Shown: piece after piece, positions 1 to 64,000 of the stretch
Layout of the letters: each line of letters starts with the position of its first letter
Position numbering within the stretch: position 1 is the first letter of the stretch
From: a bacterium
Lineage (GTDB): Bacteria > SAR324 > XYD2-FULL-50-16
DNA: 64,000 bases
NCBI GenBank assembly: GCA_032250835.1
Contig: JAVVEA010000001.1
Span: 352,001 to 416,000, forward strand
Reading direction: 5' to 3'
Position numbers and translations under genes: made by a program
Notes under the pieces: model-generated
Seen by the model: only the letters and a program-made list of their open reading frames with translations
Told to the model about the DNA's origin: nothing
Databases searched by the model: none

Positions 1-1
1 G

Positions 2-526
2 GAGGCGGTCTTCGTCGCGCCGATCCAACACTTCATCTTCGGCGGCCCGCAGGGACACTAACCGCCGATCTGAACGCAAACTAAACCTTAGGTAACCCTG
101 AGCCGACAAGAAATGGGGGTCTTCGAGCAGTCCCAAATAGGTGCTGCTCTCGGGCCCCACGATCCCCCCACCGAGCAGCAAGACCCCATGCCCCAAGAAG
201 TTGCGTTCCGCCACAAAACCGCCCATTCTAGTTCCCTGGCCTTCGGTGGCGACCACCACCGGGATAGGCAGCAGGCTCCAACGATCCCGCACCTCAACCC
301 GCCACCCCGAAGCTTGGGGGCGAACCTGGACGGTGGTAAAGAGTTGGGTATTTTTAAGGCAAGCCGCCAAGGCACGGGGGCTTTGGGGCCCCAGGTCGGC
401 CAGGCATTCTTCGAATACCTGGGCCACATGGGCTGGGTCGCTGTAGGTCGTGCCCAGGACCTCCACCGCAGCCCAGACCGGATGAGCCATCAAGAGGGCC
501 CACAAAAAGAGGATTGTATTTTTCAT
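2..526 (-). CDS. Omp85/BamA-TamA family outer-membrane protein, 5' part only (runs off left edge)
   Basis: Hand translation of the minus strand from ATG at 526: signal peptide MKNTILFLWALLMAHPVWA, then ...VEVRDRWSLLPIP...VAERNFLGHG, resembling the POTRA-to-barrel junction of Omp85 proteins. No stop before position 1. Absent from the ORF track. Confidence 0.7.
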   Translation of the reverse strand, partial: MKNTILFLWALLMAHPVWAAVEVLGTTYSDPAHVAQVFEECLADLGPQSPRALAACLKNTQLFTTVQVRPQASGWRVEVRDRWSLLPIPVVVATEGQGTRMGGFVAERNFLGHGVLLLGGGIVGPESSTYLGLLEDPHFLSAQGYLRFSLRSDRRLVSLRAAEDEVLDRRDEDRL

Positions 527-589
527 AGGAACCGGGAACGCTGGCAACAAGCCCCCTAAAGATATGCCCTTTCCACCAGTCTGTTAAGC

Positions 590-2755
590 ATGGATCTCTT
601 CGATTTCGCCGCCGAGGAACGCGAACGCCGCCAAGCCCCCTTGGCCGCAAGGATGCGCCCGGCCAACCTAGAGCAATTTATCGGCCAGGAGCATATCTTA
701 GGTCCCGGTCGGTTGCTGCGCCGGGCGATCTTGGCCGACCAGTTGACCAGCCTGATCTTTTATGGCCCACCGGGCACGGGCAAGACCACCTTGGCCCGGA
801 TCATCGCCGGGCACACCCAGTCGCAATTTATCGCCATCAACGCCGTCTTGGCGGGCATCAAAGACATCCGCGAAGCCATCGCCAGCGCCGAGACGCTTTC
901 GAAAGAGCAGGGTCGGCGTAGCATCTTGTTCATTGACGAGGTCCACCGCTTCAATAAAGCCCAGCAAGACGCCCTCTTGCCCCATGTCGAGCGCGGGTTG
1001 CTGGTCCTGGTGGGCGCGACCACCGAAAATCCCTACTTCGAGGTCAACAAAGCGCTGGTTAGCCGCTCTAGGATCTTTGAGCTCAAGAGCCTTGAAGACC
1101 AGCACCTAGTGGCCATCCTCAAACAAGCCCTGGCCGATGAGGAACGTGGCTTTGGGGGCCGCCCGGTAGAGGTCCTTCCCGAGGCGTTACTCCATCTGGC
1201 CCAGGTAGCCTCAGGCGACGCCCGCGCCGCGCTCAACGCGCTGGAATTGGCGGTGGTTTCGACGGAGCCTGACGCCCAAGGAGTCACCCACGTAGATTTA
1301 AGCATAGCCGAAGAGTCAATCCAGCGCAAAGCAGTGCTTTACGATAAAGACGGCGACGCCCATTTTGATGTGGCCTCGGCGTTCATTAAGTCACTGCGCG
1401 GCTCGGACCCCGACGCAGCGCTCTACTGGATGGCCAAAATGCTCTACGCCGGAGAAGACCCGCGCTTTTTGTTTCGGCGGATGATCATTTTCGCCAGTGA
1501 AGATGTGGGGATGGCGGACCCCAAGGCCTTAGAACAGGTGATTTCGGCGGCTCGATCTTATGACTACGTGGGCCTGCCCGAAGGCCGTTTCCCTCTGGCT
1601 CAAGCCTGTATCTATCTGGCCACCGCCCCCAAAAGCAACAGCGCCTTCGCTTTTTTCGACGCCCTCAAATCGGTAGAAAAGGAGCGGGCCGGTGAGGTCC
1701 CCAACCACTTAAAAGACGCCAGCCGGGACGCAGACGATTTGGGCCACGGTAAGGGATACCTCTACCCTCATGCCTTCCGCGACCATTGGGTGGCCCAGCA
1801 ATATCTCCCCAGCGGATTGCAGGGGCGGCTTTTTTACCAGCCCAGCGAGATCGGCTATGAAGCCCAGATCAAAGATCAGGTGGAGGCGCGCCGCGAAACC
1901 CAACTAGCCGCCATGTTAGCAGCAGGCAAAGCAGGGACCCAGGCCTGGGAGGAGCGTAGCCTTGAGGGCGGCGGGGAGCTACTAGCCCAAGTGCGCCACC
2001 ATCTCTTTGAAGGGATCGAGTTGGGGCGCGAGCCCCTAACACTCTGCTTAAATGAATCCAGCGGGATCTTGCTCGGTCAATTATGCCGTTTGGCTCCTTT
2101 AGGCAGCCACCATGCACAAACCGAAACGGACGAAGGGGCGGCGATTTTAAGGGCCCAATTCCAACGCGGACGCCTAGAGGACCCTCAAATACATTCCGGG
2201 GCCCTGCCTGGGGTGTTGGCGCAACTGGGCCAAGGGGGCTTAAGTTTCGAGTGGATCTTTGCCTTAGAGCCCGACCCGCAAAACTTCGCGGAGCTGGCTC
2301 AGCTCCTGGCACCGAAGGGACAGCTGGTCTTCGCTAGACGGCTACCCCAACAGGGGCAACGCCTTTCGGCTTGGATGTCCGAAGAGTTTAAGCAGAGTGG
2401 GGCCGGTAAAGCGTTTTTGGGCCTAGAGGAAGAGCTTTTTAAGGACCCCAACAACCCAAAGATGGCCTGGGACGAAGCCAAATTGGCGGAGCAGTTAAAC
2501 CAGGTGGGATTGTTGCCCCAAGGGGCCGGAGTGCAACAGCTCGAATATCCGGTGCGGGTCACCGAAGAGCGCTTACAAAGCTGGTTTGAACCGACCAGAC
2601 CTTTTAGCTATGGGGAACGACTAAAAGGCCTGGGGGCTTTGGAGTCCAAGGAAATAACGGGTCACCTTCGCAACATGACCCTCGGCCAAAGGCTCCCATG
2701 GAAGAGCCCTTGGACCTTTTTTCGGGCCCTAAAGCCCGAATCCGATCCAGACTAA
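590..2755 (+). CDS. rarA: Replication-associated recombination protein RarA/MgsA with long C-terminal extension
   Basis: PLAARMRP, Walker [45 protein letters not shown]; about 280 extra C-terminal residues. Confidence 0.95.
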
Positions 2756-3105
2756 GAAACCTTCAAGGGAAGGCCCGCCTGATACCAGCTCATCACGCCG
2801 CCGGTAACGTTAAAGGCTTGATCAAAGCCTTTATCCTTCAGCATAGCCGCCGCCGTGAAGCTCCGGTTGCCTGAACGGCAAATCACCAAGATTTCTTTGC
2901 CTTTATGCTCTTCTAATTCATGGATTTTTCCGGCCAAGTCTTGCACGGGGATCAGCACGCTACCTTCCACATGGGCTTGCTGGTATTCGGCTGCGGTGCG
3001 CACATCAAGCATGAACACCTCGTTGGGCTTCGTCGAAAAGCGTGAGTGGGCCTCTTCAACCGTCACTTCGTTTACAGAGGAGAAGCCTTTCATGAATCCG
3101 AACAT
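2752..3105 (-). CDS. Rhodanese-like sulfurtransferase domain protein
   Basis: LDVRTAAEY..AHVEGS and active-site loop ICRSGNRS. Confidence 0.9.
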   Translation of the reverse strand: MFGFMKGFSSVNEVTVEEAHSRFSTKPNEVFMLDVRTAAEYQQAHVEGSVLIPVQDLAGKIHELEEHKGKEILVICRSGNRSFTAAAMLKDKGFDQAFNVTGGVMSWYQAGLPLKVS

Positions 3106-3185
3106 ACACCATCCTATATCTAGGTTACCAAACTGCGATGCAACTTGCTATATCGCAATATATGAATATAATTTATTCTTCCTTG

Positions 3186-4307
3186 TCAGTTTTGTCTAGC
3201 CCAAAAATAAGCTGTTAATTCATCGGCCAAGAGCAATCCTTGCGGAGTTAAGGAGAGCCGACCCCCAGCCAATTTGAGCCAGCCTGCCTGTTGGGCCCGT
3301 TCAAAGTCAGGTCCCCATTGCAGGTTAAAGTCCGCTAACAAAACCCCTTCGGGCCGCCTCAAGCCCAACATCCAGGCCTCGGACTGGGCTTCTTCTGCCC
3401 CTAAGACTTCGTCTAAATCCCAGGGAAGCTGCGCTGATTTTAGCCCCTGGCGGTATTCTTTTAGGCGGCGGTGGTTGGCGTAGCGTTGGTCGTCTACCAA
3501 GCCATGAGCCCCCATTCCCAAGCCTAAATAATTTTCCCGATTCCAGTTGGATTGATTTTGGCGTGACTCAAAACCCGCAAGAGCAAAGTTGCTTACCTCA
3601 TATTGCCGCATTCCGGCCTGCCTAATCTGTTCGATAGATTGCAAGTAGGCTGCGGCAATGTCCTTTTCTTGCGCTTGAACCCAGGCCGCCCACTGGGGCT
3701 TAACGGCCAGCTTGCTGCCCGCCTCGATGCTGAGCGCGTACAGTGAAAGGTGGGTGGCCCCGCTGGCCAAGGCTCCTTTTATGTCCGCCCTAAGCTGAGC
3801 CGGGCTTTGGCCTGGATAACCAAAAATAAGGTCTAGGTTAAAGTCCTTCAACCCGGCGGCCTCTAAAGCCTCTAAGGCCCGGTGGTTGTCCTTTGGCCCG
3901 TGCACGCGGCCTAGGGCCTTGAGGCAACCGGCGTCAAAGCTTTGTACCCCCAGGCTCACGCGGTTGACGCCTAGCGCCTTAAGCCCCTTGGCGTAAGCGA
4001 GGTCTACATCTTCGGGGTTGAGCTCCATACTGACTTGCACCGCAGGACCCAAATCCGGCAGCATAGCCAAGAGCGATTCTAACTCAGCTAAGCTTAAGCG
4101 GGATGGGGTCCCGCCGCCCAAATAGACGGACCGAAGGGGTGCAAAATCTAGCGCAAAGCGCTGGCCCAGCAAAGCCCACTCAGCCCGCATCAACTCCAGA
4201 TAAAAGTCTTTTTCCCGACCCCGGTCTTTGAGCACCGCAAAAGCACAAAAAGGACAAATTTCTCGGCAGAAAGGCAGGTGTAGGTAGATCGAATAAATGG
4301 GGCTCAC
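3186..4307 (-). CDS. hemW: Radical SAM heme chaperone HemW (HemN-like)
   Basis: YLHLPFCREICPFC (CxxxCxxC), GGGTPS, RVSLGVQSF, YEVSNFA, YLGLGMGAHG. Confidence 0.88.
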   Translation of the reverse strand: MSPIYSIYLHLPFCREICPFCAFAVLKDRGREKDFYLELMRAEWALLGQRFALDFAPLRSVYLGGGTPSRLSLAELESLLAMLPDLGPAVQVSMELNPEDVDLAYAKGLKALGVNRVSLGVQSFDAGCLKALGRVHGPKDNHRALEALEAAGLKDFNLDLIFGYPGQSPAQLRADIKGALASGATHLSLYALSIEAGSKLAVKPQWAAWVQAQEKDIAAAYLQSIEQIRQAGMRQYEVSNFALAGFESRQNQSNWNRENYLGLGMGAHGLVDDQRYANHRRLKEYRQGLKSAQLPWDLDEVLGAEEAQSEAWMLGLRRPEGVLLADFNLQWGPDFERAQQAGWLKLAGGRLSLTPQGLLLADELTAYFWARQN

Positions 4308-5131
4308 CAGTCTTTCTCGACCGGTTGGCTGCCGCCGCGGTAGAGGCCCATACGCTCGCGGCGGTCCGCTTTGGCGTCGGCTGATTCCTTTTGCAGGCGC
4401 AACAAACGTTTCAGCGCCTCTTTGGCTTTCATTTGTTGGGCCTGCTGGTCGCCGGGGTGGCCTTCTTGATCGGCCTGAGAGGAGGGGGTATTTTGGGCCT
4501 CCTCTGGGGGGGATTTTTGACCGGAACTTGGCTTTTGTTCCTTTTGAGCCGAGTCCTGGGGCGGTTGCTTTGAGTCGCCCGATTGACCCTGGTCCGGTGG
4601 CGTCTGGTGCTCTGAGTCCTGCTTTGGAGAGTCTTGGGGGGGCTGTTTGGGTTGTTGTAACAACCTTAAGGCTGCGGCGACCGCTTGCTGCACTTCAGAT
4701 TGTTGGCGCGCCGCCGGTTCGGGTTGTTGGGACTTTAAAGATTGCCCGACCCTTGCTTGGGCGGCCAACGAAGCCTCCAAGAGGGCTAACACCTCTGGCC
4801 CCTTAGGGTTTTGCTGTAGGCTGGGGTCTTGTTGGCCTAGCTTTAGGGTCGAATCTAAGGCCTCATACAGCCGGTTCGACTGCCCCAGGGGGTTTTGGCT
4901 GGCCAACGGTTTGGGAGCCGCTAGGATCGCTTCTAGACGCTGGGCCAAAGGGGCTAAACGGTGTTCGAGCCGCGCCAGCGCTGGGTCGTTTGGGGGTCTG
5001 TTGGAAGACAAAAAGCCCTGACGCAGCGGTTCCAACTCGGGCTCTAGGCCACCTGCGGCCCAAAGGCCAGCTGGTTGGGCCAACCAGCCTGAGGTCCAAA
5101 GCAAAACAATAAGGGGCCGCATTAACTTCAT
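4304..5131 (-). CDS. Exported protein with Q/S/P-rich linker and BatC-like PVEKDW tail
   Basis: N-terminal signal peptide, low-complexity Gln-rich region, C-terminal ALKRLLRLQ...PVEKDW; stop overlaps the hemW start. Confidence 0.6.
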   Translation of the reverse strand: MKLMRPLIVLLWTSGWLAQPAGLWAAGGLEPELEPLRQGFLSSNRPPNDPALARLEHRLAPLAQRLEAILAAPKPLASQNPLGQSNRLYEALDSTLKLGQQDPSLQQNPKGPEVLALLEASLAAQARVGQSLKSQQPEPAARQQSEVQQAVAAALRLLQQPKQPPQDSPKQDSEHQTPPDQGQSGDSKQPPQDSAQKEQKPSSGQKSPPEEAQNTPSSQADQEGHPGDQQAQQMKAKEALKRLLRLQKESADAKADRRERMGLYRGGSQPVEKDW

Positions 5132-5269
5132 AGCGCTATTTTTCCGTATCCCATCACTTTTGGCAAGCCGCGTCGAATGTGGCCTAGTACCCTAAAAAAC
5201 AGTTGCCCCTACAAGAGTTCTGTGAAAGCATCCACATAAACCATTTTTCGACCTAGGCGCTGAACCAAG

Positions 5270-6052
5270 ATGAAACAAAACGCGGCGAAACTTCAAGAAG
5301 CGTTAGATCTCCTATTGGTAAGCCTTCCCCAGGACAAAAGCGCCGCTTTGATGCCCGGCCTGCTCGCCCAGATGGGCCAAGTGTTGGCTCAGGCGAGCTC
5401 GATGGACCCCGAAAGTCTTTCTGAACTAGTCGGCCGGTGGGAAACTACCGCTGAGGACCCGCTTTTTAACGAATTAGGTCAGTTGTTGCGCCGCTTCCAC
5501 GACAACCTAACCCACCTACCCGATGCACTTCCGGCGGGGTTGGGGCAGGTGAGCGCCGATGAGGTCGGCTCGATGAGCGGCAAGTTGCGCCATGTCTTAG
5601 AATTGACCGAAGGTGCCGCCAACCGTACGCTAGACCTTTCCGAAGAGGCCTTAGAGGCACTGCGCGAAGAAGCCACTGAGCTAAAGCAGCTGAAAGTTGG
5701 GCTCAACGACTTAGCCCAGGAAAAATGCCTGACCCAGCGCGCTGCGGGCAAAATTGAGGCCGCCATGGCTCAAGTTGAGCAGGCCCTAAACAACAACCAG
5801 AGCCACAGCGAACGGATCGGCAACATTCTGGTTACTCAAGATTATCAGGACCTCAGCGGTCAGTTGATCCAGAAGATGCTGGACCTCATGGCAAGACTGG
5901 AAGCAGACCTAGGCTCACTGCTGGGCCGTTATGGACAAAAATTACATCCAAAAGCCGAGGGAGTTCCCCTTGAAGGCCCTTTGAAGGATGACCACCAAGA
6001 CCGCCACGACCAAACGGATGTGGATGCTTTGCTTGACCAGTTCGGATTTTAG
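5270..6052 (+). CDS. cheZ: Chemotaxis phosphatase CheZ
   Basis: TEGAANRTLD, catalytic QDYQDLSGQ (DxxxQ), C-terminal CheY-binding peptide DQTDVDALLDQFGF. Confidence 0.88.
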   Translation: MKQNAAKLQEALDLLLVSLPQDKSAALMPGLLAQMGQVLAQASSMDPESLSELVGRWETTAEDPLFNELGQLLRRFHDNLTHLPDALPAGLGQVSADEVGSMSGKLRHVLELTEGAANRTLDLSEEALEALREEATELKQLKVGLNDLAQEKCLTQRAAGKIEAAMAQVEQALNNNQSHSERIGNILVTQDYQDLSGQLIQKMLDLMARLEADLGSLLGRYGQKLHPKAEGVPLEGPLKDDHQDRHDQTDVDALLDQFGF

Positions 6053-6056
6053 AAAT

Positions 6057-6947
6057 ATGCCCTACCGACTGTTTCTCATTGCTTTGTTGTTGGCCCCCCA
6101 GCCCGCCTGGGCCGCCAAGGAACCCCAGTTCAACACAAGGGTCAGCACGCCTTGGAACGACCCCAGCCAAATCCGCGTGGAACCGGCGCGCCCGGCTGAA
6201 AAGATGGCTTCCCCCACAGAGCCCACCGCTCCGGCAAATCCAAAGCCCCCAGCCCAGCCGAGTAAAAAAGCTCCTGCGGCGCCTCTCAAGGCCCCTAAAG
6301 TTAAGGCCTTAAGTTCTAAGTCAGCCCCCTTAAACCCTTATTGGGTACAAGCCGGGGCTTTTATCCAAGACGCCAACGCCTACCGCTTGCAGGCCCAACT
6401 AAAAGACGAAGGCTACCCTGCTAGAGTCCATGTCACCCAAGATTTAGACCGTCGGGTCTACCACTTAGTGCTGATCGGTGACTTTGAAGACAAAGACAAA
6501 GCCCAGGAAGTGGCCAAAGCATACACCAAAAAACGCCAGGAAAAATCCGTAGTTATCCATAAAGGTGCCATCATCCGGGTTTTCAACCCCGACGCCAAGT
6601 TAGTGACCCACGAGAAAATCCCTCGGGTTTATGCAGATCCAGGTGAACACTCACCCACCTTATTGGAAATCCCCGAAAATATTTATCAACCTGTAGAAAA
6701 CCCGGAAGCTAAGTTTATTTTCCAGGTAGGCGGGCTCTATAAATTAGAGGCGGCCAATAAACTGGCCAAGGAATTAAAAAAGCGCGGATACCGCCCCTTG
6801 GTAAACAAGAAAAAAGATATCAACCAGTTAGACTGGTGGTACGCGGTGGAAATCGGTTTCTTTTACACAAAGGCGGAGGCTGAAATGGCCGCTTCGGCCT
6901 TCTTTGAAAAGGAACATTTACAGGCCGAAGTGCCTCCGATCCGCTAA
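6057..6947 (+). CDS. Exported protein with two SPOR peptidoglycan-binding domains
   Basis: Start moved to ATG 6057 (signal peptide MPYRLFLIALLLAPQPAWA); P/A/K linker; YWVQAGAF...A..L..L and FIFQVGGL SPOR-type starts. Confidence 0.82.
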   Translation: MPYRLFLIALLLAPQPAWAAKEPQFNTRVSTPWNDPSQIRVEPARPAEKMASPTEPTAPANPKPPAQPSKKAPAAPLKAPKVKALSSKSAPLNPYWVQAGAFIQDANAYRLQAQLKDEGYPARVHVTQDLDRRVYHLVLIGDFEDKDKAQEVAKAYTKKRQEKSVVIHKGAIIRVFNPDAKLVTHEKIPRVYADPGEHSPTLLEIPENIYQPVENPEAKFIFQVGGLYKLEAANKLAKELKKRGYRPLVNKKKDINQLDWWYAVEIGFFYTKAEAEMAASAFFEKEHLQAEVPPIR

Positions 6948-7007
6948 AGTCTTTTATATTTTTTCCATAAATTCATAGATTATTGGGTGCTCAAGACCCG
7001 ATTCAGG

Positions 7008-7035
7008 TTGACAAGCGCCCTGCTTCAACGATAAT
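7008..7035 (+). promoter_or_regulatory. Putative sigma70 promoter of ftsA
   Basis: TTGACA-16 bp-GATAAT about 90 bp upstream of the ftsA start. Confidence 0.55.
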
Positions 7036-7127
7036 CCGAAAGAGAAAACCTTCAGCTCGGGGGGCGGCGGTTTTGCCGGTTTTCTAAGAAATGAAGGAAT
7101 GCTCAGATCCCAGGGAAACACAATAAA

Positions 7128-8381
7128 ATGCGGCAGGCGAAGTACCAGGAAGGTCGAGTAGTTGTAGGGCTGGACATCGGCACCACAAAAATTTGTGTCG
7201 TCGCTGCGGAAATCACCGACAAAGGCAAGATCCGCATCATCGGCTTTGGCCAATCCCCCTCGGAAGGACTCAACCGAGGCGTGGTGACCAATATTTCTGC
7301 GGCGGCTAGCTCGATCCGCAAAGCGGTCGAGGAATGCCAACTCAAAAGCGGGATCGAGATCGAATCGGTCTATGCTGGCATCGCCGGGCACCACATCACC
7401 GGTCTCAACCGGGACGGTGTGGTCGCGGTTCGCGGTGACACCATCACCGAACACGACATCCAGCGCGTCATTGAGACCGCCAGAGCCTGCAACTTCCCAG
7501 ACAAAGAAATCTTACATACCCTCTGCCAAGAGTACATCGTTGACGGCCAAGACGGCGTCAAGCAACCGGTGGGTATGGCAGGCAAGCGCCTTGAAGCCAA
7601 GGTCCATTTGATCTTAGGCTCGGTCACCTCGGCAGCCAACATCGTCCAATGTTGCCACAACGCCGACCTGCACGTGAACAACGTAGTGCTGGAGCCTTTG
7701 GCCAGTAGTTTGGCGGTGCTCGAAGAGGAAGAAAAAGAATTAGGCGTGGCGCTGCTGGACATTGGCGGCGGCACCAGCGACATGGTGATCTACAAAAACG
7801 GTTCTATCGTACACACCAGCGTCTTGCCGCTCGGTGGACACCAAGTCACCAACGACATCGCCATCGGCCTACGCACCACCAAAGACGAGGCGCTGCGCGT
7901 CAAACACGAGGTGGGTATCGCTTTGGTCAGCATGGTCAAAGACAAAGAGACGGTGGTCCTCAAGGGCATTGCCGGACGCGAAGACCGGATCTTAGAGCGC
8001 CGTTTGTTGGCCGAAGTGGTCCAGGCGCGCTACGAAGAAATTTACGACCTGATTTTAGACGACATGCGGCGCTCGGGCTATCTGCCCTCGATTGCGGCCG
8101 GCGTTGTCTTGACCGGTGGTTCTAGCCTGATGAAGGGCGCGGCCAAACTAGCTGAGCAGATGATGCAAATGCCGGTGCGTATTGGTACCCCAACCCACAT
8201 CGAAGGCTTAGACGAGTTGGTAGATTCACCTATTTACGCCACTGCTGTGGGTCTGGTAAAGTACGGTGCAGAAAACGACCTCGACACCACCTTCACCCGC
8301 AATACCAACCCAGAGAATATCTTTTCTGAGGTGGTGACGAACATGAAAAGCAACATAAAAGGCTTCTTCGATTTGTTTTAA
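7128..8381 (+). CDS. ftsA: Cell division protein FtsA
   Basis: VGLDIGTTKI, LLDIGGGTSD, LGGHQVTNDIA, GVVLTGG; directly upstream of ftsZ. Confidence 0.97.
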   Translation: MRQAKYQEGRVVVGLDIGTTKICVVAAEITDKGKIRIIGFGQSPSEGLNRGVVTNISAAASSIRKAVEECQLKSGIEIESVYAGIAGHHITGLNRDGVVAVRGDTITEHDIQRVIETARACNFPDKEILHTLCQEYIVDGQDGVKQPVGMAGKRLEAKVHLILGSVTSAANIVQCCHNADLHVNNVVLEPLASSLAVLEEEEKELGVALLDIGGGTSDMVIYKNGSIVHTSVLPLGGHQVTNDIAIGLRTTKDEALRVKHEVGIALVSMVKDKETVVLKGIAGREDRILERRLLAEVVQARYEEIYDLILDDMRRSGYLPSIAAGVVLTGGSSLMKGAAKLAEQMMQMPVRIGTPTHIEGLDELVDSPIYATAVGLVKYGAENDLDTTFTRNTNPENIFSEVVTNMKSNIKGFFDLF

Positions 8382-8403
8382 TAATCCTTTTAGGGATTTG
8401 TCC

Positions 8404-8431
8404 TTGCATTTCGGCCTAGGGCGTTTATACT
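8404..8431 (+). promoter_or_regulatory. Putative sigma70 promoter of ftsZ
   Basis: TTGCAT-16 bp-TATACT in the ftsA-ftsZ gap. Confidence 0.45.
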
Positions 8432-8488
8432 CTGGGCAATCGGTTTATTAGTATTTCAGGGCGGCACTTTTCGCAACTAAGGGTCAAC

Positions 8489-9763
8489 ATGGTCATCGAA
8501 TTCGATAATTTTGAAGCGGAATCCACTGATACCGGGCTCCCGGTAATCAAGGTGATTGGTGTCGGCGGCGGTGGCGGCAACGTAGTCAACCGCATGGTCC
8601 GCGACGGGATCAAGAAGGTCCAATACGTCTCGGCCAACACCGACGTGATGGTCCTCAACTCCTCTTTAGCCGACATCACCATCCCCTTAGGTTCACAGAT
8701 CACCAAAGGTTTGGGCGCAGGCATGAAGCCCGAGGTTGGCCAGATGGCCGCCGAAGAAGCGACCGAACAGATCCAACGGATCTTAAACGACACCGACATG
8801 GTCTTCATCGCCGCCGGTATGGGTGGCGGTACGGGCACCGGGGCAGCCCCGGTGATCGCTGAATTGGCCAAGGAAAAGAAGATCCTGACCGTTGGTGTGG
8901 TGACTACCCCCTTTAGCTTTGAAGGCTCGCGCCGCGCCAAGCTCGCAGCCAAAGGCATCGAAGAGCTACGCAAGCACGTTGACACCCTGATGGTGATCCC
9001 CAACAACAAACTGTTGGAAATCGCTTCTCAGAAGACCACCATGAACGAAGCCTTCGAGATCGCCGACGATGTGCTCAAACAAGCCATCAGCGGTATCACC
9101 AACTTGGTGAACCTCGAAGGGGTAATCAACCTCGACTTTGCCGACCTCAAGACGGTCATGAGCAACAAAGGCCGGGCCATTATGGGTACCGGTGTGGGCC
9201 ATGGCGAAAACCGCGGCCTAGAAGCGGCCAAAAAGGCCATCAGCAGCCCGCTGCTCTCGGACAAGCCCATCTCCGGGGCGACCGGCGTGATCATCAACAT
9301 CGTTGCCGATGACGCCTTTGGCCTGCTCGACGCCCAAGCTGCGGCAGATTTCATCCAAAGTACCGCCGACCAAGATGCCGATGTGATCTTCGGCTTAGTT
9401 AGTGACCCCACCAAGGAAGACGAAGTGGTGATCACCGTGATCGCTACGGGCTTCGATTCTCCTGAAGACACCGCCCGCCCGGTACACCATACCCCGTTGC
9501 GCGTGGTCGACAGCCTACGCAACAAAAAAGACGAAGACGAATTGAGTGGCGACCAAGAAACTGACGAAGTGGCGGGTGAAGAGCAAATCGCCAAGTCGCC
9601 AGCTCCCGAACGGGAAAAAGAAGTTGAAAAGGAAGTTGCAAAAGCTCCCCTGGAGTCAGTGGAAAACCACCTCTACTATCCCGACGAAAAAGATACCGAC
9701 CAAATGAAGGTGGAGGATTATGAAATCCCCAGCTTTATGCGCAAGCAACGGATCCAACGTTAA
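8489..9763 (+). CDS. ftsZ: Cell division protein FtsZ
   Basis: IKVIGVGGGGGN, GMGGGTGTGAAP tubulin signature, INLDFAD, C-terminal core peptide EIPSFMRK. Confidence 0.99.
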   Translation: MVIEFDNFEAESTDTGLPVIKVIGVGGGGGNVVNRMVRDGIKKVQYVSANTDVMVLNSSLADITIPLGSQITKGLGAGMKPEVGQMAAEEATEQIQRILNDTDMVFIAAGMGGGTGTGAAPVIAELAKEKKILTVGVVTTPFSFEGSRRAKLAAKGIEELRKHVDTLMVIPNNKLLEIASQKTTMNEAFEIADDVLKQAISGITNLVNLEGVINLDFADLKTVMSNKGRAIMGTGVGHGENRGLEAAKKAISSPLLSDKPISGATGVIINIVADDAFGLLDAQAAADFIQSTADQDADVIFGLVSDPTKEDEVVITVIATGFDSPEDTARPVHHTPLRVVDSLRNKKDEDELSGDQETDEVAGEEQIAKSPAPEREKEVEKEVAKAPLESVENHLYYPDEKDTDQMKVEDYEIPSFMRKQRIQR

Positions 9764-9815
9764 GGGTCGAGCTACCCTTAATGATCCAATTGACCGGCCC
9801 CGCTCCTGCGGGGCC
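9760..9815 (+). terminator. Two hairpins after ftsZ (possible terminator or mRNA stabiliser)
   Basis: TTAAGGGT-6-ACCCTTAA (9760-9781) and GGCCCCGC-TCCT-GCGGGGCC (9796-9815); no strong U-tract. Confidence 0.4.
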
Positions 9816-9833
9816 TTCCCCCGATACCGCCAC

Positions 9834-10700
9834 ATGAAGACCGACGTTAAACCCTATCTGTGGGCGGCCCTCGCCGTCAGCCTGCTCAGTTGGGCGGCCT
9901 TAGAATTCCTCCTGCTGGTGACCCAGCAGTTTGGCGTTCAATACCACGCCTTTTTTGCCGGTGCCGTCGTGGGTGGGGTCTTAGGGTCCCTCTTAGCAGG
10001 CATGGACGGCTTTTTAAGCCAAGCGCCTAACAAGATCAAGGCGGGCCTAAAGTTCGGTGGAGCCATCGGGGCTTTTGGCGGGGCCTTGGGTTTTTATCTA
10101 TTAGAACAAATCGCGCTACGTTTTGGGGCCTATGAGCTTTCTGCGGGCCTCGAAGGCATGGTCTACGCCCAACGTTGGTTGGTTTTAGGCATCTTTATCG
10201 GGGCCGCTTACGGCGCGGTGGAGCAAAGCAACCGGGTGACTACCCGCAACATCATCGCGGGCCTGTTCGCTGGTGTTGGCGCTACGCTGATCAACGGCTT
10301 GGTGGCCGGATTGATCACCTATCCCTTTGTGCTTCGCGGTTTAAACCTAGTGGTCTTCACGCTTTTATTCTTAATGGCGCACCGTAAGTTAAGGACCTAC
10401 AAGCGAGAGCAATGGCTTTTGTCGATGAACGGTAAACACGAAGGTGCCGAATTCGAATTAAACAAGCCCATCTACTATCTAGGTACCCAAAGCAACGACG
10501 ACATCAACCTAGACAGCTACGAACAGATCAACTCGACCCACGCCAAGTTGATTAAGTTTGATTATGGCTATTCGCTGGTGGATAACGACCCCTTCTGCCG
10601 CACCTTCGTTAATTTCCGCAACATCAACGAGCAGCCCCTGAAAAACGGCGACGTGATCAAAATCGGAACGGCCCTGTTCCAATACTGTAGCCTGGCTTAA
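9834..10700 (+). CDS. Multi-pass Gly-rich membrane protein with C-terminal FHA domain
   Basis: Likely start ATG 9834 (MKTDVKPYLW); about 6 hydrophobic Gly-rich segments; FHA-like end TFVN...PLKNGDVIKIG. Confidence 0.8.
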   Translation: MKTDVKPYLWAALAVSLLSWAALEFLLLVTQQFGVQYHAFFAGAVVGGVLGSLLAGMDGFLSQAPNKIKAGLKFGGAIGAFGGALGFYLLEQIALRFGAYELSAGLEGMVYAQRWLVLGIFIGAAYGAVEQSNRVTTRNIIAGLFAGVGATLINGLVAGLITYPFVLRGLNLVVFTLLFLMAHRKLRTYKREQWLLSMNGKHEGAEFELNKPIYYLGTQSNDDINLDSYEQINSTHAKLIKFDYGYSLVDNDPFCRTFVNFRNINEQPLKNGDVIKIGTALFQYCSLA

Positions 10701-10701
10701 G

Positions 10702-11547
10702 ATGAAACGACTGACCCCGATCTTCCTCTTCTTGACAACCGTCCAGACTGCCTGGGCGAAAGACCGTTTTTTAGGCGAAACCGACACCGCCGATCTCTTT
10801 TTTATCCTGCCTCTGCTGGTGGCTGGGTTTGCCTTTATCTTCTTTGCGAAGACTCGGTACTTACAGCCGCCCAAAAAACAGTTGGGCTTTTGGTCCATTA
10901 CGCCCCATAAGCGCCAACGTTTTTTTCCGGTCGATGAGACAATTGAGCATATGGAGCCAGTAGTTAATGCCCTGGCTGAGCCGGACACCAACGTCTACAG
11001 CAACCTATCCAAGATCACCCTGACCCACAAACCTCAGGGCGTCTATTTGGAAGAAAAAAATTATAAGATCAGCATCCTGATCAACCGCCGCCGGAGCCGC
11101 CGCACCTATTTAAACGACGGCGACATTTTGGACATGGGCGAATTGACCTTGATGTTCACCAGTACCGAACCGCCCAAGTACGAGGACAAACCCCAGACTA
11201 CGGGGCACCTGATCCCCCGTATGCGCCGCGCCCAGGGGCGTCCGATCAAGGCCTACCCGAGCTTGATTCCGGCGGACTCACGCAAAAAGACCTACTACCT
11301 GACCAAGAACTTAAACTTCATTGGCCGCAGTGACACCTGTGACTTGGTGAGCAAGGCTAAGTCCATCGCGCCGCGCCATTCGAAGATCGAAAAAGTGGCA
11401 GGACGCTATAAGATCAGCGATCTAGGCACCACCGGTGGGACCTTCGTCAACGGCCGCCGGGTGGACCAGAAATTCCTCAAAGACGGCGACAACATCGCTT
11501 TCGAGTCGGTCAAGTACACCTTTTCACTTAGTGGACGGCCCCGCTAA
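10702..11547 (+). CDS. Membrane-anchored protein with two FHA-like domains
   Basis: Signal peptide plus TM helix; LNDGDILDMG (FHA-like 1); FIGRS...DLGTTGGTFVNG...LKDGDNI (FHA 2). Confidence 0.82.
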   Translation: MKRLTPIFLFLTTVQTAWAKDRFLGETDTADLFFILPLLVAGFAFIFFAKTRYLQPPKKQLGFWSITPHKRQRFFPVDETIEHMEPVVNALAEPDTNVYSNLSKITLTHKPQGVYLEEKNYKISILINRRRSRRTYLNDGDILDMGELTLMFTSTEPPKYEDKPQTTGHLIPRMRRAQGRPIKAYPSLIPADSRKKTYYLTKNLNFIGRSDTCDLVSKAKSIAPRHSKIEKVAGRYKISDLGTTGGTFVNGRRVDQKFLKDGDNIAFESVKYTFSLSGRPR

Positions 11548-11576
11548 CAGGGCTGACACCCTCCCCGCAAAGGTCG

Positions 11577-12755
11577 ATGTCACATTCCTTTAAAGCCCCC
11601 CGAGGGTTTCGCTTCGCCGGAATCACGGCGGGCATCAAACAATCAGGCAAAAAAGACTTAGGGTTGGTCCTGCTTGAGCGCCCCGGCGCTATGGGCGGGG
11701 TCTACACTAAAAACAAATTCCCTTCGGCGCACGTAGACTATTGCCGTAGCCTCACCCCCACTGACCGTTTCGCGGCCTTGGTGGTCAACTCAGGCAACGC
11801 CAATGCCGCCACCGGGGAAGAGGGACGCCGCCGTAATTTGGAATTTGCCCAGCTCTTTGCCGATCACTTAGACCTACACTTTGATCAGGTCTTCACCTCT
11901 TCAACCGGAGTGATCGGCCACCAGCTACCCATCGACACCATCCGCACCACTTCTAAGCAGGTGATCGACAGCCTCGGCACCGACCCCATGCCCTTCGCTG
12001 AGGCGATCACCACCACTGACCTGACCACCAAGATGGCCCAGCGTAGCCTAGAGATCGGCGGCGAGAGCTTTCATATCTTGGGTGTCGCCAAGGGTTCGGG
12101 GATGATCATGCCCAATATGGGCACCATGTTGGCCTATATCTTTACCGATGCACCGCTGCCGCCAGAGCGCATCCAAGAGTTAACCCGGGAAGTGGCCGAC
12201 CAAAGCTTCAACTTAGTCAGTGTGGACGGCGACAGCTCCACCAACGACACCTTGATGGTGGTCACCAACAACCCCGGCCCGACCACGGCCTATGAGCGGA
12301 CCGAACGGGCGATTTTAGAGGTCGCTCAGGAATTGGCCCAAATGGTCGCCGCTGACGGCGAAGGGGCCGAGCACCTAATTGAGGTTTCGGTGACCAGCGC
12401 TCCGGACCGAGGCATCGCCAAACGGGCGGTGATGGCGGTGCTCAACTCGCCGCTGGTCAAGACGGCGGTACATGGCCAAGACCCCAACTGGGGCCGTTTG
12501 ATGATGGCTTTGGGCAACGGCTTAGAGCCTGTCGATGGATTTTGGCACCAACCGGTCACTATCTCGATCCAAGGGGTTCCGGTGTTCGTAGCCGGAGAAC
12601 CGGCAGCCTTCGAGCGCAAACAGCTAAGCCAGAAAATGGGTGAGTTTAAGGTCCGCATCGACATCGACCTTGCCGCTGGTGAATCCAGCCTAGTCGGTTG
12701 GGGTTGTGACCTGTCGCGCGAATACATCACCATCAACGCCGACTACCACACCTGA
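11577..12755 (+). CDS. argJ: Bifunctional ornithine acetyltransferase ArgJ
   Basis: NSGNANAATG, STGVIG, AKGSGMIMPNMGTML, VDGDSSTND, DGEGA, DPNWGR, YITINADY. Confidence 0.97.
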   Translation: MSHSFKAPRGFRFAGITAGIKQSGKKDLGLVLLERPGAMGGVYTKNKFPSAHVDYCRSLTPTDRFAALVVNSGNANAATGEEGRRRNLEFAQLFADHLDLHFDQVFTSSTGVIGHQLPIDTIRTTSKQVIDSLGTDPMPFAEAITTTDLTTKMAQRSLEIGGESFHILGVAKGSGMIMPNMGTMLAYIFTDAPLPPERIQELTREVADQSFNLVSVDGDSSTNDTLMVVTNNPGPTTAYERTERAILEVAQELAQMVAADGEGAEHLIEVSVTSAPDRGIAKRAVMAVLNSPLVKTAVHGQDPNWGRLMMALGNGLEPVDGFWHQPVTISIQGVPVFVAGEPAAFERKQLSQKMGEFKVRIDIDLAAGESSLVGWGCDLSREYITINADYHT

Positions 12756-13831
12756 TGCGCATCTTAGCGGATCGGCACATTCCCTGGGTGGAAGAGGCTT
12801 TTGGCGGTCTGGGTACTTTGGTTTTGCTCGATCGCTTCACCCCCGAAGACCTGATCGGGGCCGACGCCTTGTTGGTACGCTCGACCCAGCAGGTTGACCG
12901 CAATCTGTTCGCTCTGGCTCATCCTCGCTTCGTGGGCACCGCAACGGCCGGACAGGACCACGTTGATCTCGAATTCCTCAACCAAACGGGCATTTCGTAC
13001 GCCTACGCGCCGGGCTGCAACGCCATGGCCGTTGCCCAATGGGTAATTGCCAGCCTGCTGCGCTTTTATGGAAGCTATGAAAAATTACGTAGCCTAAGGT
13101 TAGGGATTGTGGGCCTAGGTGCTGTGGGCGGACGGCTGAGCAGCCTCGCTTTGCTGTTAGGTTTAGAAGTGCGGGCTAGCGACCCGCCCAAAGAGCGCGC
13201 CTCAGAACCGGGCCCCTGGATGCCGCTTGAGGAACTATTACGCTGGTCCGACATCGTCACCCTACACACCCCACTCACGACCGAAGGGGCAGACAAAACC
13301 TTCCATTTGATCGCCGCCGAACAATTGGCCCTACTCAAACCCAAATGCCTGTTGGTCAACGCGGCGCGCGGAGGGGTGGTCGATGAGCAGGCCCTTAAGC
13401 CAGTAGCCAATAATTTGGGAGGCTTGATCTTAGACACTTGGGAATCAGAGCCGGAGCTGGACCGAGAGTTGTTGGCCCTAACCAGCCAAGCCAGCCCCCA
13501 TGTAGCGGGCTATAGCTTAGAAGCCAAGTTAAAGGGAACCAGCCAGATTCAAGAAGCCTTTTGCCGCTTTTTTGAAATGAACGTGCCGGCTTTAAATCCC
13601 AAGCTCAACCACTTCCGCGCCGATGTCGCGGTGGGGGTGGCCCCGTTGATGGACCTGATCGGCGGCATGAGCCGCGATGATGCCGCCCTGCGTAGCGGCG
13701 GAGACTTCAAGCAACTGCGCAATCTTTACCCCCTAAGGCGAGAATGGTCCTCCGTAGAATTGAGCGGACACCAAGCCTTGAGCGAAGCCCATGGAGACCT
13801 GTTGGCTAAAATGGGTTTCTTGCTGGTTTGA
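12755..13831 (+). CDS. pdxB: 4-phosphoerythronate dehydrogenase
   Basis: ADALLVRS, FVGTATAG.DHVD, APGCNA.AV, TLHTPLT, PHVAGYSLEAK, YPLRRE. Confidence 0.93.
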   Translation: MRILADRHIPWVEEAFGGLGTLVLLDRFTPEDLIGADALLVRSTQQVDRNLFALAHPRFVGTATAGQDHVDLEFLNQTGISYAYAPGCNAMAVAQWVIASLLRFYGSYEKLRSLRLGIVGLGAVGGRLSSLALLLGLEVRASDPPKERASEPGPWMPLEELLRWSDIVTLHTPLTTEGADKTFHLIAAEQLALLKPKCLLVNAARGGVVDEQALKPVANNLGGLILDTWESEPELDRELLALTSQASPHVAGYSLEAKLKGTSQIQEAFCRFFEMNVPALNPKLNHFRADVAVGVAPLMDLIGGMSRDDAALRSGGDFKQLRNLYPLRREWSSVELSGHQALSEAHGDLLAKMGFLLV

Positions 13832-14129
13832 GAAAATCAAACAGAGTTTCAAAACCAAAAACAACCTTTCAAACAGGAGCCATCTGGCCCGCTAAGCCCC
13901 CAAAACCCGCCTTTTGACCCCAAATGCGCCGGTCATTTCGTATTCCTACTTACAGCAGTACGGTTCGGCTTGACATGATGTATCCCACTTGGGATTATTG
14001 CACCGTTTTGCACGCAGGTTTGATAAAAAACTTCCGTCTACCCAAAAAGCCCAAACCTTTAGGGGCCGGTTCGCAGGCAAAACAAAAAACGATCGACTCA
14101 CTTGACCTGAAAACGCCTTGGTGACCTAG

Positions 14130-16379
<2,250 letters not shown>

Positions 16380-16414
16380 GTCCGGCGACCCAACTCGCTA
16401 GAGCGTTATAAATC

Positions 16415-16450
16415 AGGCGGGTTCCCCCAAGGGAGCCCGCCTTTTTTTTT
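16415..16450 (+). terminator. Rho-independent terminator after icd
   Basis: AGGCGGGTTCCC-CCAA-GGGAGCCCGCCT followed by a T run. Confidence 0.92.
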
Positions 16451-16489
16451 GCCCTCCCCAAAGCAGATGACTCCTGTTAAGTTCTCTTC

Positions 16490-17209
16490 ATGCGATTAGA
16501 AACCAAAAATTTAGTGAAAACTTACGGGAAGCGGACGGTCGTCAAAGACGTCAGTTTCGAGATCAGCCAAGGCGAAGTGGTCGGGCTATTGGGGTCCAAC
16601 GGGGCCGGAAAGACCACCAGCTTTTACATGGTCGTTGGCGTGGTGCGCCCCACCCAAGGCCAGATCTTTTTAGACGAAAAAGAAATCACCGGCCTGCCCA
16701 TGTACCAACGGGCCCGCCAAGGGATCGGCTATCTGCCCCAAGAAGCATCGGTGTTCCGCAAGATGTCGGTCGAAGAAAACCTGCTCAGTATTCTAGAGAC
16801 CCTGGGTCTCTCCAAAGCGGAACAAAAGGGCAAAGCTGACAAGATTTTAGATGAGTTACACATCCAGCATATCCGCAAAAACATGGGCTATAGCCTTTCT
16901 GGCGGAGAACGGCGGCGCGTAGAAATCGCCCGCGCGCTGGTGACCGACCCGGCCTTTATCCTTCTAGACGAACCCTTCGCGGGGGTAGATCCGATCGCGG
17001 TGATTGACATCCAAGGGGTGGTCAAGGAACTAGCCGAACGAAATATCGGGGTGTTGATTACCGACCACAACGTCCGCGAAACCTTGGGTATTGTGGACCG
17101 GGCTTACATCATGAACGATGGGGAAATCTTGGTGGCCGGAAAGCCCCAGGAGATCATCGAGAACGAAACGGCCCGTAAGGTCTATCTAGGCGAACACTTC
17201 AGTTTATAA
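16490..17209 (+). CDS. lptB: LPS export ABC transporter ATPase LptB
   Basis: [64 protein letters not shown]. Confidence 0.96.
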
Positions 17210-17210
17210 G

Positions 17211-20200
17211 ATGCGTCTGTTACGGCTCGAACTGCAAGGGTTTAAGTCCTTTCCGGACAAGGTCTCTATCGACTTTGTGCAAGAAGGGGTTTCGATCATT
17301 GTAGGACCCAATGGTTGCGGCAAGTCAAATACCGTAGACGCCATCCGGTGGGTCTTGGGCGAGCAGAGTGCCAAGCATTTGCGCGGCGCAGCCATGGAAG
17401 ACGTGATCTTCTCGGGCTCTTCGAGCCGCGCGGCGGTGGGCTTAGCGGCGGCGACGTTGGTCTTCTCGAACCCCGAACACCAGCGGATCGGCAAATATGC
17501 CGACTTTGCCGAAATCTCGGTAACCCGCAAGCTCTACCGCACCGGCGAGAGCCAATACCTAATCAATAAAGCCTCTTGCCGCCTCTCGGATATCCGCGAC
17601 TTGTTCATGGACACCGGCATCGGCGGTAAAGGCTACAGCATCATCGAACAAGGCAAGATCGACCGTATCGTCACTTCCAGCGCCATCGAGCGGCGCTCGA
17701 TCATCGATGAGGCGGCGGGCATCGTTAAATTCAAGAGCAAAAAGGCCGAGGCCCAGAAGCGCTTCGCCCAATCGCGCCAGAATCTAGACCGGGTGGAGGA
17801 CGTCTTGGGCGAATTGAAGCTCCAAGAAGAGAAACTGGTCGTGCAGGTGGTCCGGGCCGATGAATATCTGACCGCCAAGGGGCGGATGGAGCGCTTAAGC
17901 CAGTTGCAAGCGGCCCATAAATGGGCGGCGCTGCGCGCTCAAGGTGACGAAATCGAAGCCAAACGGGCGGGCCTAAAAGAGCAGCGCAAGGACCTAGAAC
18001 TTCAGTTAGCCAACCTTTCCACCAAGAAAAGCGGGGCGGGGCTCGAACAGGTCCAAAAGCAAGACCGCCGCGAACAACTAGGCGGGCAGGTTTCCAAGGC
18101 CCGTGAAGAGTTGATCAAGCTGGACAGCCGGATCGAGACGGACCAAGAAACCTTAAGGCATTTAGACGATTGGCACAACAAGGGCAACCGGGAGTTGGAC
18201 AGCCTACAGGGGCAAATCCAAGCCCTGTTGGAACAAGAAGAAGCCCTCTTGGACGCCCAAGAAGCCCTTCAAGTGGAACTGAGCGAACAGACCCAAGCGA
18301 TCCAATCGGCCCGAGAATCGCTTAAAACCCAACAAAACAAACTCGAGGACCTCAACCGCGCCACCAAAGAACGCCAAGGCGAGTTGGTAAAAGCCCAATT
18401 GGCCTTGGGCGATAAAAAAGGGGAAGTCCAACGTCAGGCGGACCGGTTAGAAGAGGCCCGCGCGCGGGGCTCAGAGGCCCAAGAAGCGCTGATTCAAGCT
18501 GCCGAACGCCTGATTGCCGCCCAAGAACAACGCGGCGACAGCGAACGCGACTTTAAGGAAAAGACTAAAGAGAAAGAAGAAGTCGGCCTGCGTTTAAAGC
18601 TCGCCAAGGCCAAACAAGAAGAGAAAAAACAAGCCCTAGAGGTACAAAACCGCAAGATCGAAGAGACCGAGCGAGATTCACACAAAGTCGAAAGCCGCCT
18701 CGAAAGCCTCAAACAACTAGAACAAAACCACGAAGACTTTGCCCCTAAGATCAAGGCTATCTTAGACCACTTGGCGGGCCATCCCGAGCGGGCGGCGGAC
18801 TTAGGATTTGTGGGTCCCCTGGCCGATTTAGTGGAAATCGGAGGGGCTTTGGAATCTTGGGCCGAAAACCTTTTAGGCCGCTTCTTTAACCTCCTTATCT
18901 TCGAGAGCCATTACCACCTACCCCAAATCAAGACCTTGATGGAAGAGTTGGGTGTGGAATATTTAGAGATCTATTTCTTGGATCTTTGCGAGCAAAAGAC
19001 CAGCAACCTGGACTTCCTGATCCCCTGGCACGACAAGCCCCAGGGCCTGTTTCTGGCCGGGCATTATCAAGCGCTAGAAAAAAAGACCTACCAGATCGAG
19101 CCCGAAGACCTGACCAAGGGGCGCAACCTGTTGCTGACCGACAAAAGCCTAGTGCGCCAAGACGGCGTCTTCCAGCTAGGCTTACCGAGCGAAGCCAAAC
19201 AGCTAGAAGGCTACCTGAAACGCCAACAGGAATTCCATCAGCTAGGCGACCAACTCAAGCAGATGAAACAACAACTTGAGGACCTCGTCTACGACAAGGG
19301 CTGGATCAAAGAAGAGTTGGATGAGCTGGAGTGGGAGGTCACGGACCTGACCCAAGAGGACCAGCGGCTGGCCGTTGAATGTGGTGAGCTGGGCAAAGAG
19401 TTGGAACGATTCAACGCCGAGGCGGACCGACTAAACCAAGAAAAAATCCGCCTTGAAGAAGCGCGGGACCGTCACCAAGCGATGGACGAAGAGTTGGCCC
19501 AGCGCCGAAGTGCGCTAGAAAGCGAAATTGGGGCCGCCGAAGCCGCTGTGCTCGCGCTGAGCGAGCAGATGGAAACGCAGCAGGCCGGGCAAGAAGACCT
19601 GGTCTTAGAGCTTGAATTTAAAAAGGGCGAGGTCCAAGCCGCCGAGATCGGGTTGGCGGGCTCCAAAGAGAAGGCGGGCCACCAAAAAGAATTGCTCAGC
19701 CGCATCCAGGCGGACCTACAACGCCTCCAGGGTAAACTGACCGAAACCAAAACCCAGACTGAAGACCACGGCAAACGGCGCGAATTGCTTGAAGCAGCGA
19801 TCGATGAAAACCGCAAGCGCCAGCCCGAATTGGTCGAACGCATCCAGATTTTAGAAACCGAATACCGCGAACTTTCAGACCTATTAGAACGCCAGGGCCA
19901 CGAAATCCGCGAAATCGAAGAAACCGAGAAGAAGTTGCGGGCCCTCGAAGAAGGCATCAAAGAGCAGAGCCACCAGCTAGAGGTCAAGCTGGCTCAGCTG
20001 GCCCAGGAAGGAGCCGGCCTCGAAAACGCCCTCTTAGAAGACTGGGCCATGCGGCCCGAAGAGGTGTTGCGCCAGTTACAAGAAGGAGAGTTTGACGCTG
20101 AGTCGGCGCCGAAGGAGCTGAGTCGGCTCAAAGCCAAATTAGCCGGATTGGGTGATGTAAACCTCGGGGCCAAAAAGGAATATGAAGCCCTAAAGGAACG

Positions 20201-20783
20201 TTTGGACTTCTTAGAAGCCGAGTCAAAGGACCTCAGCGAGAGCATCACCGCCTTAGAAGAGTCGATCTCCAAAATCGACGCCGAATCGCGGCGGCGCTTT
20301 GATGAGACCTTCCAACGGGTCAACCGGGAGTTTAAATTGCTCTTCCCGCGCCTTTTCGGCGGCGGGGACGCCTTCTTAAAGCTCAGCAATCCTGAAGACT
20401 TATTAGATTCGGGGGTGGAAATCATCGCCCAACCGCCGGGCAAAAAGTTGCAAAACATGACCTTGCTTTCAGGTGGTGAAAAAGCCATGACCGCTTTGGC
20501 GTTGATCTTCTCGATCTTCCAGTTCAAGCCCAGCCCCTTCTGTTTGCTCGACGAAGTGGACGCCCCGTTAGACGACGCCAACAACCGGCGTTTCAACGAT
20601 CATGTACGGGCCTTGACGGCGAACAGTCAGTTCATCATCATCACCCACAACAAAAAGACCATGGAGATTGGTGACGCCCTCTTTGGGGTCACCATGGAAG
20701 AGCCGGGTGCTTCAAAGATCGTGGCGGTGGACTTTGAGCGGGGCCAGAAGCTGTTGGACGGACCCCGTAAGAAAGGAGCTTAG
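17211..20783 (+). CDS. smc: Chromosome segregation protein SMC
   Basis: LQGFKSF, VGPNGCGKSN, long coiled coils around a central hinge, LLSGGEKA, FCLLDEVDAPLD, ITHNK. Confidence 0.97.
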   Translation: MRLLRLELQGFKSFPDKVSIDFVQEGVSIIVGPNGCGKSNTVDAIRWVLGEQSAKHLRGAAMEDVIFSGSSSRAAVGLAAATLVFSNPEHQRIGKYADFAEISVTRKLYRTGESQYLINKASCRLSDIRDLFMDTGIGGKGYSIIEQGKIDRIVTSSAIERRSIIDEAAGIVKFKSKKAEAQKRFAQSRQNLDRVEDVLGELKLQEEKLVVQVVRADEYLTAKGRMERLSQLQAAHKWAALRAQGDEIEAKRAGLKEQRKDLELQLANLSTKKSGAGLEQVQKQDRREQLGGQVSKAREELIKLDSRIETDQETLRHLDDWHNKGNRELDSLQGQIQALLEQEEALLDAQEALQVELSEQTQAIQSARESLKTQQNKLEDLNRATKERQGELVKAQLALGDKKGEVQRQADRLEEARARGSEAQEALIQAAERLIAAQEQRGDSERDFKEKTKEKEEVGLRLKLAKAKQEEKKQALEVQNRKIEETERDSHKVESRLESLKQLEQNHEDFAPKIKAILDHLAGHPERAADLGFVGPLADLVEIGGALESWAENLLGRFFNLLIFESHYHLPQIKTLMEELGVEYLEIYFLDLCEQKTSNLDFLIPWHDKPQGLFLAGHYQALEKKTYQIEPEDLTKGRNLLLTDKSLVRQDGVFQLGLPSEAKQLEGYLKRQQEFHQLGDQLKQMKQQLEDLVYDKGWIKEELDELEWEVTDLTQEDQRLAVECGELGKELERFNAEADRLNQEKIRLEEARDRHQAMDEELAQRRSALESEIGAAEAAVLALSEQMETQQAGQEDLVLELEFKKGEVQAAEIGLAGSKEKAGHQKELLSRIQADLQRLQGKLTETKTQTEDHGKRRELLEAAIDENRKRQPELVERIQILETEYRELSDLLERQGHEIREIEETEKKLRALEEGIKEQSHQLEVKLAQLAQEGAGLENALLEDWAMRPEEVLRQLQEGEFDAESAPKELSRLKAKLAGLGDVNLGAKKEYEALKERLDFLEAESKDLSESITALEESISKIDAESRRRFDETFQRVNREFKLLFPRLFGGGDAFLKLSNPEDLLDSGVEIIAQPPGKKLQNMTLLSGGEKAMTALALIFSIFQFKPSPFCLLDEVDAPLDDANNRRFNDHVRALTANSQFIIITHNKKTMEIGDALFGVTMEEPGASKIVAVDFERGQKLLDGPRKKGA

Positions 20784-20984
20784 CCCATTCAGGCTGGATT
20801 TGCAGCCTACCTCTGGAGTGCGGGGTCGATAACCACCAACGGCCGCAACCAAAAGCCCCTGGAGATTGGTGACGCCCTCTTTGGGGTCACCATGGAAGAG
20901 CCGGGTGCTTCAAAGATCGTGGCGGTGGACTTTGAGCGGGGCCAGAAGCTGTTGGACGGACCCCGTAAGAAAGGAGCTTAGCCC
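20662..20984 (+). repeat. Exact 125-bp direct repeat of the smc 3' end (20662-20786 and 20860-20984)
   Basis: TGGAGATTGGTGACG...AAGGAGCTTAGCCC occurs twice, base for base identical, with a 73-bp spacer. Confidence 0.97.
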
Positions 20985-22456
20985 GCCAGGGCGTGTTTCT
21001 GCCGGTATGAAAGCCGGTCTAGGGCGTTGCGGTAATGCCGCTCTACCTCTTCTAGCTGGGCAAGATTCGCCGCAGACTCTTCGCGGCCCAAAGAAGCGTC
21101 CAGAGCACAAAGCGCCAGGGACAGTTCATCAAATCCCAGCTTCTGGCCAGCCCGCTCGAAACGCCCCACTAGGTCTCGGGCTTCGGGCCAAGCCCCATCC
21201 CTTAGGTGGCGTTCTAGGGCCATCAGGTATATCTCGCCGGTCAGGGCAAAATCTTCCCGGTCCGCGCCGACGGAGCGACTTACCTCTGCGCGGTTGCGTA
21301 ATACCTCTTTCAGCGGAAGGACCAGCTCAAAACAGGTGCCTTCACCTGCTTCACTGGTGACCCGCAACTGTCCGCGCATGATTTCCACCAAACGTTTGAC
21401 GATGGCCAGCCCAAGGCCGCTGCCCTGGTTGCCCCGGCTACCAAATTCTTCGACCTGCCAGAAGGGATCAAAGAGGCGCGGGATTTGATCGGCGGCAATC
21501 CCTCGGCCCGTATCCTTAACCCTCAGGCTCATGCCGGTTACCTGTCCGCCTTCAATCTGCGGGGCTACCGACAAAGTCAGTCCGCCAGATTCCGTGAATT
21601 TGAGGGCGTTGCCCATGAGGTTAACTAAGATTTGGCGCAGCTTCGGTTGGTCGCCGACCAACCATCCGCTAAAGCCCTCAGCAGCCTTTATTTCTACCGT
21701 TAAACCCTTCTCCTCAGCCAGCGGCAAGAACCACATGCGCAATTCGTCCAACATGGCCCAAAGGTCAAATTCGCGGGGTTGCAGCTCCACCTTGCCTGCC
21801 TCTAAACGGCCCCAATCCAGCAGACCGTTGACCATTTCCAGCAAAGACTCACCGCTGCGGCTCAGGGCGGTAATAAATTCCTGCTGTTCGCGGTCCATGG
21901 CGGTGTGCGAAAAAAGGTGCACCATCCCCATCACCCCATTGATCGGGGTGCGGATCTCGTGGGCCAAAAAGTTCAGCAGTTCGGATTTTTCCCTGGCTTC
22001 CTTCTGGGCCAGGTCTCGCGCTTCGCGTAACTGTCGTTGTAGCTCACAAAGTACGGCCCGTTCGTTGTTAGCGGCGGCGGTCGTTTCTTTGAGTTCCAAA
22101 TGCCGCTCACCGACGCGGTGGTGTAGCCAGATTCTTTCTAGCAACCCCTTGGCGCGGTGCAGCGTGAGTTCCGGGTGGTCCGGCTCGGTCAGGTCCCAGT
22201 ACTTTAGCCTCAAGGGCGGTTTGATCGGCTCTGAACCAAAGACCAGCACCCCGTAAGGGAACCGGTTGAGCTTCTCTTGATGGGCTTCAACCCAAGCCGA
22301 CATCTGCGCGGGAAGCAAGATCAACCCACCGGGACCAACTTCTAGGCGCTTTAGGGCGCTATCGGTCCTCAGGGGCAATAATCCTAAGTCCAAATCGGAG
22401 GCGAGTTGTCCCGCTGAATCGATTTGTCCCAACAAGATCAGTTCTAGTCTAAACAT
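20978..22456 (-). CDS. Cytoplasmic sensor histidine kinase (HisKA plus HATPase) with degenerate terminal domains
   Basis: H-box AHEIRTPING, N-box LVNLMGNALKF, DTGRGI, GSGLGL; RBS GGAGGAG; no TM segment. Confidence 0.92.
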   Translation of the reverse strand: MFRLELILLGQIDSAGQLASDLDLGLLPLRTDSALKRLEVGPGGLILLPAQMSAWVEAHQEKLNRFPYGVLVFGSEPIKPPLRLKYWDLTEPDHPELTLHRAKGLLERIWLHHRVGERHLELKETTAAANNERAVLCELQRQLREARDLAQKEAREKSELLNFLAHEIRTPINGVMGMVHLFSHTAMDREQQEFITALSRSGESLLEMVNGLLDWGRLEAGKVELQPREFDLWAMLDELRMWFLPLAEEKGLTVEIKAAEGFSGWLVGDQPKLRQILVNLMGNALKFTESGGLTLSVAPQIEGGQVTGMSLRVKDTGRGIAADQIPRLFDPFWQVEEFGSRGNQGSGLGLAIVKRLVEIMRGQLRVTSEAGEGTCFELVLPLKEVLRNRAEVSRSVGADREDFALTGEIYLMALERHLRDGAWPEARDLVGRFERAGQKLGFDELSLALCALDASLGREESAANLAQLEEVERHYRNALDRLSYRQKHALAG

Positions 22457-22474
22457 GGCTCCTCCCGAGGAGGC

Positions 22475-22681
22475 TCAAAAAAATTTAAAGCGTCTCTTCT
22501 TCTTGGCTGGCTTGAAGCTATCGAGCAACACATCGATGATCTCACCTTTGACCCCTTTGAACTCAAGGGCGACCAACTTACGTTCCAAACAACGACGGTG
22601 GCAGGATTCCTCCTCATCGCTGATCCAGCGTTCTTCTTCGGCGGTAATTTCTTGGCCGCAAAATTCGCAGGTTTCGGACAT
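22475..22681 (-). CDS. Small Cys/His zinc-finger-like hypothetical protein
   Basis: CEFC...CHRRC with a basic tail; co-directional between the U32 and kinase genes. Confidence 0.6.
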   Translation of the reverse strand: MSETCEFCGQEITAEEERWISDEEESCHRRCLERKLVALEFKGVKGEIIDVLLDSFKPAKKKRRFKFF

Positions 22682-22717
22682 GTCTTCAGGTCGGGTCAGT
22701 TCAAATTGGGGGTTCTC

Positions 22718-23854
22718 TTAGGGAAGAAGAAGCAAACTCCGCGCCAGGGCTCCCTTCACAAAGGGAATCAAATAGGCCCCCGGCTCTGATATACCGCTAA
22801 CCTGCTCACCCGACAGTTTTTCTAATCGCTCGATCAGTAGCGTAAATTCTTTACCTTCGGGGTTTACCAGCCCTAATTGGACCGGAAGATTCAAGCTGAT
22901 TTCAAGTTGGATCAGGCAGTAAGCCCCTTTAGATGCCTCTAACACCTCGCCAACCTGTTGCCCCTCTACCTGAGCCAGACGGGCGTTGGTCAGGCGTTTG
23001 ACCGGACGGTCGGTGCGGTTGGCGCAAAAGAAACCGGCGGTGATCTTACGGGGCCAAGCTGCTTTGAGCGCCAGAAAATCACCTTGAGCGGCCTCAAAGG
23101 CCTGCCACTCCTTAAGCTCGGCAAACTCCAACCGCACCCCACCCACTCCGGCGGCTTCGATTGACGCCAACCGGTCGAGCAGGAACAAATCCCGCGAATG
23201 TAACATACAGGTGCCCTGAGGGCTTTGCCAGAGGCGATTGACTTGCCTCGGCCGCTCCAAACTGACCGCTTCTAAGGCCCGGTAGGCTTGGTCCGCGTCC
23301 AACAAAGGGCGGGAACTAAAAAAAACTTCCAGCGGACCTAAGGCCTGAACTTCCAAAGGTGGCAGGCCTGTTTTGTCCAAACCAGCCACCGCTTTTATGG
23401 GCAATTGATTGGACAAGCAAATCCGCGCCGGGTTCAATTCGGCGGCCCAGCCGTGGATCGTGGCGGCATTGGGGCTGCTTAGTTCCAAGCTCAGGTGTAA
23501 GGGCAGCTCGGGCCAGTGCCGTTTCAACGCCCTAGCGGCACCCAAATCGGCCACCTTCACGCCTCTAAGCTTGCTCACCCAAGGCTCTAGGATGGTCAGC
23601 CCCCTAGCTAGGGCTTGATCAGTCAACGGTAAATCCCACAACAAAATGGGCGAGCCTCCGGCGGCTAAAATTTTTTCTAGCACCAAAGGCGTCTCATCCA
23701 CCTCAAATTGTCCGCGCCGCGAGAGTCCCTTAACACCCCATAGTATTTCGGGCTGAGACAAGGCCAATAGCGGTTCTAAAAGCGATGGATGTTGGATCGA
23801 AAAGCAATAGTTCAAGGGGCAAATTCCAATGAGGTTTAAACCTTTGTAAACCAC
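22718..23854 (-). CDS. Peptidase U32 family protein (YrrN/TrhP1-like, Cys-poor)
   Basis: VADLG, PLHLS, RICLSNQL, LEVQALG, SRDL.L, GV..VRLE, TAGFF; true start may be TTG 23815. Confidence 0.75.
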   Translation of the reverse strand: MVYKGLNLIGICPLNYCFSIQHPSLLEPLLALSQPEILWGVKGLSRRGQFEVDETPLVLEKILAAGGSPILLWDLPLTDQALARGLTILEPWVSKLRGVKVADLGAARALKRHWPELPLHLSLELSSPNAATIHGWAAELNPARICLSNQLPIKAVAGLDKTGLPPLEVQALGPLEVFFSSRPLLDADQAYRALEAVSLERPRQVNRLWQSPQGTCMLHSRDLFLLDRLASIEAAGVGGVRLEFAELKEWQAFEAAQGDFLALKAAWPRKITAGFFCANRTDRPVKRLTNARLAQVEGQQVGEVLEASKGAYCLIQLEISLNLPVQLGLVNPEGKEFTLLIERLEKLSGEQVSGISEPGAYLIPFVKGALARSLLLLP

Positions 23855-23924
23855 CTCCTTTACCGGGTAAAGCTGAACTGAACAAATGGCGTTCTAATTA
23901 CGCCGCAGGGCCGGAATTATTCGG

Positions 23925-23953
23925 TTGAAAGTTTTCCGTACCTGCACTATTGT
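23925..23953 (+). promoter_or_regulatory. Putative sigma70 promoter of korAB
   Basis: TTGAAA-17 bp-TATTGT. Confidence 0.45.
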
Positions 23954-24049
23954 TATTAGCCGAACGACGATATGGTGAGGCATTTGCCTCCTAAGTAGCG
24001 ATAAGCAAATTCGCTAGACTTAAAACTAGGACCTCAACCAAAAGCCGCA

Positions 24050-25894
24050 ATGAACGACACGCTTCGACTGCAAGAACTGGGTAATGTAGTGATCCGGTTT
24101 TCCGGTGACTCTGGAGACGGGATGCAGCTTACGGGCAACCAGTTTACCAGCGCCGCTGCCAATATTGGTAACGATGTAGTAACCCTGCCCGACTTCCCTG
24201 CTGAAATCCGCGCCCCAGCCGGCACCATCCCGGGCATCTCGGGATTCCAGCTCCAGATTGGGGACCATAAGGTCAACACGCCGGGCGACTTCCCGGACGT
24301 TTTGATCGCCATGAACCCCGCAGCCCTACGGGCCAACATCAAGGACCTACGTCCCGATGGCTTTGCTATCACCGATGCAGACGCCTATGACGAACGTGCC
24401 ATCGCCAAAGCTGGTTACGCTGAAGGAATCGACCCCTTCTCTCGCGAAGAAACCCTAGGCAAACAAGTGATCGCCGCGCCGATCACCAGCCAAACCTTGG
24501 CGGCTTTGGAAGAATTCACCGAGATGACCAAGAAGGACAAGGAGCGCTGCAAAAACTTCTTTACCTTAGGTCTGCTTTTCTGGCTCTACGACCGCAGTCC
24601 TGACTTCACCATCACCTGGCTCAAGGGCAAGTTCGCCAAGAAGCCGATGATCGCTGAAGCCAACATCAAGGCCATGAACGAGGGCATGATTTTCGCCCAG
24701 AACTCCGGCCTCTTCCAGTCTCAGTATAAAATCCCCGGTGCGGTTACCAAACCGGGTACCTATAAGTTCCTGACCGGGAACGAAGCCGCTGGCCAAGGCT
24801 TGATCGCCGCCGCCGAGAAGGCTGGTTTGAATCTCTTCTTAGGTTCTTACCCCATCACCCCGGCCACGACGATCTTAGAAGAAGTGGCGCGCCACAAGAA
24901 CTTCGACGTCAAAGCCGTCCAGATGGAAGACGAAATCGCTGGTATCTGCTGCGCCATTGGTGCTGCCTGGGCCGGTGACTTGGCGGCTACCAACACCTCG
25001 GGCCCCGGTGTGGCGCTCAAAGGTGAGGCCATGGGTTTGGTGATGATTCTCGAGCTGCCTTTGGTGATCATCAACGTCCAGCGCGGTGGCCCTTCGACTG
25101 GCCTGCCCACCAAGACCGAGCAATCGGACTTGATGCAAGCCATGTACGGTCGCAACGGTGAGTCCCCGATTCCGGTCATTGCCGCTAAGAGCCCTTCGGA
25201 TTGTTTCGATATGGCCTTTGAAGCATCCCGGATTGCGCTCAAGTACATGACCCCGGTCATCTTGTTGACCGATGGTTACCTAGGCAACGGTGCCGAGGCA
25301 TTCCGCATCCCTGATGTCAGCGAATTGCCCGAACTGCCCACCAATTTCCGCACCAACCCCGAAGGGTACCAGTCTTACGCCCGCGACCCCAAGACCATGG
25401 CACGTGAATGGGTGAAGCCCGGCACTCCCGGCTTGGCCAACCGCATCGGCGGTTTGGAAAAAGACCAGCTTTCCGGTGCGGTCTCGCACGACCCGGACAA
25501 CCACGACCACATGGTCCGCGCCCGCGCAGCCAAAGTGGCCAATATCGCCAACGACATTCCGGACTTGGAGATCCATGGTGACCAGGATGGCGGCGAAATT
25601 GTGATCATCGGTTGGGGCTCCACCTATGGGGCTATTAACAACAAAGTCAACAAGTACCGCGCAGAAGGCAAGCCGGTATCTCAGGTCCACTTCTCACACA
25701 TCTTCCCCTTCCCCAAGAACACCTTGGAGGTATTGAAGAAGTTTAAGAAGATTGTGGTCGCTGAAATGAACCTGGGCCAGCTAAACAGCCTGCTGCGCGC
25801 CGAGTTCACCGTCGAGACCATCCCGTTGACTAAGATTCAAGGCAAGCCATTTACCGAAGACGAAATCGCCGCTGTGGTGGACCAACTTTTGTAG
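24050..25894 (+). CDS. korA: 2-oxoacid:ferredoxin oxidoreductase alpha subunit (gamma-alpha fused)
   Basis: GDSGDGMQLTG, SYPITPAT, EDEIA, TSGPG, QRGGPSTGLPTK, EMNLGQL. Confidence 0.93.
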   Translation: MNDTLRLQELGNVVIRFSGDSGDGMQLTGNQFTSAAANIGNDVVTLPDFPAEIRAPAGTIPGISGFQLQIGDHKVNTPGDFPDVLIAMNPAALRANIKDLRPDGFAITDADAYDERAIAKAGYAEGIDPFSREETLGKQVIAAPITSQTLAALEEFTEMTKKDKERCKNFFTLGLLFWLYDRSPDFTITWLKGKFAKKPMIAEANIKAMNEGMIFAQNSGLFQSQYKIPGAVTKPGTYKFLTGNEAAGQGLIAAAEKAGLNLFLGSYPITPATTILEEVARHKNFDVKAVQMEDEIAGICCAIGAAWAGDLAATNTSGPGVALKGEAMGLVMILELPLVIINVQRGGPSTGLPTKTEQSDLMQAMYGRNGESPIPVIAAKSPSDCFDMAFEASRIALKYMTPVILLTDGYLGNGAEAFRIPDVSELPELPTNFRTNPEGYQSYARDPKTMAREWVKPGTPGLANRIGGLEKDQLSGAVSHDPDNHDHMVRARAAKVANIANDIPDLEIHGDQDGGEIVIIGWGSTYGAINNKVNKYRAEGKPVSQVHFSHIFPFPKNTLEVLKKFKKIVVAEMNLGQLNSLLRAEFTVETIPLTKIQGKPFTEDEIAAVVDQLL

Positions 25895-25906
25895 GAGAGA
25901 CCCAGA

Positions 25907-26914
25907 ATGAACGCTGAAAGCAAATACACCAAAAAGGACTTCGTACCCCCCGGTGATGTAAAATGGTGCGCCGGTTGCGGCGACTACGCCATCTTGGCCC
26001 AGGTACAAAAAGTTCTTGCTGAAACGGGCATCAGCCCCGATCAATTTGCCTTTATTTCGGGTATCGGCTGCTCTAGCCGCTTCCCCTATTACATGAACTG
26101 CTACGGCTTGCACGGCATCCATGGCCGTGCCTTGGCCATCGCCACGGGCACTAAAGTCGCTAACCCGGACCTACACGTTTGGGTGGCTATGGGTGACGGT
26201 GACGGCCTGGCTATTGGCGGTAACCACTTCATCCACGCAGTGCGCCGTAACGTGGGCATCAAGAGCATCTTGATGGACAACCGCATTTACGGTCTGACCA
26301 AAGGTCAGTTTAGCCCGACCAGCCAACGGGGCGCTAAAGTAAAGACCGCGCCGATGGGTACCGTTGAGGACCCCATCGATCCGATCTCTTTATCCTTGAG
26401 CCTAGGCGGCAGCTTCGTGGCCCGGACCACGGACCGCGACGTCAAGCATATGGCCGAGGTGTTACGCCGCAGCCAAGAGCACGATGGTTTCTCTATGGTC
26501 CAGGTGCTTCAAAACTGCCCGATCTTCAACGACGGGGCCTTTGACACTTGGGTTTCCAAAGGCAAGGAAGAGTATGTCTTGAAGTTGGTCCACGGAGAGA
26601 AGATGATCTTCGGTCTGGACAACGAAAAGTGCATCGTCCGCAACGGCTTCAGCCCCAAAGTGGCGCTGGTAGCAGAAGTAGACGAGAAGGATATCATCAT
26701 CCACGATGAGTTTGCCACCGACAGCGGCTTAGCCGGTTTCTTAAGCCAGCTCAACGGTACCAACGGAATGCCCATGGCTTTGGGTATTTTCCGCCAGATT
26801 GACCACCCTGCCTTTGAGGCAGAGTATCGTCGGCAAAACGCCGAAGCCGCCGCTACCAAAGGCAAGGGCGACTTGGCTACCATGCTGCACGAAGGCGAGA
26901 CCTGGACTCTTTAA
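25907..26914 (+). CDS. korB: 2-oxoacid:ferredoxin oxidoreductase beta subunit
   Basis: WCAGCGD, SGIGCSSR, HGRA, TPP motif GDGD...N, YGLTKGQFSPT. Confidence 0.93.
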   Translation: MNAESKYTKKDFVPPGDVKWCAGCGDYAILAQVQKVLAETGISPDQFAFISGIGCSSRFPYYMNCYGLHGIHGRALAIATGTKVANPDLHVWVAMGDGDGLAIGGNHFIHAVRRNVGIKSILMDNRIYGLTKGQFSPTSQRGAKVKTAPMGTVEDPIDPISLSLSLGGSFVARTTDRDVKHMAEVLRRSQEHDGFSMVQVLQNCPIFNDGAFDTWVSKGKEEYVLKLVHGEKMIFGLDNEKCIVRNGFSPKVALVAEVDEKDIIIHDEFATDSGLAGFLSQLNGTNGMPMALGIFRQIDHPAFEAEYRRQNAEAAATKGKGDLATMLHEGETWTL

Positions 26915-26920
26915 TTCCTT

Positions 26921-26950
26921 AGGAGGGGCCCCCTATTTGGGGGCCTCCTT
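26921..26950 (+). terminator. Hairpin after korB (probable terminator)
   Basis: AGGAGG(GG)CCCCC-TATTT-GGGGGCCTCCT, short T tail. Confidence 0.6.
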
Positions 26951-26970
26951 CGAACCCCTCTCTTTTCCTC

Positions 26971-29049
26971 ATGTCCGCCAAAGAAAGATCAGATTCTTTA
27001 CGTCTTTGGCATCTTCTGGCCATCCTGGGAGTTTTCTCTTTCCTAGGCTTACTGGTCGGTTTTATGGCCTTCCGCAGCCATACCATCGAGCAGTTTGAGT
27101 CCGCCTTGGCCGCTCAGGACGACAACACCATCTTCTACGACATTGACGGTCAGCCCTTTCACGTAATCCAGGGCGAACAGGACCGTAAGTATGTACCGCT
27201 CTCGAAGATGAGCCGCAATCTCCAAATGGCGGTGGTCGCTATCGAAGACGCCCGCTTCTTCCAGCACTTCGGCTTCGACCCAATCCGCATTTTGGGGGCG
27301 ATTGTATACAACATTAAAAACTTCCGAGCGCCTCACGGGGCCTCAACGATCAGCCAGCAACTGATCAAATTGACGTTACTCAGCCCCGAGCAGACCTTAA
27401 GCCGTAAGCTCAAAGAGCTATTCATATCGATTGCCATAGAAACCAAATACTCCAAGGCAGAAATCCTTGAGTTTTACCTCAACCGGGTCTATTTAGGGCA
27501 CCGCAACTATGGAGTCGAGAATGCAGCACTCAACTACTTCCATAAAAACAGCAAGGACCTGAGCTTAGCCGAAGGAGCCTTTATTGCCGGGCTGATCAAA
27601 AAACCCGAAGGCTATTCCCCCTTTGTTAACCTCAAGGGTGCACGAACCCGCCAAATTTTGGTGCTGATGCGGATGCGGGCTTTAGACTGGATCAGCAAAG
27701 AAGAATACCAGCAGGCCCTTAACGAACACATTCTGATCCGGCAACGCCGAAAGTCAGACCTCAACCTAGCGCCCTTCTTCACCAATCAGGTTCTTTCAGA
27801 GTTAAAGCAACGCTACACCGTTGAGCAGATCTACGGCGGTGGGCTACGCATATACACCACCCTTAACCGACGCTACCAAGAAACGTTAGAGGCAGCGATC
27901 CACGAACGCCTCTCTAGGGCCCGCAGCTTTGAAGAGATCGGGGCGGTCAGCATCGACCCGGCCACGGGCTTTGTGGAGGCCTTAGTTGGGGGGGCGGACT
28001 TCAACCAAAGCGAATTCAACCGGGTCACCCAAGCCCGGCGTCAGCCCGGTTCCGCCTTTAAGGCAATCTTGTATAGCGCGGCCTTGAGCCGAGGCCTTAA
28101 GCCCAACGACGTATTTTTAGACGAGCCCGTCCAATACGCCAACAGCAACGACGAAAACAGCACCGACTTCTATGCCCCAGAAAACTACTCGGGCGAGTAT
28201 TCGGGCGAGATCACCCTGGCCCAGGCCCTTAAGGTCAGCAACAATGTGGTCAGTGTCCAGATATTAAAAAAGATCGGGATTCAAAGCTTAGTTGAAGTGG
28301 CCGAACGCTTTGGCCTCGAAATCCCCCGCGACCGCGGCCTTTGCTTGGCCCTTGGCTGTGCGGAGGTATCTTTATTGGAACTAACCAACGCCTATAGCGT
28401 CTTCACCAATTCGGGCATGAAGTCTGAGCCGGTCTTCATCCTTAAAGTGACCGATTCCTTCGGCAACCTCTTACAAGAATACAAACCAAAACCCGAAAAG
28501 CAGGTGCTTAGCTCCGGCGTCGCCTTCCAAATGAACCGCATGCTCCAGGCAGTGGTCACTTCGGGCACCGGACGGGCCTCGAAGATCGAGGAAACTTCCG
28601 GCGGCAAGACCGGCACCACCGACGGCTTCCGAGATGCTTGGTTTATTGGTTATACGGCGGGATTGGTCACCGGTATCTGGATCGGCAACGACAACAACGA
28701 ACCGATGGACGGCGAGGTCGGCGGGCGGACCCCGGCGCGGCTGTGGAAGGCTTATATGAAGGAACTCCCGGCTACGGGATATGAGCGGACCTTCCCGATC
28801 AACGATGAGTTTGAAGATTTTAGGCTTTGTGATAGCTCCGGGCTAAAGGCCACCGAGTACTGCCCTAAAGTTTCTTGGTATCCGCTGCGGCGCGATACAG
28901 CTCCGCTGCGCGATTGCGACATCCACGGACCGCACACTCTATTCGAAGAGCCCTCCATGACCTTCGAAACCGACGCAGAGCACCAATTAGACCCGGCGAC
29001 AGACGTTCCCATGGTAACCTTTCCGGAATTTTATCCCGCCAGTCCTTAA
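26971..29049 (+). CDS. Class A penicillin-binding protein (PBP1A family)
   Basis: N-terminal TM; transglycosylase EDARF..H.G, GASTISQQ, RKLKE; transpeptidase SAFK, SNN, KTGT. Confidence 0.95.
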   Translation: MSAKERSDSLRLWHLLAILGVFSFLGLLVGFMAFRSHTIEQFESALAAQDDNTIFYDIDGQPFHVIQGEQDRKYVPLSKMSRNLQMAVVAIEDARFFQHFGFDPIRILGAIVYNIKNFRAPHGASTISQQLIKLTLLSPEQTLSRKLKELFISIAIETKYSKAEILEFYLNRVYLGHRNYGVENAALNYFHKNSKDLSLAEGAFIAGLIKKPEGYSPFVNLKGARTRQILVLMRMRALDWISKEEYQQALNEHILIRQRRKSDLNLAPFFTNQVLSELKQRYTVEQIYGGGLRIYTTLNRRYQETLEAAIHERLSRARSFEEIGAVSIDPATGFVEALVGGADFNQSEFNRVTQARRQPGSAFKAILYSAALSRGLKPNDVFLDEPVQYANSNDENSTDFYAPENYSGEYSGEITLAQALKVSNNVVSVQILKKIGIQSLVEVAERFGLEIPRDRGLCLALGCAEVSLLELTNAYSVFTNSGMKSEPVFILKVTDSFGNLLQEYKPKPEKQVLSSGVAFQMNRMLQAVVTSGTGRASKIEETSGGKTGTTDGFRDAWFIGYTAGLVTGIWIGNDNNEPMDGEVGGRTPARLWKAYMKELPATGYERTFPINDEFEDFRLCDSSGLKATEYCPKVSWYPLRRDTAPLRDCDIHGPHTLFEEPSMTFETDAEHQLDPATDVPMVTFPEFYPASP

Positions 29050-29621
29050 AGCAGGGCCTCGATCGCCTCTAGCAATTCGGTGCGGCCCATCTTTTTAAGC
29101 GCCGAATGGAGGATCAAGGGCTCCGAAGCCCCTAGAGTCTTGCGCAACTTGCTGGCCTGTTGCTGCACTTGGCTTTTGTTGAGTTTATCGGCCTTGTTGC
29201 CGATCAGGCGGTAGGGGAGGCCACCTTCGACTAAGCTCATATTAAACTCCCGGTCCTCTTTGCTGGGGTCATGGCGCAGATCTAAGATCTGGAAGATCAT
29301 CTTCAGCGGCTCATATTGGAACAAGAAGTCCCAAATCATCAGCATCCACTGCTCCTTGACCGCTTTGGGCGCCGTAGCGAAGCCGTAGCCCGGCAAATCC
29401 ACCAAGTAATAGGCCTGATCGATCAAGAAAAAGTTGATCAGTTGCGTCTTGCCCGGTGTACCGCTGGTTTTCACCAACTTGTTGCGCTGGGTCAGGTGAT
29501 TGATCAGCGTCGACTTGCCCACATTTGACCGCCCAATAAAGGCAAAGGCCGGTAAAGGCGGCAGATCGATGGACCCGACTTTGGTGAAGGACTTAACATA
29601 TTCTGCGTTATGGATCTCCAT
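29046..29621 (-). CDS. yihA: Ribosome biogenesis GTPase YihA/YsxC (EngB)
   Basis: GRSNVGKS, TPGKTQLIN, VDLPGYG, NKAD, HSA. Confidence 0.96.
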   Translation of the reverse strand: MEIHNAEYVKSFTKVGSIDLPPLPAFAFIGRSNVGKSTLINHLTQRNKLVKTSGTPGKTQLINFFLIDQAYYLVDLPGYGFATAPKAVKEQWMLMIWDFLFQYEPLKMIFQILDLRHDPSKEDREFNMSLVEGGLPYRLIGNKADKLNKSQVQQQASKLRKTLGASEPLILHSALKKMGRTELLEAIEALL

Positions 29622-29749
29622 GAGGCCTCCTGTTGCGTTACCCTAGCCGAAGGACGGCTCTGGGGGAAGCCCCAGCGGGAAAAAAGGCTTGGCTCCCCTT
29701 GTAAGAACGCGTTCTTTCTGAGATTCTCAAGACCAACCCTAAGAGGCCT

Positions 29750-30616
29750 ATGACTGAACCACCACGCTCCAATAAAGCCCCCTTCCAGCTGATGCAGCTG
29801 ATGTCCACCGCATTTGGGCAATACCGGGCGCAGATCTTGCCGCTATTGGTCTTGAGCCTGGTCAGCTTCCTCCCCTTTTGGGCGATCAGCCAATTCAGCC
29901 AATTTGACTTAGGCGACCTATCGGAACTGTTCCACGGTTTCTTGTTGGATATCTTGGTTTTCTTGGCCTTGCCTACGCTGCTGAGCTTCAACCGGATTTA
30001 CCCGATTGAAACCCTCAAGATCTTCACCAACTTCTTCGCCAGTTCGATCTTGGTGGTGCTGCTGCAGGTTTTCGGGTTGTTCTTTTTGCTGCTCTTTTTC
30101 TCGGGCTTTGGGCTGCCCTTTATGTTTTTTGGTCTCGTGCCTTTTATCTTCATTCTCTTTGTGGGCCAGTTTTCCTTGGTCAACAACGCCCCGAAGATGT
30201 TGGAGCTAAAAGACAACTTCATCGATAGTGTGCTGCTGATCCGCAAGCACTTTTGGGCGGTCTTTGTGGCTTATTTGAACCTATCGACCTTGATGATCCT
30301 GCCGATCCTGATTTTCAGCTTGGTCTACATGCGCAGCCATCCCGAGTTCGTCAAACTGACCGACACGACGGGGCCCATGGACGGCACCGGACTTTTTGAG
30401 GCCATCCAAGCGGTGATGAACGAGACGGGCTACCAAATGGGCCGCATGGGCATCCACCTCGTTTTTCGGCCCTTTAAGGCGCTGGTGATGGGCTTGATTT
30501 TGGCTAAACTGCTGGAGCAGAGCATGCCCGAGAAACACGCAGCCTACTTCAACATCACCGAGCCTCCGGCCGAAGACAACCCTTCGATCGAACAGAGCTG
30601 GAACCCTAAAGAGTGA
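29750..30616 (+). CDS. Integral membrane hypothetical protein
   Basis: About 6 Phe/Leu-rich hydrophobic segments; RBS GAGG. Confidence 0.75.
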   Translation: MTEPPRSNKAPFQLMQLMSTAFGQYRAQILPLLVLSLVSFLPFWAISQFSQFDLGDLSELFHGFLLDILVFLALPTLLSFNRIYPIETLKIFTNFFASSILVVLLQVFGLFFLLLFFSGFGLPFMFFGLVPFIFILFVGQFSLVNNAPKMLELKDNFIDSVLLIRKHFWAVFVAYLNLSTLMILPILIFSLVYMRSHPEFVKLTDTTGPMDGTGLFEAIQAVMNETGYQMGRMGIHLVFRPFKALVMGLILAKLLEQSMPEKHAAYFNITEPPAEDNPSIEQSWNPKE

Positions 30617-30623
30617 GGTCCCA

Positions 30624-31532
30624 TTGGCGACGTTGGACAAGATCGGAAAACCCAAGATTTTAACTGAGTCGGACCGTATTCTGACGGATTTGAGCCAGGA
30701 ATTGGCACAGTTAAAGGACCGGATGAGTCAGCTGGAGACCGAGCAAGAGGAAAGCCGCCACTTGATCGACCAGATCAGCTTTGAAGAGGCACTGGCCAAC
30801 AAGACCATCCAGGTCCAAAAACAAGAGATCACCGCCCATAAAGAGAATTATCAAGTCATTGCCGGGGTGATGCACGACCTAAAAACCCCGGTCAATAGCG
30901 TGATGCAAAACCTGGCGAGCATCATCCAAGAGATCGACGACCTAGAGACCCAAGAAAGCCTAAAGGACTGTATGAATACAGCTTCTAGCGTCTTGGAAGG
31001 CTTTACGGAAGTAGAGGAGTTTTGCCTCTTTGAGTCCGGCGACTTCTTAGCCAAACAAAAAGAAATCAACCTACGCGGATTCTTTACCGAATTGGTCAGC
31101 AACTTCCAGATGGACCCCGCCTTAGGCCGCAAACATAAACTGTCCTTGGTGGTGGATTCAAAGGTGCCCGATTCGCTTTCGGCTTATACCGAAACGCTCA
31201 GCTTCGCGACCCGCTCGCTGATTGAAGAATTGGCGGGCTTAGCGGCGTCTAACAAATTAACGGTCCAAGTAAAGCTAGAAGAAAGCACCCAGGCCCATGG
31301 CTTGGAGTTGTCGGACTTGGTGGTGGAGTTGAAAATTGAAGGGGGGACTTTGTTGGCTGCTGACACCTCTTGGGTCAATTTCGTCCGCGCCCATGGTTCG
31401 AAGTTGCGCCAGAGCGGTTTCAGCCTACTTAAAACCCGCGACCGAGCCCGGCAGACTGGCGGGCATTTAGAGATGATTTCGGGGGAGTCTCATCTAGAAG
31501 GCTTCCGGTTGATCCTTCCGATGACCTATTAA
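30624..31532 (+). CDS. Coiled-coil plus HisKA protein with degenerate ATPase domain (pseudo-kinase or phosphotransferase candidate)
   Basis: H-box MHDLKTP retained; no recognisable N, G1 or F boxes; G2-like remnant SGFSL...GGHLE...FRLILP; TTG start with GAGG. Confidence 0.7.
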   Translation: MATLDKIGKPKILTESDRILTDLSQELAQLKDRMSQLETEQEESRHLIDQISFEEALANKTIQVQKQEITAHKENYQVIAGVMHDLKTPVNSVMQNLASIIQEIDDLETQESLKDCMNTASSVLEGFTEVEEFCLFESGDFLAKQKEINLRGFFTELVSNFQMDPALGRKHKLSLVVDSKVPDSLSAYTETLSFATRSLIEELAGLAASNKLTVQVKLEESTQAHGLELSDLVVELKIEGGTLLAADTSWVNFVRAHGSKLRQSGFSLLKTRDRARQTGGHLEMISGESHLEGFRLILPMTY

Positions 31533-32478
31533 CGGCCAGTTCGCGGTAAAGTCGGCCATCTTCGAGTTGGGGGTAGAGCTTTTGGTAGTCTTGCCCCAAC
31601 TGATCCAATCCCACCCAATCACCTTGGCGGATCGCCCGTTGGGCCAACAACTCCAACCATTCTGGCCGCAGCTGGCTGGCCAGCACCCAAGGGCTTAGCT
31701 GACGGTAAGGCAGTTTCCAGCCCAACCGCTGCCCCAGTTGGCAATAGCTGGTCTTAGGTGAGGGCAGACCCGCGTTTTGTTGTTGGTGGCAAAGCTGGTC
31801 TAGACCCTTCCAGTCTCCGGAAGCAACCTGTTGCTCTACCAGTTGGTCGAGCAGGGTGCTGCTGCTGGGGTAGAGTAAAACCCAACGGTCCATCTCCTCT
31901 GCAGACAGCGGCAAGGATTGCCAGGGTAGATAAAGGGTCTTTTCTCGCATCTGGTGGGCCACTGCTAAGGCTTTGGCGTCCTCTCGCTTCAAAAATTCCA
32001 ACCAAAATTCCAAGACCAGATGCTCTAACTGAAGCGCTTCTTGCTTGGGTTGTGCGCCCTTCAAAAAACTCTGGGCCAAGGCTAAATCACCGAACCAAAG
32101 GGCCAGAAGGGCCCGTTGTTGGTCTAGCTCGGCGCTCTTGAACGCCGATCCAGGCTTTTGGGTGAGGGCCGCAAAGGCGGCACCGTAAAAGCCCTGGTAG
32201 GTTAAATATCGCACCTGATGGGCCAGCGCCTCGGCGTTGGGCGCGGGGGCGCGGGGGTGGCGTTCTAAGGTAAGGAGGTAAAGCTGGGATTGGCGGACCG
32301 ATGAGTCCACCGGCAAGCGGCGGTATTCATCTTGTGCGGAGCTATAGTCTCCGCGGCGCTCAAAGCCTAAAGCCCGAAGATAGGCCGACCGACGCCCGTC
32401 GCGCAGCGGTTGGGCCGCTTGCAGCAGGGTAGGGGTGAGCAAGAGAGCACATAAAAGCAGAGCTTTAAACATCAACAA
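31429..32478 (-). CDS. Exported alpha-helical (TPR-like) hypothetical protein
   Basis: Signal peptide, repeats such as GDYSSAQDEY and GDLALAQ; 3' end overlaps the convergent gene by 104 bp. Confidence 0.65.
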   Translation of the reverse strand: MLMFKALLLCALLLTPTLLQAAQPLRDGRRSAYLRALGFERRGDYSSAQDEYRRLPVDSSVRQSQLYLLTLERHPRAPAPNAEALAHQVRYLTYQGFYGAAFAALTQKPGSAFKSAELDQQRALLALWFGDLALAQSFLKGAQPKQEALQLEHLVLEFWLEFLKREDAKALAVAHQMREKTLYLPWQSLPLSAEEMDRWVLLYPSSSTLLDQLVEQQVASGDWKGLDQLCHQQQNAGLPSPKTSYCQLGQRLGWKLPYRQLSPWVLASQLRPEWLELLAQRAIRQGDWVGLDQLGQDYQKLYPQLEDGRLYRELAVNRSSEGSTGSLLDETPPKSSLNARQSAGLGRGF

Positions 32479-32481
32479 CCC

Positions 32482-32508
32482 AAAAAAAAAGGGACCCGAA
32501 GGCCCCTC
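32482..32508 (-). terminator. Rho-independent terminator
   Basis: Minus strand AGGGGCC-TTCG-GGTCCCT plus T run immediately after the SPOR gene stop. Confidence 0.88.
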
Positions 32509-32517
32509 TTTATTTCG

Positions 32518-33579
32518 CTAAAATCTCACCAGGAAAGAGCCGGAGTAATCCGGGTCTTTGCGGAGTTGAGCCAAGACCTTCTTGGCCTCTCCCCTGGAGT
32601 CGTACGGTCCCGCATAAACTTTGATGCTGTCGTAGTCTTTGCGGACATGTTCTAGGTTAAAGCGGACCTTGTCTTTTTGCAGTTCCTTTTCTAAATAGAA
32701 CTTCAAGTCTTTAGCCCGGTCTAAGGCCGGGAAGGTACCCATGGTGATGCGGTAACCATTAGACTGACTGGCCACACTCGCTTGGCCCGGCTTGCTGTTG
32801 ATCCGGTTGATCTGGTCGGCCAACTGTTTGGCGTCACGGTAATTATATACATCACCGGTAATCAACTCAATGAAGTCAAACTTTTCGCCCACCTGTTGGG
32901 TAAAGACAGGCTCGCCTTTTTTGCGGATCGCATCGGCGTAGTCTTCTTTGCAATTCTCAAAAGAGCAGGTTGCCACCTGAATCAAGTATTGGGCCCTGGG
33001 CTTAGCGGGCATCGCCTGTACCGGTGGCGGCTCTTGAGCCGGTTCGGGCTCGACCATCACCGGAGGGGGAAGCTGCTTTTTGAACTTAGGCATCTCCAAC
33101 TTAATTTTGGGCTGTTCCATGCGGACCACTTCTTCCTTGAACTCGCTTTCCATGGGCGGCATTTCGTCCATAACCGGCGTTTCGGGCTCGTTCATGAAGA
33201 AGTACCAACCAGCGCCGCCACCGGCACCGATCAAGATCAAGAGAATCAAAACAATCCATTTGCCCTTCCCACCGGACTTCGCGGCCGCCGGTGCAGCCGC
33301 TGGGGCGGCTGCAGCCGCCGCTTGCGGGGCAGCTTGAGCCGGGGCGGCTGGGCTAGGTGCAGACCCACCGCCGCCGTCGCTGTCCATATCTTCAATCGAG
33401 GAAAGATCTTCGAAGAAGGAGTCTAGTTCGGAATCGCCCGATTCACCGCCACCTCCACCGCCACCAGATCCGCCATCGTCGTCGCCAAGGGCATCGTCCA
33501 GGGAACCGGCAAAGTCGTCGCCGCCATCGTCATCGAGTCCCAGGTCGTCGTCTAAGTCGAAATTTTCGTCATCACCCAT
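32518..33579 (-). CDS. Bitopic membrane protein: acidic cytoplasmic tail, TM, periplasmic SPOR domains
   Basis: D/G-rich N-terminus, Ala-Pro linker, TM WIVLILLILIGAGGGAGWYF, SPOR-like YLIQVA, YRITMGTF, VYAGPYDSR.EA. Confidence 0.8.
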   Translation of the reverse strand: MGDDENFDLDDDLGLDDDGGDDFAGSLDDALGDDDGGSGGGGGGGESGDSELDSFFEDLSSIEDMDSDGGGGSAPSPAAPAQAAPQAAAAAAPAAAPAAAKSGGKGKWIVLILLILIGAGGGAGWYFFMNEPETPVMDEMPPMESEFKEEVVRMEQPKIKLEMPKFKKQLPPPVMVEPEPAQEPPPVQAMPAKPRAQYLIQVATCSFENCKEDYADAIRKKGEPVFTQQVGEKFDFIELITGDVYNYRDAKQLADQINRINSKPGQASVASQSNGYRITMGTFPALDRAKDLKFYLEKELQKDKVRFNLEHVRKDYDSIKVYAGPYDSRGEAKKVLAQLRKDPDYSGSFLVRF

Positions 33580-33606
33580 GGTTCTCTCTCTGTTGATCGG
33601 TTCGCG

Positions 33607-34359
33607 TCATCTTTGAGCCAGTCGGGCCAGCCCCAACAGCGTCAACCCTGGTTCCAGGGCGTCTAGATTGGCAGTTTGGCGGTACATGAGATCGGCCAAG
33701 CCACCGGTGGCCACGCGGAAAATAGGTGCCCCATGGGAGGCGGCAATTTTTTCCAGCATGGTTTCCACCAGCGAAGAGTATCCAAGAAGGATACCAGATT
33801 GTAAGGCTTCCTTCGTATTTTTTCCAATAATTTCGGTGGGAAACTCCAGAGGGACCTCATAAAGCCCCTCGGCGCTTTCCGCCAGCGCCTTACGACAGAG
33901 TTCCAAGCCTGGAAAAATAGCGCCACCTAAAAAGGTTCCGGCTTGATTGATCACGTCAAAAGTGGTGGCCGTGCCCAGGTCTACCACCACCAAATCCCGA
34001 CCATATCGTTGCCAAGCCGCCCAAGCGGTCAGCAAGCGGTCAATTCCGGTTCCTTCGGTGGCGATAACCAAGCCTTCGGCTTCCAGCCAAGCTGGAGTCA
34101 CCGGCTTAAGGGCAAAGCCCAGGTCCTTAGACAAGCTCTCAAGCAGCGGCGCGATGCTAGGCACTACTGAGGCATAAATTAAGACCTCGAAGGGTCCCCA
34201 GGCGGCCACCAAAGGGGCCAACTGGTCGCGGTAAAAGGCGGCTTCGCGCAAGGGGCGGGTGGGCAGGCGCAACTCTTTGAGCAACTCCAAGCCGTCGAAC
34301 CAGCCAAAATGCAGCGTCGAATTGCCGGCATCTAGAACCAACCGCTTAGAAGAAGCCAT
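33607..34359 (-). CDS. coaX: Type III pantothenate kinase
   Basis: LDAGNS, SVVP, GIDR, VDLGTATTFD, GGAIFPG, ATGG. Confidence 0.95.
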   Translation of the reverse strand: MASSKRLVLDAGNSTLHFGWFDGLELLKELRLPTRPLREAAFYRDQLAPLVAAWGPFEVLIYASVVPSIAPLLESLSKDLGFALKPVTPAWLEAEGLVIATEGTGIDRLLTAWAAWQRYGRDLVVVDLGTATTFDVINQAGTFLGGAIFPGLELCRKALAESAEGLYEVPLEFPTEIIGKNTKEALQSGILLGYSSLVETMLEKIAASHGAPIFRVATGGLADLMYRQTANLDALEPGLTLLGLARLAQR

Positions 34360-34999
34360 GGTCCTTCAAAAAGGATTCGTTCAGTTTCGATTCAGGTTGG
34401 TTCTGCGCCCCAAAGGACAACATGCGTTCCACATAACGTCCAATCAAATCCGTTTCGAGGTGGACTAGGTCGCCAGGGCTCAGTTCGCTCAAGTTCGTTT
34501 CCAGATAAGTATGGGGGATGATGGCTACTTCTAGTTGCTGTGAGTCGAGCTTCGAAAGGGTCAGGCTGATGCCGTTGATGGCCACCGATCCCTTGGGGAT
34601 AAAATATTTTTCTAGGGCCCCATCGAAGCTGAAAGCGAGTCGGTAAAAATTCCCCTGTTTCTCCACCAACTCGCAACGACCGATCCCGTCCACATGCCCT
34701 TGGACCATATGCCCACCTAAACGGTCGCCCATCCGTAAGGCCCGTTCCAGATTGAGGCGGGCTCCGCTGCGCTTGGCGGCGAAGAGACTTTTGTCTAGTG
34801 TTTCACTAGACAACTCAAAAGCGGCGCTCTGGTCATCGAAGCGCACCACCGTCAGGCAAACCCCATCGATTGCCACCGAGTCGCCTAGCTTCAGGTCCGA
34901 TTGGATCAAGCGGCAGCGCAGGGTCAGTTCCTTTTGGTTCGGGCCGATGCCGCGCAGGGCCTCTAGCTGGCCCACTTCTTCAATCAATCCGGTAAACAT
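34346..34999 (-). CDS. ribE: Riboflavin synthase (alpha chain)
   Basis: MFTGLIEEVG N-terminus, GDSVAIDGVCLTV, NLERAL, GGHMVQGHVDG, KGSVAINGISLT. Confidence 0.97.
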   Translation of the reverse strand: MFTGLIEEVGQLEALRGIGPNQKELTLRCRLIQSDLKLGDSVAIDGVCLTVVRFDDQSAAFELSSETLDKSLFAAKRSGARLNLERALRMGDRLGGHMVQGHVDGIGRCELVEKQGNFYRLAFSFDGALEKYFIPKGSVAINGISLTLSKLDSQQLEVAIIPHTYLETNLSELSPGDLVHLETDLIGRYVERMLSFGAQNQPESKLNESFLKDHGFF

Positions 35000-36107
35000 C
35001 CTCGATCCTTCGGTAGTACTCTAACCCCAGGTCTGGGCCCAACCGCTCGACGCCACCTAGGTGCCAGCGTGGCAGGTCCGATAAGTTCTGGCCCAAGCCG
35101 GCATCGCCCGCAAAACCCGGCGCGCTCGACTGCCCCATCACCAAACCTGCATAAAAGAGACACCAACGGTCTACCATGTCCGCCTTGAGAAAGCCAGCGA
35201 TCAAGGCCGCTCCCCCTTCAAGCAGCAAACTCACCAGACCCAGCCCAAACAACTGTTCCAAGGCCCAACGAGGAGGTATTTGAGGCGTCGAGGCAACTAA
35301 ACAATCCACCCCCAAAGCTTCAAATTCGCGGACCCGAGCAGGTAAAACTCGACTGCCCAAGAGAATCACCTTTCGGACCCCCTCGCGGGGCTGAAAAAAG
35401 CGGGCCGATGGATTTAATTCGCCTAGGGTTGAGAACACCACCTGTACCGGGTTGCGCGGCCTATCGCTGTGGCGGTCCGTCAGTTGGGGGTCGTCCTGAT
35501 TGAGCGTGGCGGCACCTACCCCAATGGCTTGATGGGCACTGCGCAACCGGTGGCCTGCCGCACGAGCCTCGGGCCCGGTAATCCATTGGGATTGCCCGGT
35601 TGCGGTGGCGATTCGCCCGTCTAAACTCACCGCCGCTTTAGCACTCACATAAGGCAGCTTTTGAAGCATCTGTTTATTAAAGACCCGGTTTAAGGCATAA
35701 CAGGCTTGCGCCAAAGGTCCTTGTTGCACCGCCACGCCTTGGCTGCGCAGCCAGTCCAGGCTCTTACCGCTCATCTGGGGATTGGGGTCAAGGCTCCCAA
35801 CCACCAAATTTTTGACCCCCTTTTCTAAGATCAACTGGGTGCAGGGCGGGGTACGGCCTTGATGGTTGCAGGGCTCTAGAGTGACGTAGAGGGTCGAGTC
35901 GGCAGGTACTTGGTCCCAATCGGCCAAGGCGTTGACCTCCGCGTGGGGCTTCCCGGCCAGGTGGTGCCAACCTTCAGAGAGGATTTCCCCGGTACCAGAG
36001 ACCAACAGGGCCCCCACCATGGGGTTGGGTTCGGTTTGGTTTTCGGCGCGGCGGGCCAGTTCGATGGCCCGGGCCATGTAATATTCGGGAGGATGCTGCG
36101 CAGCCAA
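34980..36107 (-). CDS. ribD: Bifunctional riboflavin deaminase/reductase RibD
   Basis: PNPMVGA, HAE, TLEPCNH.GRTPPC, SLDGRIA, WITG, LLEGG; exact start uncertain. Confidence 0.96.
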   Translation of the reverse strand: MAAQHPPEYYMARAIELARRAENQTEPNPMVGALLVSGTGEILSEGWHHLAGKPHAEVNALADWDQVPADSTLYVTLEPCNHQGRTPPCTQLILEKGVKNLVVGSLDPNPQMSGKSLDWLRSQGVAVQQGPLAQACYALNRVFNKQMLQKLPYVSAKAAVSLDGRIATATGQSQWITGPEARAAGHRLRSAHQAIGVGAATLNQDDPQLTDRHSDRPRNPVQVVFSTLGELNPSARFFQPREGVRKVILLGSRVLPARVREFEALGVDCLVASTPQIPPRWALEQLFGLGLVSLLLEGGAALIAGFLKADMVDRWCLFYAGLVMGQSSAPGFAGDAGLGQNLSDLPRWHLGGVERLGPDLGLEYYRRIEDVYRID

Positions 36108-36111
36108 AAGC

Positions 36112-36609
36112 TTATTTAACCTCGGCCAGACGAATGATCCGTTCTTCGGGGCTCAAGATGGCGGTAATTTTGGCCCCAAATTTCTCGTTAACCACCACCA
36201 CTTCGCCGGTCGCCAGGAGGTGTCCGTTAACATAGACCTCCAATTCCTCACCAACCAATCGGTGCAATTCGATTACCGAGCCCTGACCTAAAGACAACAG
36301 GTCACTGATGTACATCTTAGCCCGCCCCACCTCAAAGGTTACCTTGAGCTTAATGTCCATCAGAAAGTCTAAGTCCATGGTGCCGTCGGCACCAGAACCG
36401 ACCCCCGAGGCAGTCATGGTTTTTTTAGCGCCCGGCACTACGGCCCCTTCAGCGGGGTCTTCAGGCGGGATGCCGTCTTGCTCCAAGGCCGCTTGTGCGG
36501 CCTCAAAGGGGTCTACCTCACCACCAGCGTCCTCTTCCTTGGGGGGGCCATCGCCACCGCCAAGTTGCTGCATCGCCGCTTCAAAAGGGTCCAATTCTTC
36601 AGCCATCAA
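36112..36609 (-). CDS. fliN: Flagellar motor switch protein FliN
   Basis: SpoA domain LMDIKLKVTFEVGR...LL.LGQGSVIEL...GEVVVVNEKFG. Confidence 0.92.
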   Translation of the reverse strand: MMAEELDPFEAAMQQLGGGDGPPKEEDAGGEVDPFEAAQAALEQDGIPPEDPAEGAVVPGAKKTMTASGVGSGADGTMDLDFLMDIKLKVTFEVGRAKMYISDLLSLGQGSVIELHRLVGEELEVYVNGHLLATGEVVVVNEKFGAKITAILSPEERIIRLAEVK

Positions 36610-36612
36610 GAC

Positions 36613-36909
36613 CTACTGGGCTTCGGGTTGCTGGGACTGGTTCTTTGGGATCGCCGCATAACGACCGGCGCAACGCATCTGGGTCGGTGCTAAGAAGGAT
36701 TTATTGGCGTCTCGGTAACGATCCCGCACCGGTTTCATGCACCAAAAGGCCTCACCGTCGACGCGCTTGAGCACACAGGTATATTTTGCCTTATAGCATT
36801 CGGGTGGGCGGATATAGTCCTGCGCCGAAAGGGGCATTTCCCTCGACAACGCTAGGCTCCCCACCAGCATTAGCGAAACCGCCAGGAGCATCAATTTACC
36901 GATCATCAC
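36613..36909 (-). CDS. Small exported hypothetical protein with 4 Cys
   Basis: Signal peptide, four cysteines, co-directional and 3 bp from fliN. Confidence 0.65.
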   Translation of the reverse strand: MMIGKLMLLAVSLMLVGSLALSREMPLSAQDYIRPPECYKAKYTCVLKRVDGEAFWCMKPVRDRYRDANKSFLAPTQMRCAGRYAAIPKNQSQQPEAQ

Positions 36910-36990
36910 GTTCCATCATTGAGTTTTGGAATCAGGTTCGCCACAGGGGCTTACCTGAATACCAAAGCAGGTTTTAGGCCAAACCGGCCG

Positions 36991-38595
36991 TTAACCTACG
37001 GCAAAGAAATCGTTCCCTTTGTCGTCTACGATAATAAAGGCCGGAAAATCCTTTACCTTGATCTTATATATAGCTTCCATGCCCAGCTCGGGAAATTCGA
37101 TCAACTCCATTTCGGTGATGCACTCTTTACCTAAGATGGCGGCGGCTCCGCCGATGCTGCCTAGATAAAAGCCACCATATTGGTGGCAAGAGTCCGTCAC
37201 CCCTTTAGACCGGTTGCCCTTGGCGAGCATCACCATACTGCCGCCCTCCTTTTGGAAGACCGGCACATAAGAGTCCATCCGTCCGGCGGTGGTGGGGCCG
37301 AAGCTACCTGAGGCAAAACCCTCAGGGGTCTTGGCGGGACCGGCATAATAGACCACATGGTCTTTAAAGTATTGGGGTAACTCCTCGCCGTTGTCCAGCC
37401 GTTCCTTCAGCTTCGCGTGGGCGATGTCGCGCGCCACGATGATGGTGCCGCTGAGCATCAGCCGGGTCTTGATGGGGTACTGGCTGAGCGTCTCTAAAAG
37501 TTTGGGCATGCCCATATCTAGGTCAACCGCCACGGCGGCGGTACCTTCGGCGGTATGGGAGGGCAAGTACTGGGCCGGGTTGGTTTCGAGTTGCTCTAAA
37601 AAGACCCCTTCTTTGGTGATCTTGCCCTTAATGTTGCGGTCGGCGCTGCAACTTACCCCCAGGCCCACGGGGCAAGAGGCTCCATGCCGGGGTAGGCGGA
37701 TCACCCGGACGTCATGGGCAAAGTACTTGCCGCCAAACTGGGCCCCTAGGCCCAAATGGCGGGTGATCTCTAGAACCTGTTGTTCCAGTTCCAAGTCTCG
37801 GTAGGCCCGGCCGCCTTCGCTGCCGCTGGTGGGCAAGGTGTCTAGCTCCTTGGCGCTGGCGAGCTTGACGGTCTTTAAGACCATCTCGGCGCTGGTGCCG
37901 CCGATGACAATGGCCAAGTGGTAGGGCGGACAAGCGGCGGTACCCAGCCCCCGGATCTTCTCGCTCAAAAAGGGGAGTAGGGTCTTAGGGTTAAGCAACG
38001 CCTTGGTTTCTTGATAGAGGTAGGTCTTATTGGCCGAGCCGCCGCCTTTGGCGATAAAAAGAAACTTATAGGCATCCTGCCCCTCGGCGTAAAGATCGAT
38101 CTGGGCCGGAAGGTTGGTGCCCGTGTTTTTTTCTTCATACATGCTCAGCGGGGCCACCTGGGAATAGCGCAGGTTGGTTTCGCTGTAGGTCTTATATATA
38201 CCAGCGCTCAGTGCCTGGGCATCACCGCCTTCGGTGATCACACGCTCGCCCTTCTTGCCCATCACAATCGCCGTACCGGTGTCTTGGCAACTTGGGAAGA
38301 TTCCCTCGGCGGCGATCACGGCGTTTTCGAGCAGGTTGGTGGCCACGAAGCGGTCATTTTCGCTGGCTTCGGGATCTTCTAAAATGTTTTGCAAAGACTT
38401 CAAGTGCGCCGGCCGTAGCAAATGGGAAACATCTTTCATGGCCTTCTCGGCCAAAAGCGTTAGGGCTTCGGGCGCGACTTTTAGAATTTGGTGCTCCCCC
38501 CAAGACTCCAAGCTAACATGTTCGTCAGTTAACTTTAGATAGGGCGTTTGATCGGGTCCAAATTGGAAGAGGTCTTCGTATAGGAATGAGGGCAT
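36991..38595 (-). CDS. fumA: Class I (Fe-S) fumarate hydratase
   Basis: [45 protein letters not shown]. Confidence 0.95.
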
Positions 38596-38731
38596 CTGGG
38601 GGTCCGTTGGGGTTGTCTAGAATGTTTATCTGCCTATTTTGCCAAACTTCAAGTCCCCTTGCTACCCCTTTCTTGACTAACCTGCTTTGGGGAATAGGTT
38701 TATATACCTAAATCTTTTTTAAATATATCTC

Positions 38732-38760
38732 TTGCTAAAAGCCGCGCGTTTCGTTAATAT
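38732..38760 (+). promoter_or_regulatory. Putative sigma70 promoter of the Crp/Fnr gene
   Basis: TTGCTA-17 bp-TAATAT, followed by RBS AGGAGG. Confidence 0.45.
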
Positions 38761-38801
38761 ATTACCAACAGAACATGTCCAACCCGCCTTAGGAGGATCA
38801 A

Positions 38802-39485
38802 ATGGGAGTCTCAGGATTGGTGGGTCGCGAAAGGTATTCCAACTTCAGCGCCCAAGAAATTACCCACTTTTTTATGGAGTGGGGCAAGCTGACGACCGTG
38901 CCCAAGGGTACGACCCTATTCACCCCTGGAGAAAGGGGCGATCAGGTTTACTACGTTACCCACGGTGAAGTGAAGATCTATCGCTCCACTAATGAAGGCA
39001 AAGAGATCATCATGGAACTATTGGGGCCTGGTGGCGTGATCGGTGATTCTGAAGCCTTGAGCGGCTTGGAGTGGAAAAACACCGCAGTAACCAAGCGCGA
39101 CACCATTGTCCACGTATTGAGCCGCCGGACCTTGCTTGAGCGGATCGAAAAGGACCGCAAAATTGGTGCTTGGTTGCTTGAGCGGCTGGCCCGCAAGCAA
39201 TTGGAGACCGAAAACCTGATGGAAGGCTTGCTCTTTAAGAGCGCCAACGCCAAAGTGGCGCAGGTTCTCTTGGACCTCTCCGAGCGTTACGGTGTAAGCA
39301 ATGATGAAGGCTTGTTGATTGATTATTTGATCACCCATCAAGAAATTGGCAACACCATCGCCACCACGCGCGAAACGGTGTCTTATGCCTTCATGGAATT
39401 CCGCCAAGCTGGCTTGATCGATACGGTCAAGCGCCGCACGGTGATCAAGGACCGCGAAGCTTTGCTGGCCGTAACCCAGCAGTAG
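38802..39485 (+). CDS. Crp/Fnr family transcriptional regulator
   Basis: cNMP-binding fold (LFTPGE...GEVKI...GKEII..LGPG) and HTH ITHQEIGNTIATTRETVS. Confidence 0.93.
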   Translation: MGVSGLVGRERYSNFSAQEITHFFMEWGKLTTVPKGTTLFTPGERGDQVYYVTHGEVKIYRSTNEGKEIIMELLGPGGVIGDSEALSGLEWKNTAVTKRDTIVHVLSRRTLLERIEKDRKIGAWLLERLARKQLETENLMEGLLFKSANAKVAQVLLDLSERYGVSNDEGLLIDYLITHQEIGNTIATTRETVSYAFMEFRQAGLIDTVKRRTVIKDREALLAVTQQ

Positions 39486-39649
39486 AGGTTCCAAAAAGGG
39501 TATTATACCCCTGGGCCCGCCCTCTTCCCCCAACCACTGGGGGGCGGGTTCCCCTTTACTGCAAATTCCCCCCCATTGCGCTTTTTCCAGCTTTGTGCAA
39601 AGCTGAGCGTCCACCGAAAAAAAATGACCCCGATCCCCGTATAACGGAG

Positions 39650-40210
39650 ATGTACAGCACTAACGAATTCCGCAAGGGCCTCCGCATTGAGGTTGACGGC
39701 AACCCCTACATCATCGTAGAGAACCAGTTCGTCAAGCCCGGCAAGGGCCAGGCCTTCAACCGCGTAAGGATCAAAAACCTGCTCAACGGCAACACCATCG
39801 AGCGGACCATGAAGTCCGGCGAAAAAGTGCCCAAGGCGGATATTGTCGATAAAGAGATGCAATATCTCTATCTAGACGGCGACAAATACCACTTCATGGA
39901 CACCCAAACCTATGAGCAGATCGAACTGACCAAAGATCAGCTAGGTGACAACTGGGCGTGGCTGAAAGAACAAATGATGTGTCAAGTCATGCTGTACCGG
40001 GGCGTCGCGGTTTCCGTCGAGGTTCCCAACTTTGTGGAACTCGAAATCACCTACTGCGAGCCAGGTATTAAGGGCGATACAGCCACCAACACCACCAAGC
40101 CCGCCGACATGGAAACGGGCGCACAGGTTCAGGTGCCTCTTTTCGTTACCCAGGGCGAGAAGATCAAGATCGACACCCGCACCGGCCAATATGTGGAGCG
40201 GGTCATGTAG
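39650..40210 (+). CDS. efp: Elongation factor P
   Basis: Start at ATG 39650 (MYSTNEFRKG); KPGKG modification loop; PGIKGDT; VPLFV..GE.I.IDTR. Confidence 0.97.
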   Translation: MYSTNEFRKGLRIEVDGNPYIIVENQFVKPGKGQAFNRVRIKNLLNGNTIERTMKSGEKVPKADIVDKEMQYLYLDGDKYHFMDTQTYEQIELTKDQLGDNWAWLKEQMMCQVMLYRGVAVSVEVPNFVELEITYCEPGIKGDTATNTTKPADMETGAQVQVPLFVTQGEKIKIDTRTGQYVERVM

Positions 40211-41128
40211 ATGCCTTCTCGCGCTCTTAAGGCGCGGGCCGATCTACTGACGCGGCTGCGTCACTTTTTTGCACAGCGGGGGCTGACCGAGGTCAGCACC
40301 CCGCTGCTCTGCTCCTACCCCAACCTAGAAGCTCATATCGACCCGGTCCCAGCAGGCTCAAACCGCTGGCTGCCCAGTTCTCCCGAATATGCCATGAAAC
40401 GCCTGTTGGCGGCTGGCTCGGGATCGATCTACCAGATTTGTCCGGCCTTCCGTTTGGGCGAGTTGGGCGCTAAACACCAGCCTGAATTCACGCTCTTAGA
40501 GTTTTATCTAGTCGCCCAGGATCATTGGGGCCTGATGGACTTTGTGGACCAACTGCTGCAAGAGGTTTTAGGTTGGCCTGCGGCCCAGCGGATTGATTAT
40601 GCAGAGGTCTTTAGAGATACCCTGGGCATCAACGCCTTGGCCTTAGAGATGGACGCCTTCGCTAAGGCCTTAAAATCGCGCCAAATGGCGGTTCCTGAAT
40701 TTCTGATGACCGCCAACACCACCCAAACGGACCGGCTGGATTACCTCTTTTCGACGTTGATCGAACCCGATTTAGGTACCGACCGGCCGGTTTTGTTGAC
40801 CGGTTATCCCCCCTTTATGGCCGCGCTGGCACGCATAGACCAAGGGCGCGCCGCGAGGTTCGAGGTCTTTTACCGGGGACTGGAGTTAGGCAATGGTTTT
40901 TGGGAGCTTAAAGACCCCGCTGAACAGCGAGCCCGCTTTGAAGAAGCCAACCGCCAAAGGGTAGCTGCGGGAAAGTCGGCCTATGGGGTAGACGAACGAT
41001 TCTTGGCCTGCTTAGACCAATTGCCAGATTGTGCGGGAATCGCCCTAGGTTTAGACCGCCTGCTGATGCTTTGGCTGGGCGTTGATTCTATCGACCAGGT
41101 TTTAACCTTGCCTTGGGATCAAATCTAA
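40211..41128 (+). CDS. epmA: EF-P lysine aminoacylase EpmA (GenX/PoxA)
   Basis: SPEYAMKRLLAAG, FR..E...H.PEFT.LE, RFE....LELGNGF.EL, GIALGLDRL; abuts efp. Confidence 0.95.
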   Translation: MPSRALKARADLLTRLRHFFAQRGLTEVSTPLLCSYPNLEAHIDPVPAGSNRWLPSSPEYAMKRLLAAGSGSIYQICPAFRLGELGAKHQPEFTLLEFYLVAQDHWGLMDFVDQLLQEVLGWPAAQRIDYAEVFRDTLGINALALEMDAFAKALKSRQMAVPEFLMTANTTQTDRLDYLFSTLIEPDLGTDRPVLLTGYPPFMAALARIDQGRAARFEVFYRGLELGNGFWELKDPAEQRARFEEANRQRVAAGKSAYGVDERFLACLDQLPDCAGIALGLDRLLMLWLGVDSIDQVLTLPWDQI

Positions 41129-41490
41129 CGAGGTGCCGCAACGAGCTTTTCGCTGGCTCCCTGGCCCTGTAACGGCTTACCTTTGGGGCTTTGTTGAGCC
41201 TTTGGCTTGATCGTCTTGGACTCATCGTCCGCCGGGGCCCCATGGAGCTCTTCAATCGCTCCGTCGAGCAGCATCAGCGCTGCTTCAATCAAATCTTTTG
41301 AACCATAGCCCCGCTCGACCAAGCAGTGGACGAAGCTCTTGGTGACCAAGGCCAATTCCTGGGCATTGGGCTCGCCGCCGCTCATTTCGGCTTGGGTCTG
41401 CTCTGGGCAGCAAGGTTTTCCCGTAATTTTGGACATCTGGTTCGGTTTCATGAGAATTAGAGGTTCAAGTTCCATGCCCTCACGACCCAA
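41125..41490 (-). CDS. Hypothetical protein
   Basis: Co-directional with the upstream genes; helical core KSFVHCLVERGYGSKDLIEAALMLL; start uncertain. Confidence 0.55.
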   Translation of the reverse strand: MGREGMELEPLILMKPNQMSKITGKPCCPEQTQAEMSGGEPNAQELALVTKSFVHCLVERGYGSKDLIEAALMLLDGAIEELHGAPADDESKTIKPKAQQSPKGKPLQGQGASEKLVAAPR

Positions 41491-41540
41491 AGAGTTCAGC
41501 TCTGCGTTGCTCGAATCCCTTGGACTAGTCTACCTCTTTA

Positions 41541-42161
41541 CTACCCCCTGCGCAAATCAAAGCCTTGGTAATTAAGCTGCTTAAGCCAGCCTTCGGCTTC
41601 GGCAGAGGTTTCGTCAGCACAACTCGCCACCACCACCGCCGCCTCACTTTGGGTGAGCATCTGCCTAAAAAGCTCCTGCATCGGCGGGTCTAGCGGTCGT
41701 TTATGTAGTTCACTGATCAATATAAGCCCACTTTCTTGGAAGGCCAGGGCGCAGAGCACAAAACGGAGTTTGTCTTCGCCATGGAGCTTATAGATCGGGA
41801 AATGCCGTAGATGCCAAGCTTTGATCTGCTCCATCAGGTGCCGCTTGGCGGTACGGCGTCCGCCGAGGCGGGTGAAAGGTTCGGATTCTAAAGCTAGATA
41901 ACCTCCGGCATGACGCCGGTATACCTTTTCGCCGAGCAGCAATCGGTCAGACTGGCAAAGATACTCTCTCGCTTTGGTCACCACCCCACGATCTGGCCGG
42001 TAGCGGCCCTCTAAGATACCAAACAGGCAATTGAGCTGGTCGCGGTGGTCAAATAGGAGGTGGTAGCGCCGCCCCGATTCGATTTCTAAGCTAACCCGTT
42101 GCAGCCCAAATTCCTCACCAGCAAAAAGATCTATATTAGAGAGCTGTGCCACCAAGGCCAT
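41541..42161 (-). CDS. Degenerate ABC-ATPase-like protein
   Basis: ABC fold remnants (LQRVSLEIESG, GRYRPDRG, KLHGEDKLR, LILISE) with no intact Walker A, LSGGQ or Walker B. Confidence 0.6.
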   Translation of the reverse strand: MALVAQLSNIDLFAGEEFGLQRVSLEIESGRRYHLLFDHRDQLNCLFGILEGRYRPDRGVVTKAREYLCQSDRLLLGEKVYRRHAGGYLALESEPFTRLGGRRTAKRHLMEQIKAWHLRHFPIYKLHGEDKLRFVLCALAFQESGLILISELHKRPLDPPMQELFRQMLTQSEAAVVVASCADETSAEAEGWLKQLNYQGFDLRRG

Positions 42162-42164
42162 AGA

Positions 42165-42656
42165 TCACTCCCAGCCCAGCGCTTGTCTGGAAATTTTTTC
42201 CAAGTGTTTTTGGTAGGCTGCCATTTCCGGGTCCCCTTCGGCGGGAGCCCAGGGAGCAAAGTCTTTATCGCTGATCTTAACGTAAGGCCCATGTTTGACT
42301 TCGTAATAAACGCTGCCGGGCTCAAAAGACAAGATGGCATGCCAAGTTCCCACCGGCACCTCGACCCCGTAATCTAACGAAGCAGGGTCCAGGGGAAAAA
42401 ACTGAACGGCTTCGCCGGAATCGTCGAAAAAGATCACCACACCGCGTCCTTTTAAGCACAAAAAAGCTTCGGCTTTGGGCGGGTCGAGATGGCGGTGCGG
42501 CTGGACGTAGGAGCCGGGCTCGATGGCGTTTAACATACGCTGAACCAAATCATCAGCCGATTGATGAAAATTGAAGTTGGTTCGGCCTCGGGGCGTTTCA
42601 GCTCCCTTCTTAGCGGTCGTTTCGAGTAGATTCCGGTTGATGGCGATGCCGGTCAT
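42165..42656 (-). CDS. WbuC family cupin metalloprotein
   Basis: PRGRTNFNFH, VQRMLNAIEPGSYVQPHRH, GTWH, EVKHGPY, FAPWAP. Confidence 0.9.
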   Translation of the reverse strand: MTGIAINRNLLETTAKKGAETPRGRTNFNFHQSADDLVQRMLNAIEPGSYVQPHRHLDPPKAEAFLCLKGRGVVIFFDDSGEAVQFFPLDPASLDYGVEVPVGTWHAILSFEPGSVYYEVKHGPYVKISDKDFAPWAPAEGDPEMAAYQKHLEKISRQALGWE

Positions 42657-42816
42657 AGGCTTGGCTTAATTGGTCAGTTAACAAACGGCGCCTGCGCGCT
42701 AAGGCAAGCGTTTCACGTAATTTTAAGGCCAACAGCAGAACCAACAGCAGCACCACCAAAACCAAAGCGCCCAGCGCGACTTCTTGGAGATGATCAAGTA
42801 GCCACTGGAGTTCCAT
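42610..42816 (-). CDS. Small single-TM membrane protein
   Basis: One hydrophobic helix followed by a basic patch; start abuts the receiver gene stop. Confidence 0.45.
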   Translation of the reverse strand: MELQWLLDHLQEVALGALVLVVLLLVLLLALKLRETLALARRRRLLTDQLSQAYDRHRHQPESTRNDR

Positions 42817-43202
42817 CAGCTGGCCTGGGGGCGGTAGGACTCAATGAATCCTTTGAGTTGGTCTAAGTCATAAGGCTTGATCAAAACACCCGTCGCCCCA
42901 GCATTAAGGTAAGCTTCGGTTTTGTCTTGGGCGGTGGACATCAAGACCGGCAGGTTTTGGTATTCTGCTAGGCTACGCAGCTTACGTAGCAACCCCAAGC
43001 CATCACTAAAGGGCAGGTTGACGTCTAAAATCACCAAATCCACGCGGCTGCTGGCCCGCAGTAGGGCGTAGGCCTCAAAGGCATCGTGGCACAGCAGCGT
43101 TTCAACCCCGCCGATCTTGGATAACACCTTGGCAATCAATTTGATTTGCGGTTGGCTGTCTTCAACTAGCAATATCTTCAAATGAGTTTTAAATAGGCTC
43201 AT
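42816..43202 (-). CDS. Single-domain response regulator (CheY-like receiver)
   Basis: ILLVED, LVILDVNLP..DG, MST, IKP; RBS AAGGAG. Confidence 0.92.
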   Translation of the reverse strand: MSLFKTHLKILLVEDSQPQIKLIAKVLSKIGGVETLLCHDAFEAYALLRASSRVDLVILDVNLPFSDGLGLLRKLRSLAEYQNLPVLMSTAQDKTEAYLNAGATGVLIKPYDLDQLKGFIESYRPQAS

Positions 43203-43334
43203 GTAGTGTTCTCCTTAGGTGACTCAAAATCTAGCGCCTCTGGGTCTGTTTTGCCAAGTCTTAGCTGCGCTTGGCCAGTTTACAATCGAAGGCATCCATC
43301 GTATTGTGGTAGGAGCACCCCTGTTAGGAGTTGA

Positions 43335-44195
43335 GTGAATCCACAGACCCTTTTTAGTTTCGGATTGGAGCCAGTTAGCGACCCATCCCTATGGGCTACC
43401 CTCTTTTTGCTATTCGGCCTCTTTGTGCTGCATGTGCTGATCCAAAAGCTTTTGGCTCCGCGTTTTGCAGACTTGCACACCCGTTATTTGGTGGTCAAAA
43501 GCAGTTCGACGCTGCTGCTCTTTTTGACTATCTTCTTTTTTGCCAAGTTGTGGTTCAACAACTTTGTCAGCCTCGCCACCTTCATGACCATGATCTCCGT
43601 AGGCTTGGTGATCGTGCTCAAAGAGGTGTTGCTCAATTTTTTCGCCTCCATTGTGATCCTCTGGCGCAGCCCCTTTAAGCTGCGCGACCGCATCCAGATC
43701 GGCGAAATCACCGGCGACGTAGTGGATTTAGGGCTCTTTTACTTTACGGTCTTAGAAGTCGGCAACTGGATCAAGGCGGACCAATCGACAGGCCGCACCC
43801 TCAAGGTGCCCAATGCGCTGGTCTTAACCCAGCCGATTGCTAATTTTAGCCGTGGCCTGCAAAGCATTTGGAACGAGATCCCGGTGCGTTTTGCCGCCGG
43901 GACGGACTGGGAAGCAGCCAAAGCGGTGATGCTTAAAACCGGCACCCGCGAGTCCCTAAAAGCCATCGACCATGCAAAACAGGCCATGAAGCGCGCTGAA
44001 AGTGAGATCATTTATACCTGCTTGACACCCACCATATACACCCGGTTTGATGATGAGGGCATCACCCTCACCCTTCGGTATTTGTGCAATCCTAGGCAAC
44101 GTAGAGATAGCGAGCACCATATATTTGAAGAGCTTCTTCACGAATTTATAGGGCACAAGAAGATTATTTTGATGTTAGACAAAAAAAAGGCTTGA
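43335..44195 (+). CDS. mscS: Small-conductance mechanosensitive channel (MscS family)
   Basis: Three TM segments, PFKLRDRIQIG..TGDV.D, VPN, PIANFS. Confidence 0.88.
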   Translation: MNPQTLFSFGLEPVSDPSLWATLFLLFGLFVLHVLIQKLLAPRFADLHTRYLVVKSSSTLLLFLTIFFFAKLWFNNFVSLATFMTMISVGLVIVLKEVLLNFFASIVILWRSPFKLRDRIQIGEITGDVVDLGLFYFTVLEVGNWIKADQSTGRTLKVPNALVLTQPIANFSRGLQSIWNEIPVRFAAGTDWEAAKAVMLKTGTRESLKAIDHAKQAMKRAESEIIYTCLTPTIYTRFDDEGITLTLRYLCNPRQRRDSEHHIFEELLHEFIGHKKIILMLDKKKA

Positions 44196-44288
44196 TTAAG
44201 TCCTTTTAAGCCTCCATCATCTCTTATTCTTTCTTGCTACACCGCCTTCTGCGGTGCCGTTCCTGAAACCCCGGTCGGGAGCCGTGTC
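44192..44288 (+). promoter_or_regulatory. Putative promoter and structured 5' leader of the polyamine operon
   Basis: TTGATT-17-CATCAT; hairpins CACCGC/GCGGTG (44240-44256) and TTCCTGA/TCGGGAG (44260-44281), the second covering the GGGAG RBS. Confidence 0.4.
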
Positions 44289-45581
44289 TTGAGACAAGTC
44301 ATCCATATCATTGCGGAATATATCGGCTGTAAAGCCAACCACGAGCTTTTCACCAATCTCGATGCGTTGATGGCAACGCTTCGCGAGGAAGTCCGCAAAG
44401 CTGGTTTAGAAACAGTTGCCGAAGCTGGTTATTCCTTCGGTGAAGGCTGCGGGGTTACGGGCAGTATTGTACTGGCCGAATCTCACATGAATATCCACAC
44501 CTGGCCTGAGCGGGATTTTTATTGCAACATCGATATTTCGGTCTGCAATTATTCCTGCGACAACTTTCCTAAAGCCCTCGATTTGGCGAATGCGCTCAAG
44601 ACGGTTTTCAAGCCCCTGGACGTTAACGAAAAAATCATTAAAGGCTACCGCGACTTTGAAGACGACAAGTACACCGAGTACTTCTCCTCTGACAGCGGAT
44701 TCTTCATCAAGCCCAATCAGGTGCTGTACCGCAGCGCTGATGAGCTCCAGCAGGTTGAAGTATACGACACCAAAGACTTCGGTCGGGTGCTGCGCATCGA
44801 CAACTTCTTCCAGACCTCTGAACGTGACGAGGCCTTCTACCATGAGCCCCTGATCCACCCGGCCATGATCGCGCACCCCAACCCTGAAAAGGTGTTGATC
44901 ATTGGTGCTGGCGACGGCGGCGTGTTGCACAACGTGCTCAAGCACAAGTGCGTTAAAAAAGCGGTGATGGTCGAAATCTCTGACATGGTCATTGAAGTCT
45001 CTAAGAAGTACCTGCCGATGGTACACAAAGGTGCTTTCGAAGACCCACGTGCTCAGGTGATCATCCAAGACGGCTTGGAATACATCGCCGGGACCGACGA
45101 AAAGTTCGACGTGATCTTGCTAGACCTGACCGACCCGATCGGTCCGGCCCGCGCACTCTATACCAACGCATTTTATGCCAAGGTAAAGAGCGCTTTAAAA
45201 GATCAAGACGGCATTTTGGCTTTACATACCGAGTATCCCTTTTACCACCCTAAGGTATACGGACGTATCAATCAGACCCTGCGGTCTTTGTTTAAGAAAG
45301 TCACCAATGGCTTCAACTTCGTACCCATCTACGGTACGATCATGGGCTTTGGCTACTGTTCTGACCGCACGGACCCCAAAGCACTCAGCCCCGCGGAAGT
45401 ACAAAACCGCTTGGTCGAGCGCGGTGTGACCGACCTCAAGCTGTACAACAGTGAGATGCACTTTAGCTTCTTAGCCGAACCTGCTTATGTGAAGCAGATT
45501 TTGTCTCAAGAACATGAAGTGATCACCCCGGCCAAAGGGTTGGACGAATTCATGCAAACGTATAACGTTGCACGAGATTAA
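44289..45581 (+). CDS. speE: S-adenosylmethionine decarboxylase - aminopropyltransferase (SpeD-SpeE) fusion
   Basis: N-terminal about 120 aa with GVTG..VLAESH.NIHTWPE; C-terminal FGRVLRID..FQTSERDE..YHE, VLIIGAGDGG, FDVILLDLTDP; TTG start. Confidence 0.93.
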   Translation: MRQVIHIIAEYIGCKANHELFTNLDALMATLREEVRKAGLETVAEAGYSFGEGCGVTGSIVLAESHMNIHTWPERDFYCNIDISVCNYSCDNFPKALDLANALKTVFKPLDVNEKIIKGYRDFEDDKYTEYFSSDSGFFIKPNQVLYRSADELQQVEVYDTKDFGRVLRIDNFFQTSERDEAFYHEPLIHPAMIAHPNPEKVLIIGAGDGGVLHNVLKHKCVKKAVMVEISDMVIEVSKKYLPMVHKGAFEDPRAQVIIQDGLEYIAGTDEKFDVILLDLTDPIGPARALYTNAFYAKVKSALKDQDGILALHTEYPFYHPKVYGRINQTLRSLFKKVTNGFNFVPIYGTIMGFGYCSDRTDPKALSPAEVQNRLVERGVTDLKLYNSEMHFSFLAEPAYVKQILSQEHEVITPAKGLDEFMQTYNVARD

Positions 45582-45599
45582 CGGCACTCTTACCTGAGG

Positions 45600-45977
45600 T
45601 TGAGCATGAGCCAAGCAAACAACCCCGAGCCCTGGGGCTGGTCTACCTCGGTGGACCTGTATGGGTGCGATCCCGAAGCGATTCGTTCGGAAGTAAAAAT
45701 CAAAGAGTACGTCAAGCAATTGGTGGCGTTGCTCCAGATGAAAGCTTTCGGCGAAACACAGGTAGTGCATTTCGGCGAAGATGAGAAGGTTGAAGGCTTT
45801 TCGATGACCCAACTGATCGAAACCAGCCTGATTTCCGGTCATTTTGCCAACGCCAGCAACGCGGCCTATTTGGATATCTTCTCCTGCAAGGCCTATGATG
45901 CAGAAGAAGCCGCCAAATTCTCTAAAGAGTTTTTTGGTGCCAAAGAAGTCAGCATGCAAATGTTAGTGCGGCGCTAG
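45600..45977 (+). CDS. Second, divergent AdoMetDC-fold pyruvoyl-dependent decarboxylase proenzyme
   Basis: VDLYGCD, VVHFG, GFSMTQLIETSLISGHF, YLDIFSCK; start TTG 45600 or ATG 45606. Confidence 0.85.
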   Translation: MSMSQANNPEPWGWSTSVDLYGCDPEAIRSEVKIKEYVKQLVALLQMKAFGETQVVHFGEDEKVEGFSMTQLIETSLISGHFANASNAAYLDIFSCKAYDAEEAAKFSKEFFGAKEVSMQMLVRR

Positions 45978-45984
45978 TCGTCAA

Positions 45985-46024
45985 CCGGTCGAGGGCTTGC
46001 CCCTTGACCGGCCCCCGCCTTTTT
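45985..46024 (+). terminator. Hairpin closing the polyamine operon
   Basis: CCGGTCGAGGG-CTTGC-CCCTTGACCGG; T run a few bases downstream. Confidence 0.6.
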
Positions 46025-46149
46025 CCGAACTCCCCGCAATTTCCCCCTTTAGCTTAAACAGCGCGCCCATCTACCGTTGCGAAAGCCATAAAAATCGCGC
46101 ATATTGATAACCAAGACTTAAAGGATGTGTTCACCTGCCTAGGAACTCC

Positions 46150-48459
46150 ATGCAGCCATTGCAGCTAAACCGGTTTTATCTCTGGAAGATCTTTTTCTTG
46201 ATCTTCTTGCCGGTAATGGGTTTCATGGCCATTTTGCTTGGGTTGTTTGATCGACATCACCTCCACGAGACTGAAACCCGCCTGATCCAGCGGATCGAAC
46301 AACACCACCACCTCCAACAACAACAGATCGAACGTCATATTGGCCAGCTGCTGTCGGATTTTTATTACCTCAGTCAAGACCTAGACCTCTTCAACCACCT
46401 AGTCAAAGGTAGCCCGCCCGACAAGGATCAGGTTAAACGCTTGATGTCCTTTATCATGTCGCGGGAGAATGTCGACCAATACCGATTTGTTTTGCTAGAC
46501 GGACGTGAGGCCTTCCGCATCAATCAACCCCAAGTGGGTCTGCCGGTTTTGGTCCCCCCGGAAAAGCTTCAAAACAAATCCAGGCGTTACTATTTTGTTA
46601 ATGCAAAGGATTTAGACCCAATGCATTACTACATCTCCCCCTTAGACCTCAACATAGAACACGGGGAGTTGGAGTACCCCTTCAAACCCATGCTGCGCGT
46701 GGCTATGCCTGTTTATAGCCACCAAAAAATCGGCGTGTTGATCGTCAACTATCTGGGTGCCAAACTGCTTGAAGACATCCGCCGGACCACCTACCTAGAC
46801 GGTGGCCAATTGATGATCACCAACGAACAGGGCTATTACCTTTTACATCCAAACGAGGAGATGGAATGGGGTTTTATGATGCCCCAACGCAAAGATTCAT
46901 CTTTCGGCCAGCAGTTCCCTCGTAGTTGGGCCGAGATCCAGGCGCGAAACAACGGCTACTTCCACAACCACGAAGGCCTCTTCGTTTTTGATAAAATCGA
47001 CCTAACCCGGTTGATCATCAGCAACCTTCCGATGAGGCCCTCTAACCAAAACCTACCGAAATGGACGGTAATTAGCCAAATTTCCCAAGCGGCCATCCTC
47101 AGCGAACATTACCAGCAAATGCTGGGCATCTACTATAGCTACGCCGCACTTACGTCACTCTTGGCGGTTTTCTGCTTTTACTTTGCCTGGCATCAGCAAA
47201 AATTAAAGGCCTCTCAACTGCTCAACAAAGAACAAACGGTCACGCTAAAAAAGCGGATCAACGAACTGAATTGTCTATATGACGTGACCCACTTGACCGA
47301 GTCCGAAGAATCGAGCTTTGAAGAGATGATGCAGCGCCTAGTCAACCAAATCCCTCAGGCCTGGGAATACCCTGAATACTGCTCAGCTCGTCTGGTCATA
47401 GGTGCTGACATTTGGCGAACGCCCAACTATAAAGAACCAGAAATGAGCCAGAAAGAGGAGATCTTCAACGATGGGGTTCGGCTCGGTTTTCTGGAAGTAG
47501 GCTATAGCCTCAACACGGGCCGAAAGAGGTTTTTAGACGAAGAGCTGTCTTTGTTGCAAGCCTTAGCGCTCAGGGTCCGCAAGGTATACCAATACCAATC
47601 GGCGCGCGAAATGATCCAAAGCCACCAAGAGCAACTAGAACGCCAAGTATCCCAAAGAACCAGCGAGTTGGCAGAGGCCAATAGCCGTCTGATCCACGAA
47701 GTGGCCGAAAAACAGCGGCTGACCGAGGTCTTAGCCGAAGCGAAGCAACATGCCGAAGAAGCTACCGAGATGAAGACCACCTTCTTGTCCCTGGTGGCCC
47801 ATGACCTAAAATCCCCCTTCTTCTCTATCTTGGGCATCTTGCGGCGCATCTTGCGCAAGGAAGCCAACCTAGACCCCAAGCACCGCAACCTACTCGAAAG
47901 CTCTATTCTCTCAGGCCAGCGGCTGCTGGATATGATTGATAAATTAATCAATATCAATAAAATCCAAACCGGCGGCATCCAGCCAGATTACCAGGAGATT
48001 CTGCCCCATGACATGGTCGGTGAAATTCTCGACCAGTTTGCCGATGCAGCGGATCAAAAGGGGATCAGCTTGGTCAATGACCTCGCGCCTAAAATGGTGG
48101 TAGAAACCGATCCTTTTTTGCTTGGTGAGGTGCTCAGCAATTTGATTTCCAATGCCATCAAGTTTTGCAGCACCGGTGATCAAATCCGGGTCTACCGCGA
48201 AGGCACCAAGGGCCTTAAGTTGGTGGTTGCGGACACGGGCCTCGGGATTGAGCCGCAGGTGATGCAAATGCTCTTTAAGGAACAATTCTCGACGACGACC
48301 ACCGGTACTTTAGGGGAAAAGGGCACTGGTTTGGGCCTGCCCTACAGTGCCGACATCATGCGCCTGTTGGGCGGTGAAATCTCTGTGGAATCCGAAATCA
48401 ATCAAGGCAGTCAATTCATTTTGTCCTTGCCTAGCCACCGCCTGCGACCTTCAATTTAG
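46150..48459 (+). CDS. Membrane sensor histidine kinase with periplasmic Cache-like domain
   Basis: Two TM segments around LQNKSRRYYF...SPLDLNIEHG...KPMLR; H-box AHDLKSP; NLISNAIKF, DTGLGI, GEKGTGLGL. Confidence 0.93.
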   Translation: MQPLQLNRFYLWKIFFLIFLPVMGFMAILLGLFDRHHLHETETRLIQRIEQHHHLQQQQIERHIGQLLSDFYYLSQDLDLFNHLVKGSPPDKDQVKRLMSFIMSRENVDQYRFVLLDGREAFRINQPQVGLPVLVPPEKLQNKSRRYYFVNAKDLDPMHYYISPLDLNIEHGELEYPFKPMLRVAMPVYSHQKIGVLIVNYLGAKLLEDIRRTTYLDGGQLMITNEQGYYLLHPNEEMEWGFMMPQRKDSSFGQQFPRSWAEIQARNNGYFHNHEGLFVFDKIDLTRLIISNLPMRPSNQNLPKWTVISQISQAAILSEHYQQMLGIYYSYAALTSLLAVFCFYFAWHQQKLKASQLLNKEQTVTLKKRINELNCLYDVTHLTESEESSFEEMMQRLVNQIPQAWEYPEYCSARLVIGADIWRTPNYKEPEMSQKEEIFNDGVRLGFLEVGYSLNTGRKRFLDEELSLLQALALRVRKVYQYQSAREMIQSHQEQLERQVSQRTSELAEANSRLIHEVAEKQRLTEVLAEAKQHAEEATEMKTTFLSLVAHDLKSPFFSILGILRRILRKEANLDPKHRNLLESSILSGQRLLDMIDKLININKIQTGGIQPDYQEILPHDMVGEILDQFADAADQKGISLVNDLAPKMVVETDPFLLGEVLSNLISNAIKFCSTGDQIRVYREGTKGLKLVVADTGLGIEPQVMQMLFKEQFSTTTTGTLGEKGTGLGLPYSADIMRLLGGEISVESEINQGSQFILSLPSHRLRPSI

Positions 48460-48467
48460 TCCTTGAA

Positions 48468-50393
48468 ATGAGCGCAAGAGAACTACAAAAAAGTGTTGAT
48501 CAATTCATCCGCTCACAACGACGCAAGCGGATCCAGCCGGCCGAACGGGACCTGCCTTTAACCCGACTGATTGAGGAAACGGGCCCTCTCGACCCGGATT
48601 GGGTGGAGCAGATTTCTCAATCCAAGGGGGTGGCGCCCAACCAATTCCAGCCGGGCAAGCAGGCCTTTGTCGAGGCGATCAAACGCCTCAACGGGCTCAA
48701 CGCAGCCAAACGCCTCTTTGTGCTCGAAACGATCAACCTGCTAGGTAGTCCTGATGCGATAGACAACTTGGTCACTTCCTTGTTTAACGGGAAAGCCGAA
48801 GAGCGCCGCCGCCTAGCCATGAGCTTCATCCTTTCCTTCCGGGGAACCGACCGGGTCACCGACCTATTGGTTAAGGCCAAACATCTCTTCAACGCCAAAA
48901 CCATTGACTCCCAAACTCATGGATTGGTGTCTTTCCGTTTTGAGATGGCCGAAAAGCTGATTTTGTTTTTCAGAAAGTCTTATGTGCTCGCAAGGGCCAA
49001 AGAGCTAGGCATGGACCCAGAGCTCAGCTTGGACCTACTACGAGGCATTTTAAAAGACGGCGACCTAGTCAACCTATCGAAGTTTTTGATCATTGATGAG
49101 GAGTTAAAAGAACGGTTGCCCGAAGTGATCAGTGCCATCCAATCGCACCGGATGTTGCCCATCTACGCCAAGAAGCGTTACGATTTTTTACGGGACTTTT
49201 TTGTTCATCTTTCGGAGCCAGGGAAGTTTCTGGGCGTAGATGGCTCGGACGTCTCGCGGATCTGCGCCGCCTTTTTGTGGACCAACCGGCAGTTGATCCC
49301 CCCGCAAAACTTGGTGGCCGCCATGTTAAAGACCGCCGAATATTCCCTCCCCGCTACCCGCACGCAGCTGATGAACTTCTTAGAGCAATTGGCCCCGTCG
49401 ACGGTGGATGCCTTGATCAAGGATCTTAAGGACATCTTTAAAGCGCTCATGAAAGAGCCCTATGCCGACCTAGGCGCGCTATTCGCTTCGGCCAAGTCCA
49501 AATACGACCAAGGCGAAGAAGACTTAAGCCTCTTTGGACAGGTCTATGCGGGTCTGATGGATATGAAAGCCAAGGGCTGGTTAGCCATCAAAGGAGTCGA
49601 AGAGTTTTTCGAAAAGGTGCGTCATGACCTAGGTGCCGGTGCGAACCCCCAACAGTCCCTTGACGACATCTTCAACGCCGCCCCAGACGTGGACAACGTC
49701 GAACCGCCGATGATGATCGAAAAACACTCTGAGTTCAACCGGCTGTTCCGCAAATTGCGGCCGGTCAACACCACCGTTGATGGTTTCAGAGGGCCCCGCG
49801 AAGGCGCGGGTAAACGGGCTGCCCAAGCGAATCTGCGGGTCTTTGAAAGCCAAGAAAACATGACCCAATTTAAAGAAGGCATGGAGGTCATGTTGGAGTA
49901 TTTCAGTAAAAACTGCTCGGCAATCCACGCTTATGAATTCAAGCCGCCCAAATTTCCTCGGCAGGTAATGGAGCAGCTAGGAAGCTTTCTGGCCATGGAC
50001 GAGGATGAGGAACCCCTGTTGTTGTGCTTCGGCATCACCTACTTCGAAGCCGACGGCGCGGGAGGGAGCGGAGAGATAGAGGACCTGATCACCCGGCATA
50101 TGCTGCCCTACTTCTTCACTATGGTCAGCAGCAACTTCAACACGGTGCTCCACGCCCGTAGCCGCAAGATCGATACTGATTTTAGCAATGAAGATGAGGA
50201 AGATGGAGCCTATGAAGCCAATCTGGGCATGCTGGAGTTTAAGGCCGCTGACCTGACCTACGCCGAATACTTCCGCTCCGCAGCCCAGCATTTACTAGCA
50301 CTCTTCCATGGCCTGCCTGAGCCCGCATGGCGTTCTGCCGAGGTTCAAGGTTCGGTGGCCTTTTTGTTCGACAAACTCAAGATTGCTTACTAA
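48468..50393 (+). CDS. Large cytoplasmic hypothetical protein
   Basis: 641-aa ORF 8 bp after the kinase gene; helical, no motif recognised. Confidence 0.8.
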
Positions 50394-52509
50394 GCGACGC
50401 TCCCCCTACGATCCGCGCCACCTGATCCACCAACACACGCAGCGCTTCGGCTTGGCTTTCCAATTGCGTTGCTGCTGCCGAAGACTGTTCCGCAGCGGCG
50501 GCGTTGCTCTGGGTCACCTCGTCTAACTGCCCCAAGGCCAGATTGATTTGCCCTAAGCCGGTGGATTGCTCGTCCGAAGCTTGATAGATTGCTTCGACTT
50601 GGCGGTTCATATCCTCTATCCCTTGGTCTTCTTCACGCGATAACACCTCAAGCTCGCCCATTTGATGCGCCAAGGCTTGAGTTTGCGCAAGAATTTCTTG
50701 CAGCGCTTCCGCCCCCTTTTGAGCCAGTTGATCTCCCTGTACCGCCGCAGCGGCATTTTTTGTTATTAGTTGGCCGATTTCTTTAGCTGAGGATTTGGAG
50801 GTTTCCGCTAGACGAGATACCTCGTCGGCCACCACCGCAAAGCCTTTGCCTACCTCCCCAGCCCGTGCGGCTTCAATCGCAGCATTGGTGGCCAACATTT
50901 TGGTTTGCTGGGTGATCTCATGGATCAAAGCCAATACCTCTTTGATTTCTTCGCTGCCCTGGCGGATTTGCCCCATAGATTGGACAATAGAGCGCATCTC
51001 TTGTTCCCCCTTCTCGGCAGATTGGCTAGCCTGCTTTGCCGCACTAGCGGCTTCACCAGCCATTACCAGGGTACGGCGGACTCTGATAGCCGCTTGAGAC
51101 ATCCCCTCGGCGGTGCGCCCGGAGCGTTGCGCATTGCTTTGGGCTTGCTGCGAGAGTTCCTCAAGGGTGCTGGCGGTTTGCTCTAGACTGGCGGCTTGTT
51201 CGGTCGCACCAGCCGAAAGACTGCTGGAGGTGCGCGCGATTTCTGAGGAAGCCCCGGAAACCTCCTGGGCCGCCCGGCTTAAGTCCTGAACCAACTGTTC
51301 CAGTAGGTTGGTAATGGTTTTGCCCTGCGAGAGTCCGACCCACAAAGTTACCAAAACCACTAATCCAGCAACTCCATAAACCCATAAGATGGCGCTTTGC
51401 ATCTGCTCGGCATAACCCAAAAGATCCCGCCCCAATTGGTCTTCAACCTTCTTGAGTAGGTTGATTTTTAGGGTCATTTGCTCGAACCAATAGGTTGCTT
51501 CGAAGGTGAAATTAGGTTGCGCCAAAGGCACCAGGGTCAAACTCCAAGCCGCTCGGTCCTTGACTGCTCGGTCCTTCAAGACACCGATCTGGTGCCAGCG
51601 GGCCTCATCTTCTGCCATCAACATTGGCGGTTGAACCCCCTGGATTTGCTGAAAAAAGGGCCCCCAGGGCTCTGATCCAGCAGGTAGAGCCGCCAATAGG
51701 CCTTCAAAAAACCTAGCTTTTTGGGTTTGTCCTAGCGCATCGGCTTCAATCTGTTGCACTAAATCCACCGCGGGACCAACAATCATTTCTTTGGCCCTTT
51801 GGCCATTGTTACGGGTTGCTAGCGCCAGATACTCCTGCCAATAAGCTTCGTGTTTGGAACGCAAATTTAAATATCGTTCGTATAAACCCGGAGCAAAGGC
51901 ACCGCGTGCCAGGGTATTGCTCAAGACCGCCCGCATCACCCCGGCCTGTTCCTTGTGTTGCAAAAAGGCCGCATAGGCGGCGAGCCGCCGGGCCATCTCG
52001 GCATCCGGCGTTTTCTGGATCGCCGTTTCAACGGCTCCAATCAAATCGGCGATGATCCCGCTGTAATAGCCCAACGCTTGCCCAATCGGCAGCTTTAGCT
52101 GGCTGATCTCTTGCCTAGTTCGCGTTAGCGCCGCTAAGCTGGCCAAAGCCGCCTGAGTTTTTCCAGTAAAGGCATCACCGCCCATGGCTTGATCAAAGTC
52201 TTCCCAAAATTGCTGCAATGCCCTCAGGCGTTCGTCGGTCAGCTTTCTTTGCTCGCCTAGAGCTTTTCCAAAGTCTTTCCCGCCGGAACCCAGGTACCCG
52301 GCGCTCATGCCCCGCTCCTTTTGGAGCTCATGGACCAGCGCGCTGGAGACGGTAGAAAAAACGGTCAGCCCTCGGACTTGCTCAATTTGGCCAGAAAGTT
52401 GGTATTGACGGCTCAACTCGACGGCGGCAAACCCCATCAAACCGATCAACGGGAGGGACACCATCCAAATCAGCCGCATCCGAACGGTCATCTCATTAAC
52501 TTTAAACAT
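50377..52509 (-). CDS. Methyl-accepting chemotaxis protein with NIT (nitrate/nitrite-sensing) domain
   Basis: Likely start ATG 52509; [13 protein letters not shown] and KEQAG..RA NIT motifs, TM, hairpin [30 protein letters not shown]. Confidence 0.92.
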
Positions 52510-52641
52510 AAGGTACCGCTGGGCTGTGGTTGGTTCGGCATCTTCCCTGATTCGAGCCCGAAGCAGCAAATCGCCTCAAGACCTTACGGGGCCGGTTGGA
52601 ATCCAAAAATTCCGGTGCATAGGGCCTAAGCGGGCGCTCCA

Positions 52642-52980
52642 TCAGGGCTCCTTGGCTTGGGCAGGCATCCTTGGCATGGACCAAGTCAATAAAAGACCCT
52701 TTGGAATGCAGCGGTTCAAGTAGGGGATTAAAGCCGGCCCTGGCCCTCCAGTGGGCTGGTCCTCTTGGGTCAGGATCGAAGAACCGCTCCTGAAGACGGG
52801 TCGAACGGAAAGGGGGCGAACTGGCTTGGTTGCTTTATTTAACACCCCGCCCTCTAGCCGGGCGTGGCCCAGTTCTTTGGGATAGCGCGGTGTCGATTCT
52901 AGGGCCCAGCCTTTCCGATCATGGACCTGGTGGGGGGTTGGTAAGATGCCAACGCCAGGCGTAAGGATACTTCCGTTCAT
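52642..52980 (-). CDS. Small hypothetical protein
   Basis: ATG 52980 preceded by GGAGG; Pro-rich 112 aa; co-directional with both neighbours. Confidence 0.45.
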   Translation of the reverse strand: MNGSILTPGVGILPTPHQVHDRKGWALESTPRYPKELGHARLEGGVLNKATKPVRPLSVRPVFRSGSSILTQEDQPTGGPGPALIPYLNRCIPKGLLLTWSMPRMPAQAKEP

Positions 52981-52989
52981 GGGGCCTCC

Positions 52990-53015
52990 GGTGAATACTT
53001 TGTTCAATATTCACC
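52990..53015. promoter_or_regulatory. Palindromic operator candidate A
   Basis: GGTGAATA-10 bp-TATTCACC; matches the site at 55626. Confidence 0.55.
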
Positions 53016-53049
53016 TTCCATGATAAGGCATAAAAAGCACTTTGCAAGT

Positions 53050-53646
53050 CTATTTTGCGCTCAACCCTGAAACCACTAGATCCATTACCGCAGCAAGTTG
53101 CTTTTCTAATTCTTTCAGAGGCGAGGCGTGCAGCATCAAGAAGTGGGGCATTAAAAACTTGATTAGCGCGACAAACAGGGCTTCGGCCGTAACCTCCAAT
53201 TGTTCCACTTGAAACTCACCGGACTCGCCTCCTTGACGCAGCATTAGGGCTAACATGCCGCGCTTGATTTTCATGTGCTCTTTGGCCATGTCCAAATGCT
53301 CGGTGGAAATGAATTGGACTAGCTCAAAGAGGTGGAATTGTTCGGAGAAGGTGTGGTGGTTAAAACGGAGCGTTTCGAGCACAAAACCTTCAATCCGCTG
53401 GCGGTTGCTGAGCCCCTTAGCCTGGGTAAACTCTTCGGCCAAACTGCGGCTGTGCTCAACAAACCGCCGAACCACGCCCACTCCAATGTCGCGTTTGTTG
53501 GTGAAGTACCGGTAAAGATTGGCGGTCGACATCTGGCAATCCGACGCAATCTCAGCCATCGCGGTCTTCTTAAAGCCATACTTCACGAAGCGTTGGTAGG
53601 CAGCGTCTAGAATCTGGTCTTGCGTTTGGTCCCGTTTGGCGTTCAT
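53050..53646 (-). CDS. TetR/AcrR family transcriptional regulator
   Basis: ILDAA...F...GF.KT.M.EIA....MS.ANLYRYF.NK. Confidence 0.95.
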   Translation of the reverse strand: MNAKRDQTQDQILDAAYQRFVKYGFKKTAMAEIASDCQMSTANLYRYFTNKRDIGVGVVRRFVEHSRSLAEEFTQAKGLSNRQRIEGFVLETLRFNHHTFSEQFHLFELVQFISTEHLDMAKEHMKIKRGMLALMLRQGGESGEFQVEQLEVTAEALFVALIKFLMPHFLMLHASPLKELEKQLAAVMDLVVSGLSAK

Positions 53647-54908
53647 CCTTCAACTCTCTTAGGGTCTTTTAAAGCGTTTAAAAACAAATATCCCAAGTAA
53701 ATATGATCACCCGCCAGCCCAAGGCCTGCAAAAGCCAAGATCACCGGTGAGGACAACAAAAAGCCCAAGGCCAACAACCCGAGTGCTACCAGCAATGCCC
53801 AGGACTCTCGCAGCTGTTGGGTTTCGCTCATCAGGTCGCCCAAAAGGGGGGCTCCTGGTTTACCGATCTGGTGGCTGTACCGATGGAACCAAACCAGAAA
53901 AGTAAAAATCTTATACAACATAGCATGGGTTGCGGTGAGCGCAAAAGCGAACAAAAATAGCAGTCCTGCCGCTTCACTTAAAATCAAATGGTTAGAAGTC
54001 AATCCAACCAAAATCCCCGCCAAAGAGGTGGCTAAACCCAGCATGGCCCACCGGAGCAACTTCAACGCCGGGTCCATCCGCTTGCGCCGACGTCCCATCA
54101 CCACCCGCCTAAATTCCACCAAATAAAGCCACAATCCAGCGGCGATAAAGGCCCCGGCAGGCAACAGCCAAGGCCCCGAAGCCCCCAATCCGAGCGAAAC
54201 CAACAGACCCAATAAGCCGTAGGCGATCAGCCGCAAGACCCGGAAGGCTCGGGTCGGCTCAAAATGGGGACAAACATAAAACATGGGGATCAGGTGGTAA
54301 CTGACGCCGATCACCAAAAAGCCGACCCAGCCGATCAAAGCCACACTGAAGTGGGCTTCTCTGAGCGGCCCCGGCAAGGCAAAGTACCCGGCCAATTCGC
54401 CCAGCCGGGCCCAACCAAACAGCCAGACCAGCAACAACGAAGCCGCCGAAAGCCGCATGGCCAGCAAGGTGGGTCGGTGGGTTCCAGACACCCGGGCCAG
54501 GGCCACCGCAATCTGCACCAAAAACAGGCCCACCGCAAGACCCAGCCCCGCCAGGGCCGCAACGGCCCAAAAGGAAGCCCAGGTCTCAAAAAACAAGACC
54601 ATCGAAAGCGTGCCGCCGGCCAGTAATAAATATACCCAAAGAGACCAGCCCGGGAGCGGGACCTGACCGCCGATCATCACCGGGATCATCTGATAAAAGG
54701 CCCCAAACATGACCATCGCCAGCCAACCTAAGGTCCAAAGATGCACCCAAGCAATGGCAGGACCCAGCAGGGGCGACGCCAAGATTTCCTCGGCCCGCCC
54801 CGTAAGGTACAGCCCGCCTAAGCAACCAAAGGCCGGAGCGGTGACAAAAAAACGAAAGGGCACCCAAAGGGGAGGCGCTTGGTCTAGACTGACGCCGCTA
54901 TACATCAC
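53643..54908 (-). CDS. Multi-pass membrane protein of the hemerythrin/DUF2249-associated type
   Basis: LDQAPPL.VP.RFF, HLWTLGW...GAFYQMIP, HF...GW..L.IGV...IPMFY, LYKI..FL.W.H; about 12 TM. Confidence 0.8.
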   Translation of the reverse strand: MMYSGVSLDQAPPLWVPFRFFVTAPAFGCLGGLYLTGRAEEILASPLLGPAIAWVHLWTLGWLAMVMFGAFYQMIPVMIGGQVPLPGWSLWVYLLLAGGTLSMVLFFETWASFWAVAALAGLGLAVGLFLVQIAVALARVSGTHRPTLLAMRLSAASLLLVWLFGWARLGELAGYFALPGPLREAHFSVALIGWVGFLVIGVSYHLIPMFYVCPHFEPTRAFRVLRLIAYGLLGLLVSLGLGASGPWLLPAGAFIAAGLWLYLVEFRRVVMGRRRKRMDPALKLLRWAMLGLATSLAGILVGLTSNHLILSEAAGLLFLFAFALTATHAMLYKIFTFLVWFHRYSHQIGKPGAPLLGDLMSETQQLRESWALLVALGLLALGFLLSSPVILAFAGLGLAGDHIYLGYLFLNALKDPKRVEG

Positions 54909-55131
54909 GGTGCCAGATCAACAGTTCCACTAAGTCCGCCTCTTCGATCTCAAAGGCGTAGTCAAATCCTCGGGTGGTCAAAATCGGTAGCAAATGGACC
55001 GGACGCATCCGGTGGCGCATCAGCAGCTTCTTACCTTTCGGGAGCGCCTCAAGGGCTTCCAGCACCAAAACCATCGGCTCCGGAGGGGGCAGCTCACGGC
55101 AATCAACCAAAAGCGGATCTTTAAGCGCCAT
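54898..55131 (-). CDS. DUF2249 / TusA-like small protein
   Basis: VDCRELPPPEPM..VLEAL...H...PVHLLP.L..RGF; likely start ATG 55131. Confidence 0.85.
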   Translation of the reverse strand: MALKDPLLVDCRELPPPEPMVLVLEALEALPKGKKLLMRHRMRPVHLLPILTTRGFDYAFEIEEADLVELLIWHRDV

Positions 55132-55552
55132 CGCGCAGGGCCTCAAGTTGCGGGATCATCTCGTCTTTAGCCAGTTGCTGGTCCAGCATAGGGTACAAAA
55201 TATTTTCTTCTTTGAGGTTGTGCTGCTGCATCAGAATCATCAACGTCTCAGCTGGTCTCAGGGCTGCCTGAGTGTCCCCTTGGTCCAAGGAGCTTTGCAT
55301 CTGGGCTAATAGTTGTCGCATCTGTTGGTGCTCTTGGCGCATCACTTCGGTGGGGCCCATGCCCTTCATGCCCGTTTTGTCTTCAAAAACCGGGAACAGG
55401 ATGGTTTCTTCCATGTCAAAATGGCAGGCCATGGCACCCAGAAAGGCCGACAACTCTCCGGCACCCCCGCCAGCGTCCAAGGCGTCTTCGGCCTCGGCAA
55501 AGAGGTGGTCGCAGCGTTGGTGGTCTTGGTGCATAAAAAGAGAGATATTCAT
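55121..55552 (-). CDS. Hemerythrin-like (HHE) domain protein
   Basis: DHQRCD, HFDMEETILFP, GPTEVMRQEH, QHNLKEENILYP. Confidence 0.92.
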   Translation of the reverse strand: MNISLFMHQDHQRCDHLFAEAEDALDAGGGAGELSAFLGAMACHFDMEETILFPVFEDKTGMKGMGPTEVMRQEHQQMRQLLAQMQSSLDQGDTQAALRPAETLMILMQQHNLKEENILYPMLDQQLAKDEMIPQLEALRDGA

Positions 55553-55620
55553 GAGGCAAGTCCGGTATTGGGTTGGAAATCTTGAGGAGATTTTACCAGA
55601 TAGCTGGCCCAGACAAAAGC

Positions 55621-55654
55621 CAAATGTGAATATTTTTCAATATTTTCACATTTG
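55621..55654. promoter_or_regulatory. Palindromic operator candidate B
   Basis: CAAATGTGAA-14 bp-TTCACATTTG about 70 bp upstream of the hemerythrin start. Confidence 0.65.
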
Positions 55655-55674
55655 TCCGAGGATCTTGCGGGAAT

Positions 55675-56718
55675 TTAGTAGTCGAAGGCCAGCGAGATGC
55701 GCGCCATGTCTTGGCGGTAATCGGCAAGGAACGGGCTGTCGGTGTAGCGGTACATCCACTTCAATAAAAGCGGCGAACCCCAGATTTGGGTTTCCCCTTT
55801 ATATTCGTAACGCTGCAACAGCTGTCCGCTCGAAGACTCTACCCGGTAAGGGGCAGATTTATCTTCACTGTCGTAGGTAACCTTCAGGTTGCGGCCAATG
55901 AGGGCAAAACCAAACTGGTTTTGGGAGTCCCAAAGAAAAAAACTAAAGTCCGATTCAACCTTAGCTTCAATGCCGGTGGTGCCCACCAGAGAAATCCGGT
56001 CAAAGGCAATTCTAAACTGCTTCCAATAGGCTTCTGGCCCCGGCTCAACGGGCCTACGGTCATAATACTCAAAACCGTAAAGAAATTCTGCCGTATCGGG
56101 ATCAATTTGGGGGTACTCCTGACGACGCTTTCGCGAATAACTACGCCAGCCCTTCTGTTTGCTGTTATATGCACCCAGGGCGAATTCATACCAAGGGTAT
56201 TGCCGCCGTTCAATCTGGCCCCCGGTTGCCAGCCGGCGGTCCAAATCTACCCCGCCATTCACTTCAAAAAACTCGCGGTTCTTCTCGGTTTTGATCGCAA
56301 AATGGTCGGTGGCGTACACCCCCGGCTCGGACCAATCTTTCTGGTAACTCCCTCCGGATTCGGTCGGGCTCTCAAAACGCCGCCATAGGCTCAATTCTAG
56401 ATTGCTGTGGCGAAAGTCCCACCTTGGAGTGACCACCTCATAACTTTGGGCTTGGAGTTGATCCCCTGCGCCATTGTAGCCTTCTAAAGTAACCCGTTCG
56501 CCTTGAACGGAAAAATAGTGGGCACCTAAGCCAAAGCCAATCAAGCCAAATTGGCTGTGTTCCGATTGGCGGTAGTCTAGCGAGCGCCCTTGAAGCAAGC
56601 TTTCTCGCTGCCAATACTGGTCTTGTTTGAGCTGCGCACCGACCTCTGCCTCAAAGGCCCAGGCCGGAGCTGCCATGACCATCCCCAAAAAAGCTAGAAT
56701 CAGCGCTTTGAGTCTCAT
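55675..56718 (-). CDS. Probable outer-membrane beta-barrel hypothetical protein
   Basis: Signal peptide ending AWA; alternating aromatic/polar strands; C-terminal ISLAFDY. Confidence 0.6.
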   Translation of the reverse strand: MRLKALILAFLGMVMAAPAWAFEAEVGAQLKQDQYWQRESLLQGRSLDYRQSEHSQFGLIGFGLGAHYFSVQGERVTLEGYNGAGDQLQAQSYEVVTPRWDFRHSNLELSLWRRFESPTESGGSYQKDWSEPGVYATDHFAIKTEKNREFFEVNGGVDLDRRLATGGQIERRQYPWYEFALGAYNSKQKGWRSYSRKRRQEYPQIDPDTAEFLYGFEYYDRRPVEPGPEAYWKQFRIAFDRISLVGTTGIEAKVESDFSFFLWDSQNQFGFALIGRNLKVTYDSEDKSAPYRVESSSGQLLQRYEYKGETQIWGSPLLLKWMYRYTDSPFLADYRQDMARISLAFDY

Positions 56719-58574
56719 GGAGTTTCCTTGGAGAGTTCAAATCGGCTCTGGTCCTCTAACTCGGCCCGAGTGATCTCTTTGACCAACCGAAAACCAACCC
56801 GACGGTCCATCTCTGAACTCATGATAAAGCTTCGTTTAAAACAGCGCAAGGCTGCGGCCCCAGCATCATAATGACCACCCCGGACGACCTGTGCATCGGT
56901 GCTGCCTTTTTGGAGCAGCGGTTGGTTCACCTGGGTCTTTTCGTAGGCCTGGGGGTCCCATTGGTCGGCAACCATCTCGGCTACGTTGCCGCTAAAGTCG
57001 AAGAGTCCCAAATTATTGGCCGGAAACATCGCCACCGTTGCGGGCTCTTTCCAGTGCATTCCTTTGTGATAAATCGGGCCGTCGTCTTTGAGTTGGAGAC
57101 GCTGTCGGTTGGTATCCAGATCCGCATTAAAGGCGATTTCCTTGGGGTTCGCCAGGTTCTTCCCGTTGCCAAATCGCTGCTTGGCCCCCAAATCACGGCA
57201 GGCATACTCCCATTCGGCCTCGGTGGGTAGGCGTACTTTCCAGCCCGAAGCGGTGGAAAAGGTTTCCACAAAGCGGGTCACCTCTTGGACACTGACATTT
57301 TCCACCGGCATCAAGCCCTTTTTTGACTGGTGGTAGCTCGGGTTATAGCCCATCATCTGTTCAAATTGCGCCTGGGTGACTTCGGTCTGGGCGACAAAAA
57401 AGTCCCCTAAACACACGCGGTGGACTGGGGCCTCAAAGCCCTGGTCCTCCTCGAAAACATCGCCCATCAAGTAACATCCCTTAGGCGCCTGCACAAAGAC
57501 CATGCCGGACTTTGGCTCGGTAAGGGTGGGGAAGATGGCTCGTTGGAATTTAACGCCCGTAAAGTCCGTGTTAAACAATAGAGCCTTAGAAAAATCGGTG
57601 CCGCTCAAGTCGGCTCCCGAGAGGTTCGAGTCGAGCAGTAGGGTGTCTTCTAGGGTAGCATACGAAAAGTCGGCTCCCGACAAATCAATGGATTTAAAGC
57701 TCAACCCCTTCAGCCAAGCCCCCTTAAAGTTGGAGTTTCTAAGGTCTAACCCTTCTAGCGCGACTCGGGTGATTTGGGCCCTAGGAAACTGAGGTGCTTT
57801 TAACTGAGCCCCGGTAAAGCGGGTCCGCTCGATCACTACGGCGCGGAAATTGGTCTTGAGTAGGTTAGTTTTGGTCAGGTCCGTATCCACCAAAGAAGCG
57901 CCTTCAAAGTTGGCCCCTTCAAGGTTCGTGGAATGGAACTTGGTTCCGCGCAGATCCGCACCGGAAAAGTCAGCACCGCGTAGATTCTGGTTGGAAAGAT
58001 CCATCCCGGCCAGATTGCTGCCCTTAAAGCTAACGCCCGTTAAAATCGCATAATCAAACTTGGTCTGGCGTAGATCGGTGCCCGAAAGATCGCCTTGATT
58101 TAGGTCCGCACCGGTAAAGTCGGTCTTTCTTAAGTCCGCCCCAGCAAAGCTGGTTTGGGTCAAGTCCCGGTGTTTGAAATCATACCCCGACCAGTCGCTT
58201 TCGCCCACCAGAGCACCCCGTAGGTCCGCCTCAAACAACAGAGCCTGCGCCAAATTGCTACGCCGCGCGTCCACCTTCTTTAAGCTGGCATTGCGGAAGT
58301 CGGCATTTTTCAGGTCTGCCTCGCTGATATTGCCGCCCGTAAGGTTGGCACCGCGGAAGTTTACGCCATGTAAATCGGCACCGGAAAAATGCACGTTACG
58401 CAAGTCCCAGGCCCCAAAATCCATCGCCTGATAAGGGCGGTCGCCTGCATGCTGCTGGCGTAGACGCTGGTCTACGCTGACGCAGCCCAAAAGACTACCC
58501 AACAGGGGGATCAAAATAAAAAGGGGACTAAGTCTCAGCAAAACAACACTCCAAAGTTTGCCTGGAAGATACAA
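56715..58574 (-). CDS. Lipoprotein: pentapeptide repeats plus FGE-sulfatase (SUMF1-like) domain
   Basis: Lipobox LLGC; about 300 aa of A(D/N)(L/F)xx repeats; EVTQAQF, PVENVS, RLPTEAEWEYACR, N.LGLFD.SGNV.E, RGG, GFRLV; start uncertain. Confidence 0.9.
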   Translation of the reverse strand: MYLPGKLWSVVLLRLSPLFILIPLLGSLLGCVSVDQRLRQQHAGDRPYQAMDFGAWDLRNVHFSGADLHGVNFRGANLTGGNISEADLKNADFRNASLKKVDARRSNLAQALLFEADLRGALVGESDWSGYDFKHRDLTQTSFAGADLRKTDFTGADLNQGDLSGTDLRQTKFDYAILTGVSFKGSNLAGMDLSNQNLRGADFSGADLRGTKFHSTNLEGANFEGASLVDTDLTKTNLLKTNFRAVVIERTRFTGAQLKAPQFPRAQITRVALEGLDLRNSNFKGAWLKGLSFKSIDLSGADFSYATLEDTLLLDSNLSGADLSGTDFSKALLFNTDFTGVKFQRAIFPTLTEPKSGMVFVQAPKGCYLMGDVFEEDQGFEAPVHRVCLGDFFVAQTEVTQAQFEQMMGYNPSYHQSKKGLMPVENVSVQEVTRFVETFSTASGWKVRLPTEAEWEYACRDLGAKQRFGNGKNLANPKEIAFNADLDTNRQRLQLKDDGPIYHKGMHWKEPATVAMFPANNLGLFDFSGNVAEMVADQWDPQAYEKTQVNQPLLQKGSTDAQVVRGGHYDAGAAALRCFKRSFIMSSEMDRRVGFRLVKEITRAELEDQSRFELSKETP

Positions 58575-58695
58575 GGATCATGCCGAGTTGGGGCCTCGCC
58601 ACACCAGGAATCCTTTACACGAGAATTCTTGTGCAAAGTTGCGCCAACTTGTTATGCTGAAACCTGAAAGAAACATTCCAATAAAGGAGCATCAA

Positions 58696-58908
58696 ATGTC
58701 CGATCAGGTATACAAAAAAGTTGAGATCGTTGGGACCTCGGCCGAGGGGATCAGCGAGGCAGTCAAAAACGCCATCGACAAGGCTGGCGAGTCTTTACGG
58801 CATATGTCTTGGTTCGAGGTAAAGGAAATCCGCGGCCATATAGACGCCGACAAAAACAACCAGGCCCTATTTCAAGTGACCTTGCAGATTGGGTTTAGGC
58901 TAGAATAG
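58696..58908 (+). CDS. Dodecin (flavin-binding protein)
   Basis: ATG 58696 after AAGGAG; VYKKVEIVGTS...A..NAI...WFEV.EIRG...FQVTL.IGFRLE. Confidence 0.93.
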   Translation: MSDQVYKKVEIVGTSAEGISEAVKNAIDKAGESLRHMSWFEVKEIRGHIDADKNNQALFQVTLQIGFRLE

Positions 58909-58909
58909 G

Positions 58910-59581
58910 TCACCAAGGAATCGATCGTCCCTGATGGCTCATAAAGGCACCGTTGTCTGAGGCACTCAAGCGTTCGGCCTGGGCGATCATCCCCCGGGCC
59001 GAATCTTCTGCACTCAAGGGGGCTCCCTGCCCCCCCATACGGGTGCGGACCCAGCCGGGACAAAAGAGGGTGCAGATGATACCTCGAGGACCCAAGTCCT
59101 TCGATAAAGTCACAAAGGTCATGTTCAGAGCCGCCTTAGAGGCGCGGTAGGCATAAGAACCACCCCCTTGGTTCTCTGATAGACTCCCCATGGTGCTGCT
59201 GGTGGCCAATAACTTCGGCTCACTACCGGCCTGTAGGTGTTCCCCAAAGGCCTCGGCCATCAATAAGGGCGCTAAGGCATTAACGGTCAGGCACTCTTGC
59301 CAGCTTTGGGCGTCAATCTGCCCTAGCCGGCTCGCCGCTTCGGCGTATACCCCCGCATTTAGCCACAAAATATCAATCGACCGCCCTTTTAGCTGTTGGG
59401 CCAGTTGCACGGGCCCCTTCGGGTCCATTAAGTCCAGCCTGAATTGTTCGATCTGAGGGGGCAACGCAGCGCCGAGCTGGCGGACTGCCGCAAGCACCTG
59501 CCAGCCCCTTTGGTGGTACTGCCGGGCCAGTGCCTCTCCGATCCCACGGTTGGCCCCGGTGATCAAGATAGTCTTAGACAT
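58910..59581 (-). CDS. Short-chain dehydrogenase (CsgA/C-factor-like SDR)
   Basis: ITGANRGIG, NAG, SSTMGS, YRASKAALN, PGWVRT.MGG. Confidence 0.92.
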   Translation of the reverse strand: MSKTILITGANRGIGEALARQYHQRGWQVLAAVRQLGAALPPQIEQFRLDLMDPKGPVQLAQQLKGRSIDILWLNAGVYAEAASRLGQIDAQSWQECLTVNALAPLLMAEAFGEHLQAGSEPKLLATSSTMGSLSENQGGGSYAYRASKAALNMTFVTLSKDLGPRGIICTLFCPGWVRTRMGGQGAPLSAEDSARGMIAQAERLSASDNGAFMSHQGRSIPW

Positions 59582-59589
59582 GGAGGCCT

Positions 59590-61374
59590 CTAGTCTTCGC
59601 TGCTTTCAGCGGCCTTTTTGGCTTCTTTGGCTTCTTTGGAATAGTTACGCAGATGGAAACCGTCCAATTCTTGTTTCTCGTAGAATTCACGGCGGTCCCA
59701 AATATTTTTCACATCCGTAAAGATACGGTTGAATTCGGTTTGTTCCTCTTTTTCCAAAAAGTCGAATTTGTCCGTTTCGAACCGGCGGAAGAACTCGTAA
59801 TACTGCCCCATATTCCGGTCGTCTTTAAAATACAACGCGCCAAGCAACAAAATGCGCGCACACCGGAAGACCAAGGGATTGTTTTTAGAGCGGATATAAA
59901 GCCGTTCGGACTCGGCCAAGGCGTCCTTCAATTTGGACTCGGCTTCTTTAACGTTTCCCTGTTTCATCAACACTTCGGCCTGATGCAGCCGCAGGGTCAC
60001 CACTTGACCGGCCCAGTTGTCTGAATCATTAGCCAACGAAATGGCCAAGGCGGCTTCGATGGCTAGTTCATAAGACTGCACCACCGTAAAGTCCGAGCGG
60101 TGGATGTCGAATAGCTCGTCTTTGTGTTCGCCCAGGCGCTCCATGCGGCGGTCCTTACCCTCGACCCAGGGGTCTTTAAAGCGACTAATCCCCAATTCAG
60201 TGGGGGTTTTATCGCGGTCCGAAAGCAAGAAAAGCTTGCGGTGGATGGTGGCGAAGAGACAGTGGGGGCAGACTGTGACCTTGATCCGGTTGAAATCGAT
60301 CAGGTCAAAACCCTCGGCTGCGCCTTCATAGGTCTGGATATAAAAAATGTTTTGGCGCGGTTTCTGGCTGTGCTGTTTGAGCTGAAAGAAGCTAAATTCA
60401 CCGGGGTTGTCGCAAACAAAACACTTAACCTTGCGGACCTGGACCGAGTTGTTGGACGGATGCCTACTGAGCAACCCTTTGGATTCTGCTTCCTGGTCTT
60501 CTAAAGACGTATTTAACCGGACGGCGGCCACCAACTGACGACGGCGCAATTTCCAGGCAATCATGCGGTTGCACCAGTCCATCACGTCCGTATAACTCTT
60601 GGTGGGCATCCGGCTTAAATCGGCCATCAGCTTGAGCAGCTGGCTGCCGTGGTAGCCAATATCCCCTTTGGAAGTAAAGATCTGGATCACTTCCATGAAG
60701 ATCATGATCAACAGCTCCTCGTGCATCTTCGGCGGACGCTTGAGCGGAGGCCGGTGCTGCTTGAGCACATGATGCCGCAGTACGACCTGCTCTTCCTTGG
60801 TGGTCGCTGAAAGCAACATTTTCTTGAGCAAAGAGACCTCCCGTTCCTCTTTGACTCCTTCGATAATCAGCGCCGCAACCAGCACGTCTATGTACCACTT
60901 CTTTTGTTCCGTATCCAGCTTCTTGACCGGAACGATAAACTCCTCGTCGTTGATCTTTTTTGAAACCAGTTTTTGTTGGAAGGCTTTGACCTCCAATCCC
61001 TCGCGGCCCCAATTGAGCATTTCGCGGGTGTAGACGTCGTGGAAGTCGAAGAGGCGGCCTACTTTTTGGAGTAGCGCTTCTTCACGCTTGATCAGCTCCA
61101 AATCAGAGATACAAATCTCCACCAATTGGCTGTGGATTTCGGCCAGTTGGAATTTATTAAAGCCCACCGGCTGGGTCAGCGGGGGAAGCGTGCCGGATTC
61201 TAAGTTGCTGACCAACTCTTTGCGGGCACCTTCATCGTTGACGTATTTGAGGGTGGACTTGATGAACTTCACTTCCGAGGCGGCAATCTCATCATCGGCC
61301 AGAATCGTCGTCTCCAATAGCTTGGCATACCAAACGATTTGCTCTTGGGTCAATCTGGTGATGTCCAGGCTCAT
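59590..61374 (-). CDS. Tandem TerB-like repeats fused to a DUF2225-like Zn-ribbon/helical domain
   Basis: Likely start ATG 61374; two repeats of about 120-150 aa (LTQEQIVWY.../LDTEQKKWY...); then CFVC...VTVCPHCLFA and TPR-like helices. Confidence 0.7.
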   Translation of the reverse strand: MSLDITRLTQEQIVWYAKLLETTILADDEIAASEVKFIKSTLKYVNDEGARKELVSNLESGTLPPLTQPVGFNKFQLAEIHSQLVEICISDLELIKREEALLQKVGRLFDFHDVYTREMLNWGREGLEVKAFQQKLVSKKINDEEFIVPVKKLDTEQKKWYIDVLVAALIIEGVKEEREVSLLKKMLLSATTKEEQVVLRHHVLKQHRPPLKRPPKMHEELLIMIFMEVIQIFTSKGDIGYHGSQLLKLMADLSRMPTKSYTDVMDWCNRMIAWKLRRRQLVAAVRLNTSLEDQEAESKGLLSRHPSNNSVQVRKVKCFVCDNPGEFSFFQLKQHSQKPRQNIFYIQTYEGAAEGFDLIDFNRIKVTVCPHCLFATIHRKLFLLSDRDKTPTELGISRFKDPWVEGKDRRMERLGEHKDELFDIHRSDFTVVQSYELAIEAALAISLANDSDNWAGQVVTLRLHQAEVLMKQGNVKEAESKLKDALAESERLYIRSKNNPLVFRCARILLLGALYFKDDRNMGQYYEFFRRFETDKFDFLEKEEQTEFNRIFTDVKNIWDRREFYEKQELDGFHLRNYSKEAKEAKKAAESSED

Positions 61375-61535
61375 AGGTTCCGCATTGTTGGGCCTTGGTT
61401 TGACACCAAGACAAGGGCCCCAAAGGGGCGATAGATCGGGTGCAACCTTGCTGGTTGCTCCCGCTAGGGTTATCAAATTTTACCGGCAAGCTCTACTGCT
61501 TTTTAGCCCTGAATTGACCTCCCCAATCCAGGCTA

Positions 61536-62804
61536 TCAGTCCCCTTTTTTGTAAAAGCGCCATTCTTTGCCCACAATCAACCGAGAGGGCCGCCCCCTTG
61601 AGAGGTAAGCCCAGGCCCACTGGACCACCACAAAGAAACGATTTTTAAAGCCCAGCAGATAATAAATATGGATCACCAGCCAGGTGATCCAAGCAAAGAA
61701 ACCCACAAAACGCAGCGGTCCTAACTGGATGATCGCCTTGCTGCGCCCGATGGTCGCCATCTGGCCTTTATCGATATACTTAAAGGGCCTGCGTGGCTTC
61801 CCGTCCAGTTCGGCCAAAATATTCTTGGCCACCGCGCGGCCCATCTGCATGGCTACCGGAGCCATCCCCGGCAAGGGGCCGCCGGGCTGGTGCGAAAAGT
61901 TGCACTGGTCGCCGATCACAAAAACTTCGGGCTGGTCGGCCAAGCATAATTCTTCGGTCACCATGATGCGCCCGTTGCGGTCCCGTTCCACCTCAAGCGC
62001 TTTGTTCAGCCTCGTCGCCTGGACCCCGGCTCCCCACAAAACGGTTGAACAACGGATGCGTTCGTCGCCCACGGTGACGCCTTCCGCGTTGACGTCCGTT
62101 ACGGTGCTAGAGTTCCAGACCTGAACCCCTAAACTCTCCAAATCGCGCACCACCTTGCTGGCCAAGCTGGGGTGGAAACTGGGCAAAATCCGGGGGCCCG
62201 CCTCAATCAAGATCACCCGGGCCAAGGTCGGGTCGATATGGAAGAAATCTTTGGCCAAGGTATAGCGGCTCATCTCCCCGATGGCTCCGGCCAACTCCAC
62301 ACCCGTAGGGCCGCCACCGACCACAACGAAAGTCAAATGGTGCTTCTGCCGGGTTTTGTCGGTTTCTTTTTCCGCCAGTTCAAAGGCGTTTAAAACCCGG
62401 CGGCGGATTTCGGTTGCTTGTTCCAAGGTCTTTAAACCCGGCGCAAACTCTTCCCATTCTTCGTGGCCAAAATAGCTGTGCTGGACGCCGCAACCGAGCA
62501 CTAGATAGTCGTAAGGATAGCGCCCGTGTGGGGTGAGCACTGCGCGGCCCTCACGGTCCACGGCGATGACCTCGTCTTGTAAGATGCGCATGTTCGCTTG
62601 ATTCGAAAACAGCGCGCGGATCGGTTGGGCAATCTCGGCCGGACTCAGGCTGGCCATGGCTACCTGATACAGTAAGGGCTGGAAGAGGTGGTAATTACGG
62701 CGGTCAATCAAGGTGATCTCAACGCTTTTTTTATTTACCAGCGCTTTTGCGGCATTCAGCCCGGCAAATCCTCCGCCGACGATCACCACCTTTTTGCGTT
62801 CCAT
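61536..62804 (-). CDS. ndh: Type II NADH dehydrogenase family FAD oxidoreductase
   Basis: VVIVGGGFAG, HLFQPLLYQVA, VVVGGGPTGVELAG, VFVIGD, APVAMQMG, DKGQMATIGR. Confidence 0.93.
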   Translation of the reverse strand: MERKKVVIVGGGFAGLNAAKALVNKKSVEITLIDRRNYHLFQPLLYQVAMASLSPAEIAQPIRALFSNQANMRILQDEVIAVDREGRAVLTPHGRYPYDYLVLGCGVQHSYFGHEEWEEFAPGLKTLEQATEIRRRVLNAFELAEKETDKTRQKHHLTFVVVGGGPTGVELAGAIGEMSRYTLAKDFFHIDPTLARVILIEAGPRILPSFHPSLASKVVRDLESLGVQVWNSSTVTDVNAEGVTVGDERIRCSTVLWGAGVQATRLNKALEVERDRNGRIMVTEELCLADQPEVFVIGDQCNFSHQPGGPLPGMAPVAMQMGRAVAKNILAELDGKPRRPFKYIDKGQMATIGRSKAIIQLGPLRFVGFFAWITWLVIHIYYLLGFKNRFFVVVQWAWAYLSRGRPSRLIVGKEWRFYKKGD

Positions 62805-62887
62805 AGCTCTACAAGAAGAATAGTTTGGGGCCCAGTTTCGGGCCGAAGGGTTATCCTAGGCCAGAAGCCACATTCCCGCAAGAGTCC

Positions 62888-63997
62888 TTAAGGGGATTTC
62901 CCGTCTATTGTAGCAAGCTTCGCCTCGGCCTCGGGATATCCTAGGTGCGCCGCTTGGCGTAGGTATCTTTCGGCCTTGGCCGGTTCTTGTTTTAAGTAGA
63001 GTTGGTAAGCCGCCCAGGCAGCGACGGGAAGGCTGGCTGCGGCCTGCTCGACCCAACGAACGCCGATGCGCAAGTCTTCGTCATTTTGGCGGTGCTTGAC
63101 CAGCATTCGCCCCAAAGCGTACTGAGCCAAATCCAACCCCGATTTGGCGGCCTGCTGATACAGCGCACCGGCTTTGGGTAGATCGGCTACTTGCCCGAAG
63201 CCCTCTTCCATAGCCCTGCCGGCAAAATAGATCGCATAGGGATTCCCTTTTTTCACTAAAGGCCCCAACAAGGCAAAACCCCCTTTAATATCTTGCGGGG
63301 TGCCCCGACCGCTGACTAACATCCCGCCCAGGTAGGCCGCCGCGTTTTCATCGCCCTGTTGTTGAGCTTCACTAAACCAGCCAAAAGCCAAGTCATCGTT
63401 TGCCGGTAATTGCCGTCCCTCGGCAACCAGGCGGCCGATCCAAAAGGCGGCCCCAGGCTCTTTTTGTAGGTACCTTGCATAGAGCGGGCGCAACAATCGA
63501 TCTTCACGGGTCTGGTCAAAAACCGGCTCTTTTTTAAAATCATGCCGCGACTGCCCCATCAGACTCAATCGACCTTGTTCTAAGTTCCAATCGCTGGTCA
63601 GGCGCGGGCCCTGGGTCTGTAAAAAATCGCCGTCTAGGTCCTGCACTAATTGTCCCAGATGGTCGCTATCTTGGCCACTAAGGGCTTCGGCCAAAAGCGG
63701 CCATTGTTCAATGGTCAAACTGCCCAACAAGAGCCCCTGGTTAAGCCAGGAATTCAGAAAAAACCGGCCCGCATGCCCTTGATCGGTGCGGCTCAAGAAA
63801 GAAAGGTAGCCCAATTCCAGGGGGAAATCCGCACCGGAGCGACTCCGGGCCAATTTCAAGTTCAGGGCGGCCGACTGGTCGAAGTGACTTAAGCTGTCCA
63901 ACTCAAAGCGGCGCGGCCCACTCAACTGCCAAAGCAGGGCGTAGCCTTGCGTTACATCGTTCCCGCCGGTCTCGAATGCCTCGCGGATGCCCGCCAA
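62888..63997 (-). CDS. Sel1-like repeat protein (3' part; 5' end probably beyond the window)
   Basis: AFGWFSEA..QGD.NA...LG....GRG..QD; A..LYQQAA.SG...AQY.LG; YLRQAA.LG. Confidence 0.85.
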   Translation of the reverse strand: MAGIREAFETGGNDVTQGYALLWQLSGPRRFELDSLSHFDQSAALNLKLARSRSGADFPLELGYLSFLSRTDQGHAGRFFLNSWLNQGLLLGSLTIEQWPLLAEALSGQDSDHLGQLVQDLDGDFLQTQGPRLTSDWNLEQGRLSLMGQSRHDFKKEPVFDQTREDRLLRPLYARYLQKEPGAAFWIGRLVAEGRQLPANDDLAFGWFSEAQQQGDENAAAYLGGMLVSGRGTPQDIKGGFALLGPLVKKGNPYAIYFAGRAMEEGFGQVADLPKAGALYQQAAKSGLDLAQYALGRMLVKHRQNDEDLRIGVRWVEQAAASLPVAAWAAYQLYLKQEPAKAERYLRQAAHLGYPEAEAKLATIDGKSP

Positions 63998-64000
63998 GTC

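Follow-up and report, generated by a model that had tools for sequence, protein, structure and literature searches.

Two adjoining genes in a 64,000-nucleotide stretch of bacterial DNA (the window) encode proteins with the S-adenosylmethionine decarboxylase (AdoMetDC) fold, and one of the two is joined to an aminopropyltransferase. What would a genome do with two such proteins side by side? A sequence-only reading of the locus had reasoned that a second AdoMetDC would be redundant, and had proposed that the small protein supplies the amine acceptor, putrescine or agmatine, so that an amino acid and SAM could be turned into a triamine independently of PLP. In the list of open reading frames, a plus-strand frame of 430 residues at 44289..45581 is followed on the same strand by the small AdoMetDC-fold gene. 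The features of the locus are as follows.

44277..44281, plus strand: Shine-Dalgarno-like GGGAG, 7 nt before the TTG of gene 1, read from the sequence
44289..45581, plus strand: speD::speE fusion gene running from TTG to TAA and encoding 430 aa; predicted class 1b AdoMetDC plus polyamine aminopropyltransferase
44304..44624, plus strand: AdoMetDC (SpeD) domain, residues 6-112, with LAE-S65-HMNIH70-TWP73E and Cys86
44481..44483, plus strand: Ser65 codon TCT (in LAESH), where the fused SpeD is predicted to cleave itself and form its pyruvoyl group
44667..45509, plus strand: aminopropyltransferase (SpeE) part, residues 127-407, the stretch matched by NF002010
44904 (GAGDGG), 44970 (VEIS), QDG, 45123 (DLTDP), plus strand: SpeE motifs, read from the sequence
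45596..45599, plus strand: Shine-Dalgarno-like GAGG, 6 nt before the ATG at 45606
45606..45977, plus strand: speDC gene, 123 aa, TAG stop; predicted pyruvoyl-dependent L-ornithine decarboxylase of the AdoMetDC fold
45825..45827, plus strand: Ser74 codon AGC (numbered from the ATG; the Ser of IETSL), predicted Thr73/Ser74 cleavage and pyruvoyl site
45985..46024, plus strand: hairpin followed by UUUUU, 11-bp stem and 5-nt loop, from fold energy

The TTG at 44289 is the first ATG, GTG or TTG past the upstream stop. For the small gene, a 125-residue product and an 18-bp gap had been read, and that frame exists (45600..45977, from a TTG 18 bp past the TAA of gene 1). The ATG at 45606 is nevertheless the likelier start, which leaves TTG 45600 possible, because GAGG abuts the TTG and stands 6 nt from the ATG, and because public annotation gives the protein 123 aa; the intergenic gap is then 24 bp. 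The flanking genes, for an MscS-type channel upstream and a Cache/HisKA histidine kinase downstream, were dropped as members of the module. The hairpin described after the pair is present, with an 11-bp stem (45985-45995 with 46001-46011) that folds at -21.7 kcal/mol (z = -2.17; 6 of 200 shuffles were equally stable). Its U-run, at 46020-46024, begins 8 nt past the stem, which is why a strict terminator scan makes no call there, and it is possible that the hairpin acts as a weak intrinsic terminator of a two-gene operon. The scans returned three terminator sites against 3.3 expected, none at the end of the operon, and two promoter sites against 2.0 expected, none upstream of gene 1. Rfam gave no matches at E <= 1 between 43900 and 46400, and therefore no riboswitch or leader was found in that interval. 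The two genes have a GC content of about 50%, compared with 54.6% for the whole window, but they do not form a compositional island, because their neighbours between 43000 and 48000 also lie at 49-52%.

The N-terminal part of the fusion protein, residues 6-112, matches Pfam AdoMet_dc (PF02675) at 61 bits (cut-off 25), and its sequence matches in the PDB are to the T. maritima AdoMetDC (1tlu/1vr7), in which S63, H68 and C83 are the processing and catalytic residues (PMC10407285). No variation is seen among 15 fusion proteins at E64, S65, H66, H70, W72, P73, E74 or C86, and the ESH..HTWPE motif is kept in 119 of the 120 fusion homologues listed. The domain stays under the cut-off of the NCBIfam equivalog TIGR03330 (SAM_DCase_Bsu; 62.0 bits, with 75.65 required), of whose 112 positions 6-89 are covered. 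Because the domain is divergent and also fused, we based its functional assignment on residues and clade instead of this model; it branches on the SpeD side of the tree of AdoMetDC-fold domains described below, and on these grounds it appears to be a bona fide, though divergent, class 1b AdoMetDC. Predicted cleavage at Ser65, whose TCT codon lies at 44481 exactly as first read, would give a 64-aa β chain and a 366-aa α chain that bears the transferase.

The C-terminal part matches Pfam Spermine_synt_N (PF17284) and Spermine_synth (PF01564, 178.9 bits) and passes two NCBIfam equivalogs, NF002010 at 313.9 bits (cut-off 260) and TIGR00417 speE at 257.2 bits (cut-off 249.55). Pfam and NCBIfam thus agree with the original description of an AdoMetDC domain fused to an aminopropyltransferase. 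Residues G206, G208, D209, G210, G211, E229, D261, G262, D279 and D282-P283 are invariant in the 15 fusion proteins, and DLTDP has the form D-x-x-D-P, which we take to be a catalytic-type motif of aminopropyltransferases. By sequence, this part is predicted to be a polyamine aminopropyltransferase that keeps its dcAdoMet and catalytic motifs.

Which polyamine it makes is a separate matter. The sequence-only reading had taken GAGDGG and EISD as deviations from consensus and signs that the product need not be spermidine. The motifs are indeed there. Among the 120 listed homologues, GAGDGG occurs in 6 and GGGDGG in 114; VEIS occurs in one, the window enzyme itself, beside VEID in 100 and VELD in 5, with the pattern unmatched in 14. 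The Ala of GAGDGG is common to the closest kin only, and the Ser of VEIS, at position 231 where at least 90% of the 15 fusion proteins have Asp, is a one-off in this genome. As an argument about product, however, these deviations are weak, as the residues by which such enzymes are sorted are kept: the motif 2 Asp, D-G-G and the motif 3 Glu. According to passages of PMC11107197, this combination is found in all principal spermine synthases, and no motif distinguishes the spermidine synthases.

Doubt about the product traces instead to the fusions of Ca. Pelagibacter ubique HTCC1062 and HTCC7211, in which, as passages of PMC11107197 report, the AdoMetDC and aminopropyltransferase halves are both functional and make spermidine together with spermine/thermospermine. 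Compared by description, these fusions and ours have the same domain order and catalytic residues in both halves; a SpeDC partner gene is not mentioned in the passages of that paper drawn on here. A delta-proteobacterial and a Krumholzibacteria fusion are likewise spermine synthases (passages of PMC12803844). The same pathway could then run on, with spermine or spermine/thermospermine as the main product of the fused transferase. We regard this as unlikely, though it deserves to be kept in mind: the sorting residues fit the pattern of principal spermine synthases, and the best PDB matches, 7xif (218.6 bits) and 1uir (200 bits), are substrate-flexible enzymes. The same residues also occur in spermidine synthases (same passages of PMC11107197), the window enzyme passes the cut-off of the speE spermidine synthase equivalog, and 7xif and 1uir show GGGEGA and VDID in their printed alignments, unlike the window enzyme. 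Further PDB matches are 1inl (192 bits) and 1iy9 (190.7 bits). Human spermine synthase, 3c6k, matches at just 40 bits and over residues 143-282 only, compared with 190-219 bits for the spermidine synthase-type and flexible chains.

That difference in score rules out placement of the window fusion in the clade of human-type AdoMetDC-SpmSyn fusions. Passages of PMC12803844 describe these as an AdoMetDC-like N-terminus followed by an aminopropyltransferase, as in the window, with bacterial transferase domains 30-32% identical to animal SpmSyn; the validated bacterial examples have 358 and 376 aa, against 430 aa here. The close homologues of the window protein are also not the validated delta-proteobacterial spermine synthase MBW2649524, having other accessions and a different length (358 aa for that fusion, 430 aa for ours). 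By analogy, we consider spermidine the most likely product.

The small protein matches PF02675 more strongly than the fused domain does, at 86.7 bits (cut-off 25; residues 17-124 in the 125-aa numbering), but reaches only 36.1 bits with TIGR03330 (cut-off 75.65). A PDB search with its sequence gave no match at E <= 1. Its AF2 model (pLDDT 90.6) superposes on the T. maritima AdoMetDC with Foldseek TM scores of 0.81-0.86 and rmsd values of 1.5-1.8 Å. As had been read from the sequence, ESH and HTWPE are missing: IETS/LISGHF stands in their place, HFAN replaces HTWPE, and the AdoMetDC-type Pro is absent. The Ser codon, AGC, lies at 45825 as reported.

These are traits of SpeDC, a type of L-ornithine decarboxylase that carries a pyruvoyl group and descends from class 1b AdoMetDC (Li, Liang, Phillips, Michael, J Biol Chem 2023, PMC10407285). 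In that work, Gln, Thr, Phe and Tyr are diagnostic of SpeDC beside Ser/His/Cys, and one Pro is conserved only in true AdoMetDC. The validated SpeDC of Methanogenium cariaci, WP_062398326, acts on L-ornithine with a kcat/Km of 920 M-1 s-1 and is inactive on L-arginine and L-lysine; in E. coli delta-speD it failed to bring spermidine back (PMC10407285). The window protein is 59% identical to it (72 of 122 residues), and the central motif string is the same in both. A set of 15 homologues all keep S74, H79 (Ser+5), C94 (Ser+20), Q69, T73, F80 and Y88; we equate the last four with the diagnostic positions by way of invariant columns common with the validated enzyme, not from the published figure. 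The pattern Q.I.TS....HF.......Y.....C fits 85 of 87 collected SpeDC-like sequences. In a tree of 132 AdoMetDC-fold domains, whose references include one biochemically validated SpeDC (M. cariaci) and no validated SpeDA, a branch with SH-aLRT 100 separates 86 SpeDC-like rows, among them the window small protein and that of M. cariaci, from 46 SpeD rows that include the window fused domain. By these sequence criteria, the assignment of the small protein as SpeDC is supported, with L-ornithine as its probable substrate and putrescine rather than agmatine as its probable product. Cleavage is predicted between Thr73 and Ser74 and would yield a 73-aa β chain and a 50-aa α chain.

We then asked what else the genome (3.66 Mb, 97.2% complete) could use to make polyamines. 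PF02675 has two matches genome-wide, the fused domain and the small protein. At this completeness we found no SpeA or SpeC and no arginase-fold SpeB, agmatine deiminase, PvlArgDC or DHS/SpeY; nspC (CASDC) had no match at cut-off, and the AAT-fold decarboxylase family reached 22.7 bits against a cut-off of 27. Two alanine-racemase-fold decarboxylases are encoded. One is LysA (357.6 bits, cut-off 297.9). The second, on another contig, belongs to a separate operon, where it overlaps an ATP-grasp gene; it scores 222.6 bits with the lysA model (cut-off 297.9) and 213.9 with FslC (cut-off 500), and is far from reaching any of the ornithine or arginine decarboxylase models tried, although it could still be an ornithine decarboxylase. 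With that one further decarboxylase remaining, the genome, like identity, diagnostic residues and tree, bears out the view that the small protein is no redundant AdoMetDC and supplies the amine acceptor.

That the small protein is instead an arginine decarboxylase (SpeDA), whose agmatine the transferase aminopropylates, we judge highly improbable. AdoMetDC-derived arginine decarboxylases do exist, with several origins, and T. thermophilus 1uir, among the best PDB relatives of the transferase, uses agmatine. A protein of Pelagibacter phage HTVC201P near the SpeDC clade is an arginine decarboxylase (PMC10407285). Yet the window protein has all the SpeDC-type residues and shares its central motif, letter for letter, with a validated enzyme specific for ornithine, and the genome has no arginase-fold ureohydrolase or agmatine deiminase to convert agmatine or aminopropylagmatine to putrescine or spermidine. 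Phage proteins are also distant: a search of the phage collection with the M. cariaci SpeDC at E <= 1 returned 13 records, all at most 32% identical, and the window protein matched none at E <= 1e-5.

We give the least credence to the idea that the small gene encodes another AdoMetDC or a non-catalytic, prozyme-like regulator of SpeD, with putrescine made by the PLP decarboxylase of the other contig: the AdoMetDC fold, the tight linkage to SpeD, the regulatory dead paralogue known in trypanosomes (PMC5201418) and the additional alanine-racemase-fold decarboxylase would suit it, but Ser/His/Cys are intact and invariant, so this is not a dead paralogue, the Pro of every true AdoMetDC is missing and validated members of the SpeDC clade failed to complement delta-speD (both PMC10407285), and the other decarboxylase stands in its separate operon, far below all ODC/ADC models tried.

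Domain identities, conserved catalytic residues, clade and gene linkage in relatives are observed, and family searches of the genome turned up no further route to a diamine. The self-cleavage, substrates and products of both proteins are proposed by analogy, and on that footing we think it very probable that the locus is a two-gene, three-activity operon leading from L-ornithine and S-adenosylmethionine to spermidine without PLP. Ornithine would come from the arginine pathway, and ArgJ, which makes it, is encoded in the same window. SpeDC would cleave itself between Thr73 and Ser74, leaving an N-terminal pyruvoyl group, and decarboxylate L-ornithine to putrescine. The fused SpeD would cleave itself between Glu64 and Ser65 and convert SAM to dcAdoMet. 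SpeE would stay on the pyruvoyl-bearing α chain and join the aminopropyl group of dcAdoMet to putrescine, giving spermidine. The PLP-independent route to a triamine proposed at the outset is thus supported by sequence and narrowed to ornithine and putrescine rather than agmatine. The idea was right but not new, because both SpeDC and its clusters with speD and speE had been described in 2023 (PMC10407285). The public label of the small protein, "S-adenosylmethionine decarboxylase", is most likely wrong, and if it were left uncorrected the genome would seem unable to make putrescine.

With the SpeDC clusters of PMC10407285 the window has in common the fold, Ser/His/Cys plus Gln/Thr/Phe/Tyr, and the clustering with speD and speE, as well as a genome that pairs two SpeD homologues with a single SpeE and lacks a canonical ODC/ADC. 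The layouts differ. The published ones have separate genes (Atribacteria, Anaerolinea, Sumerlaeota, M. hungatei), where the window has a SpeD-SpeE fusion, or SpeD-SpeDC fusions followed by speE (Desulfotignum, Omnitrophica), where the window SpeDC stands alone. The SpeD-SpeDC fusions of Desulfotignum phosphitoxidans and Omnitrophica OLB16 (PMC10407285) spread the same three activities over two neighbouring polypeptides, but there the decarboxylases are joined and SpeE is free, whereas in the window it is the transferase that is joined to the SAM decarboxylase, with the predicted ornithine decarboxylase on its own. The terms SpeD-SpeE, SAR324 and Lambdaproteobacteria are absent from the main text of PMC10407285. 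By analogy with the covalent SpeD-SpeDC fusions, a heterodimer of free SpeDC with SpeD is conceivable. A complex prediction that paired SpeDC with residues 1-125 of the fusion (the SpeD domain), run without controls, scored 0.11 against a mark of 0.32 and so speaks neither for nor against such pairing.

The fusion architecture recurs in close homologues (P0122-P0133, 56-78% identity; accessions include MDH5561046, OGG95174/OGG97940, MDX2470378 and HVB46927). The full layout, a SpeD-SpeE fusion with a free SpeDC, was found in 6 of 18 other genomes of the family searched; all six relatives with a full-length fusion have a SpeDC-like gene directly downstream, and in a Lambdaproteobacteria MAG the accessions of fusion and small protein are adjacent. 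Elsewhere the layout is missing (0 of 80 other SpeDC loci), while speE and speD lie within 5 kb at 27 of these loci and 14 have the SpeD-SpeDC fusion. The gene layout, with SpeD fused to SpeE and not to SpeDC, is what is new; apart from it the module is ordinary and presents no new kind of biology. The PLP-free route predicted from ornithine to spermidine thus has a third gene arrangement, and the SpeDC type gains a lineage, a Lambdaproteobacteria/SAR324-like family to judge from how the nearest public proteins are named.

Outside the family, all three parts point to DPANN archaea. The speD-speE-speDC clusters of a Woesearchaeota (L013) and a Nanoarchaeota (L015) locus have the gene order of the window. 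DPANN SpeE is the nearest outside the family (42-44% identity), in a sister clade with SH-aLRT 96; DPANN SpeD is the best match outside the family (39-41% identity), and DPANN SpeDC rows are the nearest by tree path. In these clusters speD and speE are separate with overlapping ends (at L013, frames 2707-3060 and 3056-3964), encoding 118 and 303 aa where the window has one frame of 430 aa. Burkholderiales fusions are about 39% identical to the window fusion over 93-96% of its length, and their SpeE halves branch beside the clade of window and DPANN enzymes (SH-aLRT 99). The close DPANN tie of all three parts would be one more case in which entire polyamine cassettes moved between archaea and bacteria. 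A bolder reading, which we find improbable, is that the cassette was acquired horizontally and shares its ancestry with the DPANN clusters, that speD and speE merged within the family, and that SpeDC may dock on SpeD to form a three-activity complex, possibly with spermine as end product. If so, the SpeD-SpeE fusion, in contrast to the joined decarboxylases of Desulfobacteria, would pass dcAdoMet straight to the transferase, and putrescine synthesis would be separately tunable.

The module consists of two genes read in the same direction, a speD::speE fusion (AdoMetDC domain plus aminopropyltransferase) and a small AdoMetDC-fold protein that we predict to be SpeDC, a pyruvoyl L-ornithine decarboxylase. 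Its features in the window are as follows.

44289..45581, plus strand: gene 1, an ORF of 430 aa encoding the fusion
7 nt 5′ of the gene 1 TTG, plus strand: GGGAG
45600..45977, plus strand: gene 2, an ORF of 125 aa when read from TTG
45985–46011, 3′ of the pair: a hairpin with an 11-bp stem (fold −21.7 kcal/mol, z = −2.17)

The gene 1 TTG is the earliest common start codon possible in its frame. In gene 2, a GAGG adjoins the TTG directly and lies 6 nt ahead of an ATG at 45606; given this spacing and a public gene call of 123 aa, we place the start at this ATG, with 24 bp separating the genes. The hairpin is at best a weak terminator because its U-run begins 8 nt past the stem; a strict terminator scan made no call there, and an Rfam search of the gene-pair region matched no families. 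The neighbours, an MscS-type channel and a histidine kinase, look unrelated to the module. Both serine codons picked out by the sequence-only reading are exact: 44481 encodes Ser65 in LAESH, and 45825 the serine in IETSL.

AdoMetDC homologues have repeatedly become pyruvoyl-dependent arginine decarboxylases (SpeDA), and the members of one well-supported clade have become ornithine decarboxylases instead (SpeDC; Li et al., JBC 2023, PMC10407285). As described there, SpeDC retains the processing Ser, His and Cys and has a hallmark of four residues, Gln, Thr, Phe and Tyr; a Pro is retained in true AdoMetDCs. Pfam AdoMet_dc covers nearly all of the gene 2 product (86.7 bits), whose motif region reads MTQLIETSLISGHFANASNAAYLDIFSC. 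Residues Q69, T73, S74, H79, F80, Y88 and C94 are invariant across 15 diverse homologues, and the AdoMetDC-type Pro is absent from the window protein. More than 4,700 homologues are detectable; the best 120 of these, besides the protein itself, share 58–88% identity, and their names point to Lambdaproteobacteria, Deltaproteobacteria, Patescibacteria and Nanoarchaeota. Scanning species-representative genomes for the SpeDC motif turned up at least 594 loci, including one in Methanogenium cariaci JCM 10550 whose ORF is exactly WP_062398326.1. That protein is an ornithine-specific decarboxylase (kcat/Km 920 M-1 s-1; PMC10407285, Table 3), reported in the same paper as inactive on arginine and lysine and as failing to complement delta-speD. 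The window protein shares 59% identity with it (72/122) and an identical central motif.

The pattern Q.I.TS....HF.......Y.....C fits 85 of the 87 SpeDC-like sequences collected, the misses being a Val-for-Ile variant and a sequence ended by a contig edge. The sequence-only reading had suspected a second, divergent pyruvoyl decarboxylase and proposed a phylogeny. A rapid maximum-likelihood analysis of 132 AdoMetDC-fold domains supports this: a single branch (SH-aLRT 100) divides 86 SpeDC-like rows, with the small protein and that of M. cariaci among them, from 46 SpeD rows, which include the window's fused SpeD domain. An AF2 model of the small protein (pLDDT 90.6) matches T. maritima AdoMetDC with a TM-score of 0.81–0.86 at 21–22% identity. 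No nearer solved structure was found in the PDB copy searched, which thus seems to hold no SpeDC structure.

Gene content also bears on the ornithine route. In the window's own genome (assembly 3.66 Mb, 97.2% complete), genes 1 and 2 give the only AdoMet_dc matches. No arginase-fold protein, agmatine deiminase, PvlArgDC-type pyruvoyl arginine decarboxylase or DHS/SpeY was found in this genome, and neither a carboxynorspermidine decarboxylase nor an AAT-fold decarboxylase (22.7 bits against 27) rose above its cut-off. Since SpeB and AguA/AguB are missing, an arginine decarboxylase would be a dead end; their absence agrees with the rule separating speDC from speDA given in PMC10407285. ArgJ, which yields ornithine, is encoded inside the window (~11613–12752). 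A check for other ODC, ADC and agmatinase genes, also suggested earlier, came back empty save for one protein, the second of two alanine-racemase-fold decarboxylases, the other being LysA. This 450-aa protein reaches none of the curated cut-offs (lysA 222.6 bits against 297.9; FslC 213.9 against 500; speA 62.7) and lies in a separate operon, overlapping an ATP-grasp gene with a urea-transporter/M23 fusion next. It is the one loose end in taking SpeDC as the sole diamine source. The operon of ATP-grasp, decarboxylase and urea-transporter/M23-peptidase genes spans L111:5507-9941, on contig C14 outside the window, and a trehalose-6-phosphate synthase/phosphatase gene adjoins it; the operon may have some link to putrescine.

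The gene 1 product matches three Pfam families, AdoMet_dc over residues 6–112 at 61 bits, Spermine_synt_N, and Spermine_synth at 178.9 bits. It also scores above the cut-offs of two NCBIfam equivalogs, NF002010 (313.9 bits against 260) and TIGR00417 speE (257.2 against 249.55). Its SpeD domain fails the TIGR03330 equivalog (62.0 bits, cut-off 75.65). Residues E64, S65, H66, H70, W72, P73, E74 and C86 are invariant across 15 fusion proteins, and ESH..HTWPE occurs in 119 of the 120 fusion homologues listed. The SpeE half retains the Gly-rich loop with Asp209, Glu229, Asp261-Gly262 and Asp279/Asp282-Pro283. The transferase deviations pointed out earlier, GAGDGG and VEIS, are real but small: the former is common to the six closest of the 120 fusion sequences listed, the window's own counted, and the latter occurs among them in the window alone.

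Spermidine is the default prediction for the product of gene 1. Section 10 of PMC11107197 sorts aminopropyltransferases by motifs 2 and 3: most thermospermine synthases have Glu in motif 2, all principal spermine synthases in that paper combine a motif 2 Asp with D-G-G and a motif 3 Glu, and spermidine synthases are distinguished by no motif. The window transferase has Asp, D-G-G and Glu, by which spermidine and spermine synthases are inseparable; we regard spermine as improbable, though a realistic minority outcome. The same residues make a thermospermine synthase unlikely. In Pelagibacter, AdoMetDC-aminopropyltransferase fusions have both halves active and yield spermidine plus spermine/thermospermine (PMC11107197). 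The best solved relatives of the transferase are 7xif (218.6 bits), 1uir, 1inl and 1iy9; a human-type AdoMetDC-SpmSyn fusion (PMC12803844) is ruled out, as human spermine synthase scores only 40 bits.

Elsewhere in the genome (L007/L008, C22:197890-198513), Spermine_synth matches a frame of ~557 aa in two pieces (61.8 and 46.7 bits); the family's other genomes have frames of 553–628 aa, and many relatives show corresponding places. These look like the membrane-protein/aminopropyltransferase-like type, bacterial members of which were shown to be uninvolved in spermidine or spermine synthesis (PMC12803844).

Among 40 related genomes, the full-length fusion was found in 6 of the 18 from the window's family (56–78% identity) and in none of the 22 outside it. 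A SpeDC-like gene lies directly 3′ of the fusion in all six, and a public Lambdaproteobacteria MAG has the two proteins at adjacent accessions (OGG95174/OGG95173). Of 9 loci examined from two further families in the window's class, 8 carry speD and speE as separate genes, and no small gene adjoins them. The closest relative, G003, carries a small protein (L091:3016-3387) only 44% identical to the window's, though its upstream fusion is 78% identical; it has IQTS in place of IETS and keeps the Gln, Thr, Ser, His, Phe, Tyr and Cys. In G003 the SpeDC gene may have been swapped for another, or it may have changed far more quickly than the adjoining fusion. Family members without the fusion have short stand-alone AdoMetDC-like frames of 138–175 aa (G012:C64:6753-7004, G004:C42:67985-68161, G011:C261:455-697, G017:C59:6156-6383 and others) and no canonical speE match.

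None of 80 other SpeDC loci has a SpeD-SpeE fusion: 53 lack speE within 5 kb, in 14 speE comes after a SpeD-SpeDC fusion, 11 are ordered speD-speDC-speE and two speD-speE-speDC. The last two are tightly overlapping clusters in DPANN MAGs, one of Woesearchaeota (L013:2707-4331) and one of Nanoarchaeota (L015:2856-4480), and it is there that each of the module's three parts has its closest kin beyond the family. Their SpeE proteins (42–44% identity to the window's) are sister to the family's fused SpeE (SH-aLRT 96), with same-class bacterial SpeE elsewhere in the tree; their SpeDC proteins are the nearest by path outside the family in the 132-domain tree, and their SpeD proteins share 39–41% identity with the window's. 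Burkholderiales-type fusions (~39% identity) branch just outside the window and DPANN group. That all three proteins have their closest kin in these clusters suggests a whole-cassette transfer between DPANN archaea and the window's bacterial family. In the Woesearchaeota cluster the end of the speD frame runs into the start of speE (118 + 303 aa), as against the single 430-aa frame of the window, so that acquisition of the cassette followed by simple read-through fusion would be most economical, judged from quick, short-alignment trees in which long branches meet at the joins.

Every element of the module is already known. AdoMetDC-aminopropyltransferase fusions were reportedly described before the 2024 paper that treats them. 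That paper is PMC11107197; SpeDC and its clusters were published in 2023 (PMC10407285). We found no published description of a SpeD-SpeE fusion combined with SpeDC, PMC10407285 being the sole relevant match for SpeDC; the terms SpeD-SpeE, SAR324 and Lambdaproteobacteria are absent from its main text. The module extends a system described in 2023 to a new lineage and shows a fusion layout new to it; the finding is useful for annotation and its novelty modest.

Elsewhere in the window, two sizeable ORFs lack any Pfam match at E ≤ 1e-4, one at 48468–50393 (641 aa, plus strand) and one at 41541–42161 (206 aa, minus strand). At 39593–41128, a gene for elongation factor P stands directly ahead of a truncated class II lysyl-tRNA-synthetase-like gene (305 aa, tRNA-synt_2); the two resemble an EF-P lysylation pair of the EpmA/PoxA type.
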